A stretch of DNA of 62,969 nt from Bacilli bacterium (lineage in GTDB: Bacteria > Bacillota_I > Bacilli_A > Izemoplasmatales > Hujiaoplasmataceae). A program made the position numbers and the translations under genes. A model generated the notes under the pieces. The model saw nothing but the letters and a program-made list of their open reading frames with translations. It ran no database searches and was not told the origin of the DNA. The stretch spans positions 1 to 62,969 of the forward strand of contig JAFGQT010000082.1 of the NCBI GenBank assembly GCA_016935515.1. The letters are read 5' to 3'. How positions within the stretch are numbered: position 1 is the first letter of the stretch; the number at the start of each line of letters is the position of its first letter. This document shows positions 1 to 62,969 of this stretch, one piece after another.

Positions 1-128
1 AACGTAAATTTGCATCGATGGCGATCGTCAACATCGCCATGAGTGGAATTTTCTCCTCTGATCGTTCAATTCGCGAATACGCCGAGAACATTTGGCATGT
101 AAAACCTGCCTTTGAAAAGGGTGACTGA
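1..128 (+). CDS. glgP: alpha-glucan (glycogen/maltodextrin) phosphorylase, C-terminal fragment; the gene begins upstream of the window
   Basis: Frame 3 reads [41 protein letters not shown], with stop TGA at 126-128. The SG.FSSDR.I.EYA..IW string is the conserved C-terminus of GT35 phosphorylases. It is not in the ORF track because it has no start in the window. Confidence 0.8.
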
Positions 129-129
129 A

Positions 130-774
130 ATGAAAGATTTTTTATGGATTGATCTCAGCCATTCCATCGGTAGCGACACTGTCGTTTATCCCGGAGATCC
201 ACGGCTTCAGATTGAATTCAAGCGACAAGTTGAAAGGGATGGTTACTCATTGTCTAGCGTATGTACCGGAATGCATGTGGGCACGCATGTGGACAGTCCA
301 CTCCATTTTGTTTCCAAAGGCGAGAACATAGGCGATCTTCCAATCGAGCGCTGGATGGGATGGGCAACCAAGATCAAAATTGAGTCAAACTCCAATTTGG
401 TGACAACTGCATCTCTAAAAAACGCGTGGGACAAGTCGGATTGCCATCACGACATCTTGCTTATCGACACTGGTCATAGCTCTAAATTTGGCTCAATGTC
501 TTTTTATGAGGAATGTCCAGCTTTTGAAAGGGATTTTCATGATTTTTTGAAGGAAAATCGAATTCGTTTGCTGGGACTCGATCTTCCGACTGTTATGTAT
601 GAGGGTGGCGACAATTTGCATGCCCATCAAGACTTGCTCGGCAACGGAGTCCTCATCGTCGAGAGTCTCAACAATCTCGACAAGCTCAACCAAGAGGTTT
701 TTTTCATGGCTTTACCGCTCAACATCAGGTCGGTCGAGGCTTCACCGGTCAGAGCAGTGGCAAGTAACATATGA
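130..774 (+). CDS. putative cyclase-fold hydrolase (kynurenine formamidase/arylformamidase-like)
   Basis: Track ORF 112..774. The ATG at 130 lies 1 nt after the glgP stop. The motifs DLSH...YPGDP and HVGTHVDSPLHF (HxGTHxDxPxH metal site) are typical of the cyclase family. Confidence 0.7.
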   Translation: MKDFLWIDLSHSIGSDTVVYPGDPRLQIEFKRQVERDGYSLSSVCTGMHVGTHVDSPLHFVSKGENIGDLPIERWMGWATKIKIESNSNLVTTASLKNAWDKSDCHHDILLIDTGHSSKFGSMSFYEECPAFERDFHDFLKENRIRLLGLDLPTVMYEGGDNLHAHQDLLGNGVLIVESLNNLDKLNQEVFFMALPLNIRSVEASPVRAVASNI

Positions 775-849
775 TAACGCTATCCACCATTAATTGGTGT
801 TTGACTTAATCCAAACAATCGTTTATAATTATTGTGTAAAACTAAATAG

Positions 850-999
850 CATCAATCTTCGGGGCAGGGTGAGATTCCCTACCGGCGGTATAGTCCGCGA
901 GCTACGGCATGATTGGGTGAGATTCCCAAACCGACAGTATAGTCTGGATGAGAGAAGAATCAATTTTTTTGATTATGCCCGACATTTGTCGGGCTTTTT
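850..999 (+). promoter_or_regulatory. FMN riboswitch (RFN element) with intrinsic terminator expression platform
   Basis: The conserved RFN core is present: cttcggggcagggtgagattccctaccggcggtatagtccgcgagc ... ggtgagattcccaaaccgacagtatagtctggatgagagaag. It is followed by hairpin gcccgaca-ttt-gtcgggc (977-994) plus TTTTT, then RBS aggagg (1007-1012) and the ATG at 1018. Confidence 0.9.
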
Positions 1000-1017
1000 A
1001 ATTCTTAGGAGGCCAAC

Positions 1018-1899
1018 ATGACAGTAACACTTTCAGGTATTTTCACAACGACAAACATCATCACGATTATAACTGCGCTGGTCGCAGTTGGAATGCTGTT
1101 TTTGTTTCAAAGAACTAGCAAGGACGACCACAAGAACATGTTGGCGCAATTGATTATCGTCCTATTCATCATTGCCGGAGTCACATATGGCTTGGTGTTA
1201 AAAGACGACGATTCTATATCTAATTTGGATATAGTCTTGGTCGATTTGATCATTTTCGTAGCGTATTTTGCGATTGCTTTGCTAATGCGGGTCATCAGAC
1301 AAAAGAATGCTCAAAAAGAAACGATGACGACCAGAAAACTTGCTTTTCTCGGCATCATCGTCGGACTTGCCAGCGTCTTGATGTTATTGGGATTTCCGGT
1401 TTTGCCCGGTTTCCACTATCTTAAGGTTGAGATCTCAGGACTGATCATTTTCATGACATTGTTGTGGTTCGACTTCAAGACGGCCGCAATCGTGTCCCTG
1501 ATAACCAATTTCATTCATGTTTTCATGCCTGGGACTCCGCCAGTAATAATGTTTCTTGATGAAGGCATAAACTTCATCGCGACGATGATTTTCATCCTGC
1601 CAACGGCGATACTGATCAAGAAATGCAATTTGCAATCCAGAAGAAGTCAGACAATTATTCTTTGGGTCTCGATCGCAAGCGTTGTTTTCACAACTGTATT
1701 CATGACGCTCTACAATGCTTTCATAAATCTTCCGCTAGTATATAAAATGCCCTTGGATTTCCTGACTGTCCTCAAAGTGTTCGGGCTGTTCAACTTGATC
1801 AAATGGGGTGCAGTAGCATTGGTGATCAACTTGGTTTGGCGGCGACTTTACGGATTAAGAAATTATTCAAGTTATTTAAGCGATGAAATGGCCGAATAG
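1018..1899 (+). CDS. ribU: riboflavin transporter, ECF S-component RibU-like, with an extra N-terminal membrane extension of about 100 aa
   Basis: It lies directly downstream of the FMN riboswitch. The C-terminal ~190 aa (TRKLAFLGIIVGLASVLMLLGFPV...LKVEISGLIIF...) look like an ECF riboflavin S component. The protein is polytopic and hydrophobic. Confidence 0.65.
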   Translation: MTVTLSGIFTTTNIITIITALVAVGMLFLFQRTSKDDHKNMLAQLIIVLFIIAGVTYGLVLKDDDSISNLDIVLVDLIIFVAYFAIALLMRVIRQKNAQKETMTTRKLAFLGIIVGLASVLMLLGFPVLPGFHYLKVEISGLIIFMTLLWFDFKTAAIVSLITNFIHVFMPGTPPVIMFLDEGINFIATMIFILPTAILIKKCNLQSRRSQTIILWVSIASVVFTTVFMTLYNAFINLPLVYKMPLDFLTVLKVFGLFNLIKWGAVALVINLVWRRLYGLRNYSSYLSDEMAE

Positions 1900-1945
1900 T
1901 TTGATTAGGCATCGATACCATACAATCCCATCCTTCACAATTTGA

Positions 1946-1994
1946 ACAAAAAAAGGCGCGGTGTAAGATATGCAAAACTTACGCTGCGCCTTTT
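1946..1994. terminator. bidirectional rho-independent terminator between convergent genes
   Basis: A 13-bp stem pairs ggcgcggtgtaag (1955-1967) with cttacgctgcgcc (1978-1990), including two G-U wobbles. An A-run lies upstream and TTTT downstream. Confidence 0.7.
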
Positions 1995-2745
1995 AAAGTA
2001 GGTTTGCTTCCCTAACTATTGTTGGATGGTAGGGAATTCTAGTGTTTAGGTTGATGTTGTCGATCAAGTATAAGTTATGTGCTTTGAGTTGTTGATTACC
2101 AAAGCTTTTTGACACAATCGTCTCTCGATAGTGGGAAATGTTTCCGGAGTCATCGAACTTGATCGAGTACGTTTTTTTCTCAGAATTGCCAGATGACGGG
2201 TCTAAATAACTGATCTTTGTGATTCTGAGTTTTTTACGGATCTTGAAATCCTTGATACTGTCGAGACCATGCCAAAATACTAGGTCATTCATCGTCTTGT
2301 AGATCAAGTACTTATCTTCGCTTCTTAAATAATCGCCGTGAGCGGTGTAAAATGTAACGGTTTGTAAGTTGTCGACATAGACGTGTTTTTTCTTGTCAAC
2401 GGCATAAACTGACAGATTGTTGTCGACGTCAGTCTTCAAGTAAATGGTAGTTTTGGGAAGGGCCTTGTCGATAAACAGGAACAAGATGATCTGCATGAAT
2501 GAAAGCCCTCCGGAAACCGGCAAAAAAATGGAGAAGAACCTATGATATTCCGGCTCACCAAAGTTTCTCGTTATGTCATTTATTTCCATCGGCACTCGTA
2601 ACAGGTATATGATCAGAAAACTGAGGAATATCAGGAAGAAAGTTGGAAAAAGGATCAGTGACATCAAAGAAATCATCCGATTGTGTTTGAAGATAACTGC
2701 GGTTCTGATCTTGTTGAAGTCGTATCCGATCTCGTTGGCTGTCAT
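1993..2745 (-). CDS. hypothetical membrane-anchored protein (two N-terminal TM segments plus a soluble C-terminal domain)
   Basis: Track ORF 1993..2850. The internal ATG at 2745 (MTANEIGYDF...) is preceded by RBS gaggtga. I recognise no motif. Confidence 0.55.
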   Translation of the reverse strand: MTANEIGYDFNKIRTAVIFKHNRMISLMSLILFPTFFLIFLSFLIIYLLRVPMEINDITRNFGEPEYHRFFSIFLPVSGGLSFMQIILFLFIDKALPKTTIYLKTDVDNNLSVYAVDKKKHVYVDNLQTVTFYTAHGDYLRSEDKYLIYKTMNDLVFWHGLDSIKDFKIRKKLRITKISYLDPSSGNSEKKTYSIKFDDSGNISHYRETIVSKSFGNQQLKAHNLYLIDNINLNTRIPYHPTIVREANLL

Positions 2746-2877
2746 AGATTTCACCTCGTTATCAACTATTATATTACAAGAATTCCGGAAACGGCAAAAA
2801 AACATCATTTTTCCGTTTTTATGTTTAAAAATTATGGAATAATGATACAATAAAACTGATATTATGTTGAGTCTAGG

Positions 2878-3609
2878 ATGCGTGATCTAATGAATACTGT
2901 GAAGATCGACAAATACTTTCGCGGCATGATTGCCCACCGCGGCTTGAGCGGCATTGAAACCGAAAACACGATCAATGCTTTCGTTGCTGCAGCCAACAGA
3001 AGTTACTTCGGGATCGAATGCGATGTTCATGTATCCCGGGATGGAAAACTGATCGTCACTCACGACGACACTTTGTTGCGACTCGGGATGCTCAATATAT
3101 ATATTCCAAGCTATCGCTACGATGAAATCCGTCGTTTTACCCTGCTCGATAGAAAGACGGGACATCTTTCGGATAACCTGATTATTCCGCTATTGCAGGA
3201 ATATCTGTCCATCTGCAAAGTCTACCAAAAACATGCGATGATCGAACTCAAAGGAAACCTATCGCTTGAGGATGTAGACAATGTAGTCGATACAGTGGTC
3301 AGATTCCATGATTTGGAACAAACAAGCTTTCTCTCGTTTAACGAAAAATATTTGGTGCATTTGCGCAAAAATCACACTGAACAGAGCATTTATTATTTGA
3401 CAAGCTTGCTAGACGATCATGTTTTTGATCTCTGTGAAAAGAATCGCTTCAACCTTGATGTTGAGCATCAAGCTTTGACGGAGGCAGCCGTCAAGCGATT
3501 GCATCTGGTTGGACTGAAAGTCTGTGTTTATACAGTAAACGACAAGGATCAAGCCGAAAAGCTCATCAAAATGGGTGTGGACTACATCACTACAGACATC
3601 TTGGAATAG
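2878..3609 (+). CDS. glycerophosphodiester phosphodiesterase (GDPD family)
   Basis: IAHRGLSGIETENTINAF and ECDVHVSRDGKLIVTHDDTL match the GDPD catalytic HRG and E.D.H motifs. An alternative ATG lies at 2890. Confidence 0.8.
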   Translation: MRDLMNTVKIDKYFRGMIAHRGLSGIETENTINAFVAAANRSYFGIECDVHVSRDGKLIVTHDDTLLRLGMLNIYIPSYRYDEIRRFTLLDRKTGHLSDNLIIPLLQEYLSICKVYQKHAMIELKGNLSLEDVDNVVDTVVRFHDLEQTSFLSFNEKYLVHLRKNHTEQSIYYLTSLLDDHVFDLCEKNRFNLDVEHQALTEAAVKRLHLVGLKVCVYTVNDKDQAEKLIKMGVDYITTDILE

Positions 3610-3655
3610 ATAAAAGTTAGTTAAAACAATAATCTATAAGAAGGAGTGTATATGG

Positions 3656-4198
3656 ATGAAGAATCATACTATCGAGAACATTCTTGACCGTCGCAGCGTC
3701 CGCAGTTATCTCGACAAACCGATTCCCGAAGCCGATTTGAAATGGATTGTCAAGTGCGGCATTTATGCTCCGACAGCCAGGAACAAGCAAAACTGGCATT
3801 TTACTGTCATTACCGACAAGGAAACTATCGAAAAAATCAATACGCTATCGCTCGAGGGAATGGAACGTCTAGGTATAGCCAAGGAACCGGGATACCATAT
3901 CTTTTACCATGCGCCTGTCGTGATCGTCCTGAGCTCCGCGCTCGAAGGTTTCAGCGAGATGAACTGTGGGTGCGCTTTGGAAAACATGGCAATCGCAGCC
4001 AAATCGCTCGGTCTTGATTCCTGCATCATTGGTCAAACACGATATATGTTCAATCAGATCAATACGGTGGACATCAACCGGATGCTGAAGATCCCCGATG
4101 GTTACCAACATGATGCTGCCATTTGTTTTGGCTATCGTCAAGGCGACAATCCTGAACCTAAACCACGCAAAGATGACGTGGTAGACTACATACGCTAG
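3656..4198 (+). CDS. nitroreductase family protein (FMN-dependent)
   Basis: The N-terminal RRSVRSY..KPIP and PTARNKQNWHFTVI motifs are typical of the nitroreductase fold. RBS aaggag lies 9 nt upstream. Confidence 0.75.
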   Translation: MKNHTIENILDRRSVRSYLDKPIPEADLKWIVKCGIYAPTARNKQNWHFTVITDKETIEKINTLSLEGMERLGIAKEPGYHIFYHAPVVIVLSSALEGFSEMNCGCALENMAIAAKSLGLDSCIIGQTRYMFNQINTVDINRMLKIPDGYQHDAAICFGYRQGDNPEPKPRKDDVVDYIR

Positions 4199-4208
4199 AC
4201 ATCGACAA

Positions 4209-4236
4209 TACTTTTGAACTTTCAAAAGTATTTTTT
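4209..4236 (+). terminator. rho-independent terminator after the nitroreductase gene
   Basis: The hairpin pairs tacttttg with caaaagta and is followed by TTTTTT. Confidence 0.6.
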
Positions 4237-4266
4237 CTATAAGATTTGACACAAGGAGTTGTTATC

Positions 4267-5973
4267 ATGTGGAAAGAAACATACCAACGCTGGTTGTCAC
4301 AACCAAGTCTCGATCCCGATCTCAAGTCTGATCTTGAGGACAAATCTGCATCTGAACTGGAGGATAGGTTTTATACAAACCTAGAATTTGGAACCGGAGG
4401 CATGCGAGGTATACTTGGAGCCGGGACAAACCGCTTGAATATCTATACAATCCGCAAAGCCAATGCAGGACTTGCGGCTTATCTTACAAAACATTATTCT
4501 CCCAAGGAACTCATGAGAGGCGTCGTCATCGCTCATGACAATAGACACATGTCACATGAATTTGCTCTGGAATCAGCTAGGGTATTGGGATATTACGGAA
4601 TCAAATCGTACTTGTTCGACAGGTTGAGACCGACTCCGGAATTGTCTTTTGCGACTCGTTATCTTGGAGCTATTTCCGGTATCGTGATCACCGCAAGCCA
4701 TAACCCTCCTAACTACAACGGCTACAAGATCTATGATGCCAGTGGCTGTCAATACACACCGCAATATGCTGATGAGATCGTTGGCTACGTCAATGCAGTT
4801 GAGGATGTTTTCCAGATACCTGCCTTGTCTTTGGAAGAGCTTGAAAGCGAAGGTTTGATCGAATACATTGGCGACGACGTGGATGAACACTATTTGGAAC
4901 TTGTAAAAAGTGTCCAGATTCATCCTGAGATCGACAAGAACATCAAGATCGTTTTCACGCCTTTACACGGAACATCAGCGATGCTGGGGGCAAGACTTCT
5001 TTCTGCCACAGGTTATGAATTCTATCCGGTCGAAGAACAAATGGTTCATGATCCTGATTTTTCGACTGTTGCATCACCTAACCCAGAAAATCCCAATGCC
5101 TTCAAGATGGCAATCGAACTGGGGCGAAAAATCGATGCTGATCTCTTGATTGCCACAGATCCTGATGCGGACCGCTTGGGAATCGCTGTCAAGGATGGCT
5201 CGGAATATCGTTTGCTTTCAGGCAACCAAACCGGAGCGATATTGCTCTATTACTTGTTGAATGAAAGCCAGAAACTTGGATTGTTGCCAAAGCGAGGCGT
5301 GGTTTTCAACACTGTCGTCACATCTGATCTTGGCGCAAAAATCGCCAGATCCTTCGGGTTTGAAGTCATATCTACGTTGACTGGGTTCAAGTTCATCGGT
5401 GAGCAAATTAGACTGCTCGAAAAGACTGAGAAGAAATTTCTATTCGGTTACGAGGAATCCTTCGGCTATTTGATAAATCCCGCAGTCAGGGACAAGGACG
5501 CCTTACAGGCGTTGTTGTTGGCTGTCGAAGCTCAAGCCTTCTATAAGGAACGAGAACAGAAAAGTCTGTATGACGTTTTGCTTGATATTTATGAGAAATA
5601 CGGTTATCATAGTGAAGCCCTGATAAGTATCGATCTTGTCGGCGTCGAGGGCAAGTCAAGAATTGACAGGATCATGAATCACCTGCACGAACAACATTAT
5701 GCATCTATTGCGGGCGTCAAAGTCAAGTCGATTGAAGATTATTTACAACGCAAACGCTTTTTCGGCGGTTACGAAGAAGTAATCGAACTTCCCAAATCCG
5801 ATGTTGTCAAATACATTCTCGAAGACGGATCATGGTTTGTCTTCCGTCCTTCCGGAACCGAGCCGAAACTGAAAATCTACTTGGCCGCACGTGCAGCAGA
5901 CGAAGAAACTGCGAACAAACGCATTGAAATTCTTAAAGAGCAAGCAAACAAGATTGTGTCCACGATCGAATAG
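4267..5973 (+). CDS. pgcA: alpha-phosphoglucomutase (PgcA type, phosphohexomutase superfamily)
   Basis: MWKETYQRWL...LEFGTGGMRG...TASHNPPNYNGYKIY (phosphoserine loop) resembles Bacillus PgcA closely. The ATG at 4267 has RBS aaggag 8 nt upstream; the track start at 4246 is a TTG with no RBS. Confidence 0.88.
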   Translation: MWKETYQRWLSQPSLDPDLKSDLEDKSASELEDRFYTNLEFGTGGMRGILGAGTNRLNIYTIRKANAGLAAYLTKHYSPKELMRGVVIAHDNRHMSHEFALESARVLGYYGIKSYLFDRLRPTPELSFATRYLGAISGIVITASHNPPNYNGYKIYDASGCQYTPQYADEIVGYVNAVEDVFQIPALSLEELESEGLIEYIGDDVDEHYLELVKSVQIHPEIDKNIKIVFTPLHGTSAMLGARLLSATGYEFYPVEEQMVHDPDFSTVASPNPENPNAFKMAIELGRKIDADLLIATDPDADRLGIAVKDGSEYRLLSGNQTGAILLYYLLNESQKLGLLPKRGVVFNTVVTSDLGAKIARSFGFEVISTLTGFKFIGEQIRLLEKTEKKFLFGYEESFGYLINPAVRDKDALQALLLAVEAQAFYKEREQKSLYDVLLDIYEKYGYHSEALISIDLVGVEGKSRIDRIMNHLHEQHYASIAGVKVKSIEDYLQRKRFFGGYEEVIELPKSDVVKYILEDGSWFVFRPSGTEPKLKIYLAARAADEETANKRIEILKEQANKIVSTIE

Positions 5974-5987
5974 AAGAAGGAATATAG

Positions 5988-6179
5988 ATGGAAATTGTAA
6001 TCGGTGTTGTCTTGATTGTACTTGTGATCGGCATCTATGTGATCACTTATGTTATCAATGAAAAAACTGACGTTCCCGAAGGTTGCGAAGACCTTACGGA
6101 TTTTTCCGCATGTCACGGTTGCACGAATTCGTCATGCGGTATCAAACAGAAACTAGAGAAGACGAATAATGATAAATAA
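5988..6179 (+). CDS. small membrane-anchored Cys-rich protein (63 aa), function unknown
   Basis: It has an N-terminal TM helix (IVIGVVLIVLVIGIYVITYVI) followed by GC-x9-CHGC-x4-C. RBS aaggaa lies upstream, and the ORF overlaps the ung start by 11 nt. Confidence 0.5.
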   Translation: MEIVIGVVLIVLVIGIYVITYVINEKTDVPEGCEDLTDFSACHGCTNSSCGIKQKLEKTNNDK

Positions 6180-6843
6180 TGATTGGGATGAATTGCTGGG
6201 GGCAGAATTTGCTAAACCATATTTCTTGAAGTTGGTTGAAGACATTAAAGAAGAGTATCTTCAACACACCTGTTATCCCCCAATCAATCAAGTGTTCAAC
6301 GCTTTTCGATTGACCCCATACAAAGATGTCAAGGTGCTTTTGTTGGGTCAGGATCCTTATCCGAACCCAAACCAGGCCATGGGCTTGGCTTTTTCGGTAA
6401 ACGACGGCATTGCCTTGCCCAAATCGCTGATCAACATCTATATGGAATTGTCATCTGATTTACAGATCAAGACTCCTGCTTCAGGAAATCTTACTGGATG
6501 GGCGCGAAATGGTGTTTTGTTACTCAATGCAATATTGTCTGTCCGGCAGGGTGAACCTTTGAGTCATCAGAAATATGATTGGACGACATTCACGGACGAA
6601 GTTATCAAATTACTCAATCAAAAAACCACGCCAATCGTTTTTGTGCTATGGGGTAACTACGCCAGAAGCAAAAAACAATTGATCACCAATCCTATCCATT
6701 TGGTGATTGAGAATGTACATCCTTCGCCATTGTCTGCTTCAAGGGGATTCTTCGGCGCACGACCATTCTCAAAGATCAACGATTTTTTGCGATCTACCAA
6801 TCAAGAACCAATTGACTTCAGTTTGAACCAGGTGAAACAATGA
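6169..6843 (+). CDS. ung: uracil-DNA glycosylase, family 1
   Basis: GQDPYP..NQAMGLAFSV (water-activating loop) and HPSPLSA (His loop) motifs are present, and the length is 224 aa. Confidence 0.92.
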   Translation: MINNDWDELLGAEFAKPYFLKLVEDIKEEYLQHTCYPPINQVFNAFRLTPYKDVKVLLLGQDPYPNPNQAMGLAFSVNDGIALPKSLINIYMELSSDLQIKTPASGNLTGWARNGVLLLNAILSVRQGEPLSHQKYDWTTFTDEVIKLLNQKTTPIVFVLWGNYARSKKQLITNPIHLVIENVHPSPLSASRGFFGARPFSKINDFLRSTNQEPIDFSLNQVKQ

Positions 6844-7595
6844 AAAACACACATGTTCAGAAACTTGTTTTCGTTGGATTAATGGTCGCAATCGGAATCA
6901 TACTCGGACAAGTAGCGTCGATATCCTTGCCGAATGCTTCCGATCCAATCATCAAGTTTGGCATCGGATACTTGCCGATAATTCTCGTCAGCATCATTTA
7001 TGGTCCGGTTTTGGGAGTAATGGCTGGGATCGCACAAGATTTATTAGGGTTTTTCCTTGTTGGCGCTAATCTCGGACAGGTTTTCAATCTTGGATTCACT
7101 TTAAACGCTGCACTTTACGGTTTGATTCCTGGTCTCTTGTTTGCGAAGACCTTCGCCAAAGAAAAACGTATTTTCTTCGTGCTGAATTTCACTTTGTCGT
7201 TTACCTTGATGTTTGGAGCGATTTGGTATTTCTTCCATATAAACCAAGTTATATCATCATCCTTGGCAGACAGCGAGAAATATTTGCTCGTTGGCATCAG
7301 CATGATTGGATCGTTGACGATTGGAGTTTTCAACCTTATTGCTTTCAAAAGCAAAAAATACGGTGAGGAAGGGACAAAGTTGCTTTTTGCTTTATCGCTC
7401 TTATATATTCTCGTGTCTTTGATTTTGACGCCGATCTGGCTCACGATCCTGAACCCAGGCATTGCTTTCTGGGCGAGAATCCCTTTGCGGATCGTGAAGA
7501 TGCCAATCGAGGTATTCGTGTATCTGGTCTTATTGGTGACCTTGCTGAAATTGATCAGAGAGTTGCTGAACCAAAGTAAGACCGAACAGACATAA
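6840..7595 (+). CDS. ECF transporter S component, folate-family (FolT)-like
   Basis: An ATGA overlap links it to ung. IKFGIGYLPIILVSIIYGPVLGVMAGIAQDLLGFFL fits the FolT-type pattern. The protein is polytopic and, at 251 aa, longer than a typical FolT. Confidence 0.55.
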   Translation: MKNTHVQKLVFVGLMVAIGIILGQVASISLPNASDPIIKFGIGYLPIILVSIIYGPVLGVMAGIAQDLLGFFLVGANLGQVFNLGFTLNAALYGLIPGLLFAKTFAKEKRIFFVLNFTLSFTLMFGAIWYFFHINQVISSSLADSEKYLLVGISMIGSLTIGVFNLIAFKSKKYGEEGTKLLFALSLLYILVSLILTPIWLTILNPGIAFWARIPLRIVKMPIEVFVYLVLLVTLLKLIRELLNQSKTEQT

Positions 7596-7597
7596 AG

Positions 7598-7630
7598 AAA
7601 AGCCGCCTTTCTTCACGGAAAGCGGCTTTT
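7598..7630. terminator. bidirectional terminator between convergent genes
   Basis: aaagccgcctttc pairs with gaaagcggcttt (one bulge) and is flanked by A/T runs. Confidence 0.7.
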
Positions 7631-7642
7631 ATATTATCCGTA

Positions 7643-9721
7643 TCAAAACTCGACGACTTTTACTTCACCTGCACCTAAATGGAAATAGATCCTGCCGTCA
7701 GGTGCAAAATCATGATAATCCCTGCCCATCTCGTAAGTTGCATAAAGCAATCTTCCCGTCAGATTTCGGTTTTGAGATTTGTCTCTCAATGTTTCTATGC
7801 CGGCATTGCAGTCAACGTCATTGTAAGGATTGCTGTTAGCGGCTACAATCAGGCATTTACCAGTTTTCTTATTGAAGTAGGACACTCCGATTGCCGAGGT
7901 ATCAAACTCGTTGAAATAGAGTGGGACGTAACTCTCAGTGTCCATGAGTTGATCAATCCAATCATTGCGGATGTTTTTGACTCCATCCAAATGATCAGCG
8001 AGCTCCCAACGGTTTTCGTTCAGGTAATGGAAAGCATATTTGTCAAATAAGGCAAGTTTTCCGTAGTACAGATCATCAACTGGAAGTTTGAATTTATCCT
8101 TGTCGGTACAATCGACACCAGTGTTCATCGGCTGGGTCTCATATACTTCTTGCCCGGAGTTGATGAAAGGTACAAGATTTGGCAAAAGCATGTTGAGTAT
8201 CGTCAACATCCGCGCGAGCACTCTTCCGCCATCTCTTCCGGCAATTCTTGCCGTGTCATGGGTTTCGGCGCAGGCGAACATTGGTAGCGCGATATCGATG
8301 GCACCGTAAACGAACTTATGAAGATTTTTTTCCCAAATTCGCGGTTCCATCCAAAATCCATTGCCAATTATGATGTTGTAACCGAGTTTCTTAGCTGTGG
8401 CTGCGTTATCTGGATTGAGTTCTTCGGCGATAAAAGCAAAGTCTGGGTCCTGTTCTTTTGCGCGCGATATGATCATTTGCAAAAGTTCCTTGGGTAAAGC
8501 GTGCCCCATATCGATTCTCGCGCCGTCAATGCCGTAATGCTGTTGATAATACGGGATGATAGATGCCAAAGTCTCCCACAATTCTAAGTTGGGAAGCTTT
8601 CCTGGAAAGAGATTGCTCTTGATCGTGTCGAAGAGAATGTATGGTGGCGTATTCTTATCGGAAAGATATTTGCGTGTTTCGACAGGATGATCAAGAAACA
8701 TCCGGAAAAAAGTAACATCGGTCCATGGCGGTTGGACATCGTTGATGTGATCGGAAAATGCCGGTGCGATTCGCAAATTGAATTCAGAAGCGATCGCATC
8801 AGCGATGTTGTCAGGATCTGCATCCAACAATTTTTGCCATTTCATGGAGTCGATTTCCTTGGGGTTTTTCCGGAACATATGGATATGGCGCAAGACGTCA
8901 TCGGAATCATAGACGGCTTGCATATACTTGGGTTCAGGGGGAATAGTGTTTGGGAGACCTTCAACGTAAGGCACCTTGTAATTTGAGATTGAGTCCGCTT
9001 CGATCCAATAGAACCAATCAGGATGATCTTTGATCAGGTCGTTGGCGATGGCATTGGTTCGGGGAATGATGTCGATCAAGACACGCATGTCAAGTACATG
9101 GCAGGCTTCGACGAAGGCTTTGAATTCATCTTCCACTGTCATGACGTTTCCTGTTAACGGATCTTTCAGATTCGGGTCGAGATCAAAAAAAGAAGCAACA
9201 CCATAAGGCGACCCGAGTTCACCCTTCTTGTTTTCGAGTGAAAACCTTGACAATGGCAACAGATAAATTGTGTCAATTCCGATTTTCTTGATTAGAGGCA
9301 ACAGAGCCAACATCTTGACGAAGGTTCCTGTCTCTTTCATCTTATCGAAATTGGCAATGTCGAGCGAAAACGAACGGTCGTGATCCCAAGCTGAAGAAGA
9401 ACGGATCATAGTCGAATATAACACACTTCTTCTGATCCAGTCTCCGCCAAGTTCATCTTCTTTCAGAGATTGGTTATGAATCTTTGATAATGATTCGCCA
9501 TAGTTCTTCCTTGGCTTCTTGTTGGGTAGGATGAATTTCTCGATAACACGGCAGTAGAAACGGTACGGATTTACAAGCAACTCGTTTGAGGGCAATTTCC
9601 GCATTTCCTCGCCATCGTAATCCCAAGCGTTCCAAAGGTCGGGGACCACATAGTTGATGCAGCCTTGATCGATTTTTCCGGAAAGCACTTTTCTGAGTTT
9701 GGCCAGTTTTGATTCAGCCAT
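7643..9721 (-). CDS. GH13 alpha-amylase-family glycoside hydrolase/transferase, cytoplasmic (692 aa)
   Basis: The GH13 conserved regions are present: GIDTIYLLPL, VLIDIIPRTNA, GARIDMGHALP, FIAEEL, ETHDT. There is no signal peptide. Confidence 0.75.
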   Translation of the reverse strand: MAESKLAKLRKVLSGKIDQGCINYVVPDLWNAWDYDGEEMRKLPSNELLVNPYRFYCRVIEKFILPNKKPRKNYGESLSKIHNQSLKEDELGGDWIRRSVLYSTMIRSSSAWDHDRSFSLDIANFDKMKETGTFVKMLALLPLIKKIGIDTIYLLPLSRFSLENKKGELGSPYGVASFFDLDPNLKDPLTGNVMTVEDEFKAFVEACHVLDMRVLIDIIPRTNAIANDLIKDHPDWFYWIEADSISNYKVPYVEGLPNTIPPEPKYMQAVYDSDDVLRHIHMFRKNPKEIDSMKWQKLLDADPDNIADAIASEFNLRIAPAFSDHINDVQPPWTDVTFFRMFLDHPVETRKYLSDKNTPPYILFDTIKSNLFPGKLPNLELWETLASIIPYYQQHYGIDGARIDMGHALPKELLQMIISRAKEQDPDFAFIAEELNPDNAATAKKLGYNIIIGNGFWMEPRIWEKNLHKFVYGAIDIALPMFACAETHDTARIAGRDGGRVLARMLTILNMLLPNLVPFINSGQEVYETQPMNTGVDCTDKDKFKLPVDDLYYGKLALFDKYAFHYLNENRWELADHLDGVKNIRNDWIDQLMDTESYVPLYFNEFDTSAIGVSYFNKKTGKCLIVAANSNPYNDVDCNAGIETLRDKSQNRNLTGRLLYATYEMGRDYHDFAPDGRIYFHLGAGEVKVVEF

Positions 9722-9862
9722 GTTATCACCTCGATTTCATTATATCAAATCGCACATGATTTGGCTTCTATATTTAAAAGATGTAAAGGTTTACAAACAA
9801 ATCATAATGCTTTCAAAAAGACGCCAATTATAGTATAATAGCACCGGTTAGAGGTGAAATTC

Positions 9863-11383
9863 ATGAAAAAACCTGTAGTGTTGATGATACTTGATGGCAT
9901 GGCCATCAGCGACAAAAATGCTGGCAATGCTTATGAGCTCGCAAACAAGCCACATCTTGATCTTCTTTTCAACGAATTTCCCTGGACGACTATGGACGCT
10001 TCAGGTGAGGCTGTCGGCCTGCCTGAAGGGCAGATGGGCAACAGTGAGGTTGGCCATCTGAACCTTGGAGCCGGCAGAGTCGTTTATCAATCGTTGACGA
10101 GAGTCAATGTAGCGATAAAGGATGGAACATACAAGGATAATCCTGCCTATAATCAGGCTTTTGAGTATGTCAAATCGAATAATTCGAAATTGCATATCTT
10201 CGGATTGCTTTCCGATGGTGGCGTTCACTCACATATCAGGCACATCAAATATTTATTCCGTGTCGCCAAGGAGAAGGGTGTGAGCAGAGCTTTCTTCCAC
10301 GCTTTTCTCGACGGTAGGGACGTTCCACCGCAATCTGCGGTGACCTACATCCTCGATCTGGAAAAGGATATGGCAGAAAACGAGTTTGGAAAAATCGCGA
10401 CAGTATCTGGGCGATATTATGCGATGGATCGCGACAAGAACTGGGACAGAATAAAACTTGCCTACGATGCGATGTCATTTGGCAAAGCCAAGCATTTTGC
10501 TACAGCAGCTTCAGGCGTTGAAGCTTCGTACGCTGAAGGGGTTAATGATGAATTTGTCATACCTTTCGTTGTAGAAACTGAAGGAATGATAAATGATAAC
10601 GATGCGATCATCTTCGCCAATTTCCGACCCGATCGAGCGATTGAGATCGGAACGGCATATTCCAATCCGCAGGCTGCGCCAAAACTCGACACGACGATGG
10701 GGCCGAAGAATATCTTGTTTGTCTCGACTATGAAATATGCAGAGTCTGTCGCTGGACCGGTCGCATTTGATCTTAACGATCTCAAGGACACTTACGGAGA
10801 TTACATTTCCGAACTCGGTTTAAAACAACTGAGAATCGCAGAAACCGAGAAATATGCGCATGTCACTTTCTTCTTCGACGGCGGCGTCGACAAAGAGATC
10901 AAAGGAGCGAAAAGGGTATTGATTCCTTCACCGAAAGTCGCGACCTATGATCTCAAGCCGGAAATGAGCGCATTCGAGATCACTGATGCCGTGATCGAAG
11001 AACTCGACAGCGGTGAATACGATACGGTAATTCTCAACTACGCCAATGGCGATATGGTTGGACACACCGGTGTTATTCCGGCAGCTATCAAAGCGGTTGA
11101 AACCGTAGACCAATGTGTCGGACGTGTCGTTGACAAGATCCTCGAAATGGGTGGTGTTGCTTTGATCACTGCAGATCATGGCAACTGCGAAAAAATGCTG
11201 GACGATAAAGGCAAACCTTTCACAGCCCACACGACGAACAGGGTTTTCCTGATCGTCACCAAGAAAGGCTTGAAACTCAAAGAGGGCGGATCGCTTTGCG
11301 ATATCGCGCCCACGATGTTGGAACTGATGAACTTGTCACAACCTGAAGCGATGACAGGAAAGTCGCTCATCGATCATAACTGA
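9863..11383 (+). CDS. gpmI: 2,3-bisphosphoglycerate-independent phosphoglycerate mutase
   Basis: MILDG...GNSEVGHLNLGAGR (catalytic Ser) and ADHGN motifs are present. The ATG at 9863 has RBS gaggtg; the track start at 9854 is a GTG. Confidence 0.93.
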   Translation: MKKPVVLMILDGMAISDKNAGNAYELANKPHLDLLFNEFPWTTMDASGEAVGLPEGQMGNSEVGHLNLGAGRVVYQSLTRVNVAIKDGTYKDNPAYNQAFEYVKSNNSKLHIFGLLSDGGVHSHIRHIKYLFRVAKEKGVSRAFFHAFLDGRDVPPQSAVTYILDLEKDMAENEFGKIATVSGRYYAMDRDKNWDRIKLAYDAMSFGKAKHFATAASGVEASYAEGVNDEFVIPFVVETEGMINDNDAIIFANFRPDRAIEIGTAYSNPQAAPKLDTTMGPKNILFVSTMKYAESVAGPVAFDLNDLKDTYGDYISELGLKQLRIAETEKYAHVTFFFDGGVDKEIKGAKRVLIPSPKVATYDLKPEMSAFEITDAVIEELDSGEYDTVILNYANGDMVGHTGVIPAAIKAVETVDQCVGRVVDKILEMGGVALITADHGNCEKMLDDKGKPFTAHTTNRVFLIVTKKGLKLKEGGSLCDIAPTMLELMNLSQPEAMTGKSLIDHN

Positions 11384-11415
11384 TTTTATCATCACTGGTG
11401 CCAAACGCTAGATAG

Positions 11416-12735
<1,320 letters not shown>

Positions 12736-12760
12736 TTTCATCAAATCATTGTATCCAAGC

Positions 12761-12788
12761 GTGTCCGCATGATTTGCGGACACGTTTT
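12761..12788 (+). terminator. rho-independent terminator after eno
   Basis: A perfect 9-bp stem pairs gtgtccgca with tgcggacac and is followed by gTTTT. Confidence 0.75.
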
Positions 12789-12931
12789 AATCTTCATATC
12801 GGTATTTGACGCGTTAAAAAAACCCGATAAAAACATATTATTTGGGTCTTCCAAATCTACGTTTTTGTGGTATAATAAGTAAATGCGAACGAACATCGAT
12901 CACATCGATTTATTCTTATAGGAGGTTCATT

Positions 12932-13153
12932 ATGGGTTGGCTAGATTGGCTGTTGTTGTCCGTATCAGTATTATTGATTGCATTGGTAATGTTGCAAGAA
13001 TCAAAAGATGATGTCAAAAACACTTTCTCCGGTGAGAAATCGGAGTTGTTCAAGAATCAGAAACAAAGAGGACCGGAACTCCTGATGGCGAGAATCACCA
13101 TGGGTATGACCGTGGTCTTCGCTGCTCTGGCAATTTTGGCGTTGATCTTTTAG
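12932..13153 (+). CDS. secG: preprotein translocase subunit SecG
   Basis: The 73-aa protein has two TM helices (MGWLDWLLLSVSVLLIALVMLQ...). RBS ggagg lies at 12921. Its position between eno and rnr matches the Firmicute secG-rnr-smpB-ssrA arrangement. The track ORF start at 12842 is an upstream extension. Confidence 0.8.
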   Translation: MGWLDWLLLSVSVLLIALVMLQESKDDVKNTFSGEKSELFKNQKQRGPELLMARITMGMTVVFAALAILALIF

Positions 13154-13178
13154 AACACATTACTGTGTTCTTTTTTTT
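13152..13178 (+). terminator. hairpin/terminator after secG
   Basis: agaacaca-ttac-tgtgttct is followed by T8. The rnr RBS follows within 10 nt, so some read-through is likely. Confidence 0.6.
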
Positions 13179-13197
13179 CGCGAAGGGAGTGTTTTAA

Positions 13198-15267
13198 ATG
13201 CGGGAGAAACTGTTGGCTATCATGACTAGACCAGATTATCGGTTCGCCGATGGTTTTCAGCTTGCCCGCTACCTGAAAGAAAAGGACGGTCGCGCAGTCC
13301 AAGCAGCATTGCTTGAACTGGAAAACGACGGTCTGATAGTCAAGACCAACCAAGGCAAATTTGGATTGGCTGAAGACATGGGCTTTGTTCGCGGGCATCT
13401 GGATCTGAAAGCTGCCGGCTATGGTTTTTTGATCGTAGAGGGCAGGGACAACGACGTTTTTATTCCGGCAAACAGAGTCATGAATGCCATGGATGGAGAT
13501 TATTGCCTGGTAAAGATCAGAAGTCAGAAACGCGACACTCGCACCGAAGGCGAAATCGTTAAGATCATCAAGCGGAATGTTGAGAAAGTAATCGGAGAGT
13601 ATTTCCAAGGCGCAATCTTTTCCAAGAATCAGCCCTCAGGTATCATATACAAGGTTGTTTCTAAACCCAGCGGATTGGTTGATCACAGTTATGTCAGCGC
13701 CAAAATAATCCGTTATTCACGGATTGGAATCCTCGATTGCGAGATTACGGAGATTTTTGGTCACAAGGATGATCCTGGAATCGAGATTATCGAAGTCGTC
13801 AAACGGCTGGACATTCCTTATGATTTTCCAGATTCGGTGCTCCAAGCGGCAGCCATGGTTCCCGAAACTATCCTTGACAGCGATTTCGAAGGCAGGGTCG
13901 ATCTCACAAATGAAATTATTTTCACGATTGATGGAGATGATACCAAAGACATCGACGACGCCATATCGATTTCAAAACTTTCAGATGGGCTCTACGAACT
14001 TGGTGTCCACATCGCCGATGTCAGTCATTATGTAAAACCGGACTCACCACTGGACAAAGAAGCTTATCAAAGAGGTACAAGCGTGTATTTGGCTGACAGA
14101 GTGATACCGATGTTGCCGAGAGCACTGTCGAACGGTATCTGTTCACTTAACCCTGAAGTATCAAGGCTCGCAATCAGTTGTACGATGAAAATCAACAAAA
14201 ATGCCGAAGTAATGGATTATCGCATCTATCCATCTGTTATTAGAAGTATCCAGCAACTGACTTACAAAGAGGCAAATAAAGTCCTTGATGGACAAGAATC
14301 GATCAAGATTAAATCGACGATCATTATCGACAAACTCAAAGTCATGCGCGAACTTGCGGAAATATTAAATCGTGTCAGGATGGAAATCGGTTCTATCGAT
14401 TTTGAGACTATCGAACCGAAAATCATGTTCGATGTCGACGGCAAAGTCAACGACATCGTGGTTCGCGAACGTGGAGTTTCAGAAAGGATCATCGAGGAGT
14501 TCATGCTGGTCGCAAACCAAGTTGTAGCGACGGAGATCGAAAGGAAAAAACTACCGTTCATATACAGGATCCATGAAGAACCAGATGCAGAAAAGCTTAA
14601 ATCACTTTTCCTGTTGGCCAAGGAACTGGGCTATATCGAAAAAATTCCCAAGCGCATCCAGCATCAAGACCTGCAAAAACTCTTGGCTGCTGTAGAGGAC
14701 ACTGAATACGACAAAGTCATCACAATGTTGATGCTTAGGTCGATGGCTAAAGCTAAGTATTCAGAAAGAAATCTAGGTCATTACGGACTTGCTTTCACCG
14801 ATTACACGCACTTTACATCACCGATAAGGCGATATCCGGATTTATTGGTTCACAGGATGTTAAGGAGTTATTTGTTCGCAGATTTTGACGATTCAGTAGT
14901 CAATGAATATGAGAAGCTGCTGCCGGACGCGGCAATATGGACTTCAAAGACAGAACGAAGATCGATGGTTGCCGAACGAGAAATCGATGACATGAAAAAA
15001 GCCGAATTCATGGAAAATAAGATCGGCGAGGAGTTTGAAGCAATCGTTGCTTCGCTCACGAGATTCGGCATGTTTGTCGAACTTCCCAACACCGTTGAAG
15101 GGCTTGTACATCTATCGACATTTCCCGAGGCGATCGAGTATGACGAGGATCGAATGATCTATCTTGGAATTTCCTCTAGAAAAGTGTATAATATAGGTAT
15201 GAAGGTTCGCGTGAAATTGATCAAGGCTGACAGGGTGTCCGGTAAGATCGATTTCGTCCTAGTTTAG
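13198..15267 (+). CDS. rnr: ribonuclease R
   Basis: The RNB catalytic motif FTIDGDDTKDIDDAISI, cold-shock-like N-terminal domains and a C-terminal S1 domain (EFEAIVASLTRFGMFVEL) are all present. Confidence 0.93.
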   Translation: MREKLLAIMTRPDYRFADGFQLARYLKEKDGRAVQAALLELENDGLIVKTNQGKFGLAEDMGFVRGHLDLKAAGYGFLIVEGRDNDVFIPANRVMNAMDGDYCLVKIRSQKRDTRTEGEIVKIIKRNVEKVIGEYFQGAIFSKNQPSGIIYKVVSKPSGLVDHSYVSAKIIRYSRIGILDCEITEIFGHKDDPGIEIIEVVKRLDIPYDFPDSVLQAAAMVPETILDSDFEGRVDLTNEIIFTIDGDDTKDIDDAISISKLSDGLYELGVHIADVSHYVKPDSPLDKEAYQRGTSVYLADRVIPMLPRALSNGICSLNPEVSRLAISCTMKINKNAEVMDYRIYPSVIRSIQQLTYKEANKVLDGQESIKIKSTIIIDKLKVMRELAEILNRVRMEIGSIDFETIEPKIMFDVDGKVNDIVVRERGVSERIIEEFMLVANQVVATEIERKKLPFIYRIHEEPDAEKLKSLFLLAKELGYIEKIPKRIQHQDLQKLLAAVEDTEYDKVITMLMLRSMAKAKYSERNLGHYGLAFTDYTHFTSPIRRYPDLLVHRMLRSYLFADFDDSVVNEYEKLLPDAAIWTSKTERRSMVAEREIDDMKKAEFMENKIGEEFEAIVASLTRFGMFVELPNTVEGLVHLSTFPEAIEYDEDRMIYLGISSRKVYNIGMKVRVKLIKADRVSGKIDFVLV

Positions 15268-15279
15268 GGGGAATTTATC

Positions 15280-15729
15280 ATGAAAGTCATCGTCAACAAC
15301 AAGAAGGTAGCGCATGATTATTTCATCCTCGAGACTTTCGAATGCGGAATTGTGCTGACCGGGACGGAAATCAAATCGATACGCCAAGGCAAGGTCTCAC
15401 TCAACGACAGTTATGCCAGAATCAAGGGTTTTGAGCTATACTTGATCAACATGCACGTATCAAAATACACGCATGGCAATATCTTCAACCATGAAGAAAA
15501 GCGCGAAAGAAAACTATTGATGGAAAAGCGAGAAATCATCAAACTTTCCCTAAGGTTGAAGACCGAAGGTCTAACACTCGTGCCTACAAAAGTGTATTTG
15601 AAAGAAGATCTATGCAAGATCGAACTTGCCTTGTGCAAGGGCAAAAAGCTTTACGACAAGCGCCAAACGGCAAAAGAAGAAGATTCATCACGTCGGCTCG
15701 AAAAGGTTCTCAAGGACTACAAAAGCTGA
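15280..15729 (+). CDS. smpB: SsrA-binding protein SmpB
   Basis: The 149-aa protein has NKKVAHDYFI...GTEIKSIR...KGKKLYDKR motifs and lies immediately upstream of the tmRNA. Confidence 0.95.
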   Translation: MKVIVNNKKVAHDYFILETFECGIVLTGTEIKSIRQGKVSLNDSYARIKGFELYLINMHVSKYTHGNIFNHEEKRERKLLMEKREIIKLSLRLKTEGLTLVPTKVYLKEDLCKIELALCKGKKLYDKRQTAKEEDSSRRLEKVLKDYKS

Positions 15730-15737
15730 CTCTCAAC

Positions 15738-16081
15738 GGGGCTGTTCTGGACTCGACAGGATAGTTCGGGTTTGACAAGCATGCGATCGGCAGATCTAAA
15801 AATGCGCGGTTAAATATAACCGGAAACCCAAATTACAGTTACGCTGCTTAAGAAGAAGTAGCGAATTCAATCCTTCCAGCCTGCGGGTTTGATTGAATTC
15901 CAGTCAGCAGGATAGCGAAATATGTCGCTGTACTAGGCATACGAGCGAGATGAACAGTGCTGGTTGGCAGATAGTTGGTTCTGTGGCAGTCTGTCAACGA
16001 GAAAATCCATGGAACTAAGCATGTAGAAAATCAAATGTCCGGCTGTTTTGGACGGGGGTTCGATTCCCCCCAGCTCCACCA
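15738..16081 (+). ncRNA. ssrA: tmRNA (SsrA), 344 nt with encoded CCA; tag ORF GNPNYSYAA*
   Basis: The 5' end is ggggctgttctggactcgacagg. The 3' end ggacgggggttcgattccccccagctccacca forms the T-arm, acceptor stem and CCA. The ttaaatataac box precedes resume codon GGA at 15822, as in the Bacillus subtilis ssrA as I recall it. Stop TAA lies at 15849-15851. Confidence 0.95.
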
Positions 16082-16114
16082 ATGTTTTATACTCAAGTTT
16101 ATATATATAATAAA

Positions 16115-16161
16115 AGTGCTAATCGTGGCTGTTTTCTGCCGTTATTAGCGCTTTTGTTTTT
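16115..16161 (+). terminator. terminator-like hairpin after ssrA
   Basis: agtgctaat pairs with attagcgct (one mismatch) over a ~20-nt loop and is followed by tttgttttt. Confidence 0.5.
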
Positions 16162-16646
16162 GCTGAAAACACGTGTTTAAATCGTCGTTTTTGACTTTAT
16201 AAAGGACATATACTTATTTTCAGCTATTTCACATTGATCGGATTACGTATTTAGTTTATTCCTTGTTGGACGGGTTTTCGACCAATTGGACGCGGAGTTT
16301 AGATTATGACTTCAAATTTTACTTTTCGCTTCGATTTTTTGAACTTATACCAAAAAGCTGTACTTAGTGTATACTAGTATATATACAGGAGGTATCTCAT
16401 CAGGAGAGACCACTGCAATGAAACACTACTAGCGGCTACAGATAATTGGTGTTTTATTAATTTTGTTAATATTTGGTGGTTATGAACAGAAAATGAGTAA
16501 AATCATGTACAGGCCATCGGCAGGAATTCAACATCTTCTGCATCAGAAATGGCAGCAGAATGCTACAATTTCACTTGTTAATGGTAGCAATATTCTTCCT
16601 TGGATACCAAAGATATGAAAGGCATCTTTATTTTGCATTAATATAC

Positions 16647-16655
16647 TGATATAAT
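16647..16655 (+). promoter_or_regulatory. extended -10 promoter element (TGaTATAAT) for the IclR-family gene
   Basis: tgatataat is an exact TGnTATAAT match about 55 nt upstream of the TTG start and its strong RBS. Confidence 0.5.
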
Positions 16656-16708
16656 ATATTGCGGCTAAAATCTATTGTAGTAACACATTTTGATAGGGAG
16701 GAGGCGGC

Positions 16709-17497
16709 TTGCCAAATTATGGCTTGCTTGATAAACAGATGGACCACAAAAACATGGTACAAAAGACGGTCGATGTCATGCTCTTTTTGTCAAAGAACGC
16801 CCAGGGACAAAACTTGACGGAAATAGCTACTGGAGTGGGCATCCCAAAAACCACGGCATATGACATACTCAAGACTCTGAAAGAAAATGAAATTGTACAT
16901 TATGTCAATACAAGAAAGAAAACATATGGAATTGGTTGCCAAACTTATGCTATCGGCATGACATATCTTAAGACATCAAATCTATTCATGGTTGCACAAC
17001 CTTTCTTGATTGAACTTGCGGATAAGTACCAAAAGACAACGTTCATTGCCAAAAGGCACGGAGCTGAGTTTGCCTTCGTTTACAAATACGAGTCGCCATT
17101 TTCAAAAGTGACAACCGCAAATACGGGTGATCGGAAACCACTTCACTGCGCGTCCATAGGCAAATGTTTTCTGGCGTTTGACCCTGATGCAAAAGATTTG
17201 ATTGACACTATTCCGTTGACGGCACATACCAAGTATACAATTACCAACAGAGATAAACTGCGGGAGAACATCAAGAAGATCATCCACTTGGGTTATGCAT
17301 TTGAACACAGAGAATCTCAGGAACATATGGCTTGCATTGCTGCACCAATATACAACTCCGAAAACTCCATGATTGCGACTATCAGCATGAGTGGGTTGTA
17401 CCAAGAAAAAGAAGACTTGAACTCGCAAGGGGAAGAACTTAAGCAACTGGCAAAGGTGATATCGACACAACTGGGTTATGTGGAGAACTATAAGTGA
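16709..17497 (+). CDS. IclR-family transcriptional regulator (KdgR-like by context)
   Basis: The HTH region is NLTEIATGVGIPKTTAYDILKTLKENEIV, followed by an IclR effector domain. The TTG start is 5 nt after RBS agggaggagg; an alternative ATG lies at 16739. Confidence 0.8.
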   Translation: MPNYGLLDKQMDHKNMVQKTVDVMLFLSKNAQGQNLTEIATGVGIPKTTAYDILKTLKENEIVHYVNTRKKTYGIGCQTYAIGMTYLKTSNLFMVAQPFLIELADKYQKTTFIAKRHGAEFAFVYKYESPFSKVTTANTGDRKPLHCASIGKCFLAFDPDAKDLIDTIPLTAHTKYTITNRDKLRENIKKIIHLGYAFEHRESQEHMACIAAPIYNSENSMIATISMSGLYQEKEDLNSQGEELKQLAKVISTQLGYVENYK

Positions 17498-17522
17498 AGG
17501 CGCTGGCAAGCGCCTTTTTTTT
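17497..17522 (+). terminator. rho-independent terminator after the IclR gene
   Basis: aaggcgc-tggcaa-gcgcctt is followed by a T-run. Confidence 0.8.
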
Positions 17523-17601
17523 CGCAATTACGAACGAAATGTTGCGATTATTCGTAGAAAGGAATAAGGAAAAAAAATAAATAATATTTATACAATAATC
17601 A

Positions 17602-17630
17602 TTGACAAGCATATTTATGAAACCTATAAT
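17602..17630 (+). promoter_or_regulatory. consensus sigma-A promoter of the uronate operon
   Basis: TTGACA (17602-17607), an exact 17-nt spacer and TATAAT (17625-17630). A leader of about 160 nt precedes the first ORF. Confidence 0.7.
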
Positions 17631-17798
17631 TATTCTGGTATGCAAAAAAAAGCGTTTTTATAAAATAGTTTGTCATTTTTCTGCATCGGATCATCGACGA
17701 ATTGTACGAGAAAAAACATGAAAATGAACAGCGGATTACTATACGCAAATACGAATGGTTACCGTGTGTTATTCGGATTTGAGAACTGGAGCGTTTTT

Positions 17799-18374
17799 AT
17801 GAGTTATTCAAAATATCGTTTTGCCGATTTGACCGTTTTTTCGCTTTTGGCACTCTTAACGTCCTTCATCAGTGAATACGCTTATATCAAATTGTCAAAC
17901 CCAATGTTCTATCTTAATTTTGGTTTGCTCATATCAACGATTGCGATTGTCAGATGGAATCATCTTGGTGCCATTACGTATGTTGTTGCTGGCATCCCGA
18001 TGCTCTTAATGAGGACAGTCATAGACGCATATTGGGTACATTTTGGATTCTATGTTGTCGCTAACCTTTTTGTTGGTGGGGCTTGTTTAGTTTTCAAGTT
18101 TATTGACAAACAGAGAATCAGCAGTTCTATTTCACATACTCTGTTATATCTCTTCAGTGCATTTTTATTTGTTGCAATAGCAAAAGGATTTATACTCGCA
18201 ATTTCAGGAGATAACTTTTTAATCTCTGTTTATTCATACTTAGTCGCTGAATTATTCAATATGGTAATCACAGTTATTGCGTTTGTATTTATCAATCGTT
18301 TTGGAAAAGGATTGATTGTTGACATGTATTCTTACATCTTGGATGCTCAGAAGGAGACAATAGTGCATGACTAG
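17799..18374 (+). CDS. small polytopic membrane protein (191 aa, about 5-6 TM), function unknown
   Basis: Track ORF 17670..18374. The ATG at 17799 (MSYSKYRFADLTVF...) has a ggag RBS. It is the first gene of the operon and overlaps the next gene by 8 nt. Confidence 0.55.
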   Translation: MSYSKYRFADLTVFSLLALLTSFISEYAYIKLSNPMFYLNFGLLISTIAIVRWNHLGAITYVVAGIPMLLMRTVIDAYWVHFGFYVVANLFVGGACLVFKFIDKQRISSSISHTLLYLFSAFLFVAIAKGFILAISGDNFLISVYSYLVAELFNMVITVIAFVFINRFGKGLIVDMYSYILDAQKETIVHD

Positions 18375-19317
18375 ATCTGCGGCTTTTAGAAGAATCACGT
18401 CGCACCTTAAAACTGAATGGCAGCTCTATGTCATGTTGGTGCCAATGATAGTCTGGTTTGTTTTGTGGTCTTACAAACCAATGACAGGCTTATTGATTGC
18501 CTTCAAAAACTATCGACCGATTGACGGGGTTCTCGGCAGCCAGTTTGTTGGCCTGTACAACTTCAAGCAGTTGATTACGGGGACAGCATATTCAACCATG
18601 TTTTGGGGAGCGTTCCGGAATACTTTTCTGATTAGCATATATGGTTTGGTTTTTGGGTTCCCGGTGCCGATAATTTTGGCTCTTTTGCTGGGTGAGATAT
18701 CACACAACTTTTTTAGGCGGTTTTCACAAACCATACTATATTTACCGCATTTTCTTTCAGAAGTTACCATCACTGGACTTGTCATAACCTTGGTCTACTA
18801 TGGCGTCGATCACACGGGTATTTTAGCAAAGGTCTTTTATGATATCAATTTTATTGAGCCTGGAGTCAAGATCATTGAAACTGCGAAATATTTCAGGCCG
18901 ATGTACATAATAACTGGATTGTGGAAAGAAGCAGGATACAATTCCATAGTTTATTACGCCGCAATCATGGGTATCAGCCCAGTGCTTTATGAGGCATTAC
19001 GTGTTGACGGAGGGAATAAGCTTCAGGAAATTCGTTACGTTACGTTTCCTGGTATGGCACCAACTCTAACAATAATGTTGGTTATCAGAATAGGCGGAAT
19101 GCTTGCGGTAGGATACGAGAGAATCATCTTGTTGTACAATGCTTCGACCTATTCGACTGCCGATGTAATATCCACATTTGTCTATCGAGTAGGGTTGGAA
19201 GGAACTTACATGTCTCTTGCTGGTGCAGCAGATTTTTTCAACACTTTGATCGGTTTCATCTTGGTTATCGGCGCGAATTTCATTAGCCGCAAGGTGTCGA
19301 GCACTTCGCTCTGGTAG
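18367..19317 (+). CDS. ABC transporter permease, LplB-type (carbohydrate/CUT1-like)
   Basis: The 316-aa polytopic protein has an EAA-like loop (YEALRVDGGNKLQEIRYVTFP) typical of LplB/YteP-type permeases. Confidence 0.8.
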   Translation: MTRSAAFRRITSHLKTEWQLYVMLVPMIVWFVLWSYKPMTGLLIAFKNYRPIDGVLGSQFVGLYNFKQLITGTAYSTMFWGAFRNTFLISIYGLVFGFPVPIILALLLGEISHNFFRRFSQTILYLPHFLSEVTITGLVITLVYYGVDHTGILAKVFYDINFIEPGVKIIETAKYFRPMYIITGLWKEAGYNSIVYYAAIMGISPVLYEALRVDGGNKLQEIRYVTFPGMAPTLTIMLVIRIGGMLAVGYERIILLYNASTYSTADVISTFVYRVGLEGTYMSLAGAADFFNTLIGFILVIGANFISRKVSSTSLW

Positions 19318-19324
19318 GTGGATT

Positions 19325-20191
19325 ATGGACAGACTGTCGCGCAGTGACGTGATTTTTAAAATTATCGCATATCTACTTATTTCCGCCTTGGTTGTGATAG
19401 CTCTATATCCACTTATTTATGCCTTCAGTGCGTCAATCAGTGGAAGAGCTGCATATGAGACTGGAAGAGTTGTCTTTCTTCCGGTCGACCTCGACTTCCA
19501 GGTCTATAAGATATTGTTTGCTCGGAATGGTTTTTGGATATCGTACACAAATACGCTTTTCTACACGGTTTTTGGAACTATTTGGAGCATGTTCATATCG
19601 ACAACTGGAGCTTACGCTCTCTCAAAGCGTAAGTTACTGATGAGAAGACAACTAAACTTTTTTGTCGTCTTTACGATGTGGTTCTCAGCTGGAATGATCC
19701 CTTTATATCTCAATTACATGAAGATGGGCGTGGATACTCGTTGGGGAATCATAGTAGCATTCGGTGTCCAAGCTTTCAACATTATCTTGTTAAGAAACTA
19801 CTTTGAATCAGTTCCGAAAGAAATAGAAGAAGCCGCGCGGATTGATGGAGCAAATGAGTTTCAAACGTTCTCTAGGATCTACTTACCGATGTCAACAGCG
19901 GCTATCGCGACAGTGACTTTGTTTTACGCAACAAGTCGATGGAACGGTTATTTCTGGGCAAGCATCCTGTTGCAAAGCGCGAACGAGAAACCTCTTCAAG
20001 TTTTCTTGAGAACCGAAATCATGACCTATAGGACTTTGATTGAAAACATGGTGATTGATAATCTCACATTTTCGCCCGATTCCTATGCATACGCGATTCT
20101 TGTTTGCTCGATTATTCCGATACTGATCGTCTATCCGTATATTCAGAAATATTTCGCCCGGGGTGTAAATCTCGGCGGAGTCAAAGGATGA
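19325..20191 (+). CDS. ABC transporter permease, LplC-type (carbohydrate)
   Basis: It has the EAA loop EEAARIDGANEFQTFSRIYLP and is 288 aa long. Confidence 0.8.
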   Translation: MDRLSRSDVIFKIIAYLLISALVVIALYPLIYAFSASISGRAAYETGRVVFLPVDLDFQVYKILFARNGFWISYTNTLFYTVFGTIWSMFISTTGAYALSKRKLLMRRQLNFFVVFTMWFSAGMIPLYLNYMKMGVDTRWGIIVAFGVQAFNIILLRNYFESVPKEIEEAARIDGANEFQTFSRIYLPMSTAAIATVTLFYATSRWNGYFWASILLQSANEKPLQVFLRTEIMTYRTLIENMVIDNLTFSPDSYAYAILVCSIIPILIVYPYIQKYFARGVNLGGVKG

Positions 20192-20240
20192 GATAACTAG
20201 CAATAGTTAAAAATAAATGAAAGAATATTGGAGGGAAGTA

Positions 20241-22385
20241 ATGAAAAAAGTCTTAGGATTCATGTTGTTGACGGCTTTTGCTTTTGGTTTCGTTGCCTGC
20301 CAAGGCACGACAACCACTGTGCCTACTACGACGCAGACTACAACGACGGCGGCAGGAACGACTACCACCGGAACGACTACCAATGCCGGAACAACAACAC
20401 AAAGTTCCGCAGGAACAACAACGACCACTACCACCGCAACTGAGCCACCCGTTGATTTGGTAATCAACGTAGCTGGTGAGAACGACAAACGATTGTTTAC
20501 TTACTTGCAGGCCAATCCGCTTGAAATGCCCGATGGCACAATTATCGATTCTGGAGATCTGAAGCCTCTATGGCAGTATATTCAGAACGAAGTCAATATC
20601 GAGATCGATGATGTTGCAACGCCTGGGCAAAAACCGGCAGACATGTTTGATTTAGCGGCTGCCAATCAATTCGAAGGTGCGGATATCTTCGGTGGGCCGA
20701 ATCTTGGGCAGAAAATCATGAGTGCTGGAGTTGATGGTTATTTCGTAGATTTGTCTGAGCATATGGCAGAAATGCCGAATGTCAGCGCGTATCTAGCTGC
20801 CAATCCGTTGGTCATGAGTGCCATCACAGCGTCTGACGGTGGAATCTATCATCTGCCCTACATCGCAGAAATCAACAATTACGCCAGAATGTTTCTCGGA
20901 AGATACAGTTGGGTAACCGCATTGCTTGATGGAGAAGTTAATGGAAGCCCGTTCACTTTGGAAACCGAGACTGCTACGTTGAACGTCGCTTATGAAGCTT
21001 ACTGGAAAACAGGCACAGAGACTTTACCATATGGTGGATTAAGACAAACTACAAATGTAGTCGATCTCCAAAATGCAGCCGCCACCGGTGGGGTGCTCGA
21101 TCAAGCAACCGCATTGCAGGTGTTGAAAGACTACATTGACGCGACGTATCCGACACTTGCGAAACGATCAGACTTGTATCTTGATGAAACTGGACAATAC
21201 GATATTGATGAGCTTGTAGCCTTGTGGCGTGTAATCAAGTTGTCGCCCCTTTCGCTTTCTAAAGAAGCTTACGGGTCGGCAAAACCTGGAACAGTTATAT
21301 GGCCATTCTATGCTCGCCAATCTAACTATCGTGAAGAAGTACTACGTCTAATCCTTTTCTTTGGTGGGCAAAGAGTCCACGGATCCGACTCATATGGATC
21401 AAGATTTTATCTTGATGAGAACGGCGATTTGCAGTACTCATATTTCCAAGACGATTTCTTGCAAAATCTCAATCGTATCCGTGCAATGTTCTCCGAAGGC
21501 TTGGTTGACGAAAAACTGTCCGGTGCTGCAAACACAACTAACCTCAGAACCGGGTACATTTTCAAAGACACGGTCGAAACACAATTGGAGTATGGCTTCA
21601 TGTGCTATGACTGGACTTCCTCTACAACTGCCGCTTCTGGTGGACAAGATGATGTCAAGGCATTCTTACCACCTTTGACTACAACACCGGTATCCGAAGG
21701 TGAATTCATTCATTATGTTGAAAATACCAGGGTTGTTAAACCAGACGGATGGGGCATCTCCGCAAACATCAGCGATGAAGCTCTTGATGGCGCGCTGAGG
21801 CTGTTTGATTACTTGTTCTCGGTAGAAGGAGCAAAGGTCCAGAACTATGGAACTCCAGATTTATGGGTTCCTGATCAATTCTATACTAATCCAACTGACG
21901 GCGTTCAAGGACCATTATTCTCAACTTGGACTCGGGACAAAGCAACTGCAGTCACCAATGGCGACATATCATCATTCTTGCGAGATCATATTGGTGCTCA
22001 GATTCCGATTGGCTATCAAAAAGTAATTGGATTCGAATTGCAGTCAACCTCAGCGAATGGAATGTGGAGCTGGCAGCTTTACTATGGTGCCAATGATGGT
22101 GATGGTGTGATGATGAACTCCTACAGTGCTGAAAATCCATATTATCAACTTGTGCCGCCGATTTTCTCGCTGACCAGTGCGGAAAATGCCTTGCTGGCAA
22201 CGACTACAACCATGACAAGTGACGCACAGTTAATTGACCGCATGATGGCTTTCCTAGGTTCAAAGACTGGTGAAGGAATTCCTCAGACTTCTGAAGAAGT
22301 CAAAGCAATGTTCATTGCAGCCGGAGTAGGAACCTATATTTACATTTATCAACTAGCATTCAGTAGAATGTCAGGCGACGAATAA
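20241..22385 (+). CDS. extracellular solute-binding lipoprotein, large LplA-type, with a Thr-rich linker
   Basis: The ATG at 20241 has RBS ggaggg. The signal peptide and lipobox are MKKVLGFMLLTAFAFGFVAC, followed by a ~50-aa Thr-rich tract and a ~640-aa SBP-like body. Confidence 0.75.
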   Translation: MKKVLGFMLLTAFAFGFVACQGTTTTVPTTTQTTTTAAGTTTTGTTTNAGTTTQSSAGTTTTTTTATEPPVDLVINVAGENDKRLFTYLQANPLEMPDGTIIDSGDLKPLWQYIQNEVNIEIDDVATPGQKPADMFDLAAANQFEGADIFGGPNLGQKIMSAGVDGYFVDLSEHMAEMPNVSAYLAANPLVMSAITASDGGIYHLPYIAEINNYARMFLGRYSWVTALLDGEVNGSPFTLETETATLNVAYEAYWKTGTETLPYGGLRQTTNVVDLQNAAATGGVLDQATALQVLKDYIDATYPTLAKRSDLYLDETGQYDIDELVALWRVIKLSPLSLSKEAYGSAKPGTVIWPFYARQSNYREEVLRLILFFGGQRVHGSDSYGSRFYLDENGDLQYSYFQDDFLQNLNRIRAMFSEGLVDEKLSGAANTTNLRTGYIFKDTVETQLEYGFMCYDWTSSTTAASGGQDDVKAFLPPLTTTPVSEGEFIHYVENTRVVKPDGWGISANISDEALDGALRLFDYLFSVEGAKVQNYGTPDLWVPDQFYTNPTDGVQGPLFSTWTRDKATAVTNGDISSFLRDHIGAQIPIGYQKVIGFELQSTSANGMWSWQLYYGANDGDGVMMNSYSAENPYYQLVPPIFSLTSAENALLATTTTMTSDAQLIDRMMAFLGSKTGEGIPQTSEEVKAMFIAAGVGTYIYIYQLAFSRMSGDE

Positions 22386-22408
22386 TACTATCTTTCTCCT
22401 TGTCTGCG

Positions 22409-22435
22409 CTGGAGAGCGAGATCCTCGCTCTCCAG
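22409..22435 (+). promoter_or_regulatory. perfect 12-bp intra-operon hairpin after the SBP gene (no U-tract)
   Basis: The sequence is ctggagagcgag-atc-ctcgctctccag. No T-run follows, so it is probably an mRNA-stability or processing element rather than a full terminator. Confidence 0.5.
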
Positions 22436-22472
22436 TTGCCAGACAAAACAAGTCGGTTTTGATGGAGGGGCT

Positions 22473-23018
22473 ATGGCCAAGACCAGATTATACACATACA
22501 TTGTCTATCTCATATTCATGCTCGGTATCTATTTGGGCTTTTTTTACACTTTGGCTATGCTAACTGATGTAACTACGCTTGCCTTCTATCAAGATTTTCT
22601 CGATCCATCAGTCATTGATTTTGTTGCAGTTGCTCAAGAGACAAATAAGATATTGTTTAATTGGAGCTTAATATTGGTTGTGGGATCTGCAATCACACTC
22701 ATCCTTGGGTATCGAAAGGGAAGACCAGGTGTCATCAGTAATCTGCTTGCTTGTCTTGTAGGGTTGACCGCGATAGTAATCAACTCGTTATCGTATCAGA
22801 AGATCATTTCGTTAAATGTGTCATATTCTGAAACTGACACAATGTGGCCAGAGGCAACTGCCGGCCTGGCTGAATTGCTTGGTTTTGTACAACCTGGTAA
22901 CTTTTGGATTGGCAACGGACCGGCACTTTATTTATCATTGATCACGTGTTCGGCAATATTCACATTGGTCTCGTTGATTTGGGTCCTGAGACTTCTTGTG
23001 GGAGGTAAAGGAAAATGA
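22473..23018 (+). CDS. hypothetical polytopic membrane protein (181 aa)
   Basis: It has about 4-5 hydrophobic helices and no recognisable motif. The next ORF overlaps it by ATGA. Confidence 0.6.
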   Translation: MAKTRLYTYIVYLIFMLGIYLGFFYTLAMLTDVTTLAFYQDFLDPSVIDFVAVAQETNKILFNWSLILVVGSAITLILGYRKGRPGVISNLLACLVGLTAIVINSLSYQKIISLNVSYSETDTMWPEATAGLAELLGFVQPGNFWIGNGPALYLSLITCSAIFTLVSLIWVLRLLVGGKGK

Positions 23019-23443
23019 AACGGCCAAAGAGATTACTATATCAGACCAATAAAGGCGCTTACGCATTCATGTTCATTTTCATCGCGTGTTTGGTGGCTTA
23101 TACTAGCTTTGTTCTGAAGAGCATGCAAGTTGACCATATGATTTCTGCAGTATCCCTAATCAACATAGTTATGCTTTTGGCTGCTTTTCTTACAGCTGAA
23201 GAAATAAAAGTGTATAATCGCAAGTTTCAATTTGTACCTTTGCTGTACGCTGCCATCATGACATATCAATTATTGAATATCCCGACAGGAGTAGCGGGTG
23301 GCGACCTTATAATCGCCAAAATAAGCGCCATATTAGCCGTGGTGTCAGCGTTTGCGGCTTCAGGGCTATCTTACTTCAGAAACCGAATCCGCGCCAAGGT
23401 AATCGCGGAAAACAACATTGGCAAAAGCCAATTGACGAAGTAG
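23015..23443 (+). CDS. hypothetical polytopic membrane protein (142 aa)
   Basis: It has about 4 hydrophobic helices, is ATGA-coupled to the upstream ORF and ends 8 nt before the ATPase gene. Confidence 0.6.
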   Translation: MKRPKRLLYQTNKGAYAFMFIFIACLVAYTSFVLKSMQVDHMISAVSLINIVMLLAAFLTAEEIKVYNRKFQFVPLLYAAIMTYQLLNIPTGVAGGDLIIAKISAILAVVSAFAASGLSYFRNRIRAKVIAENNIGKSQLTK

Positions 23444-23451
23444 GTGAACTT

Positions 23452-24546
23452 ATGGCAAATTTGCGTTTTGAACACATAAAAAAAGTCTATCCCAACGGCG
23501 TAGAAGCCGTTGTTGATTTCAATATGGAAATATATGATCGAGAATTCATCGTTCTTGTCGGGCCTTCGGGGTGCGGAAAATCTACTGTTCTGAGGATGGT
23601 TGCTGGGCTTGAAAAGATTACTGCAGGGAACCTCGAGATTGACGGCGTGCGCGTGAATGACAAACCTCCTGTTGACAGAGACATTGCGATGATATTTCAA
23701 GATTATGCACTCTATGGAAACATGACTGTATATGAGAATATGGGCTTCAGCTTGACAGTTAGAAAGCGTCCATGTGATGAAATACATGATAAAGTAATAG
23801 CAGTATCAGAGATTGTCAAACTCGATAATGAACTGAATCGTCTTCCAAGAAATCTCAGTGGCGGTCAGCGTCAGAGAGTTGCCTTGGGAAGATCTATTGT
23901 CAGAAATGCGAAAGTGTTTCTGATGGATGAGCCACTGTCGAATCTTGACGCTAAACTGCGCGCGCAAACACGTAGAGAGATCATATTACTCCACAACAGG
24001 ATCAAACCGACAATTATTTATGTTACGCACGATCAGGTCGAAGCTATGACCATGGCTACGCGAATTGTGGTCATGAACAATGGTGTTATCCAACAGATTG
24101 GGACACCATATGAAGTATATCGACGCCCAGCAAACATGTTTGTTGCTGGTTTTATCGGGTGTCCAGCAATGAATTTTCTTAAAGGACAGATCGTTGAGGA
24201 CAGATTTGTTTCTGGCGCATTTGCCATCAAGTTGACTCCGACTGAAATTCAAAGAGTGTCTGGTCGACAAACAGTGATTATCGGGATCAGGCCTGAACAT
24301 CTCCTTGTTTCAGCAAATCCTGATGTTGCTTTATTGAAGCGGAAGATATCTGGGAAAATCAACTATTCTGAACTTCTAGGAGCGAATGCAACATTGAGAT
24401 TCTGCTTAAATCAGACTGAGATTGTTGCACAGGTCGAAAATAGTGAGTACCGTAATTCTGGTGAAACTGTCGATTTGTACGTCTCGCTTGAAAACGTTCA
24501 TTTCTTTGACCCTGAAACTGAAGCTCTGATTGAGGTGATTTCATGA
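23452..24546 (+). CDS. ABC transporter ATP-binding protein, MsmK/MalK/UgpC type (sugar importer ATPase with C-terminal regulatory domain)
   Basis: Walker A GPSGCGKST, signature LSGGQRQR, Walker B FLMDEPLS and a ~120-aa TOBE-like C-terminus are present. Confidence 0.9.
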   Translation: MANLRFEHIKKVYPNGVEAVVDFNMEIYDREFIVLVGPSGCGKSTVLRMVAGLEKITAGNLEIDGVRVNDKPPVDRDIAMIFQDYALYGNMTVYENMGFSLTVRKRPCDEIHDKVIAVSEIVKLDNELNRLPRNLSGGQRQRVALGRSIVRNAKVFLMDEPLSNLDAKLRAQTRREIILLHNRIKPTIIYVTHDQVEAMTMATRIVVMNNGVIQQIGTPYEVYRRPANMFVAGFIGCPAMNFLKGQIVEDRFVSGAFAIKLTPTEIQRVSGRQTVIIGIRPEHLLVSANPDVALLKRKISGKINYSELLGANATLRFCLNQTEIVAQVENSEYRNSGETVDLYVSLENVHFFDPETEALIEVIS

Positions 24547-25094
24547 ACGCACAGTTCGATAGCGCGAAATCTATGGTAAAAAAGACAGTTCAATCATTAT
24601 CAAGACTGATTCGGAATATTTGGAGTAAGATTCACGAATCAGCACTTGGTCAACCACGACAGTTCTCTGCGCTACTTGTCACTGGATCCGCGTTGTCACA
24701 ACTTGCACTTTCACAAATCCACATTGAAGCTCTAATCAGGGTGAAATTGACAGTCGCAACCGAAGGAGCATCCAATTACACTGCCGGAATGCCTTCAACA
24801 GGAATTGGTATGTTCAATTTTCTATTCATACTTTTCGGCCTCGTGTCGATTTTCAATGTTTTGAGAGCAACAACCCGTAGGAAAATGTTAGTTGGTCTTG
24901 TATCGTTGATTATCGCAGCCGGATTTGGCATCATTTATCTGCTGCAATTGACAAATCCTGATAATATTGTTGATTATATTGATATCGTCAAGAGCGTCAA
25001 TTTAGTTAAGGCAGCTTTTACTGTGAACGGAATAGCTGCTGCAATAATAATCTACGGAATGATAACTTTCGGAAAGCGGGAAAGAGTCCGGTGA
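24543..25094 (+). CDS. hypothetical membrane protein (183 aa)
   Basis: ATGA overlap with the ATPase gene. An amphipathic N-terminus is followed by about 3-4 TM helices. No motif recognised. Confidence 0.6.
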   Translation: MNAQFDSAKSMVKKTVQSLSRLIRNIWSKIHESALGQPRQFSALLVTGSALSQLALSQIHIEALIRVKLTVATEGASNYTAGMPSTGIGMFNFLFILFGLVSIFNVLRATTRRKMLVGLVSLIIAAGFGIIYLLQLTNPDNIVDYIDIVKSVNLVKAAFTVNGIAAAIIIYGMITFGKRERVR

Positions 25095-25588
25095 ACAAGA
25101 AGAACAAAGATGAAATCATCGCCTTGTTTTTGCGAATGTGGGTTGCTGGAATGGTATGCCTTTTTGTTGCATGGTCACCAATCGGCGGCGGCGAGAATGA
25201 ATCGGAGAATTTTCTTTTTCAAATGATCTTCTTTTTGGCCTTAGCTTTGTTTATCACGAATATGATCATTGTCAATCCTGTGATTCGAGGAATGTTCAAA
25301 ACAACTTTGGATTCGAAAGCATATTTCGCAGAATCAGTGTGGGTTAGGTCCATTCGGCACTTGATGCATTTTGGCAAAATGTTAGTGATTACGATTGGAA
25401 TCTGGTGTATCTATATCATCATTGATTCGTTGCTCGGTCTGATAGGTATAACTGATCCATACGGAAGGCCGGTATTGATGCTAGAACCGATTTCATTTGG
25501 CGTCATCTATGGTTTACTGTACTTCTCGTGGACCAAGATTGAAACCGTCGTAATCGGCTACATCAAGAAAAGGAGAATGTCCTCATGA
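25091..25588 (+). CDS. hypothetical polytopic membrane protein (165 aa)
   Basis: The GTG start overlaps the upstream stop (GTGA). It has about 4 TM helices and ends in an ATGA overlap with the next gene. Confidence 0.55.
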   Translation: MNKKNKDEIIALFLRMWVAGMVCLFVAWSPIGGGENESENFLFQMIFFLALALFITNMIIVNPVIRGMFKTTLDSKAYFAESVWVRSIRHLMHFGKMLVITIGIWCIYIIIDSLLGLIGITDPYGRPVLMLEPISFGVIYGLLYFSWTKIETVVIGYIKKRRMSS

Positions 25589-27600
25589 AAGAATTCATAT
25601 TGATTCCCAATGATGAGAAGTTCATCCAAGAGTCCGTAGCCTCAAAACAGTTATTGCTCGACGAATTGGTAAAAATCGCTGCAGAATACAGAAAAATGGA
25701 TTTACCTGAAACTGCTCCAGAAGCTTCAACAACATATATGGGAATCGCAATCTTCAACTTGGCCTTACTTTATCTGATCACTAAGAAAAGTGTCTATCTT
25801 GATGAAGCCAAAAGATGGATGAAGACTGTATGTCAACATGAAGTGTGGGGCTATGCCTATCTTGTCAATGTAGATTTGTCTGCATCATGGATACTATTTG
25901 GATTATCACTGGGATACCATTATCTTCATCCTTATCTAAGTGCTGCCGAGAAGGAAGAGATCAGACGCAAGTTAATCCTTCAAGGTGGTATATTATACGA
26001 TCATCGTGTTAGGACTTATGGCAAAGGTTGGTCTACACAGTACTTCCAGAATCATAATTGGATAAACATGACCGGATTGGCTACAGTGGGTTATGTTCTC
26101 AGGGAAGAGTATCCGTTGGCTCAGTCTTGGGTTGAAGCTGCAAAGGAAAACTTTCGGCATGTTTTTGATGATTTGGCTGATGATGGATCTGACTATGAAG
26201 GTGTACCTTACTGGCATTATGGCGTCCTTTGGCTGCTTGTCTACGCTGATATAAGTAGACAATTCGAGGGACTAGATTATTTTGCCTCCAGCGAGTTTTT
26301 GAAAAACACAATGAATTTCAGACTATCACAGTCGTTGTCAGACCTGAAACAATCACTCAACTATGGTGATGCCCATGATTATCGGAGTGGCAACAGCATA
26401 GCAATCTATTACTGTCTCGCGAGCAGGTATAATGATGGACAGGCTCAGTTCTTTGGAAATTATGTCTTGAAAAATTTTTATGATGAGGAGCAGATGCAAT
26501 CTCACATTAAGCCAGGAATCAAGCCGGAAATAGGGCTTGCATTGATCTGGTACAATCCGGAAGTGATTGAGACTCCGATTGGCCGTGATTATGATTATTC
26601 CTTCTTCCCCGATCTTGGGCTCATGAATATCAAGAACAAATCAAAGATGTTCTCAATCAAATGCTCTAAACCGGGAGGTAACAAGCAATTTGAGCGGGCA
26701 AGACGTTACCTTGACTCGGGGATCGACGTTCTTGGCCTGAGCCATCATCATCCTGACAATTCCCATTTCATTTTCGCCTGTGAAGAGGATTTCTACGCGA
26801 TTGACGATGGATATAATCGTAATTGCGCAATGAAACACCACAATTTGGTTACGGCAGGAGATTATGGGGCGGAAGTGGAAATGGTCAGTGATGTCTATGG
26901 AGCTTCAATCCGGGAAAAACTGAACCAAGGAAGCCTTTCATATGAAAACTATGGAGGACGTGTGATCTTCGCTCGTGATTTGGATGGAATAGCAGTCTAT
27001 CAGTGCGATAATTCTGGAACTTTTCATGACGATGCAAAAATCCTCGCTTCAACCCGAACAATCATCACGCCGAGACTTGATTATGTTCTAATTTTTGATC
27101 AATTGTTATCATTGCAGCAGCATCACTTCCGCTGGCATTTTCATTCAGATGTCGTTCCTGTCGTGAGCCACGAGTACATATCCATCAAGAAGAAGCATGA
27201 CCTCCGTTTATACCGGATATTGCCAAGCAAACATACCATATATCAGGAGGTTCAGCCGATCAAGGCCTTGTTCACACCTCAAGAACCTAACGACTATCAT
27301 ACTGTAGCCATGATTGACTCCGTTACAGAAAGCCTGCCAAAGGAAAGCGAACTATTCCTCAATGTTCTGTCGTTCGATGATCTGCACATAATATCTACAC
27401 CGGGCATGCTGGAAGTCAAGTTTGGCAATAGAATCGACAGAATAACTTATGAATTGAATGCTAGGGAAAACGAACAGTTCATCATCGACCTAACCGAGGA
27501 CATTGGTGGCGAAGCCGAAAGGCATCTTCGACTGGTTCAACTCGGATTTGGGAATAATGCCCACACAGAAGTAGAGGTAGTTGACAATGAAGCAATTTGA
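25585..27600 (+). CDS. heparinase II/III-like polysaccharide lyase family protein, cytoplasmic (671 aa)
   Basis: QYFQNHNWINMTG (the N-H pair of the alpha/alpha toroid active site) and GLSHHHPDNSHFIF (the H.H.D motif of the C-terminal beta-sandwich) are present. There is no signal peptide. Confidence 0.65.
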   Translation: MKEFILIPNDEKFIQESVASKQLLLDELVKIAAEYRKMDLPETAPEASTTYMGIAIFNLALLYLITKKSVYLDEAKRWMKTVCQHEVWGYAYLVNVDLSASWILFGLSLGYHYLHPYLSAAEKEEIRRKLILQGGILYDHRVRTYGKGWSTQYFQNHNWINMTGLATVGYVLREEYPLAQSWVEAAKENFRHVFDDLADDGSDYEGVPYWHYGVLWLLVYADISRQFEGLDYFASSEFLKNTMNFRLSQSLSDLKQSLNYGDAHDYRSGNSIAIYYCLASRYNDGQAQFFGNYVLKNFYDEEQMQSHIKPGIKPEIGLALIWYNPEVIETPIGRDYDYSFFPDLGLMNIKNKSKMFSIKCSKPGGNKQFERARRYLDSGIDVLGLSHHHPDNSHFIFACEEDFYAIDDGYNRNCAMKHHNLVTAGDYGAEVEMVSDVYGASIREKLNQGSLSYENYGGRVIFARDLDGIAVYQCDNSGTFHDDAKILASTRTIITPRLDYVLIFDQLLSLQQHHFRWHFHSDVVPVVSHEYISIKKKHDLRLYRILPSKHTIYQEVQPIKALFTPQEPNDYHTVAMIDSVTESLPKESELFLNVLSFDDLHIISTPGMLEVKFGNRIDRITYELNARENEQFIIDLTEDIGGEAERHLRLVQLGFGNNAHTEVEVVDNEAI

Positions 27601-29650
27601 TGTTTCACAGTTGAAAAAACGTCTGATGACTAATCCTGATTATGTCGATATGCTCCATGACATGAGCGACAAAGTTGAGGATTTCTTCTTGACTTTCGAA
27701 GATGGACCCGAAAATCATAGTCGTTGGGGACATCATTATTTCTGTTCGACTGATGGAGCTCCGTTGTCATATGATCACAAGAACCGGAAATTGCATGTCT
27801 GTCCAATCTGTCAACGAAACTATACAGATCAACTGTATGATGATGTTTGGATTACGCTCTACAGAAATCAAGCAGTCATCAGTCTGTGGATGTCTGCGCT
27901 TCTCTCTCGTCTGACGCGTAAGAAGATTTATCAAGATCATATTCGGTTGATGATCGATACCTATGTAAGGCAATATGACTATTATTCTCTGCACAACAAA
28001 GAGAACGAGAATTTCCAATCCGTTTCCGCCACAAAATGGGGATGTGGAAGGATCATGCCACAAGGACTGAATGAAGCTATTTTTGTTATGAGGATGTTGA
28101 CGGCATTCTCAATCGTCAAAAATCTCCTGACAGATGAAGAACTTGCCTCGATACATAGATTATGCGAAAACGCTTCGGAATTATTGATTAGTCAAATCAA
28201 CAAGATTCACAACATTCCTGTTTGGTACTGCAGTGCGCTTGTTGTGATCGGAGCGTTCACAGACAACACGAAATTGATCGATGACGCATTCAATGGTAAA
28301 TTCGGTTTATATCAACAATTGAAAGAAGGGCTAAGCAAAGATGGTTTATGGTATGAGGGATCGATTCATTATCATTTCTTCCTGTTGGAAGCCCTTATGA
28401 CCGCTTTGTTGTTTGCCCAATCTAGCAAGTTCCACCCAGACAAAAGATTTATCATGCAGGTTAGGAAAATGCTTCTCATGCCAAGACAATATGCCTTTGA
28501 CAATCAGGTTCTTCCAAATCCCAACGATGGGTGGCCGGACATCAACCTTAAAACATATCTTCATGTTTATGACATGGCTTCAAAGTATTTTGGCAGATAT
28601 TCAGACATCGGCGAATTTGCAGCACAGATCGATGCCAGTCCAGTCAAACGCAAAGGTTTGCCGCTGTCAACGCCTTACTACTATGACGATCGCATATCTT
28701 TAGAGAGATTGACTTGGAATCCCGACTTTGAGCAGATCTCATATCAAAAATCAGTTGGATCTTCAACCAATTTGAAGAGTTCACAATGTGTCATTCTAAA
28801 GAATGACAGGATCAATGTGTTTTTGAAATACGGGCACAACACCCCAAGTCACGCCCATCCAGACAAGATGAACATCGAAGTCACTATTGATGGCAAAATG
28901 TTGACCCGAGAGCTGTCTAATTCAGGATACGGGTCCACCATCTGCAATGAATGGTATCGTACGTCTCTAGCCCATTCTACAGTGGTGGTTAACGGCAAGA
29001 ACCATGTTTCTCTGAGACAAGGAAAGTGCATCTTCTTCAGGAAAGACTACGTAAAAGCCAGCACTCTAGATGTGTATCGAGAAGAAACTCAATCATTAAA
29101 CTCCCTGAAGCGTTCGATGAACAATGATGAAGTCATAGCATATTTGTCTAGAATAGAGCATTGCACATCTGAAGAGGCTGAGTCAATGATTGTCAAGTCA
29201 AATATTCCGACAATACAACCTGGTTCAATCACATCGGATGAACCATGTGTCGATTTTTTCAGAACAATCAAGTTGACCGAAAATGGTTTTGTGGACACTT
29301 TTGAAACTTCTGCCTCTGAACCGGTTTCATTAGATTATGTCTTTCACTCACAAGCAAAGTTGGTCGATCCGCCGAAAAAAGCAAAAGCTGATCCTGGGTT
29401 TTACGCCAACGGCTATCAATATCTTCAAGAGTTTGGAAAAGTAATAGACAGAAACAAACACATACTGCTCAAGTGGGATCTTGAAGGTGTTAAGTTGACT
29501 TCCTTGATTACACTGTATGGAAAGATGAAACTTTATCTGATGAAAACACTGGATAATCCTGCCAACGAAACTAGAGATACATTTATCATTCGTTGCTCAA
29601 GTAGAGATGCCAAGTTCATCGTCAGATGGAAAATAGAGGGAAAGGATTGA
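27587..29650 (+). CDS. heparinase II/III-like family protein with an N-terminal Cys/His cluster, cytoplasmic (about 687 aa)
   Basis: The ATG at 27587 has RBS gaggt and overlaps the upstream gene by 14 nt. Motifs are WGHHYFC...CPIC, GSIHYHFFLLEAL and GHNTPSHAHPDKMNIEV (H.H.D). There is no signal peptide. Confidence 0.6.
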   Translation: MKQFDVSQLKKRLMTNPDYVDMLHDMSDKVEDFFLTFEDGPENHSRWGHHYFCSTDGAPLSYDHKNRKLHVCPICQRNYTDQLYDDVWITLYRNQAVISLWMSALLSRLTRKKIYQDHIRLMIDTYVRQYDYYSLHNKENENFQSVSATKWGCGRIMPQGLNEAIFVMRMLTAFSIVKNLLTDEELASIHRLCENASELLISQINKIHNIPVWYCSALVVIGAFTDNTKLIDDAFNGKFGLYQQLKEGLSKDGLWYEGSIHYHFFLLEALMTALLFAQSSKFHPDKRFIMQVRKMLLMPRQYAFDNQVLPNPNDGWPDINLKTYLHVYDMASKYFGRYSDIGEFAAQIDASPVKRKGLPLSTPYYYDDRISLERLTWNPDFEQISYQKSVGSSTNLKSSQCVILKNDRINVFLKYGHNTPSHAHPDKMNIEVTIDGKMLTRELSNSGYGSTICNEWYRTSLAHSTVVVNGKNHVSLRQGKCIFFRKDYVKASTLDVYREETQSLNSLKRSMNNDEVIAYLSRIEHCTSEEAESMIVKSNIPTIQPGSITSDEPCVDFFRTIKLTENGFVDTFETSASEPVSLDYVFHSQAKLVDPPKKAKADPGFYANGYQYLQEFGKVIDRNKHILLKWDLEGVKLTSLITLYGKMKLYLMKTLDNPANETRDTFIIRCSSRDAKFIVRWKIEGKD

Positions 29651-29655
29651 TAATA

Positions 29656-29994
29656 ATGAGAAATGTATGGCGAAACAACGAAGTTCAGCTCGAACAGCTT
29701 GACCAACACGTTTCGCGAAAAGTGCTTGCTCACATGAAAAATTTGATGGCGGTAGAAGTGATTTATGACATCGGTGGAATTGGGGCAGAGCACGCTCACC
29801 CTCATGAACAGGTTACCTATGTGATCGCAGGTAAGTTCCGTTTTCGCGTCGGAGCTGATTACCATGATATCACCAAAGGGGACTCTATTTACTTTCCACC
29901 AGATATCATTCACGGATGCATCTGTCTTGAAGCAGGAAGATTGCTAGACGTTTTCACACCTCAACGCGAGGACTTCATCAAGGAGGATAATTAG
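29656..29994 (+). CDS. kdgF: KdgF-like cupin (unsaturated uronate linearising enzyme family)
   Basis: It is a 112-aa single cupin with metal motif HAHPHEQ...GDSIYFPPDIIHG and a C-terminal LLDVFTPQREDF. It sits between the lyase-like genes and an SDR gene. Confidence 0.65.
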   Translation: MRNVWRNNEVQLEQLDQHVSRKVLAHMKNLMAVEVIYDIGGIGAEHAHPHEQVTYVIAGKFRFRVGADYHDITKGDSIYFPPDIIHGCICLEAGRLLDVFTPQREDFIKEDN

Positions 29995-29996
29995 GA

Positions 29997-30746
29997 ATGA
30001 AACGAGTTGCATTAATAACAGGCGGAACTGGTGGTATCGGCTTCGCGACTGCTAGAGAGCTGGGTCTTGATGATTATCACATTGTACTAAACGGAATTTT
30101 CCCAGATCAAGGCGTAGAGTGCGTCAAGAAACTGACGGAGGAAGGCATCTCTGCCGAATATGTCAATTTTGACTGTACCGATGAAGCCCAGGTCAACCAA
30201 CAGATTGCCGCAATCGGACTCAAACACGGAAAAATCGATGCCTTGATCAATGCTGCCGGGGGGCTTTTTGGCAGAAGCAGCTTCGAAGATATGTCCACCG
30301 AATTTTATCGTTCAGTGATGGCGTTGAATCTTGACACTGTTTTCTTTGTCACGAGAGCTTCAATTCCGTACCTTAAGAAATCAGACGATGCTTCAGTGAT
30401 AAATTTCACTTCAATCGCAGGCTATAACGCTGGTGGGCCTGGAGCTGGTGTGTATGGAACCGCAAAGGGCGCAGTGATGGTTTTGACTCGAGCTTTGGCC
30501 AAAGATCTTGCGAAGTTCTCAATTAGAGTCAATGCTGTCAGCCCAGGAACAATTGACACGCCTTTTCATCAAGAGACAAAGACCAAGAATCCACAGTTGT
30601 TCGAATCATGGAAAAACTTGATCCTAATGAAACGTTTTGGAGAGGCTTCTGAAGTTGCTTCAGTCATTGCTTTTCTCGTCAGCAAGAAAGCTTCATTCAT
30701 AACAGGAGAAACCATTCAAGTCAATGGAGGACAAGATTTCCTATAA
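29997..30746 (+). CDS. SDR-family oxidoreductase (KduD/DEH-reductase-like by context)
   Basis: TGGTGGIG, NAAG and YGTAK (YxxxK) motifs are present, and the length is 249 aa. Confidence 0.75.
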   Translation: MKRVALITGGTGGIGFATARELGLDDYHIVLNGIFPDQGVECVKKLTEEGISAEYVNFDCTDEAQVNQQIAAIGLKHGKIDALINAAGGLFGRSSFEDMSTEFYRSVMALNLDTVFFVTRASIPYLKKSDDASVINFTSIAGYNAGGPGAGVYGTAKGAVMVLTRALAKDLAKFSIRVNAVSPGTIDTPFHQETKTKNPQLFESWKNLILMKRFGEASEVASVIAFLVSKKASFITGETIQVNGGQDFL

Positions 30747-30826
30747 ATCACTTTCAGTCCAAGAAGTGTCATTATTGCGCGAAACAATGAAAGTTATCGA
30801 TTTGCGGCAGTTACGAAATTCACATA

Positions 30827-30880
30827 ACCCGAAGATTAAACTAAGGAACCTCGCTTAGTTAAGTATTCGGGTATTTTCTT
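30827..30880 (+). terminator. long hairpin terminator closing the uronate operon
   Basis: acccgaa pairs with ttcgggt, with an inner ctaag/cttag stem, followed by attttctt. Confidence 0.55.
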
Positions 30881-31025
30881 TGGATGTCAACAGATGAACT
30901 CTACTCCGGAAATATCTGAAGTTGTCACAATAAAGGCAGATCAAAGTCAATGGATTGTGGCCACATTTAATAGATTAAAATCTCATTAATTGTGATGATT
31001 ATGTGAACTATATCCTTCAGTTATA

Positions 31026-31034
31026 TGGTATAAT
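31026..31034 (+). promoter_or_regulatory. extended -10 promoter (TGgTATAAT)
   Basis: tggtataat lies 34 nt upstream of the ATG at 31068. Confidence 0.5.
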
Positions 31035-31067
31035 ATTAAATAACTATCTAACTCTGGGAGATTACTG

Positions 31068-32009
31068 ATGAAATTCATTGAACTAATTCTCGATTTCCTA
31101 AATGGACAAATGAATACACCTGTACCTTATCAGTCACTATCGCAAAGCTGGTTTCACTATCTTGCCTTGAGTAGTGCTGTTCTTGCTTCTGTGCTTGCGG
31201 TACGATGGCTTAAGAAGGCTGATGAGAGTCAATTGAGACGCTTTTTGCTCGTTTTTGCCAGTCTTTTGCTAACATTTGAAGTTTATAAGCAGCTCATTTT
31301 CAGCTTTCAGGCAGACTGGAACTATCAATGGTACATTTTCCCGTTTCAGTTTTGCTCGACGCCGATGTACATTGCTTTGATTGCGGGACTAACCAAAAAT
31401 AAGAAAATCCAACAAGCTTTTATAAATTTTCTTGCAACTTACGGTTTTTTCGCGGGACTTGCGGCCATGATCTATCCGAACGATGTATTCGTCGCTACGA
31501 TTGGAATAAATATCCAGACGATGATACACCACGGAGCCATGATGGTTGTAGGCATTGCCCTGCTTCTAAATAAAGTCAAACTTGTTCCCACTTCGATTGT
31601 CAGTGCAACCGCAGTTTTTTCAGTTCTCGCTGTGTTGGCGATATTGCTGAATTTTGTGCATAATACATGGATTGCTGAAGGTACTTTCAATATGTTCTTC
31701 ATCAATCCTCAATATAACAACCACCTACCCGTGCTGACCTCCATTGAACCGCTGGTGCCGCATTTCATTTTTGTCCTGATCTATATTGTTGGGTTTGCTT
31801 TTGTAGCCTACTTGATGCTCTTATTAGGTACGGGCATCTTGGCAGTTGACTCATATAGAAAATCAGTTAATCAGAAATTCTGGAACAATATAGTTGCAGA
31901 ATACGAATCAAATTATGATTCTTCAAGTTACAACCGTTGGAAAAACGACGTCATCATAGGATCAACTGCGAATCAACATGTGGGGCCTATTTTTTCCCCT
32001 GTGAATTGA
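31068..32009 (+). CDS. hypothetical polytopic integral membrane protein (313 aa, about 7-8 TM)
   Basis: Hydrophobicity pattern only. It may be YwaF/TMEM164-like, but I cannot confirm that. Confidence 0.5.
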   Translation: MKFIELILDFLNGQMNTPVPYQSLSQSWFHYLALSSAVLASVLAVRWLKKADESQLRRFLLVFASLLLTFEVYKQLIFSFQADWNYQWYIFPFQFCSTPMYIALIAGLTKNKKIQQAFINFLATYGFFAGLAAMIYPNDVFVATIGINIQTMIHHGAMMVVGIALLLNKVKLVPTSIVSATAVFSVLAVLAILLNFVHNTWIAEGTFNMFFINPQYNNHLPVLTSIEPLVPHFIFVLIYIVGFAFVAYLMLLLGTGILAVDSYRKSVNQKFWNNIVAEYESNYDSSSYNRWKNDVIIGSTANQHVGPIFSPVN

Positions 32010-32255
32010 TTTATGTTGATTGATTTCAGATTGGCTGTGGGTCATAATGATCCCAGCATTGTCGGCGCAACGAGAATCGGTAAATTCATCAAGGTATTAC
32101 AAGGTTTTTTTAAGGTTTGTGGAAACCAAAACCCTGATTGGATATTTCGCAAATGTTGCAGATCTTGATTCCAATTGAGTTGTGTTGTTATATATAATGT
32201 AATTGAGCTCAATTATGCGATTTACCCTTTGTTTCAAAATCACTAATAAAAGAAA

Positions 32256-32290
32256 ATGCGGCATCCTTATAATTGGATGCCGCATGATTT
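32256..32290. terminator. bidirectional terminator between convergent genes
   Basis: A perfect 11-bp stem pairs atgcggcatcc (32256-32266) with ggatgccgcat (32275-32285). A-rich sequence lies upstream and gatttt downstream. Confidence 0.8.
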
Positions 32291-32400
32291 TAGAGCGACA
32301 CTGCTATTCATTCTAGTCTCTGCTTCCCACGAAAATATATGTGTCTTGCTTGCTGAAAATTGAATATTCAATGGGTTTCTTGTAAAGACTGTTCGTATTG

Positions 32401-33093
32401 CTAGTCGTTAGGCAAGTTTGGGTTGACTGATGCAAATTCTGGATTCATCTGCATTGTTTGGTAACGATTTCCTCTACCCTGGCCGTTGCCTCTTCCTTGG
32501 CCAAGATGCTTGCGGAACATGTTCTTAAATTGATTTTTCATATCTTCGCCATAGTAATTGTATCGATCTCTTGAGAAGGCGCTGAGATGATGTTCGGAAG
32601 CGGCTTTGAGTTGCTCAAACGCTGATCGGACATCTTCAGGAAGATCAGTCTGGGCTAGAAACGCTTCGTACATAGCAATGTTGGCTTCTTCGGCTTCAAC
32701 TCCTGTAGCGATGGCGGCGCTGATTGACTCGGGAATCACAACGTTATCAACTGCTGTGTTCTCGGGAACTGTCAAACCATATGTTTCATAAAGACCAAGC
32801 AATAGATTGATATGGGCCTCTTCCGCAACTAGAATTCTTACAAACGGCATCACATCACCGAATTCATTGATGATTGCCTGATATTCTGCTTGAGCTAAAT
32901 ATTCATCTTGGATTGCGTAATCAAGCATTTCTTGCAAGGTGTATTGAACGTTTTCGTCAACTTCGAAACTCAACTCATTGATTGCATATTCGTTATAAAC
33001 GCTTTTTGCATCGACGCTGACGAATGATACCGTAAGAACTGTTGCCAAAGCCAAACCTGTAATGACAATACCTTTTAACAAATTCCTTTTCAT
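32401..33093 (-). CDS. secreted ferritin-like DUF2202-type protein with a Gly/Arg/Asn-rich tail
   Basis: The ATG at 33093 has RBS aggagg. The signal peptide is MKRNLLKGIVITGLALATVLTVSFVSVDA. The duplicated helical motif DEYLAQAEYQAII...EEAHINLL is ferritin-like, and the C-terminus carries GQGRGNGQGRGN. Confidence 0.6.
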   Translation of the reverse strand: MKRNLLKGIVITGLALATVLTVSFVSVDAKSVYNEYAINELSFEVDENVQYTLQEMLDYAIQDEYLAQAEYQAIINEFGDVMPFVRILVAEEAHINLLLGLYETYGLTVPENTAVDNVVIPESISAAIATGVEAEEANIAMYEAFLAQTDLPEDVRSAFEQLKAASEHHLSAFSRDRYNYYGEDMKNQFKNMFRKHLGQGRGNGQGRGNRYQTMQMNPEFASVNPNLPND

Positions 33094-33323
33094 TTTGTGT
33101 GTTTCCTCCTTTTTGTGCCAAATATACGGGTTTAGCAACCAGCTTATTGGTGATTGCTGGATTATTCACAGAAACTTCACAATACAGCATTCTTGAAGGC
33201 TCGATCTTCTCAATTGAGCAAGCCTTTAGAAACATAAAGATCATGATATGGCCTCAACCTGAAAAACTTTGTTTAAACTTGTGCTTTTGAACAGTGCAAA
33301 ACCGTGGATGATTTGGTAAAATT

Positions 33324-34949
33324 ATGTTGTCAACCGAGGAGATGATTGATTTGGTGTTAAGCCGTGGCAAGTATTTTCCCGCAAAATTTTACGTTTTAGA
33401 ATCTATTCATGAATTCGAGTCAGTCAAGGATTTTTTGCCTGCACCAATAACTGACGATGAGGAGTTATTGGAACTTTACTGGTTTACTTTGAGACTTGCG
33501 TTCAAGAATGCCAAAGCACCGGAAAATCATGAAGAAATGGTCGCTAATTACCAAGATTCTGCTTTTAACCAGAACCTGTTTCTGTGGGACAGCGCATTTA
33601 TTTCTCGCTTCTTGAGCCCATTTTCCGAGTTTTTGCCGGGGATCAAAACACTTGATAACTTCTATCATCGTCAACTCGATGACGGTTTGATTCCCAGAGA
33701 GTTTGACAAGGCGACGGGCAAGGATTATTCGAAATGGGTCAATCCAGAGAATCTACCTTTGAATTCTTTCTTTCATAATCATTATGTTTATCGTGGGATC
33801 AACGATGTCACCGCTTCAACAAATAGGTATTTTCCCGATCTTGGTCGTACGCCAAAAGTCAAGCCCTTCTACACTTTGGACAATCTAAACCACCCGATAT
33901 TGTCGTATGCAGAGTACAATCATTATTTACATACCAAAGATAAAGCAAGATTAGCGGTTGTACATGAACCGCTGCATCGGTATTATCTTGCTTTGCGGGA
34001 CCAGATCCGTCATCAAAGTGGACTGTATGTCACAGATTGGGCCAGCATGGACAACTCGCCAAGAAACAAAAGGCTTTTCATTGGCGTTGATATTTCTTCG
34101 GAAATGGTCTTATTTGCACGCATGATGGCTCTGATTTATCGAGAACTTGGCCTTTCAGAGAATGTCAAACGAATAGAGTTTTATGACAATGAAGTGGTGG
34201 CTCTATCGAGTTTGATCAACGATTTTCTTTGGGACGATGAAACAGGGTTTTACTATGACTTGGATCAAGACTTGAAACAGATAAGAATCAAAACGATTGC
34301 AGGGTTCTGGCCACTGATTGCCAAAATCTGTGACACTGAACAAGCGAAGAAGTTAGCTTCTAAGATCCAGGATCGGTCGTGTTTCAATAGAATTCATCCG
34401 ATCCCTAGTCTATCCGCAGATGAAGAAGGATTCAAATCTGATGGCGGATATTGGTCAGGGGGAGTGTGGGCTCCGACGAACCTGATGGTCACCGACGGAC
34501 TGGAGATTTATGGTATGCATAAGTTGGCCAAAGAAATCGCTCTAAAGCACCTGAGTGCAGTAATGAAAGTATACTTGAAAACTGGAACTATATGGGAAAG
34601 CTATCCAGCAGATGCTTTGACCTCTGGAGATTCAGATAAGGGTGACTATGTGGGTTGGACAGGAATCGGTCCTATCTTATACTTTCTGCAGTATCATATA
34701 GGGCTTAAAGCGGATGCAACAAACAACAAATTGATTTGGGAGATAGATTCTGACAGAGAGCATTCAGGTTGTCGAAATTATGCTTTCTTGGGGAAGAAGG
34801 CTGGCTTAAAAGCCTGTAAATGTGTTGATGGATATCAAATAGAAGTAATTACGACCGATACTTTCGATCTGGAAATATCTATTAATGAGAGACACAAGTT
34901 GATACAGATTTCTGGAAATGCCAAGTTTCATATACCTGTCGAATCATGA
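33324..34949 (+). CDS. GH63-like (MGH1-like / trehalase-fold) glycoside hydrolase, cytoplasmic
   Basis: LFLWDSAFISRF, DWASMDNSPR and GGYWSGGVWAPTN fit the (alpha/alpha)6 mannosylglycerate/glucosylglycerate hydrolase-like family. Confidence 0.6.
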   Translation: MLSTEEMIDLVLSRGKYFPAKFYVLESIHEFESVKDFLPAPITDDEELLELYWFTLRLAFKNAKAPENHEEMVANYQDSAFNQNLFLWDSAFISRFLSPFSEFLPGIKTLDNFYHRQLDDGLIPREFDKATGKDYSKWVNPENLPLNSFFHNHYVYRGINDVTASTNRYFPDLGRTPKVKPFYTLDNLNHPILSYAEYNHYLHTKDKARLAVVHEPLHRYYLALRDQIRHQSGLYVTDWASMDNSPRNKRLFIGVDISSEMVLFARMMALIYRELGLSENVKRIEFYDNEVVALSSLINDFLWDDETGFYYDLDQDLKQIRIKTIAGFWPLIAKICDTEQAKKLASKIQDRSCFNRIHPIPSLSADEEGFKSDGGYWSGGVWAPTNLMVTDGLEIYGMHKLAKEIALKHLSAVMKVYLKTGTIWESYPADALTSGDSDKGDYVGWTGIGPILYFLQYHIGLKADATNNKLIWEIDSDREHSGCRNYAFLGKKAGLKACKCVDGYQIEVITTDTFDLEISINERHKLIQISGNAKFHIPVES

Positions 34950-35554
34950 AACCACGAAAATTGATCATTTATGGCGACTCGATTTCCGGGATAACTCATG
35001 GAAATGGGGGTTATCAAAGAATATTGGAGTCTGAGAGTGTTTTTTCCAGCATCAGTAACTACGCGATCGGAGCCAGTGGGCTGAGTCCAGAGACACCTAA
35101 CAATCTTCACAAGCTAATTTTTCGCTATAATCGTTACGACAGAGACGCTACTGCAATCTTGATTTGGCACGGGACCAACGATTGGTTCTACGGAGTGTCA
35201 GTAGATGAGTTCAAGCGCAATTTTCAGGACATATACAGTAGATTGAAACAAGAGTGTCCAATTGCGAACTTTCTATTTCTGACGCCAATATTTCGTTTTG
35301 AAACCGCTCGAGGAAATCATGAACCTGGAGATGGATTTGAAACACAAAATCTTTCCGGAAATACGCTGTTGGATTTTGAAAATGCAGTCATCGATCTGGC
35401 TGAGACTTACAAGGTGGATTTCGTAAACATGCGATTGGAAACTAAATTCACCATTGCCAACGTGAATGATTTTTACGAAGACAAAGTTCATCCGAACGAG
35501 AGAGGTTATGAGGTCATAAGCAAAATTATCATCGAGAAATTAAGGAAAATATAA
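34946..35554 (+). CDS. SGNH/GDSL-family hydrolase (esterase)
   Basis: The block I motif LIIYGDSISG, a GTND-like block and a C-terminal D..HP block are present. ATGA overlap with the upstream gene. Confidence 0.75.
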   Translation: MKPRKLIIYGDSISGITHGNGGYQRILESESVFSSISNYAIGASGLSPETPNNLHKLIFRYNRYDRDATAILIWHGTNDWFYGVSVDEFKRNFQDIYSRLKQECPIANFLFLTPIFRFETARGNHEPGDGFETQNLSGNTLLDFENAVIDLAETYKVDFVNMRLETKFTIANVNDFYEDKVHPNERGYEVISKIIIEKLRKI

Positions 35555-35564
35555 TAATGAATCG

Positions 35565-35589
35565 ACCAGACAGTAGTCTGGTTTTTTTG
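35565..35589 (+). terminator. rho-independent terminator
   Basis: accagac-agta-gtctggt is followed by T7. Confidence 0.8.
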
Positions 35590-35667
35590 TGCTATATCAC
35601 AAAATGTGGTGGATTAATCAGCAGTATATATGGTATTATATAGACGAATAATCAAAGGGGGAGTAAT

Positions 35668-36735
35668 ATGTTTCAGGCCGGGTTGGATTATGATCTTGCG
35701 CAGAAGATCGTTGATAACATTATGATGATTGTTCCGTATAACATCAACATCATGGACAAATCAGGCACAATAATTGCCAGCGGAAATTCCATGCGAATCA
35801 ACAAGGCGCATTTTGGTGCGATTAAAGCTTTAGAGCTGAACGAAGCCTATTTTATATACGAGGACACAGAACTAGAAAAAAAGGGAATCAATGTTCCTTT
35901 CCGCTACAAGGGCGAGATAGTCGGAGTCATAGGCGTTTCCGGTGAACCAAAAGAAGTTGAGCCGATTGCCAATATCGTCAGAGTTACAGCAGAATTGATG
36001 ATTGATAAGCAAATCTACGATAATCGCGCTTATGCCAGAGACACAAAAACACGTGATTTTTTCAACGAGTTGACAATTAATCCGGAGTTTCTGGAAGGTC
36101 AAGTAGCCAAATCGCTGGCGAGCGAGTTGGGCATCGATTTGTCTCTAGAGCGAACAGCGGTGATTCTCAAAGTCAAGGAAAGCAGTAGTGAAGTGACAGA
36201 TTTTATTAGGAAGATGTTGCATAAGGGTGAGTACGTCATTCGTGAAAGCATGCTTAATGCGGTCGTCTTTTTTCTTAGTGGCGAAAACCTGATCGAACGA
36301 ATCAAGGTTCTTCTTACGAGCAATGATTTGATCCAAGCTGCTTATGTAGGGTATGATTCAACAAACATGTATCAGTCATTTGAATCAGCAAATTCAGCTC
36401 TCCAGGTTGCCGACAAACTCAATATAAACGAATCGATAATGAAAATCAGCGACTATGTCCTTGAGGATGTTGCACTGCAAATACAATCAAACGACCATAT
36501 CAAAGCTATTGGTGAAGCTTTGGAAAACTGCAATAAGGGTGACGCTTTGAAAGAGACTCTAGTTGCATATGTCCGGACAGGGTTCGATGTATCGCGGACT
36601 TGTGAGGAGCTTTTTATCCACAAGAACACCTTCTATTATCGGATGCAGAGGTTGAAAGCTGTAACGGGATTTGAGACGGGGAACTTGAAAGACCTAATCA
36701 CTTTGTATATGTTTTTGGTCAATAGTTCATTATAA
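35668..36735 (+). CDS. CdaR/SdaR-family sugar-diacid regulator (Diacid_rec + PucR-type HTH)
   Basis: The N-terminal AQKIVDNIMMIVPYNINIMDKSGTIIASG...AHFGA is a diacid recognition domain. The C-terminal CEELFIHKNTFYYRMQRLK is a PucR HTH. Confidence 0.8.
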   Translation: MFQAGLDYDLAQKIVDNIMMIVPYNINIMDKSGTIIASGNSMRINKAHFGAIKALELNEAYFIYEDTELEKKGINVPFRYKGEIVGVIGVSGEPKEVEPIANIVRVTAELMIDKQIYDNRAYARDTKTRDFFNELTINPEFLEGQVAKSLASELGIDLSLERTAVILKVKESSSEVTDFIRKMLHKGEYVIRESMLNAVVFFLSGENLIERIKVLLTSNDLIQAAYVGYDSTNMYQSFESANSALQVADKLNINESIMKISDYVLEDVALQIQSNDHIKAIGEALENCNKGDALKETLVAYVRTGFDVSRTCEELFIHKNTFYYRMQRLKAVTGFETGNLKDLITLYMFLVNSSL

Positions 36736-36885
36736 ATGGTAAAAAATAACAGGTATTTGCCTTAATATGTGCTTTTGCACAAAACAACGCTTTCATTTTT
36801 GGTTTTGTTCACATTGTTTTCCCTCTTAGGGATTGTTATACTAAAAATGGCGTTTTATACAACATAAAACTAAGGAGGAAACAAA

Positions 36886-38229
36886 ATGATCAAGAAGTTA
36901 CTTGGCTTGTTGCTGGTAGCAGCCTTTGGCATAGTCCTATTCGGCTGTCAAGAAGATACAACTACCGCAGCAACCACAACTCAGAGCACAGCAACAACGA
37001 CTACAACTACGGAAGCCAGAGAACTCAACCTGGTAATCTCCGGACTTCAACAGGCAAGCGAGAGAGTGTTCTTCACAACTTTCGTGAAATTGTTTGAAGC
37101 CAGATACGACGCAACAGTTAACGTCACCTATACTACACAGGCTGATCTGCAAACCAAGATTGAAACTGAACAGACTTCAGAAAATGTCGTAAGTGATGTT
37201 GTCATGGTTGATACAGCGAACATGACTCCTTACATTAATGGCGGATGGATGGAAGACATCACTGATGTGTTAGCTTCACTTGATGACCGGACGATCACTG
37301 ATATGTTTGATTCATCGACGAAGAGCGACGGAAAAGCATACTTTGTTCCAATCTCATTTGACATCTACATCACAATCTTTAACGTTGATGCTCTCCCCTA
37401 CATTCCTGACACAGTGGAAGTAACCAAGGATGAGTCAGAAAACATCGTTTCAGTTGATGCTATCACTTGGGAAGAATTCGCTGAATGGGCAATCAACATC
37501 AAGACAGAGACGGGATCTGCTAAATCTGGATTCCCAATGTCAACTGTTGGTTCACAACTTATGTACCCGATGGGCGGTTTACAGTTGGCCTTTGGATCCA
37601 CTACGTATCCGATTCTCAATGATGCTGGCGCTGTAGCTGCGTGGAACCTTATCGCTGACATGGCTGCCGCTGGAGCAATCTTGCCAGAAGCTGTGCTATC
37701 AGAAACGAATCAACCAACAGCATTGCTTGAATCAGAAGATCTGTGGCTCAGCTTTGGGCACATGGGCCCAATCGGCACAGCTTACTCAGCTGCACCTGCG
37801 AACTACGTTCTTGGACCGGCTCCAACTGCTGAAGACACTGGCAAAGCTGGATCTACAGCTGGCGCATGGACTTTTGGAATCGTCAAAGGCGCACAGAATC
37901 AATCGGTCGCTGAAGATTGGCTCGAGTTCATTACTGAACCAGAAGTTAATTACCTGTATTGCTCAGGACTTGGTGGCGTCATTTCTCCAGTAATGGAAGT
38001 TGTTGATCAACTTGGAACATCTGATACTGACAAGATCATGGCTGCTGGACTTGCTGTTCTTGAATCTGGTGCAGAAGTAACCGGACTACCAACATATCTG
38101 TATACTTCATGGGGTGCAGTAAAGGAAATCTATACTGATTTGTACACAGATCTCTTGACAGGTAACGAATTGACTCAAGCTCAAGCGGATGCGTACCAAG
38201 TTCAATTGGAAGCATTGCTCGTAGACTAA
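36886..38229 (+). CDS. ABC transporter solute-binding lipoprotein (CUT1 carbohydrate type)
   Basis: RBS aaggagg lies upstream. The lipobox is LFGC, followed by a Thr-rich linker (TTTAATTTQSTATTTTTTE). The length is 447 aa. Confidence 0.8.
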   Translation: MIKKLLGLLLVAAFGIVLFGCQEDTTTAATTTQSTATTTTTTEARELNLVISGLQQASERVFFTTFVKLFEARYDATVNVTYTTQADLQTKIETEQTSENVVSDVVMVDTANMTPYINGGWMEDITDVLASLDDRTITDMFDSSTKSDGKAYFVPISFDIYITIFNVDALPYIPDTVEVTKDESENIVSVDAITWEEFAEWAINIKTETGSAKSGFPMSTVGSQLMYPMGGLQLAFGSTTYPILNDAGAVAAWNLIADMAAAGAILPEAVLSETNQPTALLESEDLWLSFGHMGPIGTAYSAAPANYVLGPAPTAEDTGKAGSTAGAWTFGIVKGAQNQSVAEDWLEFITEPEVNYLYCSGLGGVISPVMEVVDQLGTSDTDKIMAAGLAVLESGAEVTGLPTYLYTSWGAVKEIYTDLYTDLLTGNELTQAQADAYQVQLEALLVD

Positions 38230-38242
38230 GTTATCTATTTGG

Positions 38243-38279
38243 AGCAGGGTCGAAGATAAACTTCGGCCCTGCTTTTCTT
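38243..38279 (+). terminator. hairpin with U-tract between the SBP and permease genes (partial terminator/attenuator)
   Basis: agcagggtcgaag pairs with cttcggccctgct (one G-U) and is followed by tttct. Confidence 0.6.
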
Positions 38280-38296
38280 AAAACAGGAGGGAATAT

Positions 38297-39235
38297 ATGG
38301 AAGGAAAAGCGCTAGCTAATAACAACGGTAGCAACTACAAGGAAATGCTCCGACGAGTATTCAACAAGAAAACAGCGCCCTTTTGGCTTCTGGCACCGAC
38401 GTTCATCTACTATCTGGTGTTCTGGTTTTCTCCAATCTTTATCAGCATCAAGGAAGTATTCACAACATTAGACGGAAAATTCACAGTGCTAGGCAACTTC
38501 TTGTTCTTGTTCGAGCAAGAAACATTCCTGCCAGCACTGCTAAATACAGCATTCTTTGCCGTAGCTTCAGTAATGCTTCAATTTGTCATCGCTTTGGTAT
38601 TGGCAATCTTGTTGAATCGCAAATTCAAAGGACAGAAACTAATCCTCTTTCTTGTAATGATTCCCATGGCGATTACTCCTACCGCGGTAGCAATCGTCTG
38701 GAAAACTGGTTTGATTAGCAGTGGTTGGATCAACTCAATACTCCAATCCTTTAGTGTGCTTGAGGAGAGAATCCCATTTCTTGGCTTGAGAGGTATCGAA
38801 GCCGTCATCATGATTATCTTGATTGATACTTGGACGGTAATGCCTTCAGTTCTAATCATCTTGATTGCCGGGCTTGGAAACATCAATGAAGAGACCAAAG
38901 AAGCAGCATATATATTTGGAGCCAGCAAATGGCGTATAATAAAGGATATAACAATACCATTATTGAAACCATCCATTATCACTGCGGTTATTTTGCGTAT
39001 GATTGCGGCAGTTCAAGTGTGGGCAGTTGTTGTCATGGTAATGGGATTCACTAATGTACCTTTCTTAGTTGAAAGGATTGCCTATTACGTAGGACCTGTT
39101 TCCAGCCTCCCATATGCCGATAAACTAGCGTATACTTACTCATTCCTGACCGCAGTTATCGTATTCATCGCGACAATCGTCTATTTCAAGATCAGCAAGA
39201 AGGGAACAGCTCTTGATCGGAGGACGCAGAAATGA
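38297..39235 (+). CDS. carbohydrate ABC transporter permease
   Basis: It is a polytopic protein with EAA loop EAAYIFGASKWRIIKDITIP. Confidence 0.85.
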   Translation: MEGKALANNNGSNYKEMLRRVFNKKTAPFWLLAPTFIYYLVFWFSPIFISIKEVFTTLDGKFTVLGNFLFLFEQETFLPALLNTAFFAVASVMLQFVIALVLAILLNRKFKGQKLILFLVMIPMAITPTAVAIVWKTGLISSGWINSILQSFSVLEERIPFLGLRGIEAVIMIILIDTWTVMPSVLIILIAGLGNINEETKEAAYIFGASKWRIIKDITIPLLKPSIITAVILRMIAAVQVWAVVVMVMGFTNVPFLVERIAYYVGPVSSLPYADKLAYTYSFLTAVIVFIATIVYFKISKKGTALDRRTQK

Positions 39236-40278
39236 ATAAACTGAACGGAATTCAAAAAACTCTGATTGCTTTAGTACTGGCAACCGTTGTCATAGCGGTA
39301 ATCGTCCCCTTAATGTTTTTCTTCACCAATGCCTTCTCAAATGGAAGAGAAGTATATGATTATCCTAAGACGCCAATTTTATCGTTTACGGTCAAGGTTC
39401 AGGTGTCATACAATGAAGATACTGGGATGTATATAGTCAAATACTACGATCGCAATGGTGAGTTACAGAATGCAGTAAACACAAGTTTTGGAGAGATTCT
39501 CTCAGGCTATTTCGAGCAGTATCTGTCAGTATACCGAACTCCTGAGGAACTGCTTGAGCAGTTTGAGATAACCAAGACAGAAGGCCCTCAAGAGTTTACA
39601 TACGGTAAAAACATGTGGCATAACTTCAAGACATTCTTCTTGATTACCAGCAAAGCTGAGGAAGCATTAGTCAATAGTATCATCGTCGTGATTTTTACAA
39701 TCATCATATCCCTTACTCTAGGAAGTATGGCTGGGTATGCTTTTGCTAGGTTCAGATTCAAGGGTAAGGACCAAATCAACGTGTTCATGCTGATAGTCAG
39801 GATGTTTCCGATGGTCGGCATCAGCATACCGCTGGCGGTGATTTTGATCAGGTTTAACCTCTTCGATACGATGATAGGTCTGGCAATCCTCTATTCACTA
39901 CCAAATATAGCATTGACTTCATGGATAACTAGCTCGATATTTGTCGGTATCAATCGGGAACTCGAGGAAGCATCACTTGTATTTGGAGCTAATGGTTTCC
40001 AAACCTTCATCAAGATTACATTGCCGTTGGCATTGCCGGCTCTAGCCGCAAGTTCAATGTACGCTTTCCTAACCGCTTGGAATGATACAATCTCTGCTTT
40101 GATTCTGACTAACGATCATCCGACATTGGCTCTGGCAGTTTATCAGGCAATCGGCGACAATACGACAAATCTTCAATACGCTGCAGCTGGAAGCATAATC
40201 TTGATTATCCCCGCGCTCATCTTCACATTCGTGATTCGGAAATACGTGAATCAAATGTGGGGCGGAGTGTCTGTCTAA
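39232..40278 (+). CDS. carbohydrate ABC transporter permease with a large extracytoplasmic loop
   Basis: ATGA overlap with the upstream gene. The EAA loop is EEASLVFGANGFQTFIKITLP. A soluble insert of about 100 aa follows TM1. Confidence 0.85.
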   Translation: MNKLNGIQKTLIALVLATVVIAVIVPLMFFFTNAFSNGREVYDYPKTPILSFTVKVQVSYNEDTGMYIVKYYDRNGELQNAVNTSFGEILSGYFEQYLSVYRTPEELLEQFEITKTEGPQEFTYGKNMWHNFKTFFLITSKAEEALVNSIIVVIFTIIISLTLGSMAGYAFARFRFKGKDQINVFMLIVRMFPMVGISIPLAVILIRFNLFDTMIGLAILYSLPNIALTSWITSSIFVGINRELEEASLVFGANGFQTFIKITLPLALPALAASSMYAFLTAWNDTISALILTNDHPTLALAVYQAIGDNTTNLQYAAAGSIILIIPALIFTFVIRKYVNQMWGGVSV

Positions 40279-40288
40279 GGAGGACATA

Positions 40289-41395
40289 ATGGCATTTCTA
40301 GAACTCGTTGATCTTGACAAAAGGTATACACAAAAAGGCAACTTGATTGTCAAACATATGAATCTGTCCATTCACAAAGGGGAATTTCTCGTTTTTCTTG
40401 GGCCATCTGGGTGTGGAAAAACAACGACGATCCGGATGATCTCAGGACTTGAGGAGATATCTGGAGGCGACATACTAATTAACGGAAAATCAGTTGTATC
40501 GCTACCGCCAAAAGATCGTGGGGTATCGATGATATTCCAAAGTTACGCCGTTTGGCCACATATGACAGTAAGGGAAAATATTGCCTATCCATTGAGACTG
40601 CAGAAGGTTTCGAAGAAAGATATTGTCACAAGAGTGGAAAAAGCTGCCGCAGCTGCCAACATCATGGAATTGCTCGATCGATATCCAACGCAGTTGTCCG
40701 GTGGTCAACGCCAAAGGGTTGCAGTGGCCCGAGCTATCGTCGTCGAGCCTCAGATATTTCTGATGGATGAGCCGCTCTCGAATCTTGACGCGATGTTGCG
40801 TGTTTCGATGCGTTCTGAACTGAAAAACATTCATGAGTCTTTGGGGGCAACCTCGATTTTCGTTACTCATGACCAATCAGAAGCGATGAGTTTGGCCGAT
40901 CGTATTGTCATCATGAAGGACGGCCTGATCGAACAGATTGGGACGCCTAAAGATGTATATTTTGACTGCGAAAGCATTTTTGTCGCTTCGTTCATCGGAG
41001 TACCTCCGACCAATTTTTTCCATGTTTCTGTTCTCAAGGACGATGCAGGCCTGCTGCTTAAGAGTCAAGATGTAAGTTATCGCGTTGATGCCTTGGAAGA
41101 GAAGATGCTCTCCCCATATGTGGGCAAAGAAGTAGTCATGGGTGTCAGGCCGGAAAACCTTGAGATTTCTGACACTTTTGACGACAACACTTTCCTCACT
41201 ACACATGCAGATTTCATTGAACCACAAGGTTCTCATATTATCGTCATCAGCAAGCTTGAATCATCTGTTATCAAGATTTCATCCTCGAAATTAGAACTGC
41301 AGGCCAAGAGCCTGATACATGTCAGCGTAAAAGACAGAAAAGCAATGTTTTTTGACAAAGACACAGAAAAGAGAATCCGTCTGCAGGAGGAATAA
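40289..41395 (+). CDS. ABC transporter ATP-binding protein, MsmK/MalK type
   Basis: GPSGCGKTT, LSGGQRQR and FLMDEPLS motifs are present. Confidence 0.9.
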   Translation: MAFLELVDLDKRYTQKGNLIVKHMNLSIHKGEFLVFLGPSGCGKTTTIRMISGLEEISGGDILINGKSVVSLPPKDRGVSMIFQSYAVWPHMTVRENIAYPLRLQKVSKKDIVTRVEKAAAAANIMELLDRYPTQLSGGQRQRVAVARAIVVEPQIFLMDEPLSNLDAMLRVSMRSELKNIHESLGATSIFVTHDQSEAMSLADRIVIMKDGLIEQIGTPKDVYFDCESIFVASFIGVPPTNFFHVSVLKDDAGLLLKSQDVSYRVDALEEKMLSPYVGKEVVMGVRPENLEISDTFDDNTFLTTHADFIEPQGSHIIVISKLESSVIKISSSKLELQAKSLIHVSVKDRKAMFFDKDTEKRIRLQEE

Positions 41396-43057
41396 ATGGC
41401 AATCATCGATAGACTTAAAATCTTATACCCTAATGAATACCGAAGTGTAGCAAATAACCTCAAACGACTGATAGCTGACTGGCAACCCAAAATAAGAGCG
41501 CGCTATAGAGATATATCCGAAAAAGATGTCTGTCTGATAACCTATGGTGATGCAATCTATTCTGACGACGAGAAACCTTTGGCAACGCTAACGGAGTTTA
41601 TGAAAGACCATTTGTCGGGATTGATAAATGTTGTTCACATCCTTCCAATGTATCCATATACCTCTGACGATGGATTTTCTGTGGTTGATTTTCGAAAGAT
41701 TGATCCGGAGCTTGGTGATTGGACAAATATCAAGCAACTCAATGAAGAATTCGATTTGATGTTTGATGCCGTCATCAATCACGTTTCCGTTAGCAGTGAA
41801 TATTTTCGTGGATTCATGAATTCAAGTTCAAAATACAAAGGCTTCTTTTTGGAAGTCGATCCTGCAGTTGACCTCTCAACGGTTGTCAGGCCAAGGACTT
41901 CAAGCTTGATTACTGAGTATGAAGGAAAATCGGGAAAGAAATATGTATGGACAACTTTCAGCGCTGATCAGGTCGATCTCAATTATCATGAGCCAAGAGT
42001 TTTGCTGGAAGTTCTTGATGTTTTGTTGTTCTATGTTTATCATGGAGCTAGATTCATTAGATTTGACGCGGTAGGCTTCATTTGGAAGAAGCTTGGTACT
42101 ACTTGCATGCATCTTAATGAAACACATGAGATTGTGAAGTTGATGCGCGAGGTAATAGATTCAATCAGCTCCGGAGTTAAGATTATCACCGAGACTAACG
42201 TTAAACACCATGAAAACATATCATATTTTGGTAACGGCAGCGACGAGGCTTCACTAGTATACCAATTTCCGCTGCCCCCACTAGTATTGCATGCCTATTT
42301 GCGCCAAGATGCAAGCAGGCTCTTAAGTTGGTTGGAGCAGCTTCCAGAAACTTCGGAAACGACGACGTTTTTCAATTTTCTGGCTTCGCACGATGGAATC
42401 GGTCTGAGACCACTTGAAGGTCTGTTGGCAGACTCGGAAATCAAATTTACAGTTGACACAGTTGTGAGTCGCGGTGCCAGAATCAACTACCGGTCGCTTG
42501 CCAACGGCGAAAAGATACCTTATGAATGTTGCATAACTTACGTTGATGCTTTGTCAGAGCGCGATGCAACGGACTCAATTAGAGCGGCGAGACTATTAGG
42601 AGCTCATCTAATCCTGTTGTCGCTCCAAGGATTGCCTGCAGTGTACTATCATAGTCTTTTAGGTTCGCGAAATGACTATTTAGGAGCTGACGTAAGCGGG
42701 GTGAACAGACGCATCAACCGTGAAAAACTAGAATACAAAAAACTAGTCAAAGAATTGAATCTGATTGACGATTTGCGAGACTTGGTTTTCTCCGGAATGA
42801 AGAAAATGATTCAGACCCGTACTGGAAATCACCTTTTTCACCCCTCAATCAAGCAAAGGCCCTTGTTCAAAGAAAAAAGTATCTTTTGTCTTGAAAGATA
42901 TGATGCAAACGATTCGGTTTATGCTTGTGTAAACTTGTCAAATCAGCCTGTTGAGATCGATCTTGAATCCAGAACGCGCTCATTGTTGACAGGAGAAATC
43001 ATGGAAGAAAGATTCATCCTCGAACCATTTGGATACGGATGGTATCAGAAGCACTAG
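41396..43057 (+). CDS. GH13 subfamily-18 (sucrose phosphorylase family) glycoside phosphorylase; glucosylglycerate phosphorylase is plausible from context
   Basis: FDAVINHVS, RFDAVGFIWK, ITETNV and FLASHDGIGL conserved regions are present. The gene starts 1 nt after the ATPase stop and is followed by glycerate kinase. Confidence 0.7.
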   Translation: MAIIDRLKILYPNEYRSVANNLKRLIADWQPKIRARYRDISEKDVCLITYGDAIYSDDEKPLATLTEFMKDHLSGLINVVHILPMYPYTSDDGFSVVDFRKIDPELGDWTNIKQLNEEFDLMFDAVINHVSVSSEYFRGFMNSSSKYKGFFLEVDPAVDLSTVVRPRTSSLITEYEGKSGKKYVWTTFSADQVDLNYHEPRVLLEVLDVLLFYVYHGARFIRFDAVGFIWKKLGTTCMHLNETHEIVKLMREVIDSISSGVKIITETNVKHHENISYFGNGSDEASLVYQFPLPPLVLHAYLRQDASRLLSWLEQLPETSETTTFFNFLASHDGIGLRPLEGLLADSEIKFTVDTVVSRGARINYRSLANGEKIPYECCITYVDALSERDATDSIRAARLLGAHLILLSLQGLPAVYYHSLLGSRNDYLGADVSGVNRRINREKLEYKKLVKELNLIDDLRDLVFSGMKKMIQTRTGNHLFHPSIKQRPLFKEKSIFCLERYDANDSVYACVNLSNQPVEIDLESRTRSLLTGEIMEERFILEPFGYGWYQKH

Positions 43058-43073
43058 AATGGACAGTGATAAT

Positions 43074-44216
43074 ATGAAGTTTGTAATTGCGCCAGATTCA
43101 TTCAAGGAAAGCATGGATGCTTTAACGGCAGCCCAATCAATTCAAAGTGGTCTAAAAGACGTGTTTCCCGAGGCACACTTTTGTTTGTTTCCTATGGCTG
43201 ATGGTGGCGAAGGCACTTTGCAGGCAGTCAAATATTATGCCAAAGATGCTCAAAGCTTGGAAGCCACAGTCAGAGGGCCCTTGGGATCGCATGTCAGTGC
43301 CAGTCTGATTTGGATTCCTTCCAAAGCAGAAGTGTTCATCGAAATGGCTGAAGCAGCTGGCATAATGTTACTTGAAAAAGAACAAAGGAATCCGCTATAC
43401 ACTTCGACATATGGCGTTGGTGAACTGTTTGAATTTGCCTTGTCCAAACATCCCAAACGCATTGTGATTGCACTTGGCGGAAGCGTTACTAATGATGGCG
43501 GAATGGGATTTCTCCAAGCTCTTGGGGTGGTTTTCAACGATCAGCTCGGACAGGAATTGCCTGCTGGGGGAAGGTATCTTGGAGAAGTTGATGCCATCAA
43601 CAACTCGAAGCGATTGGGAAAATTCAAGAATGTTCAGATCATTGTTTTGACAGACGTCAAGAACAGACTTTTGGGGACAAATGGAGCTACATTGACCTAT
43701 GGTCCGCAAAAAGGAGCTGACACCATCATGCTTGATGTGCTGGAAGAAGGAATGAAAAAATACGCAACTGTGATGGAAAATCATTTCGGCAAGATTGTCC
43801 GAAATGCCATAGGCTCTGGAGCTGCAGGCGGTCTAGGATTTGCACTTCAATTTTTGCCGAATGTCGACCTTGTATCTGGGTTCGACTATGTTGCAGAATT
43901 GTCGAACATTGAAGAAATGATTGCGGATTGCGATGTTGTTTTTATTGGCGAAGGTTCTCTGGACAGACAATCCTTGCAAGGAAAAGTACCGATCGGTATT
44001 GCAAATCTTGCCAAAAAATATCATAAACCCGTCGTCGCTCTGGTAGGGACCTTGAAATGTAATTTGGATGAACTGTCTCCATACGGCATTGACATGGTGT
44101 ACCCAATCAATGAAGCAAATGAAAATTTGCCCAACTTATTGAAAGCTGGTCCAAAAAATTTGGCTGCTACAGCGAAAAAAGTTGGTCTTTCTCTTAAGGA
44201 AAGGGGTCTTCTATGA
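43074..44216 (+). CDS. glxK: glycerate kinase (GlxK/GarK class)
   Basis: MKFVIAPDSFKESM...MADGGEGT...GGSVTNDGGMGFLQALG motifs are present. An alternative start lies at 43059; the track start is a TTG at 43029. Confidence 0.85.
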   Translation: MKFVIAPDSFKESMDALTAAQSIQSGLKDVFPEAHFCLFPMADGGEGTLQAVKYYAKDAQSLEATVRGPLGSHVSASLIWIPSKAEVFIEMAEAAGIMLLEKEQRNPLYTSTYGVGELFEFALSKHPKRIVIALGGSVTNDGGMGFLQALGVVFNDQLGQELPAGGRYLGEVDAINNSKRLGKFKNVQIIVLTDVKNRLLGTNGATLTYGPQKGADTIMLDVLEEGMKKYATVMENHFGKIVRNAIGSGAAGGLGFALQFLPNVDLVSGFDYVAELSNIEEMIADCDVVFIGEGSLDRQSLQGKVPIGIANLAKKYHKPVVALVGTLKCNLDELSPYGIDMVYPINEANENLPNLLKAGPKNLAATAKKVGLSLKERGLL

Positions 44217-45547
44217 AGATTGCGTTGATCCATTTTCGTGTAGGTGAAACTGATGGTGTCTCGTTGGAGATGGACAAGTGGCGCAAGGTTCTTGCGAATT
44301 TGGGGCATGAACCTTTTTTCATCGCTGGTAAGCAACACGGTGTAGACACATTCACAATTCCCGAACTTGCATTTGATAATCGCGAGGATCTTGAACTGAA
44401 TGAGGCTTGCTTTGTAAGACTAGGGAGATTCACAGAAGAATCCCTCAAATCAAGATTGGAAGCAGTAGCAAATAGTATCGAGAAGCAATTGACTGAACTG
44501 ATCAAAGAAAAAAGTCTCGATATGCTTATTGTAAATAACATGTTTTCTCTGGCAAGAAGTTTGCCTGTAGCGATTGGCATCCAAAATTCGATTATAAAGA
44601 CCGGTGTCAAGGCTGTTGGTCATCATCATGATTTTTACTGGGAACGTGAGCGATACTCGTCACCAACCTGCGCTTTTGTTCGCCAGTGCCTGGAAGATTT
44701 TTTTCCTCCCTTTTCGAATATGTTGCATGTGGTGATCAACAGCCTGGCACAGACCGATCTAAAATTTAGAAAGGGCTTGACATCGACAATCGTACCAAAT
44801 GTCTTCGATTTTGATCAGGATCCTTGGACTCAGGATGACTACAACATTGATTTGCGGCAAGCATATGGCCTTGATGAAAATGCAGTTATTTTTCTTCAGG
44901 CAACCAGAGTTGTCAATCGCAAAGGCATTGAATTGGCAGTGCAGACCTTGGCAGAAATGAACAAGAGTAAATCGCGCTATTTTGGGAAAAAGATGTATAA
45001 CGGCGTAGTGTTTGATGATCAAAAACATTTTGTGCTGCTTTGTGTCGGTCTTCACGAGGGTACAGACGGATATGAAAGCAAACTTGAAGGTCTTGCGGCC
45101 AAGCTTGATGTCGAGATAATTCTCGATCCAACAAAAATCGCCCATACCAGGAGCAATTCAGTGCCAAAAAGATATTCACTCTGGGATGCTTACGTTATTG
45201 CGGATGTAGTTTCTTACCCAAGTCTTTATGAGGGATTTGGGAACCAGTTTCTTGAGGCGGTTTTCGCTAAGAAGCCAATATTGCTATATGAATATTCTGT
45301 TTTTGAGGCTGACATAAAAGCAAAAGGGTTCGCCTATGCCTCGCTCGGTGCTAAGCATTCGCTTCGAGCCAATGGGCTGGCGCAGGTTACTGAGGAGTCA
45401 ATTGTGTCTGCGTCAAATGTTCTGGAAGGATATTTATTCGATCCGATTTTCAGGAACGAAGCGGTAGAAAATAATTTTGAACTAGGTAAGAAGCATTATT
45501 CGATGGAAGCATTAAAAAATCTGCTTAAGGAGATAGTCAATAACTGA
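44213..45547 (+). CDS. GT4-family (GT-B) glycosyltransferase-fold protein
   Basis: ATGA overlap with glxK. The C-terminus has the E-x7-E motif SYPSLYEGFGNQFLEA. The length is 444 aa. Confidence 0.65.
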   Translation: MKIALIHFRVGETDGVSLEMDKWRKVLANLGHEPFFIAGKQHGVDTFTIPELAFDNREDLELNEACFVRLGRFTEESLKSRLEAVANSIEKQLTELIKEKSLDMLIVNNMFSLARSLPVAIGIQNSIIKTGVKAVGHHHDFYWERERYSSPTCAFVRQCLEDFFPPFSNMLHVVINSLAQTDLKFRKGLTSTIVPNVFDFDQDPWTQDDYNIDLRQAYGLDENAVIFLQATRVVNRKGIELAVQTLAEMNKSKSRYFGKKMYNGVVFDDQKHFVLLCVGLHEGTDGYESKLEGLAAKLDVEIILDPTKIAHTRSNSVPKRYSLWDAYVIADVVSYPSLYEGFGNQFLEAVFAKKPILLYEYSVFEADIKAKGFAYASLGAKHSLRANGLAQVTEESIVSASNVLEGYLFDPIFRNEAVENNFELGKKHYSMEALKNLLKEIVNN

Positions 45548-45554
45548 TACGGTC

Positions 45555-46865
45555 ATGAAGATAACATTTTTAGGTGCAGGTAGCACCGTATTCGCCAAGA
45601 ACGTTCTTGGCGATTGCATCATCAATCCACAATTGAAGAATATGACGATTTCATTGTATGATATCGATCATGAACGACTTGATGATTCATTCAGAATGCT
45701 GACCAACCTGAATCGAACGATGGGTGGGAATGCCACGATCGTCAAGGAAGTAAATCGGAAGAAAGCACTTCAGGATGCAAATTACATCGTTAATGCAATT
45801 CAGGTCGGAGGCTATGATCCGGCAACGATTCTGGATTTCGAGATACCTAAAAAGTATGGGTTTCGCCAGACTATCGGTGACACGATGAGCATTGGCGGCA
45901 TTTTTCGTGCTTTGCGAACAATACCGGTTTTAGAAGAGTTTGCTTCCGATATCGAAGAGGTGTGCCCAGACGCTCTATTCATCAACTATGTTAATCCGAT
46001 GTCCATTTTGACAGGGTACATGCAAAGATACACCAAAGTCAATACCGTAGGACTCTGTCATAGCGTTCAGATCTGTGTTCCTAGGCTGCTGAAGATGTAC
46101 GGACTAGAAGCATATACGGACAAATGCCGTTATCAGATTGCCGGAATCAACCATATGGCATGGCTACTGTCCTTGGAAGGCACAGACGGATTTTTGTTGT
46201 ACGACGAGATCAAGCGGCGAAATTTGGAAAACGACGGTAGGTATAACGATCGTAAAGATTTGGTCAGACTCGAGATAATGCGTCGTTTTGGTTACTACGT
46301 GACTGAAAGTTCAGAACATAATGCGGAATACATGCCATACTTCATCAAGCAAAATTATCCGGAATTCATTGAAAAATACAACATTCCCCTTGACGAGTAC
46401 CCTCGTAGGTGTGTGAACCAAATCAATGAATGGAAGCACACGCGAGAACAACTTACAAATAATCCTGAACTTAGGCACGAGAAATCTTATGAATATGCAT
46501 CATCAATAATCGAGGCTATGGAAACCGACAAACCATTCAAGATGAACGGGAATGTCCTCAACAAAGGATTAATAACAAATCTACCGGAAGACGCCTGTGT
46601 CGAAGTTCTTTGTTTGGTAGACAGAGCCGGGATTCATCCGACATATGTGGGACAGCTACCTACAGCCCTTGCGGCCTTGAATATGACGAATGTGAATGTG
46701 CAATTGATGACTATAGAAGCAGCTAGAACAAGAAAAAGGTCCGATGTGTATAAAGCTGCCTATCTTGATCCAAGGCTTTCTGCGGAACTTTCAATGGACG
46801 AGATCAAGAGCATGTGTGATGAGCTGTTTGAAGCTGAAAAAGAATGGCTAGGAAAGTATAATTAG
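45555..46865 (+). CDS. GH4-family NAD+/Mn2+-dependent alpha-glucosidase/alpha-galactosidase
   Basis: MKITFLGAGSTVF (Rossmann fold) and VGLCHSV (catalytic Cys-His region) motifs are present. The length is 436 aa. Confidence 0.8.
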   Translation: MKITFLGAGSTVFAKNVLGDCIINPQLKNMTISLYDIDHERLDDSFRMLTNLNRTMGGNATIVKEVNRKKALQDANYIVNAIQVGGYDPATILDFEIPKKYGFRQTIGDTMSIGGIFRALRTIPVLEEFASDIEEVCPDALFINYVNPMSILTGYMQRYTKVNTVGLCHSVQICVPRLLKMYGLEAYTDKCRYQIAGINHMAWLLSLEGTDGFLLYDEIKRRNLENDGRYNDRKDLVRLEIMRRFGYYVTESSEHNAEYMPYFIKQNYPEFIEKYNIPLDEYPRRCVNQINEWKHTREQLTNNPELRHEKSYEYASSIIEAMETDKPFKMNGNVLNKGLITNLPEDACVEVLCLVDRAGIHPTYVGQLPTALAALNMTNVNVQLMTIEAARTRKRSDVYKAAYLDPRLSAELSMDEIKSMCDELFEAEKEWLGKYN

Positions 46866-46872
46866 GAGGCAA

Positions 46873-47940
46873 ATGATGTCTAGAAGCTTGATAGCGACAA
46901 AGCCTAGGGTTGCAGAAATACTCGAGGTTGAACTAAGAAAAATCAATCCTGACGAAGTTCTGATCCGTGTGGATTACGCTTCACCTAAACATGGAACTGA
47001 AATGACTGATTTTCGAGGAAAGAGCCCGTGGGATAAACATCGATTCGATGAGAAATCGAGATTGTTTGTACCACGTGAATCTCAGGAAAGCGGCATCGCT
47101 TTTGGCTCCTGGAATGTAGGGAACATGGTCGTTGGCCATATCATAAATGTGGGATCTGACGTCAAGTCGTATGCAGTAGGCGAGAGGGTAGCCACCTATG
47201 GCGGTATTTCAGAGTACATAATTGCCAAAGGGGTTGACAATCACCGGCTGAGAAAAATGAAGGAAACAGACATCTGGCAAAACGCTGTTTGTTATGATCC
47301 GATGCAGTATGCCTTATCCGGAATTCGCGACGCTCATGTCAGACCTGGCGATGAAGTAGTCATCTTTGGACTTGGAGCGATCGGACTGTTGGCAGTAGCC
47401 ATTGCAAAAAACATTGGCGCAAAAGTCTATGCGGTAGATCCGTTGGAAAACCGCAGAAATATAGCGCTATCCTATGGTGCGGATCATGCTTTGGATCCAA
47501 TTGGTAACGATATAGGAAGCATCATTAAATCAAGCAGCCACAATCAAGGAGCTGACAGCGCAATAGAGACGAGCGGCAATCCGCACGCACTGCAACAAGC
47601 ACTTCGCAGTCTTGCATACGGGGGGATCGTCGCGTATGTTGCCTTTCCAAAAGAGTTCACGGGCGGACTTGACTTTGGTAAGGAATCGCACTTCAACAAT
47701 CTCTCAATTGTATTTTCCCGAGCTTCAAATGAACCCAATCGTGATTATCCGCGTTGGAATCGAAAACGAATTGAAGACACTTGTTGGGAAATGTTGATGT
47801 TGAACCAAGTAAATTGTGAGAAAATGATCACTCCAGTGGTATCGTTTGAGGAATCTGCTGAAGCATATATGAAATATGTAGATCAAGAGCCTGAATTATC
47901 CGTCAAACTTGGGATAGACTTCACAGGTGACCAAAGATGA
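46873..47940 (+). CDS. medium-chain dehydrogenase/reductase (MDR, alcohol dehydrogenase-like) family protein
   Basis: It has a GroES-like N-terminal domain and a Rossmann motif VVIFGLGAIGLLAV. The usual GHE zinc motif reads GTE here, so zinc dependence is uncertain. An alternative ATG at 46876 has better RBS spacing. Confidence 0.7.
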   Translation: MMSRSLIATKPRVAEILEVELRKINPDEVLIRVDYASPKHGTEMTDFRGKSPWDKHRFDEKSRLFVPRESQESGIAFGSWNVGNMVVGHIINVGSDVKSYAVGERVATYGGISEYIIAKGVDNHRLRKMKETDIWQNAVCYDPMQYALSGIRDAHVRPGDEVVIFGLGAIGLLAVAIAKNIGAKVYAVDPLENRRNIALSYGADHALDPIGNDIGSIIKSSSHNQGADSAIETSGNPHALQQALRSLAYGGIVAYVAFPKEFTGGLDFGKESHFNNLSIVFSRASNEPNRDYPRWNRKRIEDTCWEMLMLNQVNCEKMITPVVSFEESAEAYMKYVDQEPELSVKLGIDFTGDQR

Positions 47941-48743
47941 AATTATTGACGCATGACAAGCCTTTTTTTCCCAATGAATGGGAAAAAAAATTCATCTATT
48001 TGCGTGACATGGGCTTTGATGGATTTGAGATTGACGGTGGAGTTCTGCTTAAAGAGTTTGATAGAATCAAAAAGGCATCTGAAGTACATAACTTCCCTGT
48101 TCGGATGATTTGCGGTGGTTATAATGGCTGGATTGGGGATTTTGACCCTGACAGGCGTAAACAGGGAATTTCCGACATCAATCAGATTTTGAAAGCGGGA
48201 TATGCATTGAACGTACAAGGTATAGTCCTCCCGGCGGCCTGGGGGATGTTTTCTAAACGTTTACCTCCGATGATTCCCCCGAGAACACAGGAAGAGGACA
48301 CTGAGGTCCTTTTGGATTCCCTTGCCAAGCTTAATGCTATTGCCAAAGAAACAAATACCACGATTTACCTTGAACCACTAAATCGCTATGAAGACTATAT
48401 GTTGAATCACATCTATGAAGCTGCCGCCTTGATTGAACTCGGCAGTTTCGATTCCGTCAAGATTTGTTATGATTTCTTTCATATGAATATTGAAGAGTCG
48501 AAGATGGATGATCCGATACTTGAGTTTCATCAACATATAGGTCATGTCCATTTAGCCAGCAGTCATCGTTATCAACCTGGTAGCGGTCATCTTGATTACC
48601 AACCCGGGTTCAGAGCATTGAGAGAAATCGACTATGACGGCGATTTCGCCTTCGAGTGTCGAGTTCTAGGTGATGACCCCGAAGTTGCATACCGTAAATC
48701 GGTTGATTTTGTTCGCAACGAACTAAAGAAGGCAGGTTATTGA
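47937..48743 (+). CDS. sugar phosphate isomerase/epimerase (xylose isomerase-like TIM barrel) family protein
   Basis: ATGA overlap with the upstream gene. Metal-ligand-like motifs YLEPLNRYE...DFFHMNIEE...GHVHLAS are present. The length is 268 aa. Confidence 0.7.
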   Translation: MKLLTHDKPFFPNEWEKKFIYLRDMGFDGFEIDGGVLLKEFDRIKKASEVHNFPVRMICGGYNGWIGDFDPDRRKQGISDINQILKAGYALNVQGIVLPAAWGMFSKRLPPMIPPRTQEEDTEVLLDSLAKLNAIAKETNTTIYLEPLNRYEDYMLNHIYEAAALIELGSFDSVKICYDFFHMNIEESKMDDPILEFHQHIGHVHLASSHRYQPGSGHLDYQPGFRALREIDYDGDFAFECRVLGDDPEVAYRKSVDFVRNELKKAGY

Positions 48744-48745
48744 AG

Positions 48746-49777
48746 ATGTTGAAAGTGGCAATCATCGGTGCAGGGAACATTGCGAGGACGATTCATTTGC
48801 CAGCATATATAAGTGATCCTGATGTGACAGTAGTCGGCATAGCTGATGTAAACGAACAGACACTTAAAGCGACTGCCGACCAGTTCAATGTCGCAAATCG
48901 GTACACGAATTATCGGGACATGATTACAGAGTTATCACCTGATTTGGTCAGCGTCTGTTCACCGAATAAGTATCATTTCGAACAAGTCATGTTTGCTCTT
49001 GAGAAAAAAGCACACGTATTTTGCGAAAAACCACCGGCAATAAACTATCGTGAAGCAAAGACCATGCACGAATTGTCCCGTCAAAACGGACTTCTATTGG
49101 GCTTCAACTTTCATCACCGATATCGCGAAGAAACCAAAATCATCAAGGACTGGATCGACAGTAGAGGCACCGACAAAATCTATTTCTGTGAACTAGAAGC
49201 ACTACGAAGACGCGGTATACCTGGATGGGGTCAGTTTACGAACAAAGAAGTACAGGGTGGGGGTCCATTGATTGATTTTGGCATCCACCTGTTGGATTTG
49301 GCATTATTTTTGCTTGATTTCCCAGAGCCCGCCTACTGTCTGGCAATGGATTACGATTTGATAGGCAAGATTGGAGGAGAGGGCGATTTTGGTAAATGGG
49401 ACGGCGGATCCAAATTTCAGGTCGAAGATTCTCTTTTTGGTCAGGTTACATTCAAGTCTGGCTTTAGCATACAGATCAAGACTGCGTTTGCGATCAACAT
49501 GGCAGAAAAATCACGCATGGATTTAAGATTTCACGCCGGCGATGAATCAATTTCACTTAGCCCCTTGAGTGTATTCAATCAAGATGGTTTGATTAGGCAA
49601 AGTTTAATCGAGCCAAATCGGAATCTTTCTGCGTTGCCTTCCTTTCTTGACTATATTAAGGGGAATAGTGACGTTAAGCCAGTATTGTCTGATTCAGTAT
49701 TGTTGACGCAAAAAGTCATCGATTGTCTTTATTTGTCAGCTTCTACCAAGAAGCCCGTGAAAGTTGAACTAGATTGA
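48746..49777 (+). CDS. Gfo/Idh/MocA-family NAD(P)-dependent oxidoreductase
   Basis: MLKVAIIGAGNIA is the Rossmann N-terminus and EKP (FCEKPPA) is the family motif. An alternative TTG start lies at 48740. Confidence 0.8.
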   Translation: MLKVAIIGAGNIARTIHLPAYISDPDVTVVGIADVNEQTLKATADQFNVANRYTNYRDMITELSPDLVSVCSPNKYHFEQVMFALEKKAHVFCEKPPAINYREAKTMHELSRQNGLLLGFNFHHRYREETKIIKDWIDSRGTDKIYFCELEALRRRGIPGWGQFTNKEVQGGGPLIDFGIHLLDLALFLLDFPEPAYCLAMDYDLIGKIGGEGDFGKWDGGSKFQVEDSLFGQVTFKSGFSIQIKTAFAINMAEKSRMDLRFHAGDESISLSPLSVFNQDGLIRQSLIEPNRNLSALPSFLDYIKGNSDVKPVLSDSVLLTQKVIDCLYLSASTKKPVKVELD

Positions 49778-49778
49778 C

Positions 49779-51980
49779 ATGAATCACTTTTTTGTAGACG
49801 ATTTCGAGAAAGCTTTTTCGCTTGATTACGATTATGCGATTCAGAACAATAAGGAGAGCATACTGACAATCGGCAATGGCCGTTATGGACTTAGAGGAAC
49901 ATTTGAAGAGAAACTCCCGTATGAGAATCGGGGTTTTTTCCGTTCAGGCTTCTATCTTTGTCAAGAAGGAAAATCAGAAGACCTCTTGTGCTTGCCTGAT
50001 ATTTCAGAGATTAGACTTGTTTTGAATGGCGAATTCTTCCATATTTCACGAGGAAATTTTAAGAAACACGAAAGATTTATTGATTTGGATTCACACGAAC
50101 TTATACGAAGGTGTATCTGGATTTCACCAACAGGAAAAAGCTATGATATCACGTTCAAGCGGTTCTTCTCATTCGCTAATCCAGATTTGTTCTACCAAGA
50201 AGTAGTTGTAGGTTCAGATACAGAAGATGTAGAAATCCTGATTGAAACTGGTGTCAACGGAGGCGGTTCAGGTTCTAAAAAAAGTGACGTTTTCACTTTT
50301 GAATCTAGAGTGATTGACAAGAGCATAATGCAAGTTCATGTTGCATATGGCCTTCCCGATTCCCAATCATTGACGTTCACACAAGGACTGAAGCTTGATA
50401 ATCGCTGGTTGAGCGGTGATTTCAACGTAAAGAACAGTGCACTTGTTGGCTCATATCGTAGTTTCGCCAGAAAAGCATCAAGATTAAGCGTGACGAAAGT
50501 TACATTGATAAGCGACAACTCGTTGTCAATTCAGGAAGCGCACGGGCAATTTTCTAGGTGTGAGGAATATGCAGGACATATTCAGAAACATCAGGATAGT
50601 CTGCACAGAAATGTCAGACTACCACTTGAGCTTCTGAACAGGGATGCAGATATCAATCAGAAAATCAAGGCATCATTGCACCATATCTGGATATTGACTC
50701 CTTATCATGATGAAATGTCTATAGGTGCCAAAGGGCTAAGTGGAGAGGGCTATAATGGACATGTCTTTTGGGATACTGAGATCTTCATGTTTCCTTATTA
50801 TCTCTTTACTGACCCGTTTATAGCAAAAAAACTTCTGCTCTACCGCTATAATCGACTCGATCAAAGTAGAAGTAACGCAAAATCCAGGGGTTACCAAGGA
50901 GCGATGGTGGCTTGGGAATCTGCGTTGTCAGGCATTGATCAAACACCAGAGTTTTCTGCGATCAATATTCACACTGGGAAACGGACTTTGGTACATTCTG
51001 GGAAAAAGGAACTACACGTGACAGTGGATGTCATGTTCGCGATCATCATGTATTATTTGGCGACCGAAGATGATGAGTTCATGCAAAAATACGGAGTTGA
51101 GATGCTTGAAGAATATACCCGTTTTTGGTTGTCAAAATGTAAAATGACCAATCGAGGGCTGGAAATTTTGGATGTTATTGGCCCGGACGAATACACTGAG
51201 CATATCAACAACAATTTCTATACCAATTTCATGGTCAAAAAAGCCCTGAAAATGGCTGCTATACATTTTCGTGATCAAATATTGGCTGAAGAAGCTTTGA
51301 AAGCTTCAGAATTAATTTATTTGCCAGTAATTGAGCGATCAGTTATTCCTCAAGACGATACGTTCCTGCATAAAAAAGAAATCGATATTTACGCATATCG
51401 AGAAAATGCCGGAAGCCAAGACATACTCAAAGACTTTTCGCGTGAGCAAGTAAACGAGCTTCAGGTCCTGAAACAAGCCGATTCAATTTTATTGTTTGAG
51501 TTGTTTCCTGATGATTTTCCTGATGAAGTTGTGTCTGCGACATATCATTACTATGAAAAACGAACGATCCATGACTCCTCTTTGTCAAAATCAACCCATG
51601 CTATCGTCGGATTTGACATTAAAGATCAAGAACTTGCGACAAAATACTTCCGAGAGTCTTTGGATGTCGATTTTTCCGATTATTCTCATTCCTCAACAGG
51701 CATACATGCCGCTTCGATGTTTCGACCGTTTTTGATCCTTTTCCGAGGTGTTCTTGGTATTAGGATAATGGCAGATGGTATTTTGAAAATCGATCCAAAG
51801 CGACAATTTTTGGTTCCAGAGTTCCATTTGACTTTCCAGTATAGAAAAAGGTTGATTAAAGTGACTTACGATGACAATGTTAGTCTTACACTGATTAGTG
51901 GGGAGAATATTACAGTTCTATTTGGCGGCGAAAAGCGCAACTTGACTCTGAGTAGCCCAACTGTCCTGATGTTAAAATGA
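49779..51980 (+). CDS. GH65-family glycoside hydrolase/phosphorylase (maltose/kojibiose phosphorylase-like)
   Basis: GEGYNGHVFWDTEIFMFPYY and the catalytic-acid region QGAMVAWESA are present, and the length is 733 aa. Confidence 0.8.
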   Translation: MNHFFVDDFEKAFSLDYDYAIQNNKESILTIGNGRYGLRGTFEEKLPYENRGFFRSGFYLCQEGKSEDLLCLPDISEIRLVLNGEFFHISRGNFKKHERFIDLDSHELIRRCIWISPTGKSYDITFKRFFSFANPDLFYQEVVVGSDTEDVEILIETGVNGGGSGSKKSDVFTFESRVIDKSIMQVHVAYGLPDSQSLTFTQGLKLDNRWLSGDFNVKNSALVGSYRSFARKASRLSVTKVTLISDNSLSIQEAHGQFSRCEEYAGHIQKHQDSLHRNVRLPLELLNRDADINQKIKASLHHIWILTPYHDEMSIGAKGLSGEGYNGHVFWDTEIFMFPYYLFTDPFIAKKLLLYRYNRLDQSRSNAKSRGYQGAMVAWESALSGIDQTPEFSAINIHTGKRTLVHSGKKELHVTVDVMFAIIMYYLATEDDEFMQKYGVEMLEEYTRFWLSKCKMTNRGLEILDVIGPDEYTEHINNNFYTNFMVKKALKMAAIHFRDQILAEEALKASELIYLPVIERSVIPQDDTFLHKKEIDIYAYRENAGSQDILKDFSREQVNELQVLKQADSILLFELFPDDFPDEVVSATYHYYEKRTIHDSSLSKSTHAIVGFDIKDQELATKYFRESLDVDFSDYSHSSTGIHAASMFRPFLILFRGVLGIRIMADGILKIDPKRQFLVPEFHLTFQYRKRLIKVTYDDNVSLTLISGENITVLFGGEKRNLTLSSPTVLMLK

Positions 51981-51992
51981 TTTAATTTCTGT

Positions 51993-52026
51993 AAAGCCCA
52001 AGGAGAGTAAGTTCCTCGGGCTTTTT
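51993..52026 (+). terminator. rho-independent terminator closing the glycoside operon
   Basis: aaagcccaagga pairs with tcctcgggcttt (one mismatch) and is followed by TTT. Confidence 0.7.
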
Positions 52027-52187
52027 CCTAGTTTAAAGTATGGTGCTTTTCAGATTTAACGATATTTGGCATGCCCTTTGGTATAAAAATTGTAAGCATT
52101 AATATGGAAATACAAGGCTAGATTAATGTATAATGATATATGAAAGTCAATATTTGACACCCATTTATTACCTAAAGGACGGTTCAT

Positions 52188-52532
52188 ATGATAGGGAAAA
52201 AAGACGATATCATTTCCATGAAGTTGAATGGAGAAGACATAAATAATGCCTATATGAAGGTGCTTGTTGGGCCAGATCAAGGGTGGGAATCTCACGTAAT
52301 GCGTTTAATTGAAGTTGAGCCAGGCGGAAACACTCCCAAACACAAACACCCATGGCCCCATATCAACTTCATCGTCGAAGGAAAAGGAATACTGATGATC
52401 GATAACGTTGAACATGTTGTTGAACCAGGTGCGTATGCATATGTTCCCGCTGATCACATTCATCAGTTTCTAAACCGGGGTGATTTGACATTCAGTTTTC
52501 TCTGTATCGTGCCAAAAGAAGGTCACAAATAA
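52188..52532 (+). CDS. cupin domain protein (114 aa)
   Basis: The cupin motifs are GGNTPKHKHPWPHINFIVEG and GAYAYVPADHIHQFLN. Confidence 0.7.
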   Translation: MIGKKDDIISMKLNGEDINNAYMKVLVGPDQGWESHVMRLIEVEPGGNTPKHKHPWPHINFIVEGKGILMIDNVEHVVEPGAYAYVPADHIHQFLNRGDLTFSFLCIVPKEGHK

Positions 52533-52722
52533 AGAATCATATTCTACATATAGTACTGGCTACCCATTTTTAGAAAAACTTGATTGTCTGTTGACCAAGC
52601 CGCAAATAAACTGTAAAATGAAACTTAATATACTATTAGGGTAATCATTACTAGAGATAACAACACAATGAATCATTTTTTCGTTGAGATGACTTGTTTT
52701 ACGGGTAGAGGAGGAATATCTT

Positions 52723-55599
52723 ATGAAGAAGTATTTGCCAAGCATTACGACAGGTTTTGTCCTGCTTGTTTTGACAGGGCTCACGATCTGGCAGAGCTTC
52801 GAGGCTGATTTGCATTCATCGGTAGTCCATATCTATTACATTACAGTTATTTTCATCGCATTTTGGATGCGCAAATGGCTTCTCTGGGCGACAGGATACA
52901 TCGTCTTGATGCATATGGCTTTGGATGCGATCACAACTCAAAGTTTCCCCTTGTTTGCTTTCGGTGAATCAGTTCTTTTGATTATGCTTGCACTCTTTCT
53001 GCATTATACTTTCGTAAACCAGGAAAAAAGCGAAACCATCGCCAAGCTATTCAAACAGGTAGCTGACGACTCGATATTTGCGCAAATCATCACCGACACT
53101 GATGGCAAGATTGTCTATGTCAATCCATATTTTGCGGGATTGAACCGAGTTGAGCCGGAAAAGATGATTGGTCAGGATCTAGCTTCTTTGATTGAAGTTA
53201 CCCATGACACGAAATTCAAGGACATGATTGAATCACTGAGACAGACTGGATTTTTCACTGAAACCGAATTGTGTTTGAGCGATAACGGTAAGGAATTACC
53301 GATGCTGGCAAGCGGAGTCGTCATCAATGATACAGAGAACAAACCAGAATTTTACGCGATATGTGCGATAGACATAACAGATCAAAAGCAGTTATCTAAC
53401 GACCTGAAGAAAAACAAGGATCGACTTGAGAGCATCATTGAAGCAACAAGAATCGGAACTTGGGAGTGGGACATCGAATCGGGCAAGACAATATTCGATG
53501 ACCGATGGGCGGACATGGCAGGCTACACCTTGGAAGAACTATCGCCAACCACTATTGATACATGGAACAACCTGCTCCATCCTGATGACAAAGAAATCGT
53601 CGAAACTTCTTTGGCGAGAATTTTTGCCCAGAAGGAAGAGTACTACAATGTCATAGTAAGGATGAAACACAAAAATGGCAATTTCATCTGGGTCCATGAC
53701 CGTGGGAAGGTCATCAAATGGTCGGACACAGAGAAACCGTTGTTGATGATGGGGACGCATACTGATGTTACCGAGGCGAAGCTAGCTGAAGAACAGATCA
53801 AATACAGCCATCGTCTTATGCAATATGTCATTGAAAATGCCAATGCGGCAATTGCGATTCATGACAAGGATCTAAAATACTTATATGTGAGCCAGAATTA
53901 TTTACGCCAGTATGACGTTAAAGAAAAAAATATCATCGGTAAACATCACTACGATGTTTTCCCTGACCTGCCTCAGAAATGGCGGGACGTCCATCAACGA
54001 ACGCTCAAGGGGGAAACCGTTAGGGGAGACAAAGATATTTTTGTCCGTAGCGACGGCAAGGAGTTTTGGACTCGCTGGGAATCGAGACCATGGTATGAAC
54101 TTGATGGTTCAATTGGTGGCCTCATAATCTACACCGAAGTAATCAATGAGCGTCTTGAAACGGAAAAACGGCTTCAGGAATCGCAAGATATGTTGCTTCG
54201 AGTTATGGACAATTTGCCTATTGGCATCGCCCTGGCAAAGTTGGATCCCGAATATACATTCACTTATATGAACGAAAACTTTCCAGTTTTTTACGGTGCA
54301 CCAAGAAAAGACTTGGAAAAACCTGGGTTTTTCTGGAATGCGGTTTTTGAAGATCCAAAATACAGGGAAGCGGTGAGGAAAACTTTTGAACAGGATGTTA
54401 ACTCCAGTGCTGCTTCCAGTAAACATTGGAAACGGATCCCAATCGCAAGAAAAGGCAAAAAGACTAGATATGTCGATGCTGTGGTAACCTCGATGATGAA
54501 CGGTGAATATTTCATATCAATGGTCAACGACGTGACTGAACAAGTAGAAAAACAAACCGAAATCGAACGTATCAGCATGCATGATTCGTTGACCGGATTG
54601 TTCAACCGCAACGTTTTCACGTCACGGCTAACTGAATTGGACGAAGTCATGAACTATCCACTCAGCATCATGATGATCGACATCAACGGACTCAAGCTGA
54701 TCAACGATGCCTTCGGTTTTCAAAAAGGTGATCAGGCAATCAAAATGATTGCAGAAGCAATCAAGAAAGTGTTGGAGAACAAGAATTCTGTGATTGCAAG
54801 ACTTGGCGGAGGAGAATTTGGGGCCATTCTTTCTGGTACAAATTTTGAAGAAGCTCAGAAAGTAAAAGATGCAATAATTGCCAGTATCACAAAACTGAAA
54901 CTTTCTAACATGGAGCTTGGCGTCGTGATTGGAGTGGCAACCAAGTTAAACGACGAAATCTCAATCCAAGAACTACTTAAGAACGCTGAAGACGACATGC
55001 TCAAGCGCAAGATATTGGTTGGTCGTGGCATCCGCAACAGTGCCATCACGAGCATCTTCAAAACGTTGACTGAAAAATACGAAGAAGAGAAACTCCATTC
55101 TCAACGTGTCAGCATTTTCTGCCGTCAGATCGGCGAAGCAATGCAGCTCAGTCGTGATGATGTCAAAGAGCTTGAACTCGCAGGATTGTTCCATGACATC
55201 GGTAAAATATCGCTTCGTGATGATGTCTTAAAAAAACCAGGAAAACTAACTGATGAAGAATACGCTGAAGTAAAGAAGCATGCGGAGATAGGCTATCAGA
55301 TTCTTCGCGCAGCAGACAAATATTCCGGTCTGGCCGAACATGCCTTGTGTCACCATGAGAGATGGGACGGAAAAGGTTATCCAAATGGGCTCAAGGGCGA
55401 AGAGATTCCTTTCTTTTCGCGGATTATTTGCGTAGCAGACGCATTTGAAGCAATGACTTCAGACCGACCCTACAGAAAAGCCAATAAACTCGAATTTGCA
55501 GCTGAGGAATTGAAGCGTTGTGCCGGCACTCAGTTTGATGCAACGATCGTTGATGTTTTTGTCAACAAAGTATTGAAATTACCGCCAAAACTCGATTGA
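52723..55599 (+). CDS. membrane-anchored multi-PAS / GGDEF (degenerate, GGGEF) / HD-GYP c-di-GMP signalling protein
   Basis: RBS gaggagg lies upstream. The N-terminus has about 4 TM helices, followed by about four PAS-like segments (for example GTWEWDIESGKTIFDDRWADMAGY). The GGDEF domain has RLGGGEFG at 54805-54819. The HD-GYP domain has LFHDIGK and HHERWDGKGYPNGL. Confidence 0.85.
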   Translation: MKKYLPSITTGFVLLVLTGLTIWQSFEADLHSSVVHIYYITVIFIAFWMRKWLLWATGYIVLMHMALDAITTQSFPLFAFGESVLLIMLALFLHYTFVNQEKSETIAKLFKQVADDSIFAQIITDTDGKIVYVNPYFAGLNRVEPEKMIGQDLASLIEVTHDTKFKDMIESLRQTGFFTETELCLSDNGKELPMLASGVVINDTENKPEFYAICAIDITDQKQLSNDLKKNKDRLESIIEATRIGTWEWDIESGKTIFDDRWADMAGYTLEELSPTTIDTWNNLLHPDDKEIVETSLARIFAQKEEYYNVIVRMKHKNGNFIWVHDRGKVIKWSDTEKPLLMMGTHTDVTEAKLAEEQIKYSHRLMQYVIENANAAIAIHDKDLKYLYVSQNYLRQYDVKEKNIIGKHHYDVFPDLPQKWRDVHQRTLKGETVRGDKDIFVRSDGKEFWTRWESRPWYELDGSIGGLIIYTEVINERLETEKRLQESQDMLLRVMDNLPIGIALAKLDPEYTFTYMNENFPVFYGAPRKDLEKPGFFWNAVFEDPKYREAVRKTFEQDVNSSAASSKHWKRIPIARKGKKTRYVDAVVTSMMNGEYFISMVNDVTEQVEKQTEIERISMHDSLTGLFNRNVFTSRLTELDEVMNYPLSIMMIDINGLKLINDAFGFQKGDQAIKMIAEAIKKVLENKNSVIARLGGGEFGAILSGTNFEEAQKVKDAIIASITKLKLSNMELGVVIGVATKLNDEISIQELLKNAEDDMLKRKILVGRGIRNSAITSIFKTLTEKYEEEKLHSQRVSIFCRQIGEAMQLSRDDVKELELAGLFHDIGKISLRDDVLKKPGKLTDEEYAEVKKHAEIGYQILRAADKYSGLAEHALCHHERWDGKGYPNGLKGEEIPFFSRIICVADAFEAMTSDRPYRKANKLEFAAEELKRCAGTQFDATIVDVFVNKVLKLPPKLD

Positions 55600-55685
55600 A
55601 CCAGTAATTCTTACCAATTGACAGGCTAGTTTAACCACTATGTCTGTTTTTTTTATCATTTTGTTAAGAAAAAATCACCACACCA

Positions 55686-55714
55686 TTGACTATAAATATT
55701 AATATATTTATAAT
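55686..55714 (+). promoter_or_regulatory. near-consensus sigma-A promoter upstream of the giant lipoprotein gene
   Basis: TTGACT (55686-55691), a 17-nt spacer and TATAAT (55709-55714). Confidence 0.6.
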
Positions 55715-55737
55715 TTCTATATATACTGAGAATGATT

Positions 55738-55778
55738 GCGCAGCATAGTCGAATAATCGAGCATGCTGCGCAATTTTT
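55738..55778 (+). promoter_or_regulatory. terminator-like hairpin inside the 5' leader of the giant gene (candidate attenuator)
   Basis: gcgcagcat (55738-55746) pairs perfectly over 9 bp with atgctgcgc (55763-55771), with an inner tcga/tcga extension, followed by aaTTTTT. It lies about 20 nt downstream of the predicted -10 and 74 nt upstream of the ATG. Confidence 0.5.
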
Positions 55779-55851
55779 GAAGCCAGGACTCGAAAATCGA
55801 ATATTTGAACCACTTAATTCTGTATTATAGCTATTTTTTAGGGGGACAATC

Positions 55852-58800
55852 ATGAAAAGATTATTTGTGGTATTTTTTTTGGTGTTTTTTACGCTCGGAC
55901 TTGTGGGATGTGACTTGTTCGGTGGAGCGACAACTTCGCAAGTTGTCACTACTGAAACTTCAACCACGATCACAGAACAAACGACGACAGAGACGTCTGA
56001 TTTGACGTTGCGACTGATGCAGATTTATGAACTTGCTTTGGAGGCCGAAGCCTTTTCTGGCACATATGAAGAGTGGCTTGAGACTGTCAGAGGTCCTGAA
56101 GGCGCTCCAGGAGCAGATGGCCAAGAAGTTCTGATGCAGGTTGCGTCTGGTTATATCCAGTGGAAGCACGAGGGAGATACAACCTGGACTAATCTTATCG
56201 CTCTCACTGCTTTGGCCGGAGCTGATGGAATCGATGGGAAGGAACTCACATTGCAAGTTGCCGAAGGCAAGATTCAGTGGCAATATGTTGGAGATACCAC
56301 TTGGTCAGATCTGATAGATCTTTCTGTAATTACCGGAGCTGATGGAATCGATGGAAAAGAAGTAGCTTTCCAGGTCTTGGACGGCCATATCCAATGGCAG
56401 TACGTGGGTGAGACCAGCTGGGTTGACTTGGTGGATCTTGTTACGCTTACCGGAGAAGCTGGGACCAATGGAAAAGAAGTTGTTATGCAAGTGTCAGGTG
56501 GTTACGTTCAATGGCAATATGTCGGAGACACGACATGGACGAATCTGATTTCAATAGCGACCATTACAGGTGCCGATGGTATTGATGGTACAAATGGCGT
56601 TGATGGAAAGGAAGTCATCCTGCAAGTTACGGATGAATACATCCAATGGCAATACGTCGGTGATACGACGTGGACTAATCTGATTGCCTTGTCAACTCTG
56701 ACGGGCGCAGATGGTCTTGATGGAACCAATGGCACCGACGGACGTGAAGTGACGTTCCAAGTAGCCGATGATTATATCAAATGGCAATATGTCGGAGACA
56801 CGACATGGACAAATCTGATTTCAATAGCGACAATCACAGGTGCCGATGGAATTGATGGCACAAATGGCGTTGATGGAAAGGAAGTCATCTTACAAGTTAC
56901 GGATGACTACATCCAATGGCAGTATGTTGGCGACACAACATGGACGAACTTGATTGCTTTGTCAACTCTGACGGGCGCAGATGGTCTTGACGGAACCAAT
57001 GGCACCGACGGCCGTGAAGTCACGTTCCAGGTAGCCGATGATTATATCAAATGGCAATATGTCGGCGACACGACATGGACAAATCTGATTTCAATAGCGA
57101 CTATCACAGGTGCTGATGGAATACCCGTGACGTTGAGAGTTGATTCAGATTACATTCAGTGGCAGTATGTTGGCGACACAACGTGGACGAACTTGATTGC
57201 CTTGTCAACTCTGACGGGCGCAGATGGTCTTGACGGAACCAATGGCACCGACGGCCGTGAAGTCACTTTCCAAGTAGCCGATGATTATATCAAATGGCAA
57301 TATGTCGGAGACGCGACTTGGACGAATCTGATTTCGATAGCGACAATCACAGGGGCCGATGGAATACCCGTGACGTTGAGAGTTGATTCAGACTATATTC
57401 AGTGGCAGTATGTTGGCGACACAACGTGGACTGATTTAATCGCTTTATCTGATCTTACAGGTGCTGCTGGCAGTGATGGAAAAGAAGTTGAAATGCAATT
57501 GGCTGATGGTTACATCCAATGGCATTATGTCGGTGAAACTACATGGTTGAATCTGGTTTCCGTAGCTTCGATTACCGGAGCTGATGGAATTGACGGTAAG
57601 GAAGTGACTTTCCAAACTTCAACTACCCATATTCAGTGGCAATATGTTGGCGATACTGTCTGGACCGATCTGATTGAACTCGCTACCTTGATTGGACCAC
57701 AAGGAGTTCAAGGCGTAGGGATTTCATCGGCGGTAGTAAATGAAATCGGGGAACTGGTAATCACATATACAGATGCAACGGTAGTCAATCTTGGCCAGTT
57801 GCTCAAGGTTTGCCAAGTGGTGTACAAGGACTACAACGGATATATTCTTTCTGTACAACATGTTTTGTCAGGCAATAACGCGGTTGTTCCAACAGATCCT
57901 TCGCGAGGCGGGTATGATTTTTCTGGCTGGGATCAAGCTTCAACCGATATCGTTGCCGACTTGGAGATCAACGCTACTTATGCAAAACAGGCGTACACAG
58001 TTAACTTCTATGCGTATGATGGGACTCTGCTTAAAACTGAATCAGTGCTTTATCTTGATGGCGCTACTGCACCGGTTGCACCAAGCATTACGGGGAAGAC
58101 ATTTGTCGGATGGTCCGAAGATTATGCTGCTGTAGACGCAAATTTGGATATTGATGCTGAGTACGAGACCAACACTTATCATGTTGATTTTTATGATTAT
58201 AATGGTTCGCTGATGTCTGCTCAAGTAGTAGTGCACGGCGGATCAGCCATTGCTCCGGAATCTCCGGCAAGAGAAGGTTATGATTTCTTAGGCTGGGATC
58301 AGCCATATCTGAACATCACGACAGATCTGGCAATCTACGCCACTTATACTCTAGAGACTTATGCAATAACATATTATGATCGCGAGTATGCGATAATCTC
58401 AACTGAGTCAGTCGAAAGGGGACAGGATGGGACTCCACCTGTGGCTCCGGCAATTGAGGGCTATCGCTTCATTGGTTGGGACAAACCCGTTGAACACGTG
58501 ATGTACGATTTGGATGTGATTGCGCTCTATGAAATCATCGTTTATGAAGTTGTCTTTCGAAATTATGATGGTTCGATTTTTGATATCCAGCATGTTCAAC
58601 ACGGATCAGATGCATCCGATCCTGGATCTCCGACAAAAGTTGGCTGGAGTTTCACAGGTTGGAACCAGACTTATATCTCGGTAACTGAGGATCTTGATAT
58701 TGCGCCAGTGTTCAGTCAACTAAGTTATCAAGTCGATTTCTATGATGAACTTGGCAATTTGGTCGATTCACAGACAGTATTACACGGTGAAGATGCGGTT

Positions 58801-61800
58801 GACCCGTATCCTACAACACCTTCATTGATTAAAACTGGCTACGAGTTTGTTGGCTGGGACGAGACTTTGAAAAATGTGACTGCGAATCTAACATGTCACC
58901 CGATATATGAGATCATCACATATGAAGTCACGTTTGTTGATGATAATTATCATGTGTTTGACGTTCAGACAATTAACCATGGGAGCACTGCTTATTCACC
59001 TTTGACACCATCGAAGACAGGCTATGATTTTGTTGGTTGGGACACTGACTTCTCGAGTGTCACTGCTGATCTTATTGTAATGGCAACTTATGAGATTCGT
59101 TCATTCGTTGTCGATTTCTACGATGCCCAATCAAACCTGTTGGTTTCAGAATCCGTAAATTACATGGATTCTGCGACAGAACCGATGGCACCGATCATCA
59201 TAGGTTATGATTTTGTTTCTTGGGACAAAGATTTCAGTCAGGTCACAAGCTCAATGTCAATTTATCCGATTTATCAGATCAAGACTTATGAAGTGGTCTT
59301 TCATGACAATGATGGTGCTATCTTGAGTTCACAGACCATCTATCATGGTGATGATGCAGTTGCGCCAACGGACATGGATCTTTTTGGCTACACGTTCAAC
59401 GGTTGGGACACGATTTATACGGATGTGGTTTGTGATCTTGAAGTCCATCCATTATATACGGTCAATGAATACAGCGTTGTTTTCGAGGAGAATGGCGGTT
59501 CGTCAGTGACGGATCGTAGCAACGTGACCCACGGTTCAACAATCAGCCTCGAAATTCCCGTTCAGTTGGGATATAGATTCACGGGCTGGTATTTTGGCGA
59601 CACCGAGAACGATGCCAAGTTCTATGCGACTACTCCCGTTACTGGAGATCTGACCTTATATGCTAGGTGGGAGCTCGCCAGTTATGATGTCATCTTCTAT
59701 GATTATGATGATACGATCCTAAGAAAGAGCCTGATTGGTCATGGGTATACGGCTATCGCGCCTGACGATCCTTCTCGTGTCGGCTACACCTTCGAAGGTT
59801 GGGATACGTCTTTCCATGTTGTGGTGACGGATTTGTCTATTCATCCGATCTATATCGCTATAGACTATCCTTTAACAGTGGATGAAAATGGCGGGACATA
59901 CGTTCCGGATATGTTGATAGCTTATGACACTTCAATACCGTTATTGGTCGAACCTTCGCGGAACGGCTATACTTTTGTCGGGTGGTTCAAGGATTCATTG
60001 TTGACAATCCCGTTCGTTAATGACGGATCAACTGAATTAATGCCACTCAACGGACTGTCTATTTATGCCAATTGGGATATCAACCAATATACGATGAGCT
60101 TTGAAGAAAATGGCGGTTCAACAATCGATGATATCACTTTGGATTACAATACCGTAATTCAAGAGCCGACGGAACCAACGCGGACCGGCTATACTTTCAA
60201 GGGCTGGTTCAGTGATCCTGATTTTTCCACCGAGTATGAATTCACAAACATGCCAGCTGAAAATATCACACTTTACGCCAAGTGGCAAATAAACGAATAT
60301 GAAGTATATTATTTCGCTGAAAATGTCAATCTCAGCGAACCAGGATTGATCAACATTGATACCAACGATTTCTTTGTCCAAATAAGTGGTGGTGGAGATC
60401 ATACGATTGCCTTGACCAATGAAGGCAGGGTTTTCACATGGGGTTATAATAATTGGCGTCAACTCGGAGATGGAACAGTTCTAACGCGTACGAGTCCGGT
60501 GGAGATTACAGCCAATCTGCCATTAAACACTGGAGAAAAAGTAGTAGTCGTTGGAGCTGGCAGTCTGCATACGGTCGTATTGACATCTGAGGGACGGATT
60601 TTTACCTGGGGCAACAATGATTATGGACAGCTAGGTAACGACCAGACGAGTTGGATAACGATTAATGACATCACGGCAAGATTTGACTTGGGAAGTGAAG
60701 AAAGAGTTATCAAACTGTCTGTCGGAGATTATCATTCCGGAGTTATCACATCCGCTGGACGAGTCTTCGTTTGGGGTAGCAATTCTTATGGCAAACTGGG
60801 AGACGGTACCGCAATAAACAGTCTCGTTCCGATTGAGATAACACAACAATTCAGTCTGACTGGAGACGAAATCATCAGTTCGCTGGCTTTGGGAGCAGTG
60901 CATTCAGCGGCGGTTACCAGTTATGGCAGAGTCTTCACATGGGGATATAACAATTATGGACAACTTGGTGATGGACTGACGACTTCTTTGGCCTCGCCGA
61001 CAGAGATAACTAGTAACTTTGGATTGGCTATCGATGAATATGTAACTGATATTGATGTCAATGGAAATTTCTCATTGGCAATCACCTCGGACAACAGAAT
61101 TTTCACCTGGGGATTGAACTCCGAATATCAGCTCGGTGATGGAACCAACATCTCGAAATTGCTGCCAAATGAGATCACCCACATGTTTGACTTGGCAGAA
61201 GGGGAGACTTTCGCTTCCGCAAGTCTGGGAACGATTTTCGCAGGTGTATCGACATCTCTAGAAAGAGTGTTCACCTGGGGTTATAATGGCTACAGTCAAT
61301 TGGGCACGGGAACAACACTTTCGGGTCATTCGCCATTTGAAATTACCGGTAACTTCAACATGAGTTGTGAAGATGAAGGAGTTGTGGAAGTTTCCATGGG
61401 GGCTTCGCATTCCACAGCTTTAACATCCAGCGGCCAGATTCATGTTTGGGGTAAGAATTTTTATGGTCAGCTTGGAATAGGCACGACAACCATAAGCGCC
61501 TATCCAGTTCAGCCTAAGTTGTACCATTCCATGCTGCTTGAGAAGTTTGAGGTTTATGCATACAATGCGACATTGACGGAATATATTCCGACAAGAACCG
61601 GCTATAGTTTTGACCAATGGTACACTGACGTCGCGATGACCAATCCTTATGTCTTCTCGACTATGCCGGCAGATGATGTCTATCTCTATTCGGAATGGAT
61701 AGTCAACAGTTACACCATTTCCTTTGAGGAAAATGGCGGTTCGGAAGTCGTTGATATCACTCAGGATTACAAGACAACGGTCGTGGCTCCGACAGAACCA

Positions 61801-62969
61801 ACCAGAACAGCGTATACTTTTATTGGTTGGTTTGCGGATATCGATTTGACGGTCCCTTATACTTTCTCGACGATGCCGGCAGAAAACATCACTTTATACG
61901 CCAAATGGACCAATGTCCCTTACACGATCAGTTTTGAGGAAAATGGCGGCAGCGAAGTTACAGATATAACAGCGTTTTACAATGAACCGGTCGATGCGCC
62001 TGCAGATCCTACTAGAGAAGGATACACTTTCATGGGTTGGTTTGCGGATGCAGGACTTACGACTCCATATGAGTTCACAACCATGCCGCTTGACGGAACT
62101 ACCGTTTATGCGGATTGGGAGATCAATCAATATTCGCTCAGTTTTAATGCGATAGAAGAATACTTGAACCCACAGTTTGAAAATGGAGCAAATCATAGTT
62201 TGTTGTTGACACAGGACAACAGGTTGTATGCGGTTGGCTATAACATTTACGGTCAACTAGGAAATGGAACCTTGACCAACACGACAACGAAAATCGATAT
62301 TACTGATTTCCTAGGACTTGGAGAACTGGAAAGCATTCAAAAGATTGTTGCCGCTTATCACTCAAGTTTTGTTTTGACAACTGATGGACGCTTGTTGGTA
62401 ACTGGAATAAATAGTGATGGCCAACTGGGCATCGGGGATCTTGTCAACCGCAATGTTTTTTGCGATATCACTGCCAATTTCAACCTCGCGACCGGAGAGA
62501 CGATTACCAACGTCTTCTCCGGAGGTTTGGTGACATTTGTATTGACATCTGAAGGCCGTATCTTTGGCTTTGGCGATAACTACGTCGGTTCAGTCGGCGA
62601 CGGTACTAGCAATAATGACCGGACTTTACCTGTGGATATCACCGCTAATTTCGATCTTGAAATAGGTGAAACGATCACTTCTGTAGAGATTGGCTATTAT
62701 CACGCTTATGCCATTACTTCAAATCACCGCGTCTTTAGTTGGGGCAGAAATACTTACGGTCAACTTGGTATCGGATCTTCAGCAGATCAATCATTACCTA
62801 TTGATATCACCGCCAACTTCCCGCTTGAAGTGGATGACTCGATTACAATGGTATCTGCGGGTTTAGATTTTGGAATTGCTCTCAGCGAATCGGGAAGAGT
62901 CTTTACTTGGGGGTACAACTATTACGGGATGTTAGGGGTCAACTATACAGGAAATATTTACTCTCCGCG
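55852..62969 (+). CDS. giant surface lipoprotein (more than 2,372 aa, 3'-truncated by the window end): collagen-like/WQY repeats, Listeria-Bacteroides repeats and two RCC1 propellers
   Basis: RBS aggggga precedes the ATG at 55852. MKRLFVVFFLVFFTLGLVGC is a signal peptide with lipobox LVGC. My manual translation of this frame is stop-free to position 62969. The ORF is absent from the supplied track because it has no stop, and all track ORFs in this span are other-frame or antisense shadows. Confidence 0.9.
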   Translation, partial: MKRLFVVFFLVFFTLGLVGCDLFGGATTSQVVTTETSTTITEQTTTETSDLTLRLMQIYELALEAEAFSGTYEEWLETVRGPEGAPGADGQEVLMQVASGYIQWKHEGDTTWTNLIALTALAGADGIDGKELTLQVAEGKIQWQYVGDTTWSDLIDLSVITGADGIDGKEVAFQVLDGHIQWQYVGETSWVDLVDLVTLTGEAGTNGKEVVMQVSGGYVQWQYVGDTTWTNLISIATITGADGIDGTNGVDGKEVILQVTDEYIQWQYVGDTTWTNLIALSTLTGADGLDGTNGTDGREVTFQVADDYIKWQYVGDTTWTNLISIATITGADGIDGTNGVDGKEVILQVTDDYIQWQYVGDTTWTNLIALSTLTGADGLDGTNGTDGREVTFQVADDYIKWQYVGDTTWTNLISIATITGADGIPVTLRVDSDYIQWQYVGDTTWTNLIALSTLTGADGLDGTNGTDGREVTFQVADDYIKWQYVGDATWTNLISIATITGADGIPVTLRVDSDYIQWQYVGDTTWTDLIALSDLTGAAGSDGKEVEMQLADGYIQWHYVGETTWLNLVSVASITGADGIDGKEVTFQTSTTHIQWQYVGDTVWTDLIELATLIGPQGVQGVGISSAVVNEIGELVITYTDATVVNLGQLLKVCQVVYKDYNGYILSVQHVLSGNNAVVPTDPSRGGYDFSGWDQASTDIVADLEINATYAKQAYTVNFYAYDGTLLKTESVLYLDGATAPVAPSITGKTFVGWSEDYAAVDANLDIDAEYETNTYHVDFYDYNGSLMSAQVVVHGGSAIAPESPAREGYDFLGWDQPYLNITTDLAIYATYTLETYAITYYDREYAIISTESVERGQDGTPPVAPAIEGYRFIGWDKPVEHVMYDLDVIALYEIIVYEVVFRNYDGSIFDIQHVQHGSDASDPGSPTKVGWSFTGWNQTYISVTEDLDIAPVFSQLSYQVDFYDELGNLVDSQTVLHGEDAVDPYPTTPSLIKTGYEFVGWDETLKNVTANLTCHPIYEIITYEVTFVDDNYHVFDVQTINHGSTAYSPLTPSKTGYDFVGWDTDFSSVTADLIVMATYEIRSFVVDFYDAQSNLLVSESVNYMDSATEPMAPIIIGYDFVSWDKDFSQVTSSMSIYPIYQIKTYEVVFHDNDGAILSSQTIYHGDDAVAPTDMDLFGYTFNGWDTIYTDVVCDLEVHPLYTVNEYSVVFEENGGSSVTDRSNVTHGSTISLEIPVQLGYRFTGWYFGDTENDAKFYATTPVTGDLTLYARWELASYDVIFYDYDDTILRKSLIGHGYTAIAPDDPSRVGYTFEGWDTSFHVVVTDLSIHPIYIAIDYPLTVDENGGTYVPDMLIAYDTSIPLLVEPSRNGYTFVGWFKDSLLTIPFVNDGSTELMPLNGLSIYANWDINQYTMSFEENGGSTIDDITLDYNTVIQEPTEPTRTGYTFKGWFSDPDFSTEYEFTNMPAENITLYAKWQINEYEVYYFAENVNLSEPGLINIDTNDFFVQISGGGDHTIALTNEGRVFTWGYNNWRQLGDGTVLTRTSPVEITANLPLNTGEKVVVVGAGSLHTVVLTSEGRIFTWGNNDYGQLGNDQTSWITINDITARFDLGSEERVIKLSVGDYHSGVITSAGRVFVWGSNSYGKLGDGTAINSLVPIEITQQFSLTGDEIISSLALGAVHSAAVTSYGRVFTWGYNNYGQLGDGLTTSLASPTEITSNFGLAIDEYVTDIDVNGNFSLAITSDNRIFTWGLNSEYQLGDGTNISKLLPNEITHMFDLAEGETFASASLGTIFAGVSTSLERVFTWGYNGYSQLGTGTTLSGHSPFEITGNFNMSCEDEGVVEVSMGASHSTALTSSGQIHVWGKNFYGQLGIGTTTISAYPVQPKLYHSMLLEKFEVYAYNATLTEYIPTRTGYSFDQWYTDVAMTNPYVFSTMPADDVYLYSEWIVNSYTISFEENGGSEVVDITQDYKTTVVAPTEPTRTAYTFIGWFADIDLTVPYTFSTMPAENITLYAKWTNVPYTISFEENGGSEVTDITAFYNEPVDAPADPTREGYTFMGWFADAGLTTPYEFTTMPLDGTTVYADWEINQYSLSFNAIEEYLNPQFENGANHSLLLTQDNRLYAVGYNIYGQLGNGTLTNTTTKIDITDFLGLGELESIQKIVAAYHSSFVLTTDGRLLVTGINSDGQLGIGDLVNRNVFCDITANFNLATGETITNVFSGGLVTFVLTSEGRIFGFGDNYVGSVGDGTSNNDRTLPVDITANFDLEIGETITSVEIGYYHAYAITSNHRVFSWGRNTYGQLGIGSSADQSLPIDITANFPLEVDDSITMVSAGLDFGIALSESGRVFTWGYNYYGMLGVNYTGNIYSP
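56092..57720 (+). repeat. 13 tandem coding modules (about 36-45 aa each): (Gly-X-Y)2-5 linker plus V.FQV.D.YIQWQYVGDTTWTNLI.L..LTG
   Basis: I counted thirteen [IV][QK]W[QKH][YH][VE]G[DE]T..W..L cores. The linkers include GPEGAPGADGQE, GADGIDGKE, GADGIDGTNGVDGKE and GADGLDGTNGTDGRE, and the block ends with GPQGVQGVG. Confidence 0.85.
56511..57432 (+). repeat. higher-order DNA tandem repeat (units of 270, 270 and 243 bp plus a partial unit) within the module array
   Basis: atggcaatatgtcgg(a/c)gac(a/g)cgac recurs at 56511, 56781, 57051 and 57294. My manual alignment of units 1 and 2 gives about 24 differences in 270 bp, mostly at third codon positions. Confidence 0.85.
57805..60294 (+). repeat. 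13 tandem Listeria-Bacteroides repeat (Flg_new-type) domains
   Basis: Units of about 61-72 aa recur with the pattern Y.V.F.D..G..L..Q.V.HG..A..P..P...GY.F.GWD......DL.I...Y. The last units are the canonical form FEENGGS...P.R.GYTF.GWF.D......F..MP...I.LYAKW. Confidence 0.8.
60295..61544 (+). repeat. RCC1-type beta-propeller, seven blades
   Basis: There are seven repeats of H..ALT..GRVFTWG.N.YGQLGDGT, for example HTIALTNEGRVFTWGYNNWRQLGDGT and HSTALTSSGQIHVWGKNFYGQLGIGT. Confidence 0.8.
61545..62127 (+). repeat. 3 further Listeria-Bacteroides repeat domains
   Basis: Examples are SFEENGGSEVVDITQDY...PTRTAYTFIGWFAD...TMPAENITLYAKW and two relatives. Confidence 0.8.
62128..62969 (+). repeat. 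second RCC1-type propeller (at least 5 blades before the window ends)
   Basis: Blades include HSLLLTQDNRLYAVGYNIYGQLGNGT, LTTDGRLLVTGINSDGQLGIGD, LTSEGRIFGFGDNYVGSVGDGT, ITSNHRVFSWGRNTYGQLGIGS and LSESGRVFTWGYNYYGMLG. Confidence 0.8.

Follow-up and report, generated by a model that had tools for sequence, protein, structure and literature searches.

The DNA analysed here, referred to below as the window, is 62,969 nt long, and its last 7.1 kb are taken up by one genuine gene, which encodes a giant surface protein with a predicted lipid anchor. From the ATG at 55852 to position 62969 on the + strand, translation gives 2,372 codons and zero stops, a run with a chance probability of about 1e-65 at the base composition of the window. 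The contig itself stops at 62,969, inside the gene, and the frame is still open there. The ATG at 55852 is the sole possible start, as an in-frame stop lies 7 codons upstream (55828-55830) with no start codon between. The gene and its 5' leader contain the following features:

55686..55714, + strand: promoter-like TTGACT-17-TATAAT, 11/12 consensus matches, a consensus match only
55734..55780, + strand: GC-rich hairpin with a 13-bp outer stem and a U-run behind it; MFE -35.8 kcal/mol per 141 nt, z = -2.55 on folding
55840..55846, + strand: ribosome-binding site AGGGGGA, 5 nt ahead of the ATG, read directly
55852..55911, + strand: lipoprotein signal peptide, aa 1-20 (MKR, hydrophobic core, lipobox L-V-G-C with Cys20)
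55912..56001, + strand: Thr/Glu-rich low-complexity spacer, aa 21-50, from the translation
56005..56091, + strand: conserved helical hairpin opening the stalk, aa 52-80 (IYELA...GTYEEWLETVRG); AF2 helices at aa 53-64 and 72-80
56092..57717, + strand: stalk of 13 modules, aa 81-622, matched 13 times by phrog_19976 (E=4e-114)
57718..57810, + strand: stalk cap, aa 623-653 (GISSAVVNEIGELVITYTDATVVNLG); the same motif closes the stalk in relatives P0005, P0119 and P0192
57811..60285, + strand: 13 Flg_new (Listeria-Bacteroides / InlB B-repeat) domains, aa 654-1478, by Pfam, NCBIfam and a self-derived HMM
60364..61515, + strand: RCC1-like propeller 1, aa 1505-1888, 7 blades, closed, by RCC1 profiles and AF2
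61501..62118, + strand: 3 Flg_new domains, aa 1884-2089, by the self-derived HMM
62161..62969, + strand: RCC1-like propeller 2, from about aa 2104 to aa 2372, with 4 complete blades and part of a fifth at the point where the contig ends

The first-pass annotation of this DNA had reported the open frame from the ATG at 55852 to the edge, the ribosome-binding site and the domain order from the lipid anchor through the second propeller, and we found the frame, the site and the order exactly so. It had also treated the absence of the gene from the supplied ORF track as noteworthy. This absence has no biological meaning, because the ORF lister omits ORFs that run off either end; over the region of the giant gene it returned only short overlapping ORFs of 90-120 aa.

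In the leader, the hairpin is probably the terminator of the upstream gene, which encodes a PAS-GGDEF-HD-GYP protein; alternatively, it may be read as a leader attenuator. The terminator scanner did not call it, though it is clear on folding, and Rfam returned no family match and no riboswitch in the 5' leader. The hairpin region is 100% identical in a second assembly. The promoter-like site sits upstream of the hairpin, and in that position it may or may not serve the giant gene. A functional tie to the upstream c-di-GMP protein was considered and dropped because orthologues of the giant gene sit in unrelated contexts with no conserved neighbours. The 55 kb upstream hold housekeeping genes and genes of carbohydrate and sugar metabolism and no phage genes; lgt and lsp were not found within the 62,969-nt window. 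The giant gene is placed as a stand-alone chromosomal gene of an uncultured member of the Bacilli near the Izemoplasmatales and Acholeplasmatales. For RNase R, the closest named relatives are Izemoplasmatales MAGs.

An independent assembly from a related strain has identical upstream DNA and encodes first 229 aa that are 98% identical. The 3' end was sought by several routes. MAG GCA_016937095.1 carries the neighbour gene, but its 3 kb contig halts before the giant gene, and a 40 kb Logan contig from a related strain halts 229 codons into it. The last 57 bases had no exact match among the JGI metagenome contigs scanned, and when the second propeller was searched at the protein level, nothing closer than relatives of 23-28% identity came up; the best match among GTDB species genomes was 65% identical. 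Three assemblies break at or within the gene. The missing C-terminus may hold a further functional or anchoring domain beyond the contig end.

The protein begins with MKR-LFVVFFLVFFTLG-LVGC, which fits the lipobox pattern [LVI][ASTVI][GAS]C together with a positive n-region and a hydrophobic core. The signal peptide and LVGC lipobox noted earlier are therefore present, with Cys20, and the signal is kept in relatives: a strict lipoprotein signal precedes the stalk in 70/82 stalk-bearing ORFs of other species, compared with 0/385 control windows. Two further lipoproteins in the window have a lipobox and a Thr-rich spacer alike. The helical-hairpin motif that follows the spacer is kept in 27 of the collected relatives and, used as a probe, identified 98 confirmed loci across species genomes. 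Mycoplasmatota WC30 and Izemoplasma B36 have three stalk-bearing loci each. Among culturable relatives, the device is present in A. laidlawii (P0002, P0050), Izemoplasma sp. B36 (P0009), Hujiaoplasma nucleasis (P0112) and Mycoplasmatota WC30 (P0007, P0008).

Each stalk module combines 2-5 Gly-X-Y triplets with a beta unit that has three strands and about 30 aa (EVxxQV / YIQWQY / TWTNLI). Our recount of these WQY modules gave 13, with periods of 39, 45 and 36 aa, the same number as counted before. This number is uncertain because some copies among modules 5-11 are 97-100% identical and the DNA contains tandem units of 270 bp and 243 bp (92-94% match, with the duplications inside 56502-57431), which short-read assembly could collapse or expand.

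The modules had been called collagen-like, and this holds for the strict Gly-X-Y phasing but not for the Pfam model. Among 298 inter-module linkers, 289 were of length 3n+1, and 895/952 linker glycines (94%) fell in one phase. The first-pass annotation had proposed, as checks, an hmmscan with the Flg_new, RCC1 and Collagen models and AlphaFold on segments. Pfam Collagen (PF01391) gave no match to aa 1-683 even at E<=10, the runs of Gly-X-Y being too short for it at 2-5 triplets; relatives with longer linkers have Pfam-detectable Collagen repeats, and others, P0104 among them, have single-residue linkers. Being so short and proline-poor, the runs in this protein would alone be unable to hold a triple helix. 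Searches with the stalk returned only noise in Pfam at E<=10 (HNH, WWE_4, DUF4594) and no match in NCBIfam; with the stalk module there were 0 matches in a PDB sequence search and a best E of 0.28 with Foldseek against the PDB. No paper with the motif 'IQWRY' was found in the literature. The AF2 monomer of the stalk was of low confidence overall (mean pLDDT 66.5, pTM 0.35), with beta units at 73-82 and Gly-X-Y linkers below about 50, the latter as expected for segments that take up their fold only in a triple helix.

The stalk module is carried by 5,293 cluster representatives. In related genomes the stalk with its lipobox is fused to an HtrA-like protease, a BspA-type LRR, a solute-binding protein, an FGE-sulfatase or DUF6273. 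As lipobox and stalk are joined to such varied surface domains, the stalk is best seen as a general display scaffold, with specificity residing in the Flg_new/RCC1 part.

The earlier suggestion of a fibre-like stalk gains from matches to phage tail-fibre families. The module co-occurs in one chain with Gp34_trimer and Peptidase_S74 (P0140), with the T7 tail-fibre N-domain and with Phage_tail_C. By tblastn it was found in annotated tail-fibre genes of cultured phages, and BFVD tail-fibre models match the stalk at E from 2e-8 to 1e-4. The fibres of phrog_19976, of Erwinia phage vB_EamP-S6 and of Stenotrophomonas and Pseudomonas phages likewise alternate a beta module of about 35 aa with Gly-X-Y, and phage tail-fibre shafts are 29-48% identical to a 249-aa stalk query over 34-99%. 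Phage fibres have a virion-attachment N-domain and a receptor-binding or chaperone C-domain and are without a lipobox; in the giant lipoprotein, unlike these, the module follows a lipoprotein signal, lies in a chromosomal gene and leads to a Flg_new/RCC1 head.

Beyond the cap, the self-derived HMM placed 16 Flg_new repeats (13 + 3), and Pfam Flg_new also matches, so that the 13 and 3 Listeria-Bacteroides repeats of the first reading stand. Both Flg_new and RCC1 scored far above the Pfam cut-offs: Flg_new (PF09479) gave 447 bits against a cut-off of 27 (E=3e-137) and TIGR02543 206 bits against 20.95, while for the RCC1-like domain (PF00415 / PF25390) RCC1 gave 324 bits against 21.7 and WD40_RLD 433 bits against 150. 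The Flg_new repeats are old, since their mutual identity is mostly 20-50%. The nearest solved structure to them is the InlB B-repeat, 2y5p. Propeller 1 was modelled confidently by AF2 (mean pLDDT 89.3), with 28 strands making 7 blades of 4, and it superposes on UVR8 with a Foldseek TM of 0.92 and an rmsd of 2.0 A (phmmer 1.8e-64). Profiles, model and superposition thus agree on the 7-blade RCC1 propeller described earlier. The second propeller, also described earlier, is 37% identical to the first.

The combination of domains had been regarded as unrecognised, and here the earlier view has to be given up. The layout W(n)-F(n)-[R7-F(n)]x2-4 (W, stalk module; F, Flg_new; R7, 7-blade propeller) is common to at least 12 database proteins, which come from Acholeplasma laidlawii, Mycoplasmatota WC30 and uncultured Bacilli MAGs and are named 'InlB B-repeat-containing protein' at NCBI; it is also found in complete genomes. 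The A. laidlawii protein P0002 (3,741 aa) and P0003-P0006, P0010-P0013 and P0016-P0017 have the same lipobox, W(n), F(n) and repeated [R7-F(n)] and are 34-45% identical to the query, of which P0003 covers 94%. They differ in having W2-W22 and 2-4 propellers, some with extra Flg_new ahead of the stalk, and they show no conserved synteny. At least one relative's contig encodes Amidase_3/LysM proteins. In the literature we found no experimental study of these P0002-type relatives, no paper joining Acholeplasma, RCC1 and lipoprotein and none citing the MAG or run accessions. None of the papers found reports lipidation, surface exposure, trimerisation or binding for this protein or for any relative, and neither a functional follow-up nor a ligand was found for any bacterial surface RCC1 protein.

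The Flg_new-RCC1 cassette has been published for surface proteins of honeybee-gut Bifidobacterium (Ellegaard et al. 2015, PMC4449606), in which Flg_new lies upstream of each RCC1 domain. Each of these proteins has 2-4 RCC1 domains with about 7 repeats apiece; anchoring at the surface is through a C-terminal LPxTG sortase anchor to peptidoglycan, and the proteins are highly variable in copy number and frequent at contig borders, with no function assigned and no N-terminal stalk mentioned (PMC4449606). The giant lipoprotein and its relatives share with them the Flg_new unit ahead of every RCC1 domain as well as the number of these domains (2-4) and of repeats in each (about 7). It differs in its N-terminal lipobox and Gly-X-Y/WQY stalk, and belongs to Bacilli/Mycoplasmatota, whereas the Bifidobacterium proteins are from Actinomycetota. 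An LPxTG anchor is probably absent from it, because full-length relatives of the shared layout end in a Flg_new repeat without LPxTG. With Listeria internalins (InlB B-repeat, 2y5p) it has the Flg_new/B-repeat domain in common, but not the LRR internalin domain. An internalin assignment was rejected, as NF033189 (internalin_A) gave 216 bits against 1,600 and NF033188 195 against 1,050, and only the B-repeat part matches. Gly-X-Y trimeric stalks hold globular heads off the surface in streptococcal Scl1/Scl2 and Bacillus BclA and, by analogy, in collectins and C1q. Scl1/Scl2 and BclA have long unbroken Gly-X-Y tracts, a single head domain and LPxTG or exosporium attachment. Unlike these, the giant lipoprotein has very short Gly-X-Y runs regularly broken by beta units, a lipid anchor, and a chain that runs >1,700 aa further.

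Taken together, we hold with moderate confidence that the giant protein is a lipid-anchored, probably trimeric fibre displaying binding propellers. The signal peptide would be cut at the lipobox, and Cys20, going by the motif, would be diacylated and inserted into the membrane. The Thr-rich spacer and helical hairpin would then lead into the stalk of 13 modules, in each of which a short Gly-X-Y run would alternate with a three-stranded beta unit, as in phage-fibre shafts. Along the stalk, three chains would most likely come together to form a homotrimeric fibre that extends for tens of nanometres and has three lipid anchors. Past the cap, each chain would continue as a flexible arm of beta-grasp Flg_new domains with at least two 7-bladed RCC1-type propellers as putative ligand-binding heads. 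The whole would resemble a collectin- or C1q-style bouquet, in which the trimeric stalk would allow multivalent, long-reach binding of a particle, a polymer or another cell. An adhesin or particle-binding role, as the first reading proposed, is plausible.

As judged from sequence, the stalk is most likely trimeric, given the Gly-X-Y phasing and the chains shared with trimeric-fibre and Collagen domains; Flg_new and RCC1 domains are normally monomeric, which counts against it. The same surface lipoprotein could instead have a monomeric, beads-on-a-string stalk, with the Gly-X-Y runs serving as short polyproline-II-like linkers, and this we consider unlikely while giving it real weight. Runs of 2-5 triplets that leave Pfam Collagen unmatched, beta units that fold alone in the AF2 monomer, monomeric domain types downstream and the single-residue linkers of relatives such as P0104 would all suit such a stalk. 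It gives no reason for a glycine at every third residue, yet almost all linkers and glycines keep that phase, and it leaves aside that the module shares chains with phage trimerisation/chaperone domains and long Collagen repeats.

It is improbable that the protein is mainly a structural coat, glycocalyx- or S-layer-like, around a wall-poor cell, with repeats for bulk and spacing and no specific adhesin. Consistent with a coat, WC30 and Izemoplasma B36 each have several paralogues with a stalk, the C-terminal domains on the stalk are very diverse, repeat numbers vary freely among relatives, and the RNase R has its closest named relatives in MAGs of the Izemoplasmatales, a group described as wall-less (PMC8397711). 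Against a coat, every solved case among the listed matches has RCC1-type propellers or Flg_new/InlB B-repeats as interaction domains, the propellers are kept as full 7-blade units whose copies have diverged rather than being homogenised, and the enzymes and solute-binding proteins that relatives carry on their stalks are functional heads and no filler. Strong phage tail-family matches, near-identical internal repeats and the assembly breaks at this gene could also suggest a phage or prophage tail-fibre or receptor-binding gene, or an assembly chimera or pseudogene. This is largely refuted and very improbable: the lipoprotein signal, foreign to a virion fibre, is kept in most homologues, the upstream 55 kb are free of phage genes, the length of the open frame is far beyond chance, an independent assembly has an identical promoter region and a near-identical N-terminus, and the same layout recurs in complete genomes.

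The lipid-anchored, probably trimeric fibre we favour is one of a still unstudied family of giant surface proteins made of repeats, whose Flg_new and RCC1 binding cassette is already published, and its only new feature is the stalk built from phage tail-fibre-type modules. As a single gene it is a modest result; the wider interest lies in the stalk module, which connects the tail fibres of phages with lipoproteins on the surface of free-living Izemoplasma- and Acholeplasma-like bacteria and marks a gap in domain databases. Such genes systematically break short-read assemblies (three of them here), and MAG annotations therefore contain too few of them, and in truncated form. Tentatively, and with somewhat less than even confidence, we propose that the Gly-X-Y/WQY array is a phage-fibre shaft which Izemoplasmatales, Acholeplasmatales and related reduced Bacilli have domesticated and now use as a homotrimeric, lipid-anchored stalk for display in general. 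If so, a large family of structural modules, with at least 5,000 cluster representatives, would stand without a Pfam model or solved structure. Izemoplasma- and Acholeplasma-like bacteria are reported degraders of extracellular polymers and DNA in sediments. In them the stalk appears to be a standard scaffold for many surface domains, and it offers a testable handle on how such bacteria reach or hold substrates or partners. If the proposal is true, the stalk would be a bacterial counterpart of collectin/C1q, holding propellers, LRRs, proteases, solute-binding proteins and other heads tens of nanometres above the membrane, and wall-less or nearly wall-less bacteria would have a kind of surface appendage that has not been described before.

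The frame beginning at the ATG at 55852 was reported in the first-pass annotation as the largest gene in the window and as missing from the ORF track. On translation, 55852-62969 (+) gave 2,372 codons without a stop, a run expected by chance at about 1e-65 from the base composition of the window. The nearest in-frame stop is located 7 codons upstream of the ATG and no alternative start codon intervenes, which makes the choice of start unambiguous, and the proposed RBS, AGGGGGA, was found 5 nt upstream. The ORFs that the track does show at this locus are all short (90-120 aa) and overlapping, for the sole reason that the lister leaves out ORFs running off an end. P0001, the database entry for the product, has 2,373 aa and its longest contig is 62,969 bases; thus the window edge is the end of the contig itself.

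The domain architecture proposed earlier was supported, and every repeat count proved correct. The parts of the protein are as follows.

aa 1-20, lipoprotein signal: MKR, hydrophobic core and L-V-G-C
aa 21-50, Thr/Glu-rich spacer, a design that two other lipoproteins in the window share, again behind the lipobox
aa 52-80, conserved motif IYxLA...GTYEEWLE(S/T)V(R/K)G, a helical hairpin in the model
aa 81-622, stalk of 13 modules with periods of 39/45/36 and a unit of about 30 aa, EVxxQV-YIQWQY-TWTNLI
aa 623-653, short cap marked by conservation
aa 654-1478, 13 Flg_new (Listeria-Bacteroides) repeats
aa 1505-1888, RCC1 propeller 1, 7 blades
aa 1884-2089, 3 Flg_new repeats
aa 2123 to the window edge, propeller 2, 4 blades and a partial fifth

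Of the domains named earlier for a Pfam search, Flg_new (E=3e-137) and RCC1 (8e-99) were present, together with WD40_RLD (2e-129). The AF2 model of Flg_new-propeller-Flg_new had a mean pLDDT of 89.3 and 28 strands, forming 7 blades of 4, and its propeller superposed on UVR8 with a TM of 0.92 and rmsd of 2.0 Å. By sequence, the solved structures nearest the propeller are all eukaryotic RCC1-like domains, and that nearest the Flg_new repeats is the InlB B-repeat. Two Flg_new subtypes are distinguished within 57811-62118 (aa 654-2089): a short one of 57 aa ending D-L-x-I-x-A-x-Y (repeats 1-9 and 11) and a long one of 66-70 aa with ENGGS and MPxxxxTLYAKW (repeats 10 and 12-16). The repeats flanking the propellers are long throughout.

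The domain combination had been described as unrecognised, which was overstated. The Flg_new/RCC1 cassette of the giant protein was described before in honeybee-gut Bifidobacterium, with 7-24 such genes per genome, each encoding 2-4 RCC1 domains of about 7 repeats that are individually preceded by Flg_new (Ellegaard et al. 2015, PMC4449606). The giant protein is a variant of this surface-protein type that bears a lipobox and a stalk. Whole-fragment searching found giant proteins in numerous MAGs as well as in Acholeplasma laidlawii (3,741 aa), Mycoplasmatota WC30 and Izemoplasma sp. B36. Mapped with three repeat HMMs built here for the stalk module (W), Flg_new (F) and RCC1 (R; R7 has 7 blades), the relatives share the layout lipobox, W(n), F(n), [R7-F(n)] x 2-4, the final element usually being a single Flg_new. 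Compared with this, the window protein, W13-F13-R7-F3-R>=5, probably runs on for at least 2 more blades and one Flg_new, to a likely full length of about 2,550 aa or more. It belongs to an existing, unstudied database family; our literature search found no later functional work on bacterial surface RCC1 proteins.

Orthologues lie in unrelated neighbourhoods, so the giant genes stand alone. In two contigs a separate second Flg_new gene lies a few kb from the orthologue (L083, 17707-22335 (-), 1,542 aa; L084, 21669-23693 (-), 674 aa). As L084 has genes for Amidase_3/LysM proteins too, hosts of the family need not all be wall-less. The following features were observed in the window.

15738-16081 (+), tmRNA with tag peptide GNPNYSYAA, directly after an SmpB-sized ORF (15280-15729) and RNase R (13198-15267), a standard trans-translation cluster
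20217-22385 (+), 722-aa ORF with lipobox FVAC and a Thr-rich spacer, adjoining sugar-utilisation genes
25585-51980 (+), long same-strand carbohydrate gene run: DUF4962, a heparinase II/III + alginate-lyase-like protein, a GH63/trehalase-like protein, alpha-amylase, GH4, GH65, and a lipoprotein SBP beside permease-sized ORFs
52723-55599 (+), 958-aa protein with multiple PAS, GGDEF and HD-GYP, same strand, immediately 5' of the giant gene
55686-55780 (+), near-consensus promoter-like TTGACT-17-TATAAT, a strong GC-rich hairpin with U-run, then the RBS

The 722-aa ORF had no Pfam match and appears to be an unannotated lipoprotein, probably starting at an internal MKKVLGF. The carbohydrate run suggests a polysaccharide-foraging lifestyle. 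A link of c-di-GMP signalling to the giant protein as a surface adhesin would be appealing, but orthologues do not keep the PAS-GGDEF-HD-GYP neighbour. The hairpin, whose region matched no Rfam family, may terminate the upstream gene or may instead act as an attenuator in the leader of the giant gene.

The giant gene is real. In the assembly of Logan run SRR13394437, which shares the neighbourhood, its upstream region is identical and the first 229 aa are 98% identical before the contig stops within the repeats; in MAG GCA_016937095.1 the neighbour gene lies on a 3 kb contig ending just before it. Near-identical repeats cause such breaks, here in three assemblies: modules 5-11 include copies 97-100% identical, and the stalk DNA has 270-bp and 243-bp tandem units with a 92-94% match. 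The count of 13 modules is provisional.

The novelty lies in the stalk, whose modules vary solely in whether 3, 5 or 2 Gly-X-Y triplets precede the unit of about 30 aa. They matched nothing in Pfam, including the Collagen family proposed for them earlier, nothing in NCBIfam, and neither a sequence nor a fold in the PDB. The module is common all the same: an indexed search gave 816 hits, and at E<=1e-3 an exhaustive profile search gave 5,293 cluster representatives (2,298 at <=1e-10). The stalk matched phrog_19976 13 times (E=4e-114), phage models in BFVD, among them an L-shaped tail fibre, and genes annotated as tail fibres in cultured phages of Erwinia, Stenotrophomonas and Pseudomonas; single chains combine the module with Gp34_trimer and Peptidase_S74, the T7 tail-fibre N-domain, Phage_tail_C or long Collagen repeats. 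These matches show the kinship of the stalk with phage fibres and support the earlier idea of a fibre-like stalk. That the gene is a phage gene, chimera or pseudogene we regard as extremely improbable. Elsewhere the window has ordinary chromosomal content (RNase R, SmpB, tmRNA, glycolysis genes, a long polysaccharide-utilisation run), and RNase R, named 'MAG: Bacilli bacterium' at NCBI, has Izemoplasmatales and Acholeplasmataceae MAGs as closest named relatives (about 56-64% identity).

Of the 298 in-register linkers in 113 proteins with 653 modules, 289 are 3n+1 residues long, and 94% of linker glycines fall in one phase. This favours a triple helix, for which such a rule makes sense, over a plain spacer, for which it does not. 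In the AF2 monomer each stalk module folds as a beta unit of three strands (pLDDT 73-82), and a monomeric beads-on-a-string is a possible, though rather unlikely, reading; the low-confidence linkers in this model would fit segments folding only in a trimer. Most likely the protein is a lipid-anchored, probably homotrimeric fibre that would act as a multivalent, long-reach binder. The lipid anchor would hold the stalk at the membrane, and beyond the stalk the three chains would splay into long Flg_new arms tipped with RCC1 propellers, making binding multivalent and long in reach; that it is mainly a structural coat seems improbable. By our rough estimate, about 51 Gly-X-Y triplets and 13 beta units suggest a stalk tens of nanometres long.

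In a large group of proteins of about 470-560 aa, including database entries P0200 and P0161, the module alternates with long Collagen repeats before a C-terminal domain of about 130 aa. P0161 has a lipobox-type VAGC, and P0200 an LSAGC seen by eye and missed by the lipobox pattern; proteins of this group resemble small surface proteins with a collagen stalk.

When one genome per GTDB species was scanned for the motif that opens the stalk, 98 loci were confirmed. Nearly all of the best 80 of these belong to Izemoplasmatales, Acholeplasmataceae, Haploplasma, Mariniplasma, Anaeroplasma, Erysipelotrichaceae and unnamed Bacilli, whose genomes carry several paralogues each. A strict lipoprotein signal opens 70 of 82 stalk ORFs and none of 385 control windows, and the median distance of the motif from the protein start is 76 residues. 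Behind the stalk are Flg_new/RCC1, BspA LRR, trypsin-PDZ protease, SBP_bac_5, FGE-sulfatase or DUF6273 domains. The main interest is an unannotated module of phage-fibre type that, judged from these sequences, is apparently a general display scaffold.

Follow-up and report, generated by a model that had tools for sequence, protein, structure and literature searches.

The InlB B-repeat of Listeria monocytogenes is reportedly the prototype of the Flg_new module, with a beta-grasp-like fold. RCC1 propellers set among Flg_new repeats are an architecture that is already described and widely annotated, and is not new. In honeybee-gut Bifidobacterium (B. asteroides group), surface proteins carry Flg_new repeats upstream of each RCC1 domain, with about seven repeats per domain and two to four domains per protein; the RCC1 genes make up multigene families, with diversification through duplication, and contig borders often interrupt them (Ellegaard et al. 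2015, BMC Genomics 16:284; PMC4449606). No work on the function of extracellular RCC1/Flg_new proteins turned up in a literature search. Wall-less Acholeplasma-like bacteria contact their surroundings via lipoproteins, few of which are larger or more variable than those of the RCC1/Flg_new family, no member of which has a known ligand.

The gene and its relatives

The window analyzed here is a whole contig of 62,969 nucleotides (C82) from a metagenome-assembled genome (MAG) of 1.40 Mb in 132 contigs. An ORF on the forward strand (55852 to 62967) runs off the contig, open at its 3′ end, after 2372 codons; its features are collected in Table 1. The protein starts with a putative lipoprotein signal peptide, in which LVGC, with the Cys at position 20, matches by eye the lipobox pattern [LVI][ASTVI][GAS]C. 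It also has a stalk of collagen-like repeats, and the homologues P0018, P0004 and P0056 show the same kind of N-terminal start.

Table 1. Features of the open reading frame that runs off the contig
Feature	Positions	Strand	Evidence or remarks
Signal peptide with lipobox, MKRLFVVFFLVFFTLGLVGC	55852..55911	+	Putative N-terminal lipid anchor; translation, L-V-G-C fits lipobox
Nine short Flg_new repeats, GW(D/S/N) array	57808..59466	+	61-residue motif spacing, Pfam Flg_new match
Flg_new transition zone	59467..60288	+	Long 59467-59679, short 59680-59862, long 59863-60084, long 60085-60288
Tenth short Flg_new repeat	59680-59862	+	
Leader strand INEYEVYYFAE	60289..60321	+	Putative strand 1 of the split Flg_new hosting propeller 1; profile score, model strand
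Propeller 1, seven-bladed RCC1-like beta-propeller (residues 1508-1886)	60373..61509	+	Motifs, AlphaFold2, Foldseek, phmmer
Trailing partial Flg_new (residues 1894-1952)	61531..61707	+	Putative rest of the split repeat; lacks strand 1 and the NGGS turn
Two canonical long Flg_new repeats, each beginning YTISFEENGGSE	61711..62118	+	61711-61908 (residues 1954-2019), 61921-62118 (residues 2024-2089)
Leader strand INQYSLSF, putative second split Flg_new	62122..62145	+	(I/V)NxYx(V/I)x(Y/F) pattern shared with the first leader
Propeller 2, incomplete: blades 1-4 and start of blade 5	62167..62967	+	Motifs; contig end within blade 5

The Bifidobacterium layout, Flg_new repeats followed by seven-repeat RCC1 domains, is also that of the window protein, with at least two domains visible. 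However, the Bifidobacterium proteins are linked to peptidoglycan by a C-terminal LPxTG motif, whereas the window protein has an N-terminal lipobox, so that its polarity toward the cell would be reversed. This predicted lipobox indicates an anchor that differs from the LPxTG type, and the collinear homologue P0018 has no LPxTG at its end. The window protein, which comes from a different phylum, is further distinguished by its collagen-like stalk and its long array of 61-residue short Flg_new repeats.

Acholeplasmataceae and other Mycoplasmatota encode giant proteins of the TIGR02543 family, such as P0004 of A. laidlawii (3741 residues) and the metagenomic P0018 (2378 residues), which are 38 to 41% identical to the window protein over 99 to 100% of the queried region. 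They share with it a lipoprotein signal, collagen-like IQWQY repeats, short and then long Flg_new repeats, and two to five seven-bladed propellers with a truncated Flg_new repeat after each. The number of cassettes differs, and propeller 2 of the window protein shows unusual degeneration: three of its blades no longer have the Trp of the WG motif. The same architecture is found in dozens of Acholeplasmataceae "InlB B-repeat-containing proteins", one of them from A. laidlawii. No near homologue was found, the best cassette identity being about 47 to 50%. Matches to the family occur in 23 of 41 related genomes, at 0 to 28 per genome, and even the other genomes of the genus lack a close orthologue; the 1.4-Mb genome itself holds at least four paralogous genes. 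In three homologues (P0003, P0046 and P0117), the same array serves as the ectodomain of a protein that spans the membrane once and carries a TIR domain on its cytoplasmic side.

The continuation of the gene was sought in the rest of the genome. No contig begins with the last 21 to 127 bases of C82, and blastn with the last 970 bases of the window returned only the self-match. Fragments open at their 5′ ends are present in C128 (8666 to 11926, reverse strand, 1087 residues, two propellers) and in C121 (1 to 864), and the 3′-open genes are the ORF of the window and one in C23 (16831 to 19788). C128 or C121 could be the missing end of the gene, which may have two propellers in total, or four if C128 continues it. 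An open frame over 7.1 kb and the collinearity of the whole protein with an independent 2378-residue homologue make it extremely improbable that this repeat-rich ORF is a chimera or a collapsed assembly, as might be suspected of a gene that contains a contig end in a fragmented MAG. Within positions 59400 to 62969, no direct repeat exceeds 78% identity, and thus nothing there should have misled the assembler.

Propellers and repeat classes

A Pfam search of the protein returned RCC1 (PF00415; 324.5 bits for a cut-off of 21.7, E = 8e-99, 10 stretches), WD40_RLD (PF25390; 432.6 bits for a cut-off of 150, E = 2e-129) and Flg_new (PF09479; 447 bits for a cut-off of 27, E = 3e-137, 13 stretches). 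In propeller 1, the motif G(R/Q)(V/I)(F/H)xWG occurs exactly seven times, at residues 1525, 1581, 1636, 1692, 1748, 1804 and 1861, which bears out the first-pass annotation of seven blades. Each blade comprises 55 to 57 residues, and the DNA period is 168 nucleotides.

The same annotation had considered these blades sufficient to close a propeller, and the structure prediction bears this out. The AlphaFold2 model of propeller 1 and its flanks (pLDDT 92.5, pTM 0.77) has 28 strands, i.e., seven times four, and its blade 7 combines an N-terminal with a C-terminal pair of strands (model residues 97 to 111 plus 452 to 475). Foldseek placed UVR8 first (TM 0.92 to 0.93, rmsd 1.9 Å), followed by RPGR, HERC2 and RCC1, and phmmer against the PDB also retrieved UVR8 (9e-65). 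The eukaryotic RCC1-like domains (UVR8, RPGR, the HERC2 RLDs and RCC1; TM 0.78 to 0.93 and 25 to 30% identity to propeller 1 by Foldseek) likewise have seven four-stranded blades and a ring closed by N- and C-terminal strands. In contrast to them, the window protein is predicted from its secretion/lipoprotein signal to be extracellular. Its blades are uniformly 55 to 57 residues long and lack the beta-wedge of RCC1, an insertion in one blade that defines the guanine-nucleotide exchange activity of that protein toward its intracellular partner Ran. GTPase exchange activity is not to be expected of the window protein. The resemblance to UVR8 is one of fold only: the UVR8 GWRHT motif is absent, the matching turns being GDHT, SLHT, DYHS, AVHS, GNFS, TIFA and ASHS, without Trp. 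An enzyme inhibitor of the BLIP-II type was rejected, since BLIP-II was absent among the 50 best Foldseek matches and nothing else was in its favor.

For propeller 2, five blades had been reported before the contig end. We found five motifs (residues 2123, 2179, 2235, 2292 and 2348), the last one interrupted by the contig end, so that the fifth blade is partial. This propeller is degenerate, the conserved Trp of FTWG being replaced by Val, Thr or Phe in blades 1 to 3. It is collinear with the second propeller of P0018, which runs 234 residues further and then stops.

We delimited 16 Flg_new units by hand, and their alignment confirmed the two subtypes proposed earlier. The ten short units (nine of 61 residues and one of 65) have GW(D/S/N), no C-terminal Trp and no 7- to 13-residue insert, and their anchor motifs are 61 residues apart. 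The six long units (67 to 74 residues) have GW(F/Y) and LYAKW; their number equals that of the stretches matched by TIGR02543 (205.8 bits for a cut-off of 20.95). Matches of the NCBIfam internalin models to the Flg_new stretch were well under their cut-offs. The long type adjoins the propellers, as had been noted, with its earliest copy at residue 1206, and one short repeat (residues 1277 to 1337) is interleaved among the long ones. Three canonical FEENGGS repeats had been counted between the propellers; there are only two, the element at residues 1894 to 1952 having no FEENGGS start. As in Listeria InlB, the repeats belong to PF09479 and serve as a rod or spacer module of a surface protein. 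Unlike InlB, the window protein has 16 copies in two length classes, with two copies apparently split by an inserted domain of about 400 residues.

Flg_new segments flanking the propellers

The first-pass annotation placed the propellers between blocks of Flg_new repeats. They are indeed flanked by Flg_new, but each appears from the sequence to be nested inside one split repeat, because a strand, INEYEVYYF for propeller 1, lies upstream and a remainder without first strand lies downstream. The element that trails propeller 1 covers only positions ~15 to 66 of the 66-position Flg_new profile, with a match that spans 18 to 66. The first leader scores 7.1 bits against the first seven positions of the profile, and 99% of control segments score no more than 5.4 bits. 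Over 22 cassettes, leaders average 9.0 bits, compared with 12.0 bits for true first strands, and 20 of them exceed the 95th percentile of the controls.

In the AlphaFold2 model, the first leader is a 9-residue strand (model residues 71 to 79), and the strands that flank propeller 1 are long, with 9 and 10 residues; those of the canonical repeat modeled with them have 6 and 3. The trailing partial repeat is kept after every propeller in the 22 aligned cassettes. It is retained even at the C terminus, as 24 of 30 family proteins tested, all of which end within 200 residues of their last propeller, stop 42 to 68 residues after it. Splicing the leader to the trailing half gave no gain in HMMER over the trailing half alone or a shuffled leader, with a join that lacks the 7-residue NGGS turn. 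We infer that the leader strand pairs physically with the trailing half-repeat.

In at least two Flg_new domains, a complete seven-bladed propeller would thus replace the turn after the first strand. The chain would enter and leave each propeller side by side, via its ring-closing blade, and the rod would therefore run on past the propeller, which would project to the side on a ribbon of two strands. This provides a clear domain map for annotation, and a folded unit should need propeller 1 and the split Flg_new repeat together (residues 1480 to 1952).

Cassette history and candidate function

A unit of 544 residues, consisting of Flg_new, propeller and trailing partial Flg_new, is conserved from end to end at 40 to 47% identity in 80 of 85 homologous cassettes. 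The earlier proposal of a cassette of GWF repeats plus a propeller thus holds insofar as this unit recurs, but the two copies in the window show no recent duplication. Propellers 1 and 2 are just 38% identical and give no blade-by-blade diagonal, with an in-register alignment of 167 bits versus 150 to 154 bits out of register. Both are closer to the propellers of P0018 (43 to 50% identity) than to each other. The window protein is collinear with P0018 (residues 50 to 2372 against 2144 of 2378), and the two-propeller layout therefore predates the divergence of the two genes.

That a recent tandem duplication within the window gene produced both propellers is consequently very unlikely, even with the identical order of the cassette present twice; the DNA copies are 60 to 78% identical, and propellers 1 and 2 do not group in a tree of 39 propellers. 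Such events do occur in the family, by intragenic duplication or homogenization, because propellers of the same protein cluster in P0056 (100/100), P0003 (propellers 1 and 2), P0004 (propellers 1 and 2), P0007 and C128 (propellers 1 and 2; 98/92). In that tree, 20 of 36 inner branches are unresolved and propeller 2 is one of two adjacent long branches; we set the tree aside as evidence for the placement of propeller 2. Across the family, the outermost propeller does not behave as a fast-evolving tip: it is the most divergent one in 14 of 30 cases (Wilcoxon p = 0.61), and we discarded this idea.

Taken as a whole, the protein is probably a surface lipoprotein with a rod of Flg_new repeats, some of them split, and with sideways propellers as candidate ligand-binding heads. 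The region would be the membrane-distal half of a giant lipoprotein (at least 2372 residues) of an Acholeplasmataceae-like wall-less bacterium, in which the rod of Flg_new (InlB B-repeat) domains follows a lipid anchor at the N terminus and a collagen-like stalk. Given this anchor, the propellers would lie at the distal end, as first suggested, and ligand binding would most likely take place there. They may attach the cell to the surface of a host, particle or polymer.

The blade cores show high conservation; variability peaks at residues of the loops (WG-x-N-xx, T-xxxxxx-P, L-xxx-E and G-xx-H), in which specificity might reside. Because these variable residues fall in the A-B/C-D loops and in the B-C loop, which are expected to point to opposite sides of the propeller, they do not single out one face for binding. 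Variable loops, at least four paralogues and presence in 23 of 41 genomes are traits typical of surface-binding proteins.

Alternatively, giant repeat proteins could form a protective, spacing coat on the wall-less cell, with the propellers as rigid nodes or lateral contacts, for instance between propellers as in the UVR8 homodimer, that bind no external ligand. Such a role would suit the several large paralogues in a small genome, the long collagen-like stalk upstream, the strongly conserved blade cores with variable positions scattered over several loops, and the fact that the nearest solved structure, UVR8, is a homodimerizing propeller. We nevertheless consider it unlikely: the protein lacks GWRHT, the motif of the UVR8 dimer and chromophore; the patchy distribution, with 0 to 28 matches per genome, is unlike that of an essential envelope component; and the array as ectodomain of TIR membrane proteins suggests sensing or binding.

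Beyond the favored reading as a lipoprotein with candidate ligand-binding heads, we tentatively propose that an RCC1 propeller together with the Flg_new repeat hosting it constitutes an obligate composite module, with the propeller inserted in the hairpin of strands 1 and 2 of the beta-grasp-like repeat, and that such modules serve generally in extracellular recognition. The TIR relatives might then be sensors of Mycoplasmatota-type bacteria that resemble Toll-like receptors, and the window lipoprotein a non-signaling, adhesin version. The cultivable A. laidlawii, which has a homologue, is a place to study function. The TIR-linked relatives, outside the window, possibly represent a class of bacterial transmembrane sensors and could matter more.

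Layout of the giant lipoprotein gene

The final 7.1 kb of the window, which is the whole of contig C82 from a fragmented MAG (1.40 Mb, 132 contigs, 78% complete), form one open frame of 2372 codons that continues past the contig end. The encoded N terminus, MKRLFVVFFLVFFTLGLVGC, is a signal peptide with a lipobox at its end. It is followed by ~600 residues in which collagen-like GxY runs alternate with a IQWQYVGDTTWTNL unit; a Pfam search matched no family to this region, and the same repeat occurs in the homologues A. laidlawii P0004, P0018 and P0056. Next come Flg_new (Listeria-Bacteroides) repeats, then RCC1 repeats from residue ~1500 (Pfam E-values: Flg_new, 3e-137; WD40_RLD, 2e-129; RCC1, 8e-99). 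The product is a lipid-anchored protein, and a Flg_new rod bearing at least two RCC1-like propellers makes up its outer half.

Features of the giant gene, its surroundings and related genes of the same genome
Feature	Contig	Nucleotides (strand)	Residues	Description
Adjoining upstream gene	C82	52723-55599 (+)		c-di-GMP signalling membrane protein; several PAS domains, GGDEF, HD-GYP-type HD domain
Giant ORF	C82	55852-62967 (+)		open at contig end
GxY/IQWQYVGDTTWTNL region	C82	56000-57800	~80-640	
Short Flg_new class	C82			n=10; nine of 61 aa, one of 65 aa; GW then D/S/N; final Y
Long Flg_new class	C82			n=6; 67-74 aa; GWF/GWY; 7-13-aa insert; LYAKW-type end
Modelled segment	C82		1412-1955	one long Flg_new, propeller 1, trailing element
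Start of strand ahead of propeller 1	C82	60295	1482	the region of the first-pass annotation begins exactly here
Propeller 1 motifs	C82		1525, 1581, 1636, 1692, 1748, 1804, 1861	G(R/Q)(V/I)(F/H)xWG
Element immediately past propeller 1	C82		1894-1952	no FEENGGS start
Canonical FEENGGS repeats	C82		1954-2019, 2024-2089	
Propeller 2 (residues: its motifs)	C82	62167-62967	2123, 2179, 2235, 2292, 2348	last truncated by contig end
Antisense ORF	C82	60118-60462 (-)		114 aa; taken for a chance frame
Antisense ORF	C82	61894-62256 (-)		120 aa; taken for a chance frame
Flg_new lipoprotein genes	C23	8289-19788		three in a row: 613 aa with one propeller, 2074 aa, >986 aa
Flg_new lipoprotein gene	C97	768-5741		
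Flg_new lipoprotein gene	C90	11014-16941		
Flg_new lipoprotein gene	C128	8666-11926		

Starting at residue 50 and as far as the contig reaches, the product is collinear with P0018 (2378 aa), which beyond that point has 234 more residues, comprising the remaining blades and a trailing half-repeat, and then a stop. By analogy, about 170-235 residues would be missing. Alternatively, the giant gene may run on into C128, which holds a 5′-open fragment of 1087 aa with two more propellers; no k-mer overlap links the window's end to other contigs of this genome.

Delimiting the Flg_new units yielded two classes, ten short and six long, with the long type flanking both propellers as the first-pass annotation had described; the TIGR02543 profile matched six stretches. 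That annotation's observation holds except in one respect, as it placed three canonical FEENGGS repeats between the propellers where there are only two.

Propellers and a probable split Flg_new repeat

Propeller 1 has exactly the seven blades previously counted, 55-57 aa long, and their 168-nt period is also seen in the DNA (60-78% identity). An AlphaFold2 model of the segment, based on an alignment with 21 homologous cassettes (A1), gave a mean pLDDT of 92.5 and a pTM of 0.77, with 28 propeller strands making seven four-stranded blades. Blade 7 is made of two strands from the start of the propeller (FVQISG, HTIALT) and two from its end (IHVWG, SAYPV), closing the ring in the usual RCC1 manner. 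UVR8 was the best Foldseek match (TM 0.92-0.93 on target, rmsd 1.9 Å, 30% identity), followed by the propellers of RPGR, HERC2, HERC1 and RCC1, and phmmer against PDB sequences agreed (UVR8, 9e-65). Motifs, modelled strands and structural matches thus all fit a closed propeller. The likeness is of fold only: there is no UVR8-type GWRHT tryptophan motif, and the blades, unlike those of RCC1, are uniform in length and carry no insertion. Propeller 2 is incomplete, showing five blades before the sequence stops. It lies on a long branch of the propeller tree. Relative to propeller 1 and to homologues its sequence is degenerate: blades 1-3 have V, T or F where FTWG has its tryptophan, and blade 3 reads GSVG in place of GQLG.

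A leader strand, (I/V)NxYx(V/I)x(Y/F), precedes the propeller in 22/22 aligned cassettes (INEYEVYYF here), and in all 22 the trailing element matches a Flg_new profile (66 positions, derived from 300 canonical repeats) only over positions ~15-66. Scored against positions 1-7, INEYEVYYF obtained 7.1 bits and the leaders of all cassettes a mean of 9.0 bits, compared with a mean of -1.4 (99th percentile, 5.4) for control propeller segments and 12.0 for genuine first strands. In the model, the leader and first trailing strands are 9 and 10 residues long, versus 6 and 3 in a canonical repeat, which fits a two-stranded ribbon from which the propeller would emerge. Among 30 tested family proteins ending <200 aa from their last propeller, 24 end 42-68 residues past it, indicating that the trailing half-repeat is kept even without further rod. 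Together, the profile matches, strand lengths and C-terminal retention suggest that a single Flg_new repeat, its strands putatively paired, is probably split at its first hairpin by the ~400-residue propeller. Such an insertion would be geometrically easy because the chain enters and leaves the propeller at neighbouring positions in blade 7. This nested-domain reading of the cassette is modestly new.

History and distribution of the cassette

More than 480 residues of the 544-aa cassette aligned in 80 of 85 homologue cassettes, with 40-47% identity among the 40 best; judged by these alignments, it is a conserved evolutionary unit. Propellers 1 and 2 are 38% identical in register (167 bits, versus 150-154 bits when shifted), and their alignments show no blade-to-blade diagonal. 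Each is nearer to either P0018 propeller (43-50%) than to the other, and the two do not group in a mostly unresolved tree. The cassette copies of this gene are thus old. The duplicated cassette proposed by the first-pass annotation stands as a recurring unit but not as a recent copy, and its interpretation as a whole is partly supported. Propellers of one protein do cluster in P0056, P0003, P0004, P0007 and contig C128, so intragenic duplication or homogenization does occur in the family, though not recently in the giant gene.

A database search returned 4810 significant proteins, the best being dozens of 1400-3800-aa proteins that combine Flg_new and RCC1, with 2-5 propellers each of equal span. 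They are named "InlB B-repeat-containing protein" or "TIGR02543 family" and assigned to Acholeplasma laidlawii, Acholeplasmataceae, Mycoplasmatota or Tenericutes; the named genome matches are MAGs of Acholeplasmataceae and Izemoplasmatales. Propeller matches occurred in 23 of 41 related genomes (0 to 28 per genome), none of which, including those of the same genus, has a close orthologue. The source genome has at least three more genes of this kind, on C128, C23 and C97. Several of the large Flg_new lipoprotein genes stop at a contig edge, so the assembly of this family in the MAG is probably incomplete.

The architecture is already published and widely annotated, though functionally uncharacterized. 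Honeybee-gut Bifidobacterium carry 7-24 such genes per genome, whose products contain 2-4 RCC1 domains of ~7 repeats, each domain preceded by a Flg_new repeat, and are anchored by a C-terminal LPxTG; duplication drives their diversification and they frequently break at contig borders (Ellegaard et al. 2015, PMC4449606). Giant extracellular all-RCC1 proteins are described in Oscillospiraceae (2023 preprint, 10.1101/2023.11.21.568195). We found no experimental ligand in the literature for any of these surface proteins.

Possible binding role and TIR-linked homologues

The propellers probably act as binding modules held far from the membrane. Their distal position, the expansion, patchiness and rapid divergence of the family, loop residues that vary around conserved blade cores, and the use of the array as an ectodomain in three TIR homologues all point to this role. 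Two results count against it: the variable blade positions do not define a single propeller face, and the family proteins tested show no trend toward faster evolution of the outermost propeller. The main rival, a purely structural coat, seems unlikely to us.

In the three homologues, P0003, P0046 and P0117, an N-terminal CxxC zinc ribbon and a TIR_2 domain (49-55 bits, cut-off 28) precede the Flg_new/RCC1 cassettes, and one transmembrane segment lies at aa ~650-700, ahead of the cassettes. They are predicted to be single-pass membrane proteins with the array outside and the zinc ribbon and TIR domain in the cytoplasm. No such N terminus was found in the source genome. These TIR-linked relatives are modestly new; their topology resembles that of a Toll-like receptor, but with the domain order inverted. 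P0046 additionally carries BspA-type LRRs.
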